Source of the DNA: Scyliorhinus canicula
Lineage: Eukaryota
DNA: 64,000 bases
Reading direction: 5' to 3'
NCBI RefSeq assembly: GCF_902713615.1
Contig: NC_052171.1
Span: 2,728,001-2,792,000 of the forward strand
A model generated the notes under the pieces. That model saw only the letters and a list, made by a program, of their open reading frames with translations. It did no database searches and was not told the origin of the DNA. Within the stretch, counting starts at the first letter, position 1. Each line of letters starts with the position of its first letter. A program made the position numbers and the translations under genes. Positions 1 to 64,000 of the stretch are shown here, one piece after another.

Positions 1-189
1 AGTGCAGCTCCAACAACACTCAAGAAGTAACCTTTGGCTGAGTGTGTTGCTCCACATAGTGCATAATTGTTTTTAGACAGAATAGACAGAAATCAGCATA
101 ATATCATTGCAGAGTGATCATGTGGATCTTCAAAAATAAACATATTTTGAACTTTACAAAAATGAGAGGTAGGTTTTGTCTTTTATTAT

Positions 190-760
190 TTATTGAAATT
201 CTCTTCTGGGATGTGAATGTCACTGGGCCAACATTTGGGCCACAACTGACCTTGAGAAGGGGATGGTGAGACATCTTCCTGAACTGCAGTCCATGTGGCG
301 TAGGGACATCCAGAGTGCTGTTAGAAAGGCAGATCCAGGTTTTTGAACAGACAACAGTGAAAGAACAGCGATAATAGTCCCAAGCTAGGATTGTCTGTGG
401 CTTGGAGGAGGACATGCAGGTGATGGTGTTCACACATGTCTGCTGAGCTGACAGGTTTGGAAGCAGGCTTGGGAAGTTGCTGGAGTGGATCTTGTAGATG
501 TTACACACTGCTGCCACTGTGTCGATCGTGGAGGGAGTGAATTTTTCAGGTGGTGGAAGGGGTGTCACTGGAGCAGGCTGCTTTGCCCTGGATGATGTTA
601 AGTTTTCAAGTATTGTTGGAGCTGCACTCATCAGTGTTCCAGTACACTCTGATTTGTGCTTTGTAGATGTTACACAGTCACAGGCAGCTAGGATTTCAGC
701 CTTTGCCCTGTTCTTGCCCTCACTGTATTTACTTGTTGCATGGTCAATGATCACTGATAA
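190..760 (-). mobile_element. Old CR1-group (L2/Crack-like) LINE 3' fragment
   Basis: Similar to 52790-54060 in the same orientation and to 51270-52040 in the opposite orientation. Confidence 0.6.
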
Positions 761-1659
761 AAAATTGATCCCTGAGAGTGAAGAAATGTATCATTTCAGT
801 CCTAACAGATCAGCCACTAATCCTACAATCTCTCAGCACCTACCCTATCTTCAGAATTTTGTAAGGAAGTTGCCTCTCATTGTTCCAGATTCCACAGAAT
901 ATAAGCCCAATTTACTCAGTCTCTCATCATAAACAAGCCCCTCATCTCAAGGAATAATTTAGTAAAACCTCAATGTACCACCTCCAATACAAGGAATAAC
1001 TGTTCTTAAATAGAGACCAAAACTGCAGTGCTTCAGATGCAGTCTCACCAACATCTTGTCTAACTGTAGCAAAACCTCTATTTCTGTATTTCAATTCAAT
1101 GACATTGGAGGCTAACACGCCATTTGCTTGCTTAATTGCTTGCTGCACTTTCATGTTGTCTTTGTGTCCGTTGCACAAGCACACAAGTCCCTTTGAGCGT
1201 CGGTTACATGTTTCTCACCTTTGAAAAAAAGGTTCTGCATTTTTATTCGTATGACTAAGTTGAATAATTTCACACTTCCTGACACTATGCTTCATCTACC
1301 ATCTGGTTGTCCACTCACCGAGCCGATCTGCATCTCTCGGCAGTCTCTGTGTCCACCCCACAGCTTACTTGCCACCTAGTTTGTGTCATCAAACTTAGTT
1401 ACATTACTCTCTGCCCCTTCATCCAAGGCATTAATTGAGATAGTAAATAGCCCAGGCTCCAGCAGTATCTTTGTGGTACTCCACCATTCACTGCTGCCAA
1501 CTTGATAAAGCCCTGTTTATTCTCTTAACCAATCCTTGAAGCATAAACTCTCACTTCCATGAGTCCTTCTTTGACCTATTGACATTTTGTGTGGCACATT
1601 ACAGAATACATTTTGGAAATCCAAGTGTACTGCACCCGATTCCCATTTTTCTAGTTACA

Positions 1660-3760
1660 TCCTTGTTTGTACCTTATTCCAAACATGTGTAAAAACATCA
1701 ACATATAAAATACACAGTCCATAAAATCATAGTCCACAGTTTGTACAACTTTTCCCCTTTTAACCCCCTCCCTCACCCCGGTGAACAGTTCCTCAAACAT
1801 CATCATGAACAGCCCCTACTGTATTGTGAAGTTTTACGCTGACTCTCTCAACTCAAACTTAATAACTACCATTGGGTCCGGCCTGACATCCACCCCCACA
1901 ATTTTACATAGCGTCCCAAACACCACTGCCCAGTATCTCTCCAACATTTCGCAACCCAGAACATGTGCACATGATCGCTGGCCCAGCCCACATTTCTCAC
2001 ACTCACCAGCCAACCCACTCATTCTTGCCAGAGTCATATGTACATTATACGCCACCTTAAACTGGTCAAACTCAACCTCGCGCAAGAGGAGGTTGTGTTA
2101 CCCTCTGCATCACCCCTTACCTTAGTCCCCAGCCTATTTCCCCCCCAACTGCTCCTCCCATTTGTTCTTGATCTTCACCCCTGCCCACCCCCGCTCCCAT
2201 AAATCCCCAATCTTGCCCTCCCCCAACTCATCAGAGTACAGCAGTTGCTCCAATAAAGTCTACTCTGGGAACTTGGGAAAACACCCTTTACTCTTTTTGC
2301 ACAACGTCCCTCACCTGCATTTATCTAAATTCATTCCCCTTTGGAAACTCAAATCTCTCCCTCCACTCCTCCAGACCTGCAAATTTCACTCCCGAGTACA
2401 AGTCCCTCACTCTCTCCAGCCCGGCCTCCCTCCACTTCCTCCGGCTTACACCTATGATTCCCACACTGTGGCGTTAACACCAACATCCCCATCAACTTAA
2501 ATGTCTCCTCAGCTTTCCACACCCGGACTGTCGACTGTACTACCGGGCTCCCCTGATACTTCCCCGGAGCTAATGACAGCAGAGCCATCACTATAGCCTT
2601 CAGACTGGATCACCTTCAGTACTCTCCTCCATCTTGACCCACTCCAACGTCCAGAATAAGGCCCAAGGGAGAAAGATCGGGGGAGTCTGGAAAGTAAACG
2701 GGAACATTGGCAGTACATTCATCTTTACCACCTGCACCCTCCCTGTCAATGTCAGGTGTAATCTATACCATCTCTTAAAATCCCTCCTAATCTCCTCCAC
2801 TAATGTTGTCAAATTACACCTGTGCATCGTAACCTATTCCCTCGTCACCTGAATCCCCAAATACCTAAATCTTTCCCTAGCTATTTTGAATGGCAACACC
2901 TCCATGTCCCCCCCCCCCCCCCCAATCCCACCCCACTGCATTCACCAGAAACACCTCACTCTTCCCGACGTTTAACATAAACTGAGAAGGCCACAAACCT
3001 CTCCAATATTCCCATGATCCTATCCATACTCTCCAGTGGTGATGGCACAAACAATAACGGGTCTGTGTACAGCGACACCCAGTAATCCTTGCTCCCACGG
3101 CACTCCGCAGACCTCCTAAGAGTCTTCGTCAAGGGCTCAATTGCCAGGGCGAACAACAATAGCGACAGTGGACACACCTGTCTTGTTCCTCTATGCAGTC
3201 CAGAACGCTGTTATCTCATCTCATTTGTATGTACGCTTTCCACCAGGGCTACATACAATAACCAGACCACGAATATCGAACAAAACCGAAACCTACTCAA
3301 AATTTCAAATAAGACCCTCCACTCCACCCAATCGAGGGCCTTCTCCACATCTATAGAAACAATAACCTGCCCCCCTGATTGAGTCATAACCACACTTTAC
3401 AGCCTCCTGTTTTGCTGGAGAGCTACTGGCCCTTTACAAAATACATTCGATCCTCAGCGACCTCCCCTGGCACACATCATTCCATCCTCCCCGCCAACAA
3501 CGTAGCCAGCACTTTCAGGTACATATTCAATAACAAAATGGGCCTATATAACCAACACTCCCAATGGATCTTTCCCCTTTCTTTGGTATTAGCATGATCA
3601 ACACCTGTGTCAATGCCTCTGGCAACTCCCCCCTTCTCCAACGCCTCACTAAACATCCCCAATAAATGCAGTGCCAACTCTGCCACAAACACCTTATAAA
3701 ATGCCCTCTCGCCCTCTGTAACTGCCCCACGCCTTTACCATTGTCAACATATTAAACTGC
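1660..3760 (-). mobile_element. L1/Tx1-type LINE, decayed ORF2 3' part
   Basis: Frameshifted RT motifs (DVEKALDWVEW, QECPLSLLLFALAIEPL, VSLYTD), C-terminal CEKCG...HV zinc knuckle and 3' UTR. Confidence 0.85.
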
Positions 3761-3829
3761 CCCTCAACCTCTTCCTGTCAGCGTAGTAATAATCTCTAAC
3801 CTGTGATCAACTATGTCAAGCATGACCTT

Positions 3830-6012
3830 AACGGGCAACAAAGGAGATTACAATGGGATGAGAGAAGAGCTAGCTAAGGTAGACTGGGAGCAAAGACTTT
3901 ATGGTGAAACAGTTGAGGAACAGTGGAGAACCTTCCAAGCGATTTTTCACAGTGCTCAGCAAAGGTTTATACCAACAAAAAGGAAGGATGGTAGAAAGAG
4001 GGAAAATCGACCGTGGATATCTAAGGAAATAAGGGAGAGTATCAAATTGAAGGAAAAAGCATATAAAGTGGCAAAGATTGGTGGGAGACTAGAGGACTGG
4101 GAAATCTTTAGGGGGCAACAGAAAGCTACTACAAAAGCTATAAAGAAGAGTAAGATAGATTATGAGAGTAAACTTGCTCAGAACATAAAAACAGATAGTA
4201 GAAGTTTCTACAAATATATAAAACAAAAAAGAGTGGCTAAGGTAAATATTGGTCCTTTAGAGGATGAGAAGGGAGATTTAATAATGGGAGACGAGGAAAT
4301 GGCTGAGGAACTGAACAGGTTTTTTGGGTCAGTCTTCACAGTGGAAGACACAAATAACATGCCAGCGACTGATAGAAATGAGGCTATGACAGGTGAGGAC
4401 CTTGAGAGGATTGTTATCACTAAGAAGCTAATGGGGCTAAAGGTAGACAAGTCTCCTAGCCCTGATGGAATGCATCCCAGAGTGCTAAAAGAGATGGCTA
4501 GGGAAAATGCAAATGCATTAGTGATAATTTACCAAAATTCACTAGACGCTGGGGTGGTCCCGGCGGATTGGAAATTAGCAAACGTGACACCACTGTTTAA
4601 AAAAGGAGGTAGGCAGAAAGTGGGTAATTATAGGCCAGTGAGCTTAACTTCGGTAGTAGGGAAGATGCTGGAATCTATCATCAAAGAAGAAATAGCGAGG
4701 CATCTGGATAGACATTGTCCCATTGGGCAGACGCAGCATGAGTTCATAAAGGGCAGGTCGTGCCTAACAAATTTAGTGGAATTTTTTGAGGACATTACCA
4801 GAGTGGTAGATAACGGGGAGCCAATGGATGTGGTATATCTGAATTTCCAGAAAGCCTTTGACAAGGTGCCACACAAAAGGTTGCTGCATAAGATAAAGAT
4901 GCATGGCATTAAGGGTAAAGTAGTAGCATGGATAGAGGATTGGTTAATTAATAGAAAGCAAAGAGTGGGGATTAATGGGTGTTTCTCTGGTTGGCAACCA
5001 GTAGCTAGTGGTGTCCCTCAGGGATCAGTGTTGGGACCACAATTGTTCACAATTTACATAGATGATTTGGAGTTGGGGACCAAGGGCAATGTGTCCAAGT
5101 TTGCAGACGACACTAAGATGAGTGATAAAGCAAAAAGTGCAGAGGATACCGGAAGTCTGCAGAGGGATTTGGATAGGTTAAGTGAATGGGCTAGGGTCTG
5201 GCAGATGGAATACAATGTTGACAAATGTGAGGTTATCAATTTTCGTAGGAATAACAGCAAAAGGGATTATTATTTAAATGATGAAGTATTAAAACATGCT
5301 GCTGTGCAGAGAGACCTGGGTGTGCTCGTGCATGAGTCGCAAAAAGTTGGTTTACAAGTGCAACAGGTGATTAAGAAGGCAAATGGAATTTTGTCCTTCA
5401 TTGCGAGAGGGATGGTGTTTAAGACTAGGGAGGTTATGCTGTAATTGTATAAGGTGTTAGTGAGGCCACACTTGGAGTATTGTGTTCAGTTTTGGTCTCC
5501 TTACTTGAGAAAGGACGTAGGGTGTGCAGAGGAGATTCACTAGGTTAATCCCAGAGCTGAAGGGGTTGGATTATGAGGAGAGGTCGAGTAGACTGGGACT
5601 GTACTCATTTGAATTTAGAAGGATGAGGGGGGATCTTATAGAAACATTTAAAATTATGAAGGGAATAGATAGGATAGATGCGGGCAGGTTGTTTCCACTG
5701 GCGGGTGAAAGCAGACTAGGGGGCATAGCCTCAAAATAAGCGGAAGTAGATTTAGGACTGAGTTTCGGAGGAACTTCTTCACCCAAAGGGTTGTGAATCT
5801 ATGGAATTTCTTGCCCAGTGAAGCAGTTGAGGCTCCTTCATTAAATGTTTTTAAGGTAAAGATAGATAGCTTTTTGTAGAATAAAGGGATTAAGGGTTAT
5901 GGTGTTCGGGCTGGAAAGTGGAGCCGAGTCCACAAAAGATCAGCCATGATCTCATTGAATGGCGGAGCAGGCTCGAGGGGCCATACTCCTGCTCCTAATT
6001 CTTATGTTTATG
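3830..6012 (+). mobile_element. 5'-truncated CR1/HER1-like LINE (RT ORF 3813-5444, premature stop)
   Basis: PSPDGMHPRVLKE, NYRPVSLTSVVGK, QKAFDKVPH, GVPQGSVLGP, SKFADDTK; premature TAA then a frameshift; CR1-type tail. Confidence 0.95.
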
Positions 6013-6686
6013 TAACCTCAAGGTGGAAGGTCAATACTGAATACACTCCAGTAACATGTGTGGTAAAATGGCCAGCTGGCTTAATCAAGGCCCAATATAG
6101 AATTGGACATTTTAAATTAAACCACAGTCACAACTACAGACAGGTCTGATAGAAATTCGAAGAGCCAAGTTTGAATATTCTGGACAGACAGCCAGGCAAC
6201 TCTGGACTTGCCCTGTAAACAAGACATTGGAAGATAATCAGTTCCATGCAAATGGATCAATTGTCGTGGATTACCCAGACGAAGCCAGATCTTTTGGCAC
6301 CTAGATCACCTACAGGAGGTATCTGGAGATGGGCATCTGGATGGGTGGGTTCCTGGTGTCCTGCAGAGCTGCAAGTGGCAATTCCATTGGGTGTTGCGAC
6401 CCCCACCCTGTGACCTCATTGACTGAGGGCCAGAGAACTTTCTGAAAAAGCATGAAGAAGGGAATAGGAATTGACCACCAGGACCTTCCCCAGTGAAGAC
6501 TTGATGCAGAATCAGCAGAAAAGATTAGACGAACGACCAAAAACATAAGCAAGTAGTGTGCGAGACCCACCTTCACGGACATAGACCCGGATACAACTGA
6601 GACTCAGAGAGTCCATAGCTCGACTGAGTTCATCCGCACATGTAGTATTATGTATCTTGGGATTATTATTATTGTTGTTTGGGATA

Positions 6687-7012
6687 GGGTGGCACAGTGG
6701 TTAGCACTGCTGCCTACAGTGCTCCACACCCGGGTTCAATCTCGGCATTGGGTCACTGTCCGTGTGGAATTTACACATTCTGCCAGTATCTGCATAGGAT
6801 TCATCCCCACAACCCAAAGATGTGCGGGTTAGGTGGATTGGCCATGCTAAATTGCCCGTAGTGTCCTAATAAAAAAGTAAGGTTGGGGGGGTTGTTGGGT
6901 TACGGGTATAGGGTGGATACGTGGGTTTGAGTAGGGTGATCATGGCTTGGCACAACATTGAGGGCCGAAGGGCCTGTTCTGTGCTGTACTGTTCTATGTT
7001 CTATGTTCTATG
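6687..7012 (+). mobile_element. HE1-like tRNA SINE with CR1-type tail and (TTCTATG)n
   Basis: A/B-box head GGTGGCACAGTGGTTAGC...GGTTCAATC, shared core and tail GGGCCGAAGGGCCTGTTCTGTGCTGT. Confidence 0.85.
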
Positions 7013-7236
7013 TGCAGGGTAGGTGGATTGGTCACGCTAAATTGGAAAAAAATAATTGGGTACTGTAAATTTATTTTAATGATTGTTTTGGATAATTTAA
7101 GGGGGGGGGGGAGGGAAGTGACTGTTTGACTGTGTTTAGTAACAAATTTGGTTGAATCATAAACTTGTATTTTCCCTTTGTTCATCTTGTAAATAAGGGC
7201 ACCTGGGTAAAACATTTGAGAAATAAACTGGTTGAA

Positions 7237-7640
7237 TGTGAGAGTACCTTTAAGAAATTGGTGTTTATCAGCGATGTCAGAGTGTGGGTGAGCTGGGCTG
7301 TCTGTCAGCTTTCTACTTTTGTTTTAGGCTGTTTGCTGCAGGGCGTGTTTTAGTTTTGTTTTCAGTGTGGGAGCTGAAGCCAGACAAAGCAGGTGTACTG
7401 CTGTTCTCTCTGCCATGAAAAGACTGTCTCTGCATTCAGAATTATAAATGTTCTCAGTAGTGAATATAAACCTAATGTGCTTCTGTCAAAAGGTGTTTTT
7501 TTGTCTTCTGGATGTTGTTTGGGAAGTTATTAAGGATTACTTAGTGTTGTATTTGAATTGATGGTTGCGAAGATGTTCACTGTATGTTTTAAAAAGGTTA
7601 ACTTGAGTTCATAGAATAAACATTGTTTTGCTTTAAAAAT
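7237..7640 (+). mobile_element. LTR-like element
   Basis: Starts TGTGAGAGTACCTTTAAGAAAT; AATAAA near the end; homologous to 38750-39006 on the opposite strand. Confidence 0.55.
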
Positions 7641-7657
7641 ACTTTTTTTTTAAACCA

Positions 7658-7836
7658 GGGGCTGGTTTAGCTCACTCAGCTAAATCACTGGCTTTTAAAG
7701 CAGACCAAGCAGGCCAGCAGCACGGTTCGATTCCCGTACCAGCCTCCCCGGACAGGCGCCGGAATGTGGCGACTAGGGGCTTTTCACAGTAACTTCATTG
7801 AAGCCTACTCGTGACAATAAGCAATTTTAATTTCAC
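7658..7836 (+). mobile_element. Short tRNA-derived SINE, family 2
   Basis: GGGGCTGGTTTAGCTCAC head, GGTTCGATTCCC B box, tail GACTAGGGGCTTTTCACAGTAACTTCATTG; near-identical copy at 32923. Confidence 0.85.
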
Positions 7837-9307
7837 TTTTCCATTTCTGCTGTACCACACCTGTAGAGTGGGCCATGTGCTCCCCATCCCACAATCTATC
7901 AAAAGTTGTGGGTCAGGTGACCTCCATGATACACTTTGGGGTTCTCTAAACCCTGGCCCAGTGTCTGAGGTTTCACAGACAACTCAAAAAGCAACTTCTC
8001 TCCTAAGAAAGATGAATATTTAATTTAAAACCTAACAAAATAGGAAGTGAGTGAAGTTGCAAGTAGCACTGACTCATACCGTGACTGGCCTTCAGCTCAC
8101 AAGTCACAAGGCCTTGTGATTATCATGTGAAAGGTATATTATTTAGACAGTTTCTGACCTTCACATTTATAATGTTCTTCACATTTATTGCTCAGCCAAA
8201 ATACTGAAAAACACTTAGTTAAATTGACAATGATTATGTATTGACAATGTTCTGGATATGGATCAACAGACCCTGGAACTGAGCAGGAACCATTGGTGGT
8301 ATTATTCAAAGGTTTACCTATGCGCCCCAAGATTCAAACTTGTAACTCGGTGCACACATTTATTTCTGGAAGACATTCACTCTCTTTCCAGCATCTTCAA
8401 AGAACTCTGGAAGCAGCATTTCCAATACTTATGAGCTAAATTTTCCAGAGCATGAACAATCATTTCAGAGCTCAGGTAAAAAAAAATCTTTTCATTTAGA
8501 TGTTGGGCCACTACAGCGCACTTATAAAACTTTATGCTAAGAAATAAAATTTAATTGTGTGCAATTCAGATGTTCGATGCACAAATGTTATTTTCCATTC
8601 GACATGGAAAGGCAAAAGCAAATAAGGGCATTACAGTGTCAAACCACATGAAAGATGTGTTAACAACACAGTATGCCTCATCTTTTAAATTAATTCTGGC
8701 AAGAGGCAAAGGCTGTCAGTCATCACCCAAAAGTCTCAATCCAGTTTGTAGCGAGTCGTGGTATTTGGAGTGAATTTGACTAGAGTACAATGCTTTACAC
8801 CGGAGCATCATTCCAAAAAAAAACTATCTTCCCAGCGTTTTCGTTTTGAATTAGTTTATTATATTGTGAGCGATTCACTCAGTAGCCCAGTTACCCAAAA
8901 TATGATTTATCCTTTATTTAGTTGACACCAGCTCGAAACAAGTGAACAAAAATCATTGCAATGTTGGCGAACTTAAAAATAAACGTTTTCGAGTAAAGCA
9001 CTCGGCATCTGCACAAGAGAAAGGACACATTAACCATTTTCATCCCAATATTACTAATGCTTCTGTATCGTCTGATCGGGAAACCACGCAACAACAAAAA
9101 TGGCATTGCAGTTACGGTAGAAGTTTAAAATTCACCTTGTTATGTTCATCGAAAAGGGTCACCCAGTTACTTGAGCGCGCAATGATTTGTTGACCATGGA
9201 GAAAGTCAGAGGGACTGAAAGTGAGCTCCATACCTGTACAGTAGGATTTCAGTCATACTTAAAGGCAAGTAAAGCACAAGTTCAATCACAGGTTAATGGA
9301 GACCTAC

Positions 9308-9421
9308 CATTCCTGCCAGCTCTACGTCCTGATCGTCTGTTAGTATTAGTACGATATTCCGCCTTACACAGTGCCCGAACGAAAAGGACAGGATCAGGAA
9401 CAGAAACGCTGCCAATTTCAT
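9308..9421 (-). CDS. First coding exon of a GNS-like (N-acetylglucosamine-6-sulfatase family) sulfatase; remaining exons not found in the window
   Basis: MKLAAFLFLILSFSFGHCVRRNIVLILTDDQDVELAGM then GTAGGT donor. Hydrophobic signal peptide plus the N-terminal sulfatase motif NIVLILTDDQD. Phase-0 exon end after G-M matches my recollection of GNS exon 1. Orthology not established. Confidence 0.82.
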
Positions 9422-9599
9422 GATATCAGATGGAAGAGGAGCAGCAGCTCGGAGCGCTGGAGGGGGATGGATGTTCAGGAAAGCCTAATGGGTGAACAGC
9501 TCAAAAGGCATCACACACACTGATCTCCAGCAGCTGGACTTTCCTGGCCTTTTAACTTTCTGCTTGGCTGATCGCACAGAGAAGACAGAAGGTACATGT

Positions 9600-9790
9600 G
9601 ATCGACAGGCTACCCGACCAATCACATCGTCAAAAAATCTATTAGTCTTCCAATGTCCTTGCTGACTTGCCGCTTCCGTGCTCTATTAGCATAAAGGGGC
9701 GCGGTCAGAACAAGAAAGTTATCCCGGAGTTTGTATTCGCAACTTCACAATTGTGAAACACTCCACTTCCTGGTGGCCATTTTTAATGCA
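9600..9790 (-). promoter_or_regulatory. Candidate promoter of the GNS-like gene
   Basis: CpG-enriched unique sequence upstream of the minus-strand ATG with CCAAT, ETS-like CTTCCG/CTTCCT, a GC-rich GGGGCGCGG and YY1-like GGCCATTTT motifs. Confidence 0.4.
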
Positions 9791-10164
9791 AATCTTTAAA
9801 AAAAATTGAATTAATGATGGCACTAATAAGCCTCACATAATAAATTTAACCTCCTCTTTCTGCAAATTTTTCTCCCTTATGTCTCCTTTGTGTCAATATC
9901 TGTCTAATTCTGCTCCTACGAAGTGCCTTGGGATGTTTTACTACATAAAGGCACAATGTTGTTATCAATGTACTCAAAACAATCAAAAACATTCATACTC
10001 CCTTTGCTTTTGCAACAAGTGGCCAAAGCACTCCTATGTAAGTATCAGGATCACATAGAGCCAATGACTGCCTATATTTGAATTTGATTGTCATTCTTTT
10101 ATACTGCTTGTAGAACTTTACATACAAATTTTGATTTATTTAATAAGGACACAGGAAGTCTACA

Positions 10165-12850
10165 CCGAGTAAATCGGGATCTCACAGTAGGTGGCGAGAA
10201 ACCCAACCCATATCCAAAGTCCTTCATCAGCCTCTCCAGCGAGTGCCCATGCTGGCACCAATTAGTATTCCTTTTTAAAAATGTGAAGGGCTTCAATGGG
10301 GTGCCGATGTGGTGAGTAGCTATCTTTGCTCACAGGCAAAGAGCCCAAGGCGCTGGGCTTGCCACCCCAGTGCTTGGCGGGGGCTGGGGACTCTCCGCAG
10401 GGTGGGCTGCCATGGGAAGGTGTGGAGAGGCACTGGGGGGCAACCGGGGGAGCAACCGCTCGCGGCTCCTCCATGCTATCTCCTGGACCATGTTCCGGGT
10501 GCCACCCGTGTCCCTGCCATTCTGTCCCACTAGACATGCAGAACCCCACACACTGCTGAGGCCTCTGGCCATGCTGCTGAAGGTTATTGCTAATAGGGAA
10601 TAATTGGCAATCGTGATTAAGTGAGCACCTCACACAACGCAAGCTATGGTCTGCACCATCGGGTCGAAGCCCTCGGTGATATTCCTCAGTGGCTGGGACA
10701 TGCTCTGCAGTTTTCGACAATGCTCACCTGTGACTGGGACAAGCTCTGCCATGGACATTCCCATCTGAGAGCGGGACATATCCCGCAGAACCTTTTCAAG
10801 GTCAGCCTGGGCCACATCCCCCAACAAGACAGATATTCTGTCAAGACCTTCAGACATGGCCATCACCGACTGTGCGATGCCTTGGATGCCTTCACTAATG
10901 GTGCTGATGTCGCACACCAGGTTCTCCACTGCGGTTGCGCCTGCAGCCTCTGGGACTCCTGCAATTACCCATGGATCTGGTGGAATGTCGCTGATATCAC
11001 GCTCTGAATGTCCTTACTGCTGTCTGTCATCTCCAACAGCTCCAGGATTACAGGAGGTAGTGCGATATATCTGCTGGACCGTGGCGTACCTGGCACTGCT
11101 GCGGAATGGAGGAAAGACATAGGCTCCCAATGGCTGTCAAGGTGACGGTCACCCTGAACTTTTATGGCTCCTTCCAGGTGCTGAATGGGGATCTGTCCGG
11201 GATCTCACATAGCTCAATGCACATGTGCACCTGCACCTTCACGGAGGGCCTACATGCCCTGTTGGCACAATATATCTATTTCAATGTGGACCGAGCCCAC
11301 CAGCATGCCCGGGCATGGGGTTTACTGCCAACCCGGGTCCAGGGCATGATCGATGGGATGCATGGCCCCTACGAGCACCTGTGGATGACAGACTGCTCTT
11401 CACAAACCTAAAGGGGTTCAACTCGATGAACGTGCAGCTGGTGTGTGACTATCAGATGCGCATCATGCTGCCAAGGATGGGGAGGACCCTGCTACAGAGG
11501 CAGCGGAGGGAGGGGGGGGGGGGTTGCCAAACTTGCTTCATTATTATTGGGCGGTGAATGTGGACAAGGTGCGATGGTGGTGGGAAGGAGAAGGGGTAGA
11601 GTGGGTTAGTATGGAGGAGGAATCTTGTAAGGGGTCTAGTTTGAGGGCTATGGTTACGGCAGCATTGCCAATGGCTCCGAGTAGGTATTCAGGGAGCCCA
11701 GTGGTGCAGTCCACGGTGAAGATATGGAATCAGCTGAGGAGGCATTTTTGGGGTGGAAGGGATGTCGGTGCTAACGCCGCTGTGCGAGAATCATGGGTTT
11801 GAGCTGGGGGGATGGATAGTGTATACAGGAAGTGGAGGTGGGGCTGGTCAAGGTGAGGGATTTGTATTTGGAGGAAGGGTTCGCCAATCTGGACGAGCTA
11901 AGGGAGAGGGTAGAGCTGCTGATGAGTTGTGAGTTCAGGTATCCACAGGTTAGGGACTTTGCACGAAAGGTCTGGAAGGGGTTCCCTAGATTGGGAAGAA
12001 TTGTGGATATTTACAAGTGGCTGGGGGAGCAGGGAAGCAAGCAGGTGGTGAAGATCAAGGAGAAATGGGAAGCGGAGTTGGGAATGGAGATCAATTGGGG
12101 AGTATGGAGTGAGGCACTGCAAAAGGTAAACGGGACCTCCTCTTGTGCAAGGATGAGCCTGATACAGTTCAAGGTGGTGCACAGGGTGCATAGGACTCAG
12201 GCGAGAATGAGTGGGTTCTTTCAGGAGGTAGCAGATAAGTGTGAGAAGTGTGGGCGGGGGCCAGCGAATCATGCGCACATGTTTTGGGGTTGTGAAAAAT
12301 TGGGAAGATTCTGGGCGGGAGTGTTCACGGTTGGGATATTTGGGGTTCCAGAGAAGCCGGAGCTCATGGAGAGGAGGGAGGCCGATGTCATGGCCTTCGC
12401 CTCTCTGATTGCACGGCGGCGAATTTTGCTGGAGTGGCGGTCAGCATTGCCACTGGGGGTAGCAACATGGTTACGAGTTCCTGCGGTTAGAGAAGATAAA
12501 GTATGAGTTAAGGGGCTCAGCAGGGGAGTTTGAGAAAAGGTGGGGGATGTTTGTGACCGTGTTTGAGGAGCTGTTCGTCGGTGGGGGGGGGGTGATGGGG
12601 AGGGGGGTGAAAAAGGAGGAACATCTGTACACACTGTATAGTTGATTGTTGGGAAGAATGTTTCCCGGGATGTTTATTTGCTGTAACTACTTTGATACAA
12701 GTTTGAATAAAATGTGTTTTAAAAAAAAGATGTGCATCATGCACGTTTGCACCTGATACCTGGGGAACTGCGTTGGGCACCAATCAATTTGCGATTTAAC
12801 TGGCCAGTCCCCATTGGCAAGAACTGAAATCCGCTGTGGCGTGGCAAGAA
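10165..12850 (+). mobile_element. Decayed PIF/Harbinger DNA transposon (transposase about 11100-11468 and 12743-12775), interrupted by an L1-type insertion
   Basis: RLPMAVKVTVTLNFY..GISHSS..QGMIDGMH..KGFNSMNVQLVCDYQMRIM|HVCT*YLGNC; opposite-strand coiled-coil-like remnant at 10630-10929; outer ends approximate. Confidence 0.75.
11469..12727 (+). mobile_element. 5'-truncated L1/Tx1-type insertion with 15-bp TSD
   Basis: ORF2 C-terminus (LIQFKVVHR, CEKCGRGPANHAHMFW), AATAAA and A-tail; TSD AGATG(C/T)GCATCATGC at 11454-11468 and 12728-12742. Confidence 0.92.
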
Positions 12851-12867
12851 ACTAATAATCGGCAATA

Positions 12868-13153
12868 ATAATAATAATAATCTTTATTAGTGTCAAATGT
12901 AGGCTTACATTAACACTGCAATGAAATTACTGTGAAAAGCCCCTAGTCGTCACACTCCGACACCTGTGCGGGTGCACTGAGGGAGAATTCAGAATGTCCA
13001 ATTCACCTGACAAGTCTTTCGGGACTTTTGGGAGGAAACTGGAGCACCATGTGTGAACCCACGTAAACACGGGGAGAATGTACAGACTCCGCACAGACAG
13101 TGACCTGAGCTGGGAATCAAATATGGGTCCCTGGCGCTGTGAAGCAACAGTGC
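12868..13153 (-). mobile_element. HE1-like SINE with family-2-type tail
   Basis: HE1 core joined to GACTAGGGGCTTTTCACAGTAATTTCATTGCAGTGTT...(ATT)n tail. Confidence 0.75.
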
Positions 13154-13278
13154 AAACTTATTCCTCCAAATGGCCATTGCAAGACCTGAGAAGACTAGAT
13201 TAAAAAAGGTAGGGAGAAATATCCTAACGATATGAAAAAGATTCTGTGTTTAATATTGATCAGAAATGTCATAGAAAA

Positions 13279-13487
13279 GGGTGGCATGTGGCATAGTGGT
13301 TAGCACTGCTGTCTGACGCGGTTGAGGACCTGTGGTTCGAATCCCGGCCCTGGGGAACACTGTCCGTGTGGAGTCTGTGTGGGATACACCCCCACATCCA
13401 AAGATGTGCAGATTGGGTGGTTTGGCCACGCTATATTGCCCCTTAATTGGAAAAAAAATAATTGGGCACTCTAAATTTATTTAAAAA
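13279..13487 (+). mobile_element. HE1-like SINE, short A-rich tail
   Basis: tRNA head, core, tail CCCTTAATTGGAAAAAA..GGGCACTCTAAATTTATTT. Confidence 0.75.
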
Positions 13488-14089
13488 ACGAAATGTCATC
13501 GAACAAAATAATAGAAATAACAAGTCAGATCAGAGTTGACTTTCAGAGGACCTGACCTCAAAATAAACCTTTCAAAGAAACATGTTTGGGCTCAGGAGGC
13601 TAAATTGCCTCATTTTACTCCTAGATAATGCGTTCTCGGGAGGAAATGTCTGGCTGATTTTGCAATCCAGCTCTTGGTCTGTAGCATTGTCGGTAACAGA
13701 TGAGGAACATATCAGCCATGATAGAATGGCGGAGCAGACCCGATGGGCCTAATGGCCTAATTCTGTTTTCATTGCTAATGATCTTATTTCAGTAATTGGA
13801 CACAAAAAAACACATCATCTCAATAGTTAATTAGGCCTGAGGATCATTTTCTGGTTTGCCCTGAAGAGCATCCAACATGAACTCACAGCAATCTTGGGAC
13901 ATTGAATGTTACTTTGTTGAACTGTGTTTGCAATCAAGCAAAATGCAGCCAAAGGCTGGAGATTGTGATATAATGAGGTTCCCTGCCCTGCTTGTGCTGA
14001 TTGTTATTTTGCAAGTAAAAGTATCCGTCTTATTTAACCACTGTTGTCATGTTGAACGTCAGAAATTTGCACCGTCCCACATAAAAGCT

Positions 14090-14300
14090 GCGGACGAGCC
14101 CCAGCCGAACAGCAGCCTGCGCGCGCATTGCGTGCGAGCGCGAGCCGCCTGCGCGCGCATTGCGTGCGAGCGCGAGCAACCTGCGCGCGCATTGCGTGCG
14201 AGCGCGAGCAGCCTGCGCGCGCATTCTAACCAGCGGGAGGCGGACCCGCCAGAGGCACTTTCCTCAGGGGCCGGCTGGCTGGCTGCAGTTGGCCAGAGGA
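14090..14300 (+). promoter_or_regulatory. Candidate POLM CpG-rich promoter
   Basis: Dense CpG and a GC box (GGGAGGCGG) 160-370 bp upstream of the ATG; contains the 32-bp tandem repeat. Confidence 0.55.
14111..14225. repeat. 32-bp CpG-rich tandem repeat x3.6
   Basis: Unit AGC(A/C)(G/A)CCTGCGCGCGCATTGCGTGCGAGCGCG at 14111, 14143, 14175 and partial at 14207. Confidence 0.95.
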
Positions 14301-14462
14301 AGCTTGGATGCAGCTGTCATTCTCATCAATAAAATTTCACACTTTAATACCACGCTCAGAAACCTTTGTGGGGCTTGTGTTGAATATCACTTTTTGAAAG
14401 GCCTGTTCTCTTTCGAATTTTGTGGTGCTTCCTTTCAGTCTCCCTCCTCCCGTCAGCCGACT

Positions 14463-14653
14463 ATGGCCCTGGTGCCTCGGAAGAAGAAACGGAAAGATCC
14501 CGCTCTTTCTTTGGTTGGAGACAGTCCCGTTGGTGCGGTAAAGTTCGGTGAAGCTGGTATATTTTTGGTGGAGAGGAGGATGGGGTCAAGCAGGAGGAGC
14601 TTCCTCACCGAGCTTGCTCGGAAAAAAGGATTTCGAGTGGAAGAACAGATGAG
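14463..14653 (+). CDS. POLM: POLM exon 1 (NLS + BRCT N-half)
   Basis: MALVPRKKKRK...IFLVERRMGSSRRSFLTELARKKGFRVEEQM; donor GTGAGA at 14654, phase 2. Confidence 0.95.
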
Positions 14654-15837
14654 GTGAGAGAGAGCTGGAGATGTGTGTCCCACCGGAGTTTGACATTATC
14701 CCCTTCGAAATTTGGACACTGACAGTTGTCATCAAGAGTTTCACTGGTGTGAGGAATAAGCAAGAATTCTTGTGTGGGAAGTCAGACCTGTAGTATAAGG
14801 GTTAACAGAAATGGATATGCTAATATTTAACGTAAATGATGTTGCATTGATATCAGCCAGTCATATGTTAGACTCTGGAGAAGAAAACGCCGTGCTGGTA
14901 AGTGTTTAGACAATACTAATAAACAAGTGTTCAGGAAGTGCCACAGTATAGTCTGAGGGAAGATGGGCCATGTGTACCAATAACCACACCAAGCGTCCAC
15001 AGACCTGAGGAACCGTCTAAAACAAAAACATATTTTCAAGAGTCTGAAGTTGGTCAGAAAAGAAACCAGATAAAACGATTTACAAAGAATTTCAGAATTA
15101 TAGTACTGTATTGATTTGGAAGGTATGCAAATTGTTGGTAATCTGGTAAACCTTGGGATCTGAGCAGGACAGCACTAAACGAAATATCGGAGGTAAAATG
15201 GAGGAAAGCCAGAGAGGGATTATGAAATCACAGTGAGGGAGTGGAACACTATTAAAGCTAATAAACGTAAGAAGTCTGACAACACTCAAGTTAAAGTCCA
15301 ACAGGTTTGTTTCGAATCACTAGTTTTCGGAGCACAGTGCCTTCAGGTGAGTCAGGGAGCCGGCATCTCCACATCAGAGCTAATGAAGGTAGAGGAAAGT
15401 GGAGTGTGACTTTGTGCAGCATAAATTTCGGGCAGCAGAACATATTGTCTCAGGACTAAAGACTTTTTGAGTTTTTATGATGCAAAACTAGATTTGCCTA
15501 TTCACATTCTTTTGCTGAAATCATTTTGCGTGCAGTACATGACTCTTGACAGCAATGGTGAAAAAGGCCCCCTGCACAGGCACCAAAAAGATTTTGACAT
15601 TGACTGAAGTGAACTTCCTCTAATTTAGGTTTTGGGTGCAAGAAAAAACTTTTAACAGTTGTGAAATCAGAAGTAGCATCTGTGCTCAGAACGCTGCAAC
15701 ATGTGATGCCACGTGCATTCTTATGATTTATACAATGCCAGCTAAGTTGACTCTGTCAGCAGTAGAACTCTCAAAAGATACATGGGATAGAGGCACTGTT
15801 CTTCTGTGGGTTTTCTGCACCAAAGCATCCGTCATAT

Positions 15838-16797
15838 TTTGGGGACCAAGGGCAATGTGTCCAGGTTTGCAGATGACACTAAGATGAGTGGTAAAGCGAA
15901 AAGTGCAGAGGATACTGGAAGTCTGCAGAGGGATTTGGATAGGTTAAGTGAATGGGCTAGGGTCTGGCAGATGGAATACAATGTTGACAAATGTGAGGTT
16001 ATCCATTTTGGTAGGAATAACAGCAAACGGGATTATTATTTAAACAATAAAATATTAAAGCATGCCGCTGTTCAGAGAGACTTGGGTGTGCTAGTGCATG
16101 AGTCACAGAAGGTTGGTTTACAAGTGCAACAGGTGATTAAGAAGGCAAATGGAATTTTGTCCTTCATTGCTAGAGGGATGGAGTTTAAGACTAGGGAGGT
16201 TATGTTGCAATTGTGTAGGTGTTAGTGCGGCCACGCCTGGAGTATTGTGTTCAGTTTTGGTCTCCTTACTTGAGAAAGGACGTACTGGCGCTGGAGGGTG
16301 TGCAGAGGAGATTCACTAGGTTAATCCCAGAGCTGAAGGGGTTGGATTATGAGGAGAGGTTGAGTAGACTGGGACTGTACTCGTTGGAATTTAGAAGGAT
16401 GAGGGGGGATCTTATAGAAACATTTAAAATTATGAAGGGAATAGATAGGATAGATGCGGGCAGGTTGTTTCCACTGGCGGGTGAAAGCAGAACTAGGGGA
16501 CATAGCCTCAAAATAAGGGGAAGTAGATTTAGGACTGAGTTTAGGAGGAACTTCTTCACCCAAAGGGTTGTGAATCTATGGAATTCCTTGCCCAGTGAAG
16601 CAGTTGAGGCTCCTTCATTACATGTTTTTAAGGTAAAGATAGATAGCTTTTTGAAGAATAAAGGGATTAAGGGTTATGGTGTTCGGGCCGGAAAGTGGAG
16701 CTGAGTCCACAAAAGATCAGCCATGATCTAATTGAATGGCGGAGCAGGCTCGAGGGGCCAGATGGCCTACTCCTGCTCCTAGTTCTTATGTTCTTAT
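15838..16797 (+). mobile_element. 5'-truncated CR1/HER1-like LINE (same family as 3830-6012)
   Basis: [32 protein letters not shown]; near-identical to 5080-6005; one frameshift near 16215. Confidence 0.95.
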
Positions 16798-16899
16798 ATG
16801 AATTACAAGTTGATTGAATTACTTGTATGGCTATAATATTACAGTTGATTTATTTGTAATCCTGTAGTTCTCGGATTGAATATTCTGTATTTTTAAAAA

Positions 16900-17116
16900 A
16901 AAATTTAGTGCACCAATTAATTTTTTCTAATTGAGGTGCAATTTAGCGTGGCCAATCCTCAAAACCTGCACATCTTTATTTTGTGGGGCAAAACCCACGC
17001 AAACACAAGGAGAATGTGCAAACTCCACATGGACAGTGACCCAGAGCTGGGATCGAACCTGGGAACTCAGCGCCCTGAGGCTGCAGGGCTAACCCATTGC
17101 ACCACTGTGTTGCCCC
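16900..17116 (-). mobile_element. HE1-like SINE, short A-rich tail
   Basis: Reverse complement of the 13279-type element. Confidence 0.75.
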
Positions 17117-18344
17117 ATATTCTGTATTGTTGGTATGTGACAAAATATTGGTTGCAGACCTCTGGTGACGGGGATGTGCTGCACGGAAGGTGACTCTTCT
17201 AGGAAGTCAAATTTAGACATTTTTAACCCAATAGTCTGCCAAAGCTGAGGGGAAAAAACATTCCTTCATCACCCTCTTTAACTTACAAACAAAAATATAA
17301 AATATTAACTGAAATGCCGACCAACAGCCGCACCAGAAGCGGCAAGGATATGAGAGGCAATAGGAGCCTGGAGATCCCAGCAAGCAAGACGGCAGACCCA
17401 CGAGGCAAGGAAGCTGAGGCAGCACTTGAAGGAGAGGGGCCAACAAGCCACGCAAGAAACTCCTCATTGGAGGGTGGCTGGAGGAAGTTCCTCACCAGTG
17501 AGCTAAAGAAGCTCAAGAAGGACATGAGGCTTGGAATCCAGGCAATGGTCAAGGTGGCGGTCACAGAAGCACTGGCGCTATGCAGGTAACCCTTGAAAAA
17601 ACAGAGAGACTAGAGGACCAGGGAAGCACAATCAAGCTGGAAAAGAGCTCTAACAAAGAACAAGGAAATGTATAGCACAGGAAGACGCCCTTCGGGCCTC
17701 CAAGCCTGTGCCGACCATGCTGCCCAACTAAACTAAAATCTTCTACATTTCCTGGGTCCGTATCCCTTTATTCCCATCCTATTCATGTATTTAAATCATG
17801 GCCTCAATAGACCAGAGCGACTGGAGCGTAAAAAAAAAATAAACGGCAGAGATAGCAAAGTTGGTGGGAACCTGCAGGGGAAAATAGAAGACCAAGCGAA
17901 TTGGTGGAGATGGCAGAACCTCAGAATAGTGGGACTGGCGGAAGGAACCAGAGGCAGGAACCCCACACATGACGTGGTCCAGATGCTGGGAAAGTTAGTA
18001 GGAAGTGACCGCTTTCTCAGCCTGCCAAGGATCGACAGGGCTCACAGATTGCACCAGCTGAAATCCAGGCCCGAGGGCAATAATTGCAAAGGTGCACCAT
18101 TACCAAGACCGGTTGAGAATCCTGTGATGGGCCAGACAGATGAGAACCTGCAGCTGGGGGGGTACACCGGAAGCGACATGGGGCGGACCTCGCCAAGCGC
18201 TCGGCTGAATGCAACAGAGCAAAGAAGGCTCTGTTGAAAAGTGGGCTAAAGTTTAGGATGCACTACCTACCGATAATCCTCCAGGGCAAGAGCACAATTT
18301 TACGGCCCTGCAGAAGCGGACAGTTCATCCAAAAACAATGGTCT

Positions 18345-18545
18345 GGGAACTGCCTTACGGCACAGAGGACCTGGGTTCAATCCTGACCACCGGTCACTGT
18401 CTGTGTGGATTTGCACATTCTCCCCCATGTCTGAGTGGGTCTTACCCCCACAACCCAAAAAGATGTGCAGGCAAGGTGAATTGGCCACAATGAAATTGCC
18501 TCTTAATTGGAAAAAAAGAATTGGGTATTGTAAATTTAAAAATAA
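18345..18545 (+). mobile_element. HE1-like SINE inside the L1 inter-ORF region
   Basis: Core and short A-rich tail; head truncated. Confidence 0.7.
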
Positions 18546-19947
18546 ACGGGCTGGGAAAGCAGCAGCAGAAACAGAGGTGAAGCCGTCACCCTGAGTGACA
18601 ATTTGTGCGGGACTGTACCGGTGCCTCGTCCTGAAGACGAAGGCACAGAAAGAGGGGTGAGGGCAGCGGGCCTCAGAAATAGGGAGAATAAGGAAGAGGT
18701 GAAAGGTAAGAAAAACGGTGGGTGGGGAGGCTCAGTGCCAACCTGAGAGGGGGGGCTACGACAATAGAAAAGCTGCTGCCAGGAGGAGAGAGAGTGTGCC
18801 CTGCGACACAGGGTGGTGGATGCAGTACCATAGAGGAAGCAAAGGGGGAAGGGTCTCATGGTGATGGTGCAGTAGCAGTGGCCATTTTAGATGGCCCCCT
18901 AACAAAGAGAACCTCCAGAGTGCAGGGGCGCACCCTGCAGGTAAATGATTGGTCCCGCAGGAGGGGGGGAGGGGGGGGGGGGGAACAGAACAGAAATCCC
19001 CCCATCAGAATAATAACCTGGACCATCAGGGACTTGACGACTCAGTGAAAAGATCCAGAGTCTTCGCCCACCTGAAAAGTATGAAAGCCGACATAATCTT
19101 CCTCCAAGAGGGAGAAGGGCCGACTGCGGGTCAGAAAGAACTGGGTCGGAGAGACATACCATTCTTGCTACAGAACAAGAGCTAGGGGGTAGACATGCTG
19201 GAGGATTAACAGGAGGATGATGCTTAAGGCGCTCTGAAGACCCAAGGGGACATAATTCATGGTCAGCAAGATCCTGGAAAGGGCACCAGTAGTCCTTGTT
19301 AACATGTACACTCCCAACTGGGACAACATGGAGTTTATAAAGAAGACGATGGCAGAAATCCCCGACATAAATACGCACCAACTCATCATGGAAGGGAGCT
19401 TTAACTGTGTACAGACCCACAAACAGACAGGTCAAACCCCAGAACTGAAGATCTCTGACATGGTCATAGAACTCAGCACGTTTAAGGAGCAGATGGAGGT
19501 TCCATACACGCTGTACATAAGGTAAATACATGCCTATATCTCTTTGTGGTAGGGAAAACTGTGCTTCCAAGGGCTGAATACTCTGCATCATGAACGCCGA
19601 CCACGCTCAACACTACATGAAAGTGATGTTGGAGACATGTCTTGCCCAATGTCGCCCAAGGAGGTTGGACAGTGCCCTCTTTGCCAGCCAGGTGTTCTGT
19701 GCAAAAATATCACAAGCTATAGACGGGTATGTTATCAATAACCAGAATGGAGAGGTCTCGCCCTCCACATTCTGGAAGGAGCTGAAGGCTGTGATCAGGG
19801 GTGAGATTATTACCTAAAAAGTATGTAGAGACAGGGAAGAGAGGGCGGCTAGGCTACAGCGAGTCGACTCCACACTGGAGCTAGACCAACAATACTCCGC
19901 GGCCCCGACTAGGTTTCTACTTCCTCTGTGCAACACGGTAGCACAAA

Positions 19948-20298
19948 GGGCAACACGATAGCACAGTTTGCGGCACAGCTTCACGGTCCCAGGTTCGATT
20001 CTTCGCTTGAGTCACTGTCTGTGCGGAGTCTGCACATTCTACCTGTGTCTGCGTAGGTCTCCTCCGGGTACCCTGGTTTCCACCCACAGTCCAGGTACCC
20101 TGGTTTCCACCCACAGTCCAAAGATATGCGGGTTAGGTGGATTGGCAATGCTAAATTGTCCTTGGTGTCCAAAAAAGGTGGGGCAGGGTTAATGGGTTAC
20201 AGAGTTAGAGTGGGCTTCTGTAGGGTGCTCTTTCCAAAGGCCGGTGCAAACTCGATGGGCTGAATGGCCTCCTTCTGCACTGTAAATTCTATGATTCT
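19948..20298 (+). mobile_element. HE1-like SINE inside L1 ORF2, with an internal 27-bp duplication
   Basis: Head GGGCAACACGATAGC, tail GAATGGCCTCCTTCTGCACTGTAAATTCTATGA; GGTACCCTGGTTTCCACCCACAGTCCA x2 at 20067-20120. Confidence 0.85.
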
Positions 20299-21917
20299 GG
20301 CGGAAAGGAAAAAAACTACAAATTGACTTTGACCTGCTCTCCGCAAGGAAAGCAGTGCATCAACTCCGCCAGACACAGGGAACATTCTATGAATCTGGAG
20401 ACAAAGCCAGCCACCTGCTGGCTCACCAGCTGAGAAAGCAGTCGGCCATGACGGGAAATAGCACAGATTAGGGACATCAAAAGCAGAGACAGAAAAGGTC
20501 AACAATACTTTTGAGGCCTTCTGTTGGAGGCTGTATATCTCTGAGCCCCCGGAGGGGGACTTGGGGATGAGGCTGTTCCTCAATGGACTGGGCATGCTAG
20601 GGGGAGAATAGGAAACGGGGGCTGGAAGCACCACTAGAACTGGGAGAAGTCATGGAGAGTATTACTTCCATGCAGGTTGGGGTGCCAGGACCAGATGGAT
20701 TTCCGACAGACTACTATAAAACAGCTTGTGACAGCATGGCCCCACACCTGCGGGAGATGTTCACAGACTTGCTAGCAACGGGCACCCCACTTCCAACACT
20801 AGCACAAGCCTCAATCTCGCTGACACCCAAGAAAGACAAAGGCCCGACAGAATGCGGGTCTTACAGACCCATCTCACTGCTCAATGTCGACGTGAAAATA
20901 CTGGCTAAAATCCTAGCCAGGCGACTGGAGAACTGCGTACCAGAGGTGGTTGCAGAGAACCAGACGGGCTTTGTTTAGGGTGGCCCTGCTAAATGTGATA
21001 ATGATCCCATCCGGGGAGAGAACACCAGATGTGATCATTTCCCTAGATGCAGAAAAGTCTTCCGACAGAGTCGGGTGGAAGTACCACAGAGGTACTGGAG
21101 CAGTTCGAGTTTGGAGCAGGGTTCATTAGCATGGGTGAAACTTCTGTACAGCGCTCCCATGGTGAGCGTGCGGTCTGACACCACCAGCTCTAAGTACTGT
21201 CAGAGGCACAAGACAGGGATGTCCGCTGTCACCGCTGCTATTTTGCCTGGCTTCGTCTACTAGCAATTGCACTGTGTGCTAAAAAACTGGAAAGGGATCC
21301 AGAGTTGCGACAGAGAGCATAGAGTCTCACTATATGCAGATGACTTGCACCTCCAAGTCGCAGACCCCCCAAGCAGCATGGAAGGGATCATGGTGCTCCT
21401 GAATGAATTTGGAGCCTTCTTGGGCTACAAACTCAACCTGAGCAAAAGTTCGATCTTCCAGGTGAACCTGCAAGGCAGGACACAGCTGGAGGGACTGCCA
21501 TTTAAACAGGCCAGAAACAAATTCTGCTACCTGGGGATCCAAATTGCCCACGACTGGACACGGATTTGTGGTGATATGAGTATTGGCATATCTATGTATA
21601 ATTGCACATGTGGTACAGAGGTGCGACTCCGCGCAACACAATATGGTGAAGAGCGAGATGGATGGTTTGATGGTACCACACCAGTTTCAAAGTCTCGGCA
21701 ATCTGGACTCAAACTGGCCTGGATTTAAGCAGCAGTTTCAACTCTTCCTTTTTGGTCTGTGGCCCACAGGCTCTGCCTGATGAAAGGCGCATTGTGTTGC
21801 TGCTAACAACAGCAGGTTCTCAAATGCTTCAACTGTGCAACTCATTCGGCTTTTAAGTACGGTGAGCAGAGCTACGAGGAGGTTATTCAACGCTTCGATT
21901 GCCACTGCTCCCCTAAA

Positions 21918-22305
21918 AGCAATGTCGACGTGAAATTACTGGCCAAATTCCTAGCCAGGCGACTGGAGAACTGAGTACCAGAGGTGGTTGCAGAGAACCA
22001 GACGGGCTTTGTTTAGGTCGACAGCTTACGTCAAACATCAGGCCCTGCTAAATGTGATAATGATCCCATCCGGGGAGAGAACACCAGATGTGATTATTTT
22101 CCTAGATGCAGAAAAGACAGAGTCGGGTGGAGGTACCTCAGAGGTACTGGAGCAAGTTTGGGCTTGGAACTGGGTTCATAGCATGGGTGAAATTTCTGTA
22201 TAGCGCTCCCATGGTGAGCGTGCTCTAAGTACTGTCAGAGGCACAAGACAGGGATGTCCGCTGTCACCGCTGCTATTTTGCCTGGCTTCGAGCCACTAGC
22301 AATGT
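21918..22305 (+). repeat. Copy of L1 ORF2 segment about 20880-21268 inserted into the Gypsy gag
   Basis: Same sequence as 20883-21268, including shared lesions; flanked by AGCAATGT at 21918-21925 and 22298-22305. Confidence 0.88.
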
Positions 22306-24372
22306 TCCGGAAGAGAAAGAATCCGTTGGCAGTTTTGTGACGGATCGGAGATTAAAGGCCCAGTTGTGCAATTTTGGACAGTTGTAATCCTCAATGATCC
22401 GAAACCAAATCATATATGGAATCTCGGATGGTAAACTACGTGAACAGCTGTTAAAGGAAGACAACCTGGATGCTGCCATCAGGATGTTCCAGACAAGTAA
22501 GCTCTCTGCGCAGTGGATCGGGGCCTTGAGCACAGTCCGCGCTGGTGCCAATCCGAGAAATGATTCTGGTGCCACAAATGCTGAGACACAGTTTAGTAAG
22601 AAACATGGTCTCGGTGTGGACGGCCATTTTGAGCGCACCGCTCCGCAGTGACGAAAGAAACGTACTCGCGATGGGGTGGCTATTTTGAACAAACTGATAA
22701 AAGACATGAGACGAAACGTGGTCTTGATGGGGGCCGCCATTTTGAACATCACAAGAAACATGGTCTCGTTGGGGACGGCCATTTTGGGCAGCAAGTCCCA
22801 TCTGCCATTTGTGCCCAAGTTGTGGCAAGAGAGACTCTGCAGCGATGTCCTGTTTTCAAAAAGAACTGCTACCAGTATGGCAGGAAGTGCCACTTTGCTC
22901 ATCGCTACACAGTTGATCGAGCACTATAGAAGAGCCCAAATCGGGATAAAAGGGTCGATCATCGGGCTGACGTGAATATGGTTTCAAAAATGAGTCGAGT
23001 GAGTTGGCGGGCCTGGCGAAGAAGTGACGCGCACCGTCTGCAGTCACAGTGAGGCAAACATGGGAGCCATCGAAGACAGCTGGATGATCCTGGTAATGCT
23101 CAATGAAACAGTCATCAAGTGCAAGATTCTTATGGGACAGCAAGAGCCAACCTGATTCCGCTCTTAGTGGTGCAGCAGCTAAAGATAGCATCGCACATTG
23201 ATCTGAATGATTTTTAAGACTATAATGGGCATCAATTCATGACTGTGGGAGAATGAGAGCTCGATGTCACCATTAAAAAGGTGACGCAGAAGATACGGTT
23301 CTCTGGAATTGCTCATTGGGGTGCAGGCCTGTGAAGCGCTCTGGCTAGTCAAGAAGGTGTACACCCCAGATTGCATGGCACCTCCCTGACACGCCTTGGT
23401 GGAGACCATCTCCAAGGCACATCCGGAGGTATTTCAAGGGTTTGGCACCCTACCATTCACCCACCGCATATAACTGAAGGAAATTGCGAGACCAGTGGTG
23501 CATGCGCCCAGACGGCTTCCTGCCCTGCTGAGGGAGAAACTCGAGGCTGAGCTGCAGCAGCTGACAACCCTGGGTGTCATAAGGTGCATTGAAGAGCCCA
23601 CGGACTGGGTGAACTCGATGGTACGTGTCAAGAAACTGAACGAGGACGTGAGCATTTGCATGGACCCCAAGGACCTCAGTGCGAGCATCAAAAGAGAGCA
23701 CTATCCCATCCCCAAAAAGGGAGGAAATTGCATGCTGGGGCGACATGTTTCAGCAAGCTGGATGAGGCAAGTACAAGATTGGGCACTTTTAATACGCCCT
23801 TTGGCCGGTACTGTTTTCAGCGAATGCCCTTCGGAATCATCTCTGCATCGGAAATATTTCATTGGGCCAGGGAACACAAAGTGGAAGGGCTGCTGGGTGT
23901 CCATGTGTATGTGGATAACATCATAATCTGGGAATCCACGCGTGAGGAACATGGTGCATGGCTCATGCAAGTGCTCAAAAGGGTCAGTAAAAAGGGCCTC
24001 AAAACTCAATCAGGCGAAATGCCAAGTTGGAGTGGGTGCCATCACTTTTCTAGGAGATAGGATATCATCGAAGGGGGTACAGCTGGATGATGAGAAAATC
24101 AAAGCCATCATTAACATGCCGAGGCCCATAGATACAAATGGTGTACTGTGAATTCTGGGTATGATCAACTTATGTTGGAAAATTCATTCCCAACCTAACC
24201 TCCAAGATGTCCCAGCTCAGAAAAGTCCATTAAGAAGGATATGATCTTCCAGTGGTCGCTGAAACATGAGCAGGATGGGTGAGTGCTCTGTGTTTCCCGA
24301 ACAACGACGCCTATGCTGGCCTTTTTCGACCCGACCAAGGAGACAAAAATGTCCATGGACGCATCTCAATAA

Positions 24373-24548
24373 TCTAATAATAACCGCTTATTGTCACAAG
24401 TAGGCTTCAGTGAAGTTACTGTTAAAGCCCCTAGCCGCCACATTCCGGCGCCTGTTTGGGGAGGCCGGTACGGGAATTGCTTCCGCGCCGCTGCCTTTTT
24501 CTGCATTACAAGCCAGCTGTTTAGCCCACTATGCTAAACCATCCCCAA
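24373..24548 (-). mobile_element. Family-2 SINE inside Gypsy pol
   Basis: Reverse complement of the 7658-type element. Confidence 0.8.
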
Positions 24549-25770
24549 GAGGGGATCGGGAAGGTGCCGTTGCAATAGAATGCAAATGGGGATTGGCTAC
24601 CGGTAGCATATTCCTCGAGGGCATGACGGGGACAGAGCACGAGCATAGATATGTACAAATCGAAAAAGAATGCCTGGGACTTGTTTCGAGGCTTGGAAAA
24701 GGTTCACGATTACATGTATGGGCTTCTGACATTTTTGGTTGAGACGCCTCACAGGCAACAAGAACCTATGCCAGATGTCCCCACGGATACAATGGCTCAT
24801 GAAGCTTCAGAGGTATGATTTCAACTTGATCTACACACCAGGCAAATTTCTGGCTGTCGCTGGCACACTCTTAAGGGTGGTGTCCATAAATTAAGTCTGT
24901 CCAGTGGGGGTGGGTACATCTCAACATGGAGGCTGATATCGGATGAGAAATATGAGTTTTGGCGGTTATTTCTAATGTTTGGCTTTTGTAAATTGTATTT
25001 GGTTGGCACAGATTTGTTTATTTTGTATTGTATAAAATGAAAAACCTAAAAACATTTTCAGAAAAAGTACTGGTGGTATAAATTGAATGAGAATGAACCA
25101 TTTCACTGGCTACATTTGTGCTGAATAAAACAAAAGCACCTTTAACTGTAATAAATTTATTAACATTGTTTAGCTCTCTTAATACCTGCTCAAGTTAAGC
25201 TAGTGAACTGCTGAGCCGTACAAAACAGGAGCGTATCTGGTGAATCTGTGGTTTATGTTGAGTTGGTTGATAGAGCAGCAGTAGGAATTTTACAATGTCA
25301 TTTTGCTGCAAATGTGTCTAGGAACCCATTGGCTGAGGTTATGTTAGAGGTTGGATTCAAATGGTGCTGAATAGTTTGCCAACACTTGTTAAGAGTCACT
25401 CGGTCAAGCTACCAGAAACCATTTTGTTTTTACAAACGTTTTTCGGACAGTTATGATTTTAGAAAACTCTTGACTTTGCATCGAGAAGCTTTGTTTCATT
25501 TTTGCTCAGACCAGCAAGATAATTTGTTCCCAGAGTCTTTAATGAAAACAGTTCAAGCAGTTTATTTTTGCTCAGACGTAAAATAGAAAAAAACTGCAAG
25601 TATACCTGGGTTTGCCAATCAGAGAAAAATTAGTTACTCTTTGAAATATTGGCAGTTATTGATATCTAGTTCTTGCTCCACGTTGTGTCTTAGACACTGA
25701 ACATGGCAAAATTGTCCCATCGTTTGGAACTAAGTTTAAATTTGTTCAAGTTTACTGTTTCTCTTTTCAG

Positions 25771-25951
25771 TGAATCTGTTACACATGTTGTGTCTGAGAA
25801 TAACTCTGGAGATGAAGTGTTGGAATTGCTGGAGAAACAGAATGGAATTTGCAGAACTGAATTCAAAGCAGCCTTGGTAGATATCACTTGGTTCACTGAG
25901 AGCATGGGAGCAGGCAAACCCTTGCAACTGGAAAATCGCCATCGGCTTCAG
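25771..25951 (+). CDS. POLM: POLM exon 2 (BRCT C-half)
   Basis: ttttcag acceptor; (S)ESVTHVVSENNSGDEV...LVDITWFTESMGAGKPLQLENRHRLQ; GT donor at 25952. Confidence 0.95.
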
Positions 25952-26639
25952 GTATTTTACTGCAGATCTTGTGAGAGAGTGCTCTTGATAAATAAGTGCA
26001 GTTTTTCTCTTGGGGTGGGGGGTGGTGGGGGGGGGGGAGTGGAATATCTAAGAACTCATCTGAAATGTCATTGATTTGTGCTGTGGTCCTGTGCCAGACA
26101 GGGAGCCATGAGATTTTATTCCTGGTCCACACTGACTAATGTTAATTGGACAGTAATTGGGTGCCAAAATTGCTTTCTGCCCTTGGAAAATATCCGTGCC
26201 TATGAATGACTTAATGGCAAGGTTGTCTGCCTGTGATTTCTCCCTTCTGTTGTAAAATAATTTGCTGACACTCCCTGTGGACCCATAGCTGCACCTTTAG
26301 GAGAGAAAGTGGAGAAAAAATTGTGCGACTAAGGGAAAGTCAAATACATAAAGAATTAGAAAAATCCAATAATCAGAATCCGAAAAGTCAGAGTTTTGTG
26401 TAATTTAAATATCTACAACCATTTGAAATGCTAAACATATATTCAGAAGAGCGCTATTAAATATTTGCAGGTCACATCAATGTGATACACTGCATGGTGT
26501 TTTCTGAAATTATAAATTCATTCCTTTCCCAGTAACTTTGAGCAGAGATGTCTCTTGGCTTGTGAGATCCATTGCAATATTTCGGGATCATAAGAAATTG
26601 GAGCAGGTGTCGACCATTTGCCCCATTGAGTCTGCTCTT

Positions 26640-27293
26640 TGTGACAACTGGAAGACTTCATGAATATTGAATTCGAAGTATTGGGCAATTTAAAGGTTAA
26701 AAACCTGGGGTTCGAGTGTGTTTGACTGCAGTGGTCATGCTTTTGCAGGGCCTGGGTACTTTTAGCAGCTGGAAGGTGAAATTGACAAAAGAATACGGTT
26801 TACAAAAGAATACGGTCGAGACTAATGAACTGTGGTTTGACTGGGAAGGTCCCAGGGGGAGTTAATGAGCTTTGCAGCCTGCAGAGATAACTTGTTTTTC
26901 TGCTTGAGGAGATGAATTCATTGCTAGCTGGAATTGCGAGAGACATTTTGCGAAGCTTTCGAGAGGCAGCTTTTTGGAGAAGCTTTGGAGGGAGGAGTTG
27001 AATTCTGATCTACCCAAAGCTGAATCCACAATTCTCCCACAGTAAGATATATTGAGCGTTGAATGTTTCTTTTCTGTTGTTTAATGGGAAATTGAGTAGT
27101 AGTGTTAAATTGTAAGCTGTTCTTTTTGGGTGAGAAGTTATAGTTTTGTTTTAAAAATACCAAAGCCCTATTCATGCAATTACTCCTGGAGTGAATTATT
27201 ATTCTTTGCGCAGTCTTCCAAGTAAACTAAAATATTGGGGTTTCGTTTCAGTTTCCTAGCCAATGGCAGTGTCTGGTCTGGGTCTATTATATC
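26640..27293 (+). mobile_element. LTR-like insertion splitting a CR1 tail remnant
   Basis: Starts TGTGAC; flanks rejoin as a CR1-type tail; no clean TSD. Confidence 0.5.
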
Positions 27294-27685
27294 TGCCAAT
27301 CAGTGAGATCATGGCTGATCTGGTTGTGACCTTAACTCCGCTTTCCTGTATGTTCCCCATAAACCTTAACTACCTTATCAATCAATAATTTGTCGAACTC
27401 AGGTTTGAATATATTCAATAACTCGGCCTCCTTTGCTCTGGGGTTGACTGCTCCAAATGTTAACAACCCTCAAAAGTAGAAATTCCTCCTCATCTCCACC
27501 TTTAAGTGGGAGCCCCCTTATTTTTAAACTGTGTATCATTCTAGATTCTCCCATGAGGAGGAACATTCAGCATCGACTCTGTCAAGCCCCCTCAGAAACT
27601 TGCAAATTTCATCAGATCACCTTTCATTCTTCTAAACTCCAATGAGTATCGACCCTACCTGCTCATAAGACAACCCATCATCATG

Positions 27686-27849
27686 GGCTGGTTTAGCACT
27701 GTGGGCTAAATGGCTGGCTTGCCAAGCAGAACAATTCAGGTTCAATTCCCATACTGACCTCCCCGAACAGGTGCCAGAATATGGCTACTAGGGGCTTTTC
27801 ACAGTAACTTCATTGAAGCCTACTTGTGACAATAAGCGATTATTATTAT
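27686..27849 (+). mobile_element. Family-2 SINE
   Basis: GGGCTGGTTTAGCAC head, family-2 tail, (ATT)n. Confidence 0.78.
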
Positions 27850-28698
27850 CTCAGCAGTCAACTTTGTAAAACATTGCTAAATGTTTTCTAATGCAAGTAT
27901 ATCCTTCCTAAGTGTGGAAACCAAAACTGTAGATATGGGGCATTCTCACCAATGCCCTGTAGCAATACTTCCTTCCATAAATACACCATCCCTGTTTCAA
28001 TAAAGGCCAACATTCCTTTTGCCTTGTTGCTTGCTTGCTTCCTGTATCTGCATACTAATCTTTTGAGTCTCCAAATAGTGACTGAGACATACAGATGGGC
28101 AGTGTTCCAAATGCAGGACATGCAAAATTGTTATGTTTTAAAATGAGTCTTCCAACTTATGGTCAATCATCAAGTTTTTGATACGGATGATGTGATTGAA
28201 CTAATTCATATTGGATCCAGGATTGTGTGATCTGCAACTTAAATCTGTTGAAAATCAGTTTTCACAACTTGACACGAGTGGTGGAACCAAGTCTTGGGGA
28301 TGCTGAATGTGAGCTGTGATATTGCTGAAGTCGAAACAAATAGACAGCTTGCAAATTAAAACAACTGGTCAGCTTCAAACCACTTGTCTGCCAAAAGCCG
28401 CTCAAAAGGACGGTTAACTGCGGTCACGTTGGAAAAATCTCTTCAGTGTTCCTTAGTCTGCGTTTCCTGGTGAACATGCCTCGCTGAGGAGGCAAATTTC
28501 TAATTTTGCACAAAGTGTTTCCAGTCTGTTATCAAAGGCATGTCATTGTAAAGCTATCTCAGTCACAGGGAGACCACACTTAGTAACTGTTGCATCATTA
28601 ATTAATGGCTGCTTTGATTCTCATTTGTTGGAGTAATAAGGTGTTCTTGTACTTGATTGACATTTGTCAAAACACTTCCCACGTATATTTGATTTTAG

Positions 28699-28797
28699 GT
28701 CAAGAGAGTTGCTGCTGCTGGTACCATTGCGGTTCCTGTTTCATCACACGCCTGTCAAAGGAGAACCACACTGAACAATAGGAACAGATTATTTACG
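28699..28797 (+). CDS. POLM: POLM exon 3
   Basis: ttttag acceptor; VKRVAAAGTIAVPVSSHACQRRTTLNNRNRLFT; GTAATA donor. Confidence 0.93.
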
Positions 28798-28874
28798 GTA
28801 ATAACCTTAGACAGCCCTCCTTTAAGTTCCCCAAATCTCAAGAATACATTCTAATGATTATTATGAAAGATGTA

Positions 28875-29208
28875 GGGCGGGATTCTCCCGCAAATGGCCT
28901 GATGGCCCGATGCCGGCGCCAAGAGCGGCGCGAACCACTCCAGCGTTGGGGCGCCCGGAAGTTGCAAAATCCTCCGTACTTCCGGGGGCTAGGCCGGTGC
29001 TGGCGGGATTGTCGCTGTGCCAATCGGCGCTGAAGGGCCGGTGCGAGTTGGCGCATGCACGGAACTGCTGGCATATTCATGCACGTAGGTTTCTTCCCCG
29101 CGCCGGCCATGGCGGAGCCCTACAGAGGCCGGCATGGAGGGAAAGAGTGCCCCCAATGGCACAGGCCCGCCCGCAGATGGGTAGGCCCTGATTGCTGGCC
29201 AGGCCACC

Positions 29209-29240
<32 letters not shown>

Positions 29241-29481
29241 GAGGACTCTGGCAGACTGTCTCCCAGCCAGGTTATGCCGTGATGGACCATGTCCATTTCA
29301 GGAAAACGTGCGGCCGCACGTCCCATCAGGGCCCAGAGAATTGCCGGGGGAGGCGCTGTCAATGGCCCCCGACTAGTGTGGCATGAACTCCGCCCCCGCC
29401 CGAAAGCCAGCAGAGCGGGATTCCCCCCCCCCCCCCCCCCGGTGATTCTCCGACTCAGCAGGGGTTCTGAGAATCCCGCCC
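28875..29481. mobile_element. Complete non-autonomous Harbinger-type MITE (607 bp)
   Basis: Perfect 13-bp TIRs GGGCGGGATTCTC (28875-28887) and GAGAATCCCGCCC (29469-29481); 3-bp TSD GTA on both sides; GC-rich interior. Confidence 0.88.
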
Positions 29482-29491
29482 GTAGAGTTGA

Positions 29492-29630
29492 GGATGGCAC
29501 GGTGGTGCAGTGGTTAGCACTGCAGCTTACGACGCTGAGGACCCGGGTTCGACCCAAAGATGGGCAGGTTGGATTGGCCATGCTAAATTGTCCCTTAATT
29601 AGAAAAAAACCCTCTAAATTTAAAAAAAAT
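29492..29630 (+). mobile_element. Internally deleted HE1-like SINE
   Basis: tRNA head joined almost directly to the short A-rich tail. Confidence 0.7.
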
Positions 29631-30121
29631 GAAAGATGTGGAGTTGAGACCCTCTGTCATGCCCAGACTGATGACCTCTTGTGCCTCGAGCTGAGGTGAG
29701 AGGCATAATCGGTTCTATTTACTGCATATATTCACTACCTGATGAGCGTGTTGGAAAATGCATTTATGGAGAAGTCAGTTGAGAACAGGGTTGGGACATG
29801 ACTGTGAGGACTTGCACCATTCTATACTCTGCTGACACATGCTGTCTGGTCTCAGATGTGATGAATGGATACTTCAGTAGGAGAGAAAAAAGAACATTCC
29901 TGGCTTAAGGCTCAAAATGTATGAAAAGCAAGATAGGATAATTGTGATTATTTTAAAAATCTATGTAAAGCAAGATACAATAATTGTGATTATTTTTAAA
30001 ATTTTGAAGAAGAGTTTGTAGTGTTTACAATTAATGGCAAGTGGGTCTCTTGAAATGCATACACCAAACTGGACTGATCCAAATACATTAAGTTGAGATT
30101 ACTTGTCTTGATTTTGCCTAG

Positions 30122-30301
<180 letters not shown>

Positions 30302-30435
30302 TGACACGTTTTTACTGCAGACTGAAGCTTTCTCTTGGGTAACCATGAGAACATCGTTTATTACATACTGCTGGGTTTATGTTATTGATATTGATGCAGC
30401 ACTTTAAATTAAAAACATGAGTTTCCTTGTTGCAG

Positions 30436-30507
30436 GAAATCCTTGAAGGTGGAACCTGCAATGAAGTTCAGAATTTGATCCAAAATGAGAGATACCAAAC
30501 ACTAATG
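30436..30507 (+). CDS. POLM: POLM exon 5
   Basis: EILEGGTCNEVQNLIQNERYQTLM; tgcag acceptor, GTAAGC donor. Confidence 0.95.
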
Positions 30508-31026
30508 GTAAGCGGTCGTGTCAGGTGAATTTTGCTGAACATGTGAAATGAACTGAAAAGTTGACGTGGCAGGATTCAAACTTAGTGTCAGAAAATGGAT
30601 GAGGGAATCTGCTGAACCTGACCATAGTGGAAAGTGATTGTCTTCTATCAAAGTAATGGTAACAAACAATTTCCATGCTACATGAACCTATTGGATGTAA
30701 TCTCAAGAAGTATTGCCAATTTCGGTCTGAGCAATGGAGCTTGTGTTATTTAAAATATTTGATGCTGAGTTAGACAGATTTTTAATCAACAATGGAGTCA
30801 ATATTTATGGGGCAGGTGGTCAAGAAAGTGGAGTTGAGGCTGCAAACTTGCAAATCAGGCCTGCTATGTTTTCTTCCAAGTCATTTATATATCTTACAAA
30901 GAGCAGATGTCCCAGAACTGATCCCTGCAGAACACCACTAGTTACACCTCCATTCGGAAACACACCCTTCCACTGTTACTCTCTGTCTTCTAATGGCCAA
31001 GCCAGTTCTGGATTAATCCAGCTAGT

Positions 31027-31840
31027 TCATGGCTGACCCCACACCGTGTACCTTCCCGGTGCCAGCGGAAGCGATGCTGTCACCATGGTCCTCAGGCTGG
31101 ACCTTTTACAGGACTCCTCCTCCATCTTCACCCACTCTAACTTCTCTCCTTCCCACCACCGTCTCACCTTCTCCACATTCGCTGCCCAGTAATAGTGCAG
31201 CAGGTTTGGTAGCGCCAAACCTGCTGCACTTTCTGCCTCTGTTACAGGCCCCTCTTTACCCTTGGTACCTTCCCCGCCCATATAAACTCCCAGATCGCTG
31301 CATCAATTTCCAGAAAAAGGCCTTGGGGATAAAGATCAGGATGGTCTGGAGTACAAATAGGAACCTTGGCAACACATTCATCTTAACCTCCTGGACCCTC
31401 CGCACCAGTGTCAGTTTCAGCGTATCCCACCTCCTAAAATACCCCGAACCTCCTCCACCAACGTTGTCAGGTTCCACTTGCGCATTGTCGACAACTCCCC
31501 TATCACCTGGACCCCAGATACATGAACCTGTCCCTGGCTATCCTAATAGCGACACCCCCAGATTGGCTCCCTGATCCACCGCATTCACCGGAAACACTTA
31601 TCTCTTTCCGATATTGAACTTCTAACCCAAGAAGGCCCCGAACCTCTCCAGTATGCCCATAATCTCCCCATACTCTCCAGCAGGTCGACGCGAACAGCAA
31701 CAGGTCGTCTGCGTACAGCGACACCTAGTGTTCCTGACTCCCCGCATGTGTCTCCTCAAGAAAACCACATCCGCCTTCAAACTCTTTAGTTGGGCAAATA
31801 CCCTGGACCTTTTTAACTGGCCCATTAAACTCCCTCACAT
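31027..31840 (-). mobile_element. L1/Tx1-type ORF2 fragment with internal deletions
   Basis: LKRSRVFAQLKSLKADVVF joined to SLYADDLLL, then VKMNVLPRFLF, NLLHYYWAAN. Confidence 0.82.
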
Positions 31841-31844
31841 TCCA

Positions 31845-32470
31845 TGTAACCAACCTGATTGGGTGTTTGATAGGACTTCATTAATTGAGGCCCAGGAGGC
31901 AAATCCAGAGATGCGTAGATGAGGACAGTCAGCTCTCTCAGAAGTTGAGGCTGAGGGGGTTCCAGAGTGCTATTGCATTAAGATGCGAGTTCTGATGAGC
32001 AAGTAGAGACATCCTCAAGACCTGCGGACGAAGAATGGACGGTTGTTCATCAGATGATGGTCCTGCCCAAATATCGCAGGGAAGTCCATGAGATACCAGT
32101 GGCAGGACATGTAGGAGTTAGGAAATCCCGGGCATCAATCAACAGGCATTTTTCCTGGCCACGACAGCATGAGGATGTAATGCAATTCTGTACGACCTGT
32201 CATACCTGTCAGGTAATAGATAAACCACAACATGTGACTAAACCAGCAACTTTAATACTCATACCAGTGTTTGAAGAACCATTTAGTTGGGTACTAATAG
32301 ATTGCGTAGGACTGATGCCTAAAACGAAGGCAGGACATCAGTACATTCTTTTGGTAATTGTGGAAACGCTGACAGTTTTTCACACGCTTTGGCCTACCCT
32401 TAGACCCAGGGTTCTAACTTCATGTCTAAAATTTTCCAGGACATAATTTGTAGTTTGGGTATCAAACAGT
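31845..32470 (+). mobile_element. Gypsy (Gmr1-like) integrase fragment
   Basis: HHCC zinc domain HEIPVAGHVGVRK..CTTCHTCQV..PFSWVLIDCVG (ORF 32054-32446). Confidence 0.85.
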
Positions 32471-32698
32471 TAAAATCAATCACCCATCATAAACCACACA
32501 CTAGCCCAGGGTGTAGTAGCACTGTGTTTAACTAGTCTCTCTCTCTCCTGGAGAGATATGCCTATTACCCTTTTAGACTGTAGCTAATTACTTTTATTTG
32601 AAAGTAGCAATACTTTTCAGTAGAACTATCCTTCTGCTTGTGTTTCTATAAACAGTGGGTCAGTAACTGGTATGTCATCCTTTTTACTGGTTTCGTAG

Positions 32699-32842
<144 letters not shown>

Positions 32843-32922
32843 TAAGGATAATTTAACATGCTGCCTTTTAGGGCTTGCGTTTCTCAAGGTCAGAAGGGAA
32901 GAAAAAGTTAATTTAACCCAAA

Positions 32923-33121
32923 GGGGCTGGTTTAGCTCACTGAGCTAAATCGTTGGCTTTTAAAGCAGACCAAGCAGGCCAGCAGCATGGTTCGATTCCC
33001 GTACCAACCTCCCCAGACAGGCGCCGGAATGTGGCGACTAGGGACTTTTCACAGTAACTTCATTGAAGTCTACTCGTGACAATAAGCCATTTTCATTTTC
33101 ATTTCATTTCATTTCATTTCA
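32923..33121 (+). mobile_element. Family-2 SINE with (ATTTC)n tail
   Basis: Near-identical to 7658-7836. Confidence 0.85.
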
Positions 33122-35902
33122 ATTGGGAGATTTGATAAGTTAATTCTCCTGCAACACATTTTACTGAATTTAAGTTTTTCACTTGTGAATTATTTCTATT
33201 TTATTGCACCTGTCATTTGAGATCATGGCACATTTTGTCTTCTCACCTAATTTTTACATTTTTACTCTTTCTCGGAATGAGTGGCCTTTGTGAGAATACA
33301 GTTGAGTGGATACCAACAGTGCTTTGTTAGCCTATGTCTAGTCTTAAACTTAAATGTGAGTGTTAGTTTGCCATTATTTGTCACAGCCATCATTATTATT
33401 CTCTTGTTCACAAATTTCACTGGGACGGAGTTGATCATGAACTTTCACTTTTAGATAGTGTCTTCAATCAATTGAAATTTTAAGGTGTTTTTCTGAGGGG
33501 GGGAAAAAAAACAGAAATTGACCAAATTGGAAGATTGTTTCTTTGAAATCATGTAAAAATTATGTCTTTGATGTAGATTTTGATTCACTTTTTGAAAGTG
33601 GGAGAGATGGTGCAAGCTAGTGGATCCTAAAGTTAACTGGAAATACTATCACCCACGTGGGATGGAGGAGTGGGGTGGGACACCTAGATGGGGTTACAGA
33701 AGTAAGTTTAAATGAGCTATGGAATTTATTGTCCAAAACCAGGATTTTTAAATAATAGCTTTATGGAATAGGGAACCATCAAATGTAATCAAGGACTAGG
33801 GTGATTGCAGCGACTTATTGTGGTGTCCTAAATATTATCACAATTAAATGTGACTAGCTGAGCATATCTGGTAATTGAAACGTGAAATATTCTGGCCTTG
33901 TATGTCTCTTGAACTGCACAAGATGAACCCTTTCACCTTGGACTATCAGTCATTTAACTAAATTGCCAGAGTCCCACTTACTTTGCATTCAGAGACTATT
34001 CTGAAAGAGGCAGCAACAATAACTACATTTTTGCAGAACGTTAAATTGGAAAATGTCCCAACTAAGGAATCCTGACCAAGAACTTTCAGTGTGGATCATT
34101 TCATATTTTGGAAGAGAGTTGTTATCAGCTGTTAAGTTTTGCCTGAATTTTTAGAGCTGCTTCATAGATGTTTAATTGGGCAGAATTGAGTCGGAGTCAA
34201 AGAAGGTGGCATTAGGAGGAATAAATAAAGCTTAATGAAGGTTTCAAGAAACGTCTTAAGAGGACAGAGATTCGAGGCAGAGAGGTTCAAGAAGGGTTTC
34301 CTGACACAGGGTCCAGATATCTGAAGCCATAAATAGCAATGATGTAGCAAAGGGAGTGGGGAATGCACAAGAGATCAGAATGCAAAGTCCTCAGAGGACG
34401 GGGTCAGAGATAGAAAGTGTCATGGTTATGAAAGATTGAAACACAAATTATAAATTCAAGAGGGTGGGGGATTTGAGTTTTGAAGTAAAGGTGGATAAAG
34501 GCATGTAACAAAATTCTGCAATATTGCGTGCTTTACCACAATAATGAGAATGCTCTGTAATGAAACTGTAACCTTTGATGCTGCCAAGCAACCATATAGG
34601 TTAGTAGCATTTAAAAAATCTGTTTATGGGATATGGGCGTCGCAGGCTATGTGATAGAAATTGGATTTCTAGTTAGCTGTAGATGATATAGGTAAAAGGT
34701 TTAATTGAGAATTCACTAAGAATAATTAACTAAATCATATTAACCATGAGAGTAAGGGAAGCCGACTAGCTGGGTACATTTTGCAAGTTGTCTGAGACTT
34801 TCTTAAGTTTATAAGAACAGTGACGTCAATTGGCAAAAAGGCCCCATTGTGTGAAAGAATGGGCGGTTCCATTCTATGGTAACAACAAGTCTAGGGTGAT
34901 AAGTCCTGGCAAACAAAGTGTTTTTCTCAAGCGATGGAATGGGAAATTCACACCAATATCACACCAATATATTTAAATACATATCTCTCTTAAATTGACG
35001 GACAGTTTGGCCGAATTGAGTGAATTTAAATTAATTAAAGCCAATCACAGCTGGAAAGAAGGCGAGATAAAGATAATAATCTCCTTAAGAATCACTTGTC
35101 GGGATAGAAAACTCCATTCCAGAATCAATCTATCTCTTTTTGAAACTTATTTTCTTTGCTTGCTTTTGCTAAATCTCCATCTTTCTTTTGTTTAAATCAC
35201 TCAGTCATTTTATGCTGTGTATTATGATTTGAAGAATAACCACTATTTGTAATTGAATGAAAACTCAACTACTGTATTCGCTGAAGACAATCAATCTGAC
35301 CTAATTTTGTATTGACAAATAAAGTTTACCAGTGGCACAAGCTGACAAATAAAGTTCAACTGATCTTTGCCAAAAAGCACAGACTTGACTTCTGTTATTT
35401 GGGAACTAAGAAGAGATAACGGATATCTAGGGTTCTGAATAGACACAGATCCACCACTGTGCCAGCATTTATTGCACATACCTAATGTCCTTGGAAGGGG
35501 CAGTTAAGAGTTCACCACATGACGGTGGTTTTGAGTCACATGTAGGCCAGACCAGGTAAAGCCAGCAGGTTTCCTTCCCGAAAGGACATTTGTGAACCAG
35601 ATGGGTTTTTATGACAGTTGACAATGGTTTCATTGTCATCTGGACTTTTAATTCCAGATTTTTATTGAATTCAAATTTCACCATCTGTAGTGGCGAGATT
35701 TTAACCTCAATCCCCAGAGCATTACTCTAGGTTTCTGGTTTACTAGTCCAGCGACAATACCACTATGCCACCTCCTCCACCCCAAAAAGTCTTGTTGCAT
35801 GAAGGTCTTTCTGGTTTTGCTTGAAGAAAACTTGAACTAAATGTCATTTAAACATACTTTGAACTCCCAGTTTTAGAACTGAAGATCCCTTTTTTTTTAC
35901 AG

Positions 35903-36035
35903 GCCTGCTCTATTATGAAGACCTTATCCTACCAGTTACAAAGGTGGAGGCGGATTTGATCCAGCAAATTATTGAAGAAGCTGTACACCGATTTCTACCG
36001 TCTGCAGTTATAACATTAACTGGTGGCTTTCGAAG
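35903..36035 (+). CDS. POLM: POLM exon 7
   Basis: (G)LLYYEDLILPVTKVEADLIQQIIEEAVHRFLPSAVITLTGGFR(R); poly-T acag acceptor, GTTAGA donor. Confidence 0.95.
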
Positions 36036-36243
36036 GTTAGAGCACAAGATCCCTATATATATTTTGTTTTGTTAACCTCAGCTATTATTTATGTTAGCAG
36101 AGGGGGGTGAATTCATTCACAGAGGGTTGGCGAGACTGGGTCGTTCAGTATGTTCAAGGCTGAGATAGATAGACAGGTTTTTAATCGGGGAATCAAGGGT
36201 TAAGGGAATAAGGTGGGAAAGTGAATTTGAGGATTATTATCTG

Positions 36244-36570
36244 GGGTGGCCGAGTGGCACAGTGGTTAACACTGCTGCCTCACAGCTCCAGCGACCTTGG
36301 TTCAATTCCAGCCTTGGATGACTTTCTGTGTGGAGTTTGCACCTTCTCCCTGTATCTGCATGGGTTTCCTCTGGGTACTCCGGTTTCCTCCCACAGTCCA
36401 AAGATATGTAGTTGGGTGGATTGCCATTAGTGTCCAAAAGGTTAGAGATTGTTACTGGGTTACGGGCATAGGGTGGAGGTGTGGGCTTAAGTAGGGTGCT
36501 CATTCCAAGGATGGTGCAGATTCGATGAGCCAAGTGACCTCCTTCTGCACTGTAGGGATTCTATGATTAT
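36244..36570 (+). mobile_element. HE1-like SINE, long CR1-type tail
   Basis: Head, core, tail CCTTCTGCACTGTAGGGATTCTATGA. Confidence 0.8.
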
Positions 36571-36771
36571 ACCAGATCACTTATGATCCCATTGAATGGC
36601 AGAGCAGACGCGATGGGCCAAACAGCCTACTTTTCTTATGGTCTGAGCCTGAAACTACCTGAAAAGAAAAAATTGAACCTTTTTATCATTGTGAAAGCCA
36701 AGAGAAAGGCCCTTCAAGGACCAGATAAATCAAGAACTGTAATTGGATTCTTGCAAGGTGTGGTATTTTTT

Positions 36772-36986
36772 TTTTATATAGTGTACCCAATTACTTTTTT
36801 TCATATTAAGGGGCAATTTAGCATGGCCAATCCACCTACCCTGCACATCTTTGGGTTGGAGGGGCGAAACCCACTCAAGTGCTGGGAGAATGTGCAAACT
36901 CCACACTGACAGTGACCCAGAGCCGGGATCGAACCTGGGACCTCAGTGCCGTGAGGCAGCAATGCTAACCACTGCACCACCGTGCT
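36772..36986 (-). mobile_element. HE1-like SINE, short tail
   Basis: Reverse complement of the 13279-type element. Confidence 0.75.
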
Positions 36987-37096
36987 GCTCCCCTTTGTTT
37001 GATTTCTTGCCCACCATCATTCCATTTGCTCCTGTCAGACAAATTCTGCCTTTCAATCTCTCATCTTTTACACTATCACAGACCTTCCTTTGTCCT

Positions 37097-38460
37097 TGAC
37101 GCATTCACCCCTTGCTCAAAACGTAACTTTCTCGACCTTGGTGCCATTAGTGGAGGAGTTTGACTTGCCGGGAGGGAACGGGTTTCGGTATCTTCAAGTG
37201 CGGGACTTTGTACGGAGACAGGTCCCAAGCTTTCTTTGCCTGCCCCTGAGAGGACTACAGGATAAAGTGCTGTCAAAAACAGGGGTTGGGTTTTTCAGGA
37301 GATGGCAACCATTCCTAGATCTCCTGGCAGAACGGTAAAGACAAAAGGTCAGCAGCAGCAGCAACCCGGCGGGGGGGGAGGGGGTTGACTTTTTGTTTTG
37401 GGTTGAATATCTGTTTTTTTGCCAATGACTGGCCTGAATTTATTGTTTCTCTTTTGTATTGGGGGGGGGGGGGTTCTGTTCTTTTTGTTCTTAGAATTTT
37501 CTGTTATTGTTTTCTTTTTTGTGAAAATGCGAAAATTTGAATTAAAATTATTTTTTAAAAAAACAGGGGTTGGAGGTGGGAAGGTTTCGGGCATATACAG
37601 GGAATTGTTAGAATGGGAAGGGCCCCAATCAGAGGGGTGAAGAGGAAGTGGGAAGAGGATTTGAGAGGGGAGCTGGAAACTGAACTGTGGGGAAAAAGCC
37701 TTGAAAAGGGTAAATGCATCCTTGTCCTGTGCTCGACCCAGCTTGATTCAGTTCAAGGTGGTCCACATAATGGTAGCCCGGATGAGTAGGTTCTTTGAGG
37801 AGGTGGAGGACAGATGTGGGCGGTATAGGGGTAGCCCGGCTAACCATGTTGATATGTTTTGGGCATGTCTGAAACTGAGGGAATTCTGGCAGAAGTTTTC
37901 AGATGTTATGTCAGAAGTCCTGGAAGGTAGGGTAACTCCAAGTCCAGAATTAGCAATGTTTGGGGTGTCGGAAAATCCGGGGGCAAAGAGGGGGGAGGGA
38001 GGCCAATATTTTGGCCTTCTCCTCCCTGGTGGCCCGGAGACGGATCTTGCTGAGCTGGAGGGACCAGGAGCCCCCAAAATCAGAAGTGTGGGTCAGCGAT
38101 AGGGTCGAGTTTCTCAGTCTGGAGAAAATCAAGTTTGCTTTAAGAGGATCAATACAGGGATTCGCCTGGAGTTGGCAGCCGTTCATCGATTTCTTTAACA
38201 AAAACTGAACGTCAGCAGTAAGGGGGGAAAGGGAAAAAGGGGGGTGGTGGGGGGAGGAAAATAGGAAACATGATAATGTTAAATAAGGACAGGGAATTTA
38301 GTAAATGGGTAATTGGGGATAGGGCGGGAGAAGTGCGGTACGTGGTCTATTGTGTGTTATTTGAGGGGGCAATTTGTGCATCGACCCGCACAGTTGTTTT
38401 AGAAATGTCAATATGTTAAATAGTGAAAATTACAAATGCTTCAATAAAATATTTTTTTAA
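37097..38460 (+). mobile_element. 5'-truncated L1/Tx1-type LINE
   Basis: FRYLQVRDFVRR, LIQFKVVH, EDRCGR..NHVDMFW, LSLEKIKFALRG; AATAAA tail. Confidence 0.88.
37290..37558 (+). mobile_element. 269-bp L1-type 3' end nested in another L1, perfect 15-bp TSD
   Basis: TSD AAAAACAGGGGTTGG at 37275-37289 and 37559-37573; FFRRWQPFLDLLAER* plus 3' UTR. Confidence 0.9.
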
Positions 38461-38749
38461 AAGCCTAACTTTCTAACGGCTCCAACTTTTGTGATGAAAG
38501 GTCAACGTTAACTCCATCTCTCTCCCTCTACAAATGCTACCTGACCTGCAGACCATTTCTTGCATTTTCTGTTTATAATTCAGATTTCCAGCATCTGGAG
38601 TATTCTGCTTTTTGATTGCTGTATTACAATGTGTGATTCTTTATTAAAACACCCAATGCCTGGGGTGGCACAGTGGCGCAGTGACTACAGAGTTAATAAC
38701 TTCCCAAACAACATCCATAAGTTAAACCCTTTTTAGATAAAGGCAGTAG

Positions 38750-39176
<427 letters not shown>

Positions 39177-39875
39177 TGATTTATATATCGTATTATGTCT
39201 TGGAGATTGCCAGAATTAATATTTTAGACTTTTGTATCTCTCCAACTCAAAACTGATCTGAAATATGCAAGTCACATTTATGTTAACATATTTTTATGAT
39301 TTTCACAGTAAATTCATTGCAGTGTTAATATAAGCCTATTGTGACACTCAAAGATTATTATTATGAGGAGTGACTTCAGAACTGGCTCAGTTTATATCGT
39401 GAGTGAGAGCAAGCTATTCAGATGGACAAAGAAGCAGTGATGTTGGAAGATCGCGGTGTGCTTAATCATATTACAGGCTTCAGAGTATCCTTCAAGATAA
39501 TCGTACATGTTTCCTTTTTGCATCGTCTATGCGCACCACATTTCTGTTTCACCCCACTGTCAGGATGCTCCATTACGCCGGCTGGTCAATGGGGTTACCC
39601 ATTGTGGGGAAGCCCCATGCCTTCAGGAAACCCCCGGGCAAAACGGAGAATCCCGATGGTGGAGAATTCGGCCCTGTGTGTCCTTAATTGCCAACAGAAA
39701 ATACTTGCTGACCCAGCCCCTCTGCAATTAGGTTTCTATTTACTCTTATGACCACAGCAGGTGTTAATTGCTGAGCAAACCAAATCCCAGCGAAACTTGG
39801 CTCATTTTTTTTTGTATCCTGCAAATGAAAAGAAACATACAGATCTCCGTAGTAAGACGTCCAGTCTGGATTGTA

Positions 39876-40080
39876 TGGTGGCGCAGTGGTTAGCACTGCT
39901 GCCTCACGGTGCCGAGGCCCCAGATTCGATTCCACCCCTGGGTCACTGTCCTTGTGGAGTTTGCAAATTCTCCCCGTGTTTACGTGGGTTTCGCCCCAAT
40001 AACCCAAAGTTGTGCAGGGTAGGTCGATTGGCCCTTAATTGCAAAAAATGAATTGGGTACTCTACATTTATTTAAAAAAA
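39876..40080 (+). mobile_element. HE1-like SINE, short tail
   Basis: GGTGGCGCAGTGGTTAGC head, core, A-rich tail. Confidence 0.78.
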
Positions 40081-40906
40081 GAAAGAAGTCCAGTCACACT
40101 TTAGGGATTTTAAAATTAAAAGTAAAAGTTTTATGAACACGAAGTAAAGAAAACGTCACACAAGTTACACAGTTAAAATTAGTCTTAACAAACCATTCCT
40201 CCCAATCCTCCCAAAAGACTCCCGACTTGGTCAGAGAACCAAGGCATCGCTCCCTTATACATATTTAACTATAAAAATTTATTTCCCAAGGTAAAGATGC
40301 TGTGCTTTAATATGGTGTACCATATGACTTCTCAAAACCACTTCCCACTCTGCTGTAGAAATCAAGGAAACTTTCTGACTTGACTGAATGGCTGATTCAA
40401 ACTACAGAGCCTGGAGATATTTTCAGAAGATCTTCACCACACTGCCAAAAACAAATCCTCTCCAGGTTGCTCCTTAAACATCATTTTCCCTTCCATCTAT
40501 GATTCCATTGCATTTCTTTGAACTCCGCTTTTCCAAAACATCAAAATCGTTCATGTTTCTATTTTGTCTCTGCTTTCGGGTCAATAAAATGTAATCTAAC
40601 CTGTTCTGTTTACCCATTGGAGATTGCAAAATTTTTCTTGTCACCTCTGACTTCCCTTTCAAAGAAACTCTGAATTTATCTAAAAATGCAAATGTTAGAT
40701 CTAATTTATTTACTTGTACCTCAAACCCATCATAAAATCTCATTACAAATGTGCAACCTTGACACCTGTATCCTTTCATGTCTTAAACACCCCAGATAAC
40801 CTGTCTTCTGTAACCGCACCCCAGATTAGATAGATAGATAGAGAAATACAGCACAGAACAGGCCCTTCGGCCCACGATGTTGCGCCGAACTTTTGTCCTA
40901 GGTTAA

Positions 40907-41115
40907 TCATAGAATTTTGGACAATTTGTCATGGCCAATCCACCCAACCTGCACATCTTTGGACTGTGGGAGGAAACCGGAGTACCCGGAGGAAACCCAC
41001 GCAGTCACGGGGAGGATGTGCAGACTCCACACAGACAGTGACCCAAGTCGAAATCGAACTTGGGACCCTGGAGCTGTGAAGCAATTGTGCTATCCACAAT
41101 GCTACCGTGCTGCCC
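40907..41115 (-). mobile_element. HE1-like SINE embedded in the CR1 3' UTR
   Basis: Head GGGCAGCACGGTAGC 33 nt after the ORF2 stop, core, ends ATTCTATGA; TTAAC repeated on both sides; LINE tail resumes afterwards. Confidence 0.85.
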
Positions 41116-41148
41116 TTAAGAAGTTAACCTACACTCCCTTATTCTACC

Positions 41149-43951
41149 CTAATCCAAGTACCTATCCAATAGCCGCTTGAAGGTCCATAAATTTTCCGAC
41201 TCAACTACTACCACAGGCAGTGCATTCCATGCCCCCACTACTCTCTGGGTAAAGAACCTACCTCTGACATCCCCTCTATATCTTCCACCATTTATCTTAA
41301 ATTTATGTCCCCTTGTAATGGTGTGTTCCACCCGGGGAAAAAGTCTCTGACTGTCTACTCTATCTATTCCCCTGATCATCTTATAAACCTCTATCAAGTC
41401 GCCCCTCATCCTTCTCCGTTCTAATGAGAAAAGGCCTAACACCCTCAATCTTTCCTCGTATGACCTACTCTCCATTCCAGGCAACATCCTGGTAAATCTC
41501 CTTTGCACCTTTTCCAAAGCTTCCACATCCTTCCTAAAATGAGGTGACCAGAACTGCACACAGTACTCCAAATGTGGCCTGACCAAGGTTTTGTACAGCT
41601 GCATCATCACCTCACGGCTCTTAAATTCAATCCCTCTGCTAATGAACGCTAGCACACCATAGGCCTTCTTCACAGCTCTATCCACTTGAGTGGCAACTTT
41701 CAAAGAACAATGAACATAGACCCCAAGATCTCTCTGCTCCTCCACATTGCCAAGAACCCTACCATTAACCCTGTATTCCGCATTCAGATTTGTCCTTCCA
41801 AAATGGACAACCTCACACTTGTCAGGGTTAAACTCCATCTGCCACTTCTCAGCCCAGCTCTGCATTCTATCTATGTCTCTTTGAAGCCGACAACAGCCCT
41901 CCTCACTATCCACAACTCCACCAATCTTCGTATCATCTGCAAATTTACTGACCCACCCTTCAACTCCCTCATCCAAGTCGTTAATGAAAATCACAAACAG
42001 CAGAGGACCCAGAACTGATCCCTGCGGTACGCCACTGATAACTGGGCTCCAGGCTGAATATTTGCCATCCACCACAACTCTGTCTTCTATCGGTTAGCCA
42101 GTTTGTTATCCAACTGGCCAAATTTCCCACTATCCCATGCCTCCTTACTTTCTGCATAAGCCTACCATGGGGAACCTTATCAAATGCCTTACTAAAATCC
42201 ATGTACACTACATCCACTGCTTTACCTTCATCCACATGCTTGGTCACCTCCTCAAAGAATTCAATAAGACTTGTAAGGCAAGACCTACCCCTCACAAATC
42301 CGTGCTGACTATCCCTAATCAAGCAATGCCTTTCCAGATGCTCAGAAATCCTATCCCTCAGTACCCTTTCCATTACTTTGCCTACCACCGAAGTAAGACT
42401 AACTGGCCTGTAATTCCCAGGGTTATCCCTATTCCCTTTTTTGAACAGGGGCACGACATTCGCCACTCTCCAATCCTCTGGTACCACCCCTGTTGACAGC
42501 GAGGACGAAAAGATCATTGCCAACGGCTCTGCAATTTCATTTCTTGCTTCCCAGAGAATCCTTGGATATATCCCGTCAGGCCCGGGGGACTTGTCTATCC
42601 TCAAGTTTTTCAAAACGCGCAACACATCTTCCTTCCTGACAAGTATCTCCTCAAGCTTATCAGTCTGCTTCACGCTGTCCTCTCCAACAATATGGCCCCT
42701 CTCATTTGTAAATACTGAAGAAAAATACTTGTTCAAGACCTCTCCTATCTCTTCAGACTCAATACACAATCTCCCGCTACTGTCCTTAATCGGACCTACT
42801 CTCACTCTAGTCATTCTCATATTTCTCACGTATGTGTAAAAGGCCTTGGGGTTTTCCTTGATCCTACCCGCCAAAGATTTTTCATGCCCTCTCTTAGCTC
42901 TCCTAATCCCTTTCTTCAGTTCCCTCCTGGCTATCTTGTATCCCTCCAGCGCACTGTCTGAACCTTGTTTCTTCAGCCTTACATAAGTCTCCTTCTTCCT
43001 CTTAACAAGACATTCAACCTCTCTTGTCAACCATGGTTCCCTCACTCGACCATCTCTTCCCTGCCTGACAGGGACATACATATCAAAGACACGCAGTACC
43101 TGATCCTTGAACAAGTTCCACATTTCACTTGTGTCCTTCCCTGACAGCCTATGTTCCCAACTTCTGCACTTCAATTCTTGTCTGACAGCATTGTATTTAC
43201 CCTTCCCCCAATTATAAACCTTGCCCTGTTGCTCGCACCTATCCCTCTCCATTACTAAAGTGAAAGTCAGAGAATTGTGGTCACTACCTCCAAAATGCTC
43301 CCCCACTAACAAATCTATCACCTGCCCTGGTTCATTACCAAGTACTAAATCCAATATGGCCTCCCCTCTGGTCGGACAATCTACATACTGTGTTAGAAAA
43401 GCTTCCTGGACACACTGCACAAACACTACCCCATCCAAACTATTTGATCTAAAGAGTTTCCACTCAATGTTTGGGAAGTTGAAGTCGCCCATGACTACTA
43501 CCCTGTGACTTCTGCACCTTTCCAGAATCTGTTTCCCAATCTGTTCCTCCACATCTCTGCTGCTATTGGGGGGCCTATAGAACACTCCCAACAAGGTGAC
43601 TGCTCCTTTCCTATTTCTAACTTCAACCCATATTACCTCAGTAGGCAGATCCCCCTCGAACTGCCTTTCTGCAGCTGTTATACTATCTCTAATTAACAAT
43701 GCCACCCCCCCACCTCTTTTACCATCCTCCCTAATCTTGTTGAAACATCTATAACCAGGGACCTCCAACAACCATTTCTGCCCCTCTTCTATCCAAGTTT
43801 CCGTGATGGCCACCACATCGTAGTCCCAAGTACCGATCCATGCATTAAGTTCACCCACCTTATTCCTGATGCTTCTTGCATTAAAGTATACACACTTCAA
43901 CCCATCTCCTTGCCTGCAAGTACTCTCCTTTGTCATTGTTACCTTCCCCAC
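41149..43951 (-). pseudogene. CR1 ORF2 (APE endonuclease + RT) split by a single frameshift
   Basis: YFNARSIRNK, VAITETW, GDFNFP, SDHN; PGPDGIYP, DFSKAFDKVPH | GVPQGSVLGP, SKFADDTK; WLTDRRQ-RVVVDG lacks 2 nt (or has +1) near 42078. Confidence 0.92.
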
Positions 43952-44034
43952 TGCATCACTACGTGCTTTGGCGTCCTGACTATCGTCTACCTTAGTTGCT
44001 GGACTACAGATCCGGTTCCCATTCCCCTGCCAAA

Positions 44035-44970
44035 TTAGTTTAAACCCTCCCGAAGAGTACTAGAAAACCTCCCCCCCAGGATATTGGTGCCCCTCTGGTT
44101 CAGATGCAACCCGTCCTGCTTGTACAGGTCCCACCTTCCCCAGAATGCGCTCCAATTATCCAAATACCTGAAGCCCTCCCTCCTACACCATTCCTGCAGC
44201 CACGTGTTCAACTGCACTCTCTCCCTATTCCTAGCCTCGCTATCACGTGGCACCGGCAACAAACCAGAGATGACAACTCTGTCTGTCCTGGCCCTTAACT
44301 TCCAGCCTAACTCCCTAAACTTGTTTATTACCACCACACCCTTTTTCCTACCTACATCGTTGGTACCAATGTGCACCACGACTTCTGGCTGCTCACCCTC
44401 CCCCTTCAGGATCCTGAAGACACGATCAGAGACATCCCTGGCCCTGGCACCCGGGAGGCAACATACCTTTCGGGAGTCTCGCTCGCGACCACAGAATCTC
44501 CTATCTATTCCCCTAACCATTGAATCTCCTATTACTATTGCTTTTCTATGCTCCCCCCTTCCCTTCTGAGCCCCAGAGCCAGACTCAGTGCCAGAGACCT
44601 GGCCGCTGGGGCCTTCCCCCGGTAGGTCATCCCCCCCAACAGCATCCAAAACGGTATACTTGTTTTGAAGGGGAATGGCCACGAGGGATCCCTGCACTGT
44701 CTGCCTGTTAGTTTTCTTTCCCCTGACTGTAACCCAGCTACTCTTGTCCAGTACCTTTGGTGTGGCTACCTCCCTGTAACTCTTCTCTATGACCCCCTCT
44801 GCCTCCCGGATGATCCGAAGTTCATCCAGCTCCAGCTCCAGTACCTTAACACGGTCTCTGAGGAGCTGGAGTTGGGTGCACTTCCCGCAGGTATAGTCAG
44901 CGGGGACACCAGTGGTATCCCTCACCACCCACATCCTACAGGAGGAGCATGCAACTGCCCTAGCCTCCAT
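44035..44970 (-). CDS. CR1 ORF1p: Cys-rich zinc-finger-like N-terminus + SGNH esterase domain (311 aa)
   Basis: CSSC..CGKC; SGNH blocks IVIGDSMVRG, VVHIGTND, DGLHLN. Confidence 0.9.
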   Translation of the reverse strand: MEARAVACSSCRMWVVRDTTGVPADYTCGKCTQLQLLRDRVKVLELELDELRIIREAEGVIEKSYREVATPKVLDKSSWVTVRGKKTNRQTVQGSLVAIPLQNKYTVLDAVGGDDLPGEGPSGQVSGTESGSGAQKGRGEHRKAIVIGDSMVRGIDRRFCGRERDSRKVCCLPGARARDVSDRVFRILKGEGEQPEVVVHIGTNDVGRKKGVVVINKFRELGWKLRARTDRVVISGLLPVPRDSEARNRERVQLNTWLQEWCRREGFRYLDNWSAFWGRWDLYKQDGLHLNQRGTNILGGRFSSTLREGLN

Positions 44971-45131
44971 CCCCTCTTACTTTACAGAATTAGCTGCCCT
45001 GTGGACCAACTGGACCTCCGCCCTCCGACTCTGCTCCCAGTCAGCTGTACTCTAAACTCCTGGTTCCCTTCACGCTCTTTGATAAATATAGGAAATTAAA
45101 TGAAAGGAGTACCTTACTCCCTCCTCACCTA

Positions 45132-46040
45132 ACTCCCTCAGTCACCAAACTCTCACTGTAGCACTCAAATGCCACAAGCTCAGCACTCAGTGCAAACAAA
45201 GTCTGCACTGTATCTAGCCCCTATTTATACTGTGACTCTAGCTTCTAAAAACTGGCCTAATGCAATTAACTAATTAACAAGCTCCAGCTGCAAGTAAGTC
45301 CAAGTAGAACCTTGTTTAAAGCTAATTCAAAATTCACCTTCTTATAGACCAAACAGCAACTTTTAAGTTAATTAACTAAATAAAAGAAATACTAGACTTT
45401 AAATAACCCTTATACTCCCTCAGTCACCAAACTCTCACTGTAGCACTCAAATGCCACAAGCTCAGCACTCAGTGCAAACAAAGTCTGCACTGTATCTAGC
45501 CCCTATTTATACTGTGACTCTAGCTTCTAAAAACTGGCCTAATGCAATTAACTAATTAACAAGCTCCAGCTGCAAGTAAGTCCAAGTAGAACCTTGTTTA
45601 AAGCTAATTCAAAATTCACCTTCTTATAGACCAAACAGCAACTTTTAAGTTAATTAACTAAATAAAAGAAATACTAGACTTTAAATAACCCTTATACTCC
45701 CTCAGTCACCAAACTCTCACTGTAGCACTCAAATGCCACAAGCTCAGCACTCAGTGCAAACAAAGTCTGCACTGTATCTAGCCCCTATTTATACTGTGAC
45801 TCTAGCTTCTAAAAACTGGCCTAATGCAATTAACTAATTAACAAGCTCCAGCTGCAAGTAAGTCCAAGTAGAACCTTGTTTAAAGCTAATTCAAAATTCA
45901 CCTTCTTATAGACCAAACAGCAACTTTTAAGTTAATTAACTAAATAAAAGAAATACTAGACTTTAAATAACCCTTATACTCCCTCAGTCACCAAACTCTC
46001 ACTGTAGCACTCAAATGCCACAAGCTCAGCACTCAGTGCA
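45132..46040 (-). repeat. 282-bp tandem monomers x3.2 forming the LINE 5' end
   Basis: Units start at 45132, 45414, 45696 and 45978 (63-bp partial); no differences seen by eye; each full unit has TATAAATA on the minus strand (45222-29, 45504-11, 45786-93). Confidence 0.96.
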
Positions 46041-46487
46041 ATTTAATTTAATTTAATCATTTGCACCAATACACAGCCTTCTTTACAGAATAACCCAGTA
46101 TTTCCCCAAAATATTAAGAAAAACATCCATTCTCATATTTTCCTTTCCTTTTAGCTGTTCTTTCCCTTGGTTACCCAAGGTCACATGAGCGTTTGGAATT
46201 TCATGGTGCCATAACCAGAAAACTAATAAACCCATTTTCAGAGTACCAACTTGGGCCTTAAAGGGACGCAAAATAATTTGTTGGCTTTTCCCAGCACGTA
46301 GGTCATCACAAGGTGAAGGCTTTGTAATTTTATTTGCTTAATCTAGTTCTTTCTAACAACAAGTTCCTTGCATTATGAATGTCTATCAACTTGCAAGACA
46401 TTCTGATCCTTTCAGCTTTAAAAGAGGAGAGAAAAACTGTGGGAGAAGTAAAAATGAATTATTAAGTTTATTCTCCACTTGTTTTAG

Positions 46488-46817
46488 GGTATAATATTGT
46501 ATGATGACACCATGGACAATAGTTATCATAAGTGGAAGAACAAAGAGTCTGAGATATTTGATCGCTTTGCAAAATGCTTTTCGATCTTCAAACTGCAGAA
46601 GATGGTTCACAATCTAGAACCTAGTGGAACATGCAGTCATGGCTCTTTGGCCACAAATGAGACAAGAGGAATTCGACTTGCTGGTCATGCAGGATCTTCT
46701 CAGCATTTAACTGCTTCTGCAGCAAAGGATAAGGACTGGAAGGCTGTGAGAGTGGATCTTGTTGTTGTACCCTTTGGCCAATATGCTTATGCCTTATTAG
46801 GATGGACAGGTTCACGG
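46488..46817 (+). CDS. POLM: POLM exon 9 (Loop1, third catalytic Asp, GW motif)
   Basis: GIILYDD...FDRFAKCFSIFKL...DWKAVRVDLVVVPFGQYAYALLGWTGSR; 330 nt, GTAAGT donor. Confidence 0.96.
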
Positions 46818-47101
46818 GTAAGTTTGATGAAGTGCAACAAGGCACCATGATTCTCAAATTAAAAAAAAAAAATCCAACTTGTATAGCTAATCAATTTGGA
46901 AACTGACAGTGCTGCTGAACATTTTGGATTAATCCACTTTTAAACTTGACAAAGCACTTAATTCAAAAGACTGCCTTTTCGCTTCACAGAGATAGATATT
47001 ATCTATATTTCCAGTATTTTCAATTCCTTTCTGAAAGATGTATTATTGAGGAACCATGTATGATTTTATTTGTACAGTGCCTAATGGATATTATTAGTAT
47101 T

Positions 47102-47394
47102 GGGTGGCATGGAGACACAGTGGTTAGCACTGCTGCCTCACAGCTCCAGGGATCTGGGTTCAATTCCTGTCTTGGGTTACTATCTGTATGGAGTTTGCAC
47201 TTTCTCCCCGTGTCTGAGTGGGTTTCCTCTGGGTTTCTGGTTTCCTCGCACAGTCCAAAGGTGTGCAGTGTCCAAAAGGTTAGGTGGGGTTTCTGGGTAA
47301 TGGGGATAGGGTGAAGGCATGGCCTGAAGTAGAGTGCTCCTTCTAGGGGCCAGTGCAGATCTGATGCGCTGAATGGCCTCCTGCACTGTAAATT
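47102..47394 (+). mobile_element. HE1-like SINE whose tail is the target of the ORF1-only element
   Basis: Head, core, tail GAATGGCCTCCTGCACTGTAAATT. Confidence 0.8.
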
Positions 47395-60388: not shown

Positions 60389-60569
60389 TCAGCCTGAAAG
60401 ATTTCTGGCAGTAGGTTTGAAGAATAAGAGGGGTTATTCACCATATTTAATCCTCAACCATATTTAATCCTCCACCAACATCAGTAAAATACAGATTATT
60501 TTTCCTTGTCGTGTTCCTGTTTGAGGGAGGTTGATATGCGCAAATTGGCGTCTGTATTTCTGACATTAT

Positions 60570-60692
60570 GAAATGAAAATGAAATGAAATGAAAATCGCT
60601 TATTGTCACGAGTAGGCTTCAATGAAGTTACTGTGAAAAGCCCCTAGTCGCCACATTGCGGCGCCTGTCCGGGGAGGCTGGTACGGGAACAG
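60570..60692 (-). mobile_element. 5'-truncated family-2 SINE with (ATTTC)n tail, about 110 bp before the last POLM exon
   Basis: Reverse complement of the 3' two-thirds of 32923-33121. Confidence 0.82.
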
Positions 60693-60755
60693 CAACCGCA
60701 CTACCATTGTACTTCGTTGGCCCTGAAGTGTTTTGGGACATCTCTGAGGTTGTGA

Positions 60756-60887
<132 letters not shown>

Positions 60888-61088
60888 TCTGCTGAAGTCA
60901 AGATGCAGGAGCATAGAGAATGAACAATGATGACACCTCAAGGTTTACCTTCTTGACAAATATCTGGACATTTGTCCCCTGATGTCCAAGAAAACTCTGG
61001 CCATTTCCCCCATGTTTGGTACTCTGACTTGCATGCATCTCCTGTCCGGTCGGTGCATTTGTAGAATTGGTAAGTTATTTGTTAATGG

Positions 61089-61094
61089 ATTAAA
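61089..61094 (+). terminator. Candidate POLM polyadenylation signal (ATTAAA)
   Basis: ATTAAA about 200 nt after the stop codon, followed by T-rich sequence; no transcript evidence. Confidence 0.4.
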
Positions 61095-61267
61095 TATTAA
61101 TTTGTTTAGCATTTTTTGACATTTCTATACAAAATTACACGTGGACATGTGCATCATTGTCTTTGCCATTGCACTCTCTCCTCTGAATCAGAAGCTTTTG
61201 ACTTCACGTCCCACTCAAAGACTTCAGGCACAGAATCTTAACTGAAGCCAAGGGAGTTCTACATTTT

Positions 61268-61665
61268 TAAAATGGAATCACTACAGTGCAGAAGGACACC
61301 GCTCGGCATCGTGAGTCTGCATCGATCCTCTGAAAGATCACTCTGTTTAGCATTTGGACACTGAGGGACAATTTAGCATGGCCAATCCACCTCGTGTGCA
61401 CATCTTCGGACTGGGCTACGGGGATAGGATGGAGGTGTGGGCTGAGGCAGGGTGCTCTTTCCAAGGGCAAACTTCACAGGCCGATTGGCCTTCTGCGCTG
61501 TAAATTCTATGATTCCATGACTGTGGGAGGATCCGGAGCACCCTGAAGAAACCCTCGCAGATACTGGGAGAATGTGCAAACTCCACACAGTCACCCAAGG
61601 TCGGAATTGAATCTTGGGTCCCTGGTGCTGTGAGGCAGCAGTGCTAACCTCTGTGCCACCGTTGA
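61268..61665 (-). mobile_element. HE1-like SINE with an opposite-strand SINE tail inserted at about 61410-61515
   Basis: Host core GGACTGTGGGAGG interrupted by a plus-strand tail ending GTAAATTCTATGA. Confidence 0.65.
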
Positions 61666-62538
61666 TGGTGCCAATTTGTCTCATGAGACTTGAAGCTGAG
61701 GGACCACTTGCCCCCAGATCGATGTCACAGATGTCTAACTGTAGTTTGAAAAAGAGCACCGTGGTTCTTCCTGGTGTCCTGGTAAATCTTTATCTGAAAT
61801 CAACATCACCGAATACATTTATTGCTTGTTATGGAATTTTGCTGTGTGCCACAGTTCCTATCTTACGACAGTGAAGATACTCATTGGTTGTAAAGCACTT
61901 CAAAATGTCCTTCATTCACAAATGGTGCGGTATTAATGGAAGTTCTTCCAAGTACAGTCTTGCTTTAAATATTCTCGTATCTTTCTCTCCACTTTTTCTT
62001 TGCCATTTGTCTCTTCCCTTCCTTCCAGATGTCTTTAGTTACCTCCTTAGGTGGCACAAAAATTATTTCTATATTCTATATTTATTGATTGTTTTTGATG
62101 CTTTAAACTTCAGAGTTTTACTTTGCGCGTGTTTTAAAGAGTATGCATGTGTAATGTTATAGAATATACAAATACAATGATATGTACAGCAGGAGCAAAA
62201 TCCAATTTGGTTGCAAATGGATTATTGCTGATGATCAATGTGTGATTGTGTTTATTTTTGGCTGCTAAAATTGTTGTCTGTAATTTTTTGGAGTTAAGAA
62301 ATCTCCGTACGGTCAGCACAAATAGTATCTCCGCTGCTGAGTTAAGAAAGGAAAAATTGGGAAGACTTTCCTTCTCATGATCACACTTCAGTGTGCCTTT
62401 TTCTCACACCCACCTGTGGTATCTTTCGTGGGTAAAGAAATTGCTAACTATTGCTCTTGCACGAACAATGCAACGAATATTGCATGAGCAGTAATTCACT
62501 GATGCCTCTGGAATTATGCCCCAGGAATGTTCTGCCTT

Positions 62539-63375
62539 TTAAAAAAAAAAATGTAGTTCATTCCAAACATGTACAAACAAGAACATAACAAATACAGCAA
62601 CGGAATCAACAACTGACAGTTTTATCCCGCTTTACTCCTTAACTCATGAACAATCCCCACCATGCTTCGAATCCCTCCTCGGATCCCCTCAGCTCATATT
62701 TGATATTTTCCAAACGTAGAAAATCATACAAGTCCCAAGCCAGGCTGTCACTCCTGGTGCGTGTCTGCATTCCAATTTTACGAAATCCTCTGCCGGGCAA
62801 TTAGAGAAGCAAAAGCCATAACGTTGGCTTTTTTCCCCTCCATCAGCTCCGGCAACTCCGAGACCCCAAAGATTGCCACCACTGGGTCTCGCATTCACCC
62901 TAAGCATAGCCTTGCACCATAGAACAAATCTAATTCCTCTCCCAGCTCATCCTCCTACTTATACTTAATCCTCATCACTTGCGTCCTCCCTCGCTCCCCA
63001 AGTAACCCGGAAATGTCCCCAATCTTGCCCTTTCTAGACTAGTCTGGAAGTAGCAATTTCTCCAGCAGAGTATACCCTGGCAACATGGGAAACACCGTCC
63101 ACTCCTTTCTTACGAACCTGCATGTATCTAAACTCACTCCCTCTTGGCAGCTCGAACCTTCCCTGTAGCTCATCTAAACCTTCAAATTGCCCTTCCAAAT
63201 ACAGGTCCCTCATCTTTTTCAGCTCCACCTCCATTCACCTTTTATACATGTTATCTATCCCCCCCAGCTTAAACCTAAGGTTCCCATGGTGTCAACACCG
63301 ACATCCCCTCAGTGCCTCCTCAGTTGGTTCCATACCTTGACTGTCGATTGCACCACCGGACTCTCTGAGTACTTG
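62539..63375 (-). mobile_element. 5'-truncated L1/Tx1-type LINE with decayed 15-bp TSD
   Basis: ORF2 C-terminal remnants and 3' UTR; GGAATGTTCTGCCTT (62524-38) vs GGAAGGTTATGCCTT (63376-90), 13/15. Confidence 0.78.
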
Positions 63376-64000
63376 GGAAGGTTATGCCTTGAGGACACAA
63401 GGAGAAAAAAATGGAAATAGGAAACAAAAGACACTCCTGAAATATGGAAGTTCTTGGAAGCCCCGTAAATTTTACAAGACTACTATTGCAAATATTCATA
63501 TCTATTGTTTGAAGAAAGGACAGTTTAATATTTGAAGCTACTTTGACATAAATACATACAAAAAGTCAGTATGACTCATGAAATGATGGGGTACACTCAT
63601 AGGGTGCATCAAATAATTCCTGACCCAATCATTCACTATATGCTTAGCTGGAGCAAACGCTAGTGCATTATGGAATGTTATATTTAGTTTTGGGATAAAG
63701 CTATTTTCATGGCACGTCATTATACCTGATTGATAACCACTGTCACCAATACCCTTTTTATGACTTCATTCAATGTCTGCACAAAATTTCAATCTTCATT
63801 CAGTTTCACAATAATTTAATATGCAATTTGCAAAACAAATGCACCTTGGAAACAATTACGATCAATGTAGCGGAAGGTCAGCACAAATAGCACATCCTCC
63901 CTGTGAATATAAGACCTGATCATGTTCTCAGTATGTCTATATATGCACACTGTTGATGGAGGTTATTGTTCAATAAGAAATGAGCAATCTGGTTGATTTA

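Follow-up and report, generated by a model that had tools for sequence, protein, structure and literature searches.

Catshark DNA polymerase mu has a TdT-type lysine at the position of human Arg387

The DNA polymerase mu (Pol mu) of the catshark Scyliorhinus canicula has a lysine, Lys386, at the position of human Arg387, and this is the residue used by TdT. The gene is an orthologous POLM. Its Lys probably replaced an ancestral Arg once chimaeras had split off, in the stem of the elasmobranchs, and all sharks, rays and skates sampled have it. It would be convergent with TdT, not a relic of the ancestor and not the result of gene conversion. By analogy with the human R387K enzyme, Lys386 may act as a weaker brake and so raise, to some degree, the addition of untemplated or iterated nucleotides over that of an enzyme with Arg, within an otherwise Pol mu-type enzyme that stands alongside a separate, intact TdT. 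This explanation as a whole is considered likely, and its part on gene identity and evolution is held with high confidence.

Human Arg387 contacts primer and template, brakes primer translocation and limits untemplated additions and sequence expansions (PMC3592450). In a complex with a double-strand break, a bond forms between its side chain and a template base on the upstream side of the break (PMC7508851). The R387K change in human Pol mu is stated in PMC4081086, which cites Andrade et al. 2009, to raise terminal transferase activity up to 100-fold. The restraint by Arg387 and the reported effect of R387K, both brought up in an earlier note on this DNA, are thus found in PMC3592450 and in PMC4081086.

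The window analyzed is a stretch of 64,000 nucleotides, positions 2728001-2792000 of scaffold C26 of the catshark assembly (G000). An exon model was built by tblastn of white-shark Pol mu (P0001) onto the window, combined with a splice-site check. The catshark POLM has 11 exons with GT-AG borders throughout, spans 14463-60887 from the ATG at 14463 to the stop at 60885-60887, and encodes a 523-aa product. The features are as follows.

14463-14653, + strand: POLM exon 1, with the start codon at 14463 and the beginning of the BRCT region (tblastn of P0001 and splice-site check)
25771-25951, + strand: POLM exon 2 (AG/GT borders)
28699-28797, + strand: POLM exon 3, 99 nt, in frame (tblastn and splice sites; annotated isoforms)
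30122-30292, + strand: POLM exon 4 (tblastn and splice sites; an alternative donor ends the exon at 30283)
30436-30507, + strand: POLM exon 5 (tblastn and splice sites)
32699-32819, + strand: POLM exon 6 (tblastn and splice sites)
35903-36035, + strand: POLM exon 7 (tblastn and splice sites)
39071-39173, + strand: POLM exon 8, with GHDVD at 39084-39098 (the His329 equivalent and two catalytic Asp) (splice model)
46488-46817, + strand: POLM exon 9, with the DRFAKCF beta-strand, Loop1, WKAVRVDL and GWTGSR (AG/GT borders; RNA-type contigs)
46560-46580, + strand: DRFAKCF motif, in which Lys386 is at the position of human Pol mu Arg387 and mouse TdT Lys403 (alignment)
52232-52315, + strand: POLM exon 10, thumb, with the NSH mini-loop at 52286-52294 (splice model; RNA-type contigs)
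60801-60887, + strand: POLM exon 11, with the stop TGA at 60885-60887 (tblastn and splice sites)

Direct translation of window positions 46560-46580 (+) reads GAT CGC TTT GCA AAA TGC TTT as DRFAKCF, and the AAA codon at 46572-46574 is Lys386 of the spliced catshark product. Translation and the 11-exon model therefore confirm the motif, codon and residue number first noticed from the letters alone. In product numbering GHDVD is 328-332, DRFAKCF 382-388, Lys 386 and NSH 486-488. The GHDVD His and the NSH at 52286-52294 are kept, as the same note had said, and the motifs it used for comparison, DAFERSF in primate and mouse Pol mu and DHFQKCF in TdT, were right. The third catalytic Asp has its codon at 46755-46757, within the RVD at 46749-46757 (WKAVRVDL, exon 9). 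The GHDVD His, both Asp of that motif and the RVD residues are invariant in a 60-sequence alignment (A1).

Exon 9 alone as query matched white-shark Pol mu with E=5.7e-51, so the exon that carries DRFAKCF is no chance match. A Pfam search with exon 9 alone found no family, which is a length effect of the short query. Exon 10 alone matched the thumb domain PF14791, and the annotated protein P0152 matched PF00533, PF14716, PF10391, PF14792 and PF14791, that is, BRCT plus the Pol X core.

The catshark POLM is already annotated, and the gene itself is ordinary. The 523-aa model equals the NCBI catshark Pol mu protein (P0152) except for Val-Ile-Glu 212-214, which annotated isoform X2 (520 aa) drops by splicing from an alternative GT donor of exon 4, 9 nt upstream. 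Two GTAAT donors lie 9 nt apart at the end of this exon (30284-30292), and the downstream one gives the 523-aa form. Annotated isoform X3 (P0156, 490 aa) skips exon 3, which encodes residues 125-157, the stretch that links the BRCT domain to the polymerase core. Lys is present at the site in the NCBI catshark protein and in the sister species S. torazame.

The gene is transcribed and spliced as modelled. RNA-type runs were searched as assembled contigs with coded run metadata, and exon 9 is present in 19 public runs from 7 studies. Contigs from four runs of four studies span exon 9 end to end and then join exon 10. In all four the joint from 46816/7 to 52231/2 skips 5414 bases (GT..AG), exactly the modelled junction. 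A contig of 2257 nt among them has exon 9 at contig positions 1260-1590, as expected for a full-length mRNA. Three of the four differ by one base somewhere within exon 9.

The intron between exons 9 and 10 yielded only repeat-derived contigs. Two stretches of it, 46997-47394 and 51375-52170, are covered in all four runs by very many high-depth, slightly divergent contigs; these are transcribed interspersed repeats outside the POLM mRNA. Long open frames with reverse-transcriptase/endonuclease-like wording occur at 3807-5441 (+), 56236-57072 (-) and 57126-58896 (-), upstream of POLM and within intron 10, and look like remnants of LINE-type retroelements. A further open frame at 9296-9484 (-) has a signal-peptide-like start followed by ...NIVLILTDDQD..., which we take to resemble a sulfatase N-terminus. 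It points away from POLM about 5 kb upstream of the start codon, and as a candidate upstream first exon it had no Pfam or PDB match at E<=0.01.

The place of the gene among its neighbors identifies it. On scaffold C26 a GCK-like single-domain hexokinase lies at 1.980-1.993 Mb, POLD2 (recognized by PF18018 and PF04042) at 2.035-2.041 Mb and POLM at 2.742-2.789 Mb. This neighborhood matches the order in human 7p13, which we take to be GCK-POLD2-POLM. The true TdT motif (…DHFQKCFLILKL…, DHFQKCF) is carried by another gene, on scaffold C16 at 52.23 Mb, and the annotated catshark DNTT protein is P0197. Scaffold C16 also holds a hexokinase cluster and a PGAM gene. The human paralogons are DNTT, HK1/HKDC1 and PGAM1 on chromosome 10 and POLM, GCK, POLD2 and PGAM2 on chromosome 7; C16 (5.93, 52.23 and 80.2-80.7 Mb) and C26 (1.98-2.79, 10.11 and 12.55 Mb) mirror them. 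The pattern is consistent with POLM and DNTT having arisen by whole-genome duplication.

In maximum-likelihood protein trees (LG+C20+F+G4) the window protein falls inside the clade of chondrichthyan Pol mu (100/98), and DNTT forms a clade (100/100) that excludes it. The thumb mini-loop is N/S/T-S-H in elasmobranch Pol mu and DNH in all DNTT. The DNTT-type combination is present only in part in the catshark protein: it has the Lys, but its motif is DRFAKCF and its mini-loop NSH, not DNH. DNTT identity was rejected on the POLM-type synteny, the place outside the DNTT clade and the separate DNTT locus. From that locus, the synteny and the NSH mini-loop it follows that the gene is POLM, so the assignment made from the letters alone, Pol mu and not DNTT, stands. 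Arg is absent at the 387 position of the catshark protein, and on the sequences compared this residue is typical of Pol mu, not family-defining.

The Lys could also have come from DNTT itself, through a DNTT-derived copy mis-assigned as POLM or an exon 9 overwritten by DNTT, either of which would make a true chimera. Exon 9 alone does favor mouse TdT (50 bits) over human Pol mu (33 bits) in a PDB search, and the catalytic core is 49-51% identical to mouse TdT against 46% to human Pol mu. This bias reflects the divergence of mammalian Pol mu and vanishes against non-mammalian Pol mu, so TdT orthology was rejected as a reading of these scores. Overall, the catshark protein shares 66% identity with Pol mu of the chimaera and 56-57% with that of gar, bowfin and caecilian; the figures for DNTT and mouse Pol mu are 52-54% and 48%. 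The part of exon 9 that bears the motif matches catshark DNTT at 39% of its residues and chimaera Pol mu at 47%. Exon by exon, the identity to catshark DNTT was compared with that to chimaera Pol mu and showed no excess toward DNTT in any exon, the maximum being one residue in 27.

At an 80% consensus, DNTT and bony-vertebrate Pol mu can be told apart at only 10 alignment columns. In four of these (residues 8, 148, 253 and 386, in four different exons) elasmobranch Pol mu matches DNTT, in five (70, 243, 444, 487 and 517) it matches Pol mu, and at one it is variable. With the TdT-like columns scattered and no exon in excess, the description of the protein as a Pol mu/TdT mosaic in the earlier note was overstated, and "mosaic" is too strong a word. 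Gene conversion from DNTT into exon 9 was rejected on the same two grounds. Together with the POLM-type synteny and the separate DNTT, these results make a DNTT-derived or overwritten gene highly improbable.

The residue at the Arg387 position follows lineage. Pol mu has Lys in all 15 elasmobranch species sampled (11 sharks and 4 batoids) and Arg in the chimaera Callorhinchus (motif DHFERCF). Among bony vertebrates Arg is found in 23 of 27 sampled Pol mu, the exceptions being Ser in salamanders, Thr in one anglerfish and Lys in one marsupial. The Ser and Thr entries (P0187, P0188, P0211 and P0238) are from the salamanders Pleurodeles and Ambystoma and the anglerfish Haplophryne mollis. Lys is present in 17/17 DNTT sequences. 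All seven deuterostome outgroups (two hagfishes, a lamprey, amphioxus, a starfish, a sea urchin and a crinoid) have Arg, and the protostome homologues (molluscs, a brachiopod, a nemertean and a shrimp) have Lys. By parsimony, at least three changes between Lys and other residues occurred among deuterostomes. The TdT-type Lys is present in the catshark Pol mu, as first noticed, and is not special to it, being shared by the other elasmobranchs sampled, an elephant, a manatee and three marsupials.

The simplest reading of these distributions is that Arg was ancestral for vertebrates and gave way to Lys twice, in the stem of DNTT and in that of the elasmobranchs. Alternatively, Lys was already present in the gnathostome Pol mu/TdT ancestor, and Arg came later in chimaera and bony-vertebrate Pol mu. 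The best maximum-likelihood tree lends this some weight by weakly pairing chondrichthyan Pol mu with DNTT, at 85/70 or, with more taxa, 49/7, and the Lys of protostome homologues agrees with it. A single Pol mu clade that includes the chondrichthyans is, however, not rejected by the AU test (dlnL 1.74, p=0.42), and on that species-consistent topology retention takes more changes than convergence. Arg in the chimaera and in every deuterostome outgroup indicates that the elasmobranch Lys is derived and convergent with TdT, not ancestral. Retention is judged unlikely on this ground. The suggestion that the protein resembles the Pol mu/TdT ancestor is contradicted by the same Arg residues in hagfish, lamprey, amphioxus, three echinoderms and chimaera.

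Derived origin of the Lys leaves its effect to be weighed, and it is quite possible, though short of probable, that Lys386 is a conservative change fixed by drift, with no meaningful effect, and that the rest of the protein sets the balance. A single AGA-to-AAA transition is enough to produce it. The same position has also shifted repeatedly elsewhere. A survey of 105 mammalian Pol mu sequences gave Arg in 87, Lys in 6, Met in 4, Ile in 3, Ser in 3 and Gln in 2, with a gap at the site in 3 sequences. Lys is found in African elephant, a manatee, opossum (two isoforms), tammar wallaby and brushtail possum; Met in pig (two entries), meerkat and hyena; Ile in three pinnipeds; Gln in two Myotis bats; and Ser in bilby and two horseshoe-type bats. 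The non-Arg mammalian entries include P0375, P0381, P0373, P0367, P0351, P0406, P0437 and P0418. The Ser of salamanders and the Thr of the anglerfish add to these shifts. The mammalian Lys proteins are clear Pol mu orthologues with Lys in the Arg387 column, like the catshark protein; they differ in being independent, recent and scattered, whereas the elasmobranch Lys is fixed across a whole subclass.

Elasmobranch residues 383 and 385 vary, and 386 never reverts in the 15 species, which speaks against drift. The elasmobranch clade is short, however, with a total branch length of about 1.6 changes per average site in the maximum-likelihood tree. Invariance of one site would be expected about one time in five over this length and is weak evidence for selection. 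Rays read DHFEKCL (P0160-P0163 and P0171-P0174, from sawfish, stingray, manta and electric ray), with Lys together with Leu at the position of human Phe389 and TdT Phe405. This pairing fits a neutral change, since changes at human Pol mu Phe389 abolish terminal transferase even together with R387K, according to PMC4081086. Against a neutral change stands the very large in-vitro effect of the identical substitution in the human enzyme, as given in that paper. A caution for the R387K analogy is that the place of Glu386 in other Pol mu is taken by Ala or Thr in sharks.

An AlphaFold2 model of P0152, made from the 60-sequence alignment, has a mean pLDDT of 82.6. The motif is predicted in a confident strand, P0152 residues 382-391, and the block 381-390 has a mean pLDDT of 96. 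Foldseek matched the model to human Pol mu with TM scores by target of 0.80-0.96 and to mouse TdT with 0.92-0.94. The stretch directly after the motif strand, P0152 395-433, has pLDDT <50 and is Loop1, predicted to be disordered. The part of exon 9 that encodes Loop1 is 46605-46745, 47 residues in catshark. Loop1 is 47-48 residues long in elasmobranchs and 39 in the chimaera, with medians of 28 in bony-vertebrate Pol mu and 23 in DNTT. Since Loop1 serves as pseudo-template in untemplated synthesis, how long it is may be as important as Lys386.

Catshark Pol mu shares its domain set (BRCT, 8-kDa/fingers, palm and thumb) with human and mouse Pol mu (PDB 4M04, 4YD1, 2IHM and 9CQ3). It also shares GHDVD with its His, the third catalytic Asp, the GW steric-gate motif and the NSH mini-loop. 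Human Phe385 and Phe389 are both kept, as Phe384 and Phe388, and the GCK and POLD2 neighborhood is that of the human gene. Unlike these enzymes, it has Lys for the Arg387 brake, Ala for Glu386, the 47-residue, predicted disordered Loop1 in place of about 17 residues in mammalian Pol mu, and a thumb start, TGSR-LFERDLRRYA, nearer to TdT wording. Mouse TdT (PDB 1JMS and 4I27) shares with it the Lys (mouse Lys403), the K-C-F-x-I-F-K-L wording, the GHDVD His, a Loop1 and the fold. The catshark protein differs from TdT in having NSH for DNH, a POLM-type neighborhood and a place outside the DNTT clade. The engineered human R387K enzyme (Andrade et al. 2009, cited in both PMC4081086 and PMC3592450) has the identical residue change at the identical structural position in a Pol mu background. 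It is, however, a single change in a mammalian context, while about half of the positions are different in the shark protein, Loop1 and residue 385 among them.

Elasmobranch Pol mu is a known enzyme in a naturally varied form, altered at a residue whose function has been studied. By analogy with the human enzyme, whether exchanging Lys for Arg in the shark protein would have a measurable effect in vitro seems evenly balanced. A real contribution of elasmobranch Pol mu to junctional diversity in vivo, as the earlier note had envisaged for shark antigen receptors, is doubtful. So is a stronger proposal, that the enzyme is naturally un-braked by Lys386, possibly with the long Loop1, and would carry out markedly higher template-independent or iterative synthesis, giving N-like additions at antigen-receptor or repair junctions where TdT is off. 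If true, elasmobranchs would have taken a second, independent evolutionary route to TdT-like activity. In the searchable literature, no papers on Pol mu in sharks or cartilaginous fish were found that discuss the residue at the 387 position, and no mention was found of an elasmobranch-wide natural Lys, shared with a few mammals.

Arg387 has been proposed to hold the terminal transferase of Pol mu low so that end joining stays accurate. An activating Lys that a whole vertebrate subclass has kept for several hundred million years, beside an intact TdT, would be a natural experiment on that proposal. The scattered mammals with Lys, elephants among them, would provide further natural experiments on the weight of the brake in vivo. 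If Lys and Arg make no difference in the shark enzyme, the single-residue brake model would be context-dependent.
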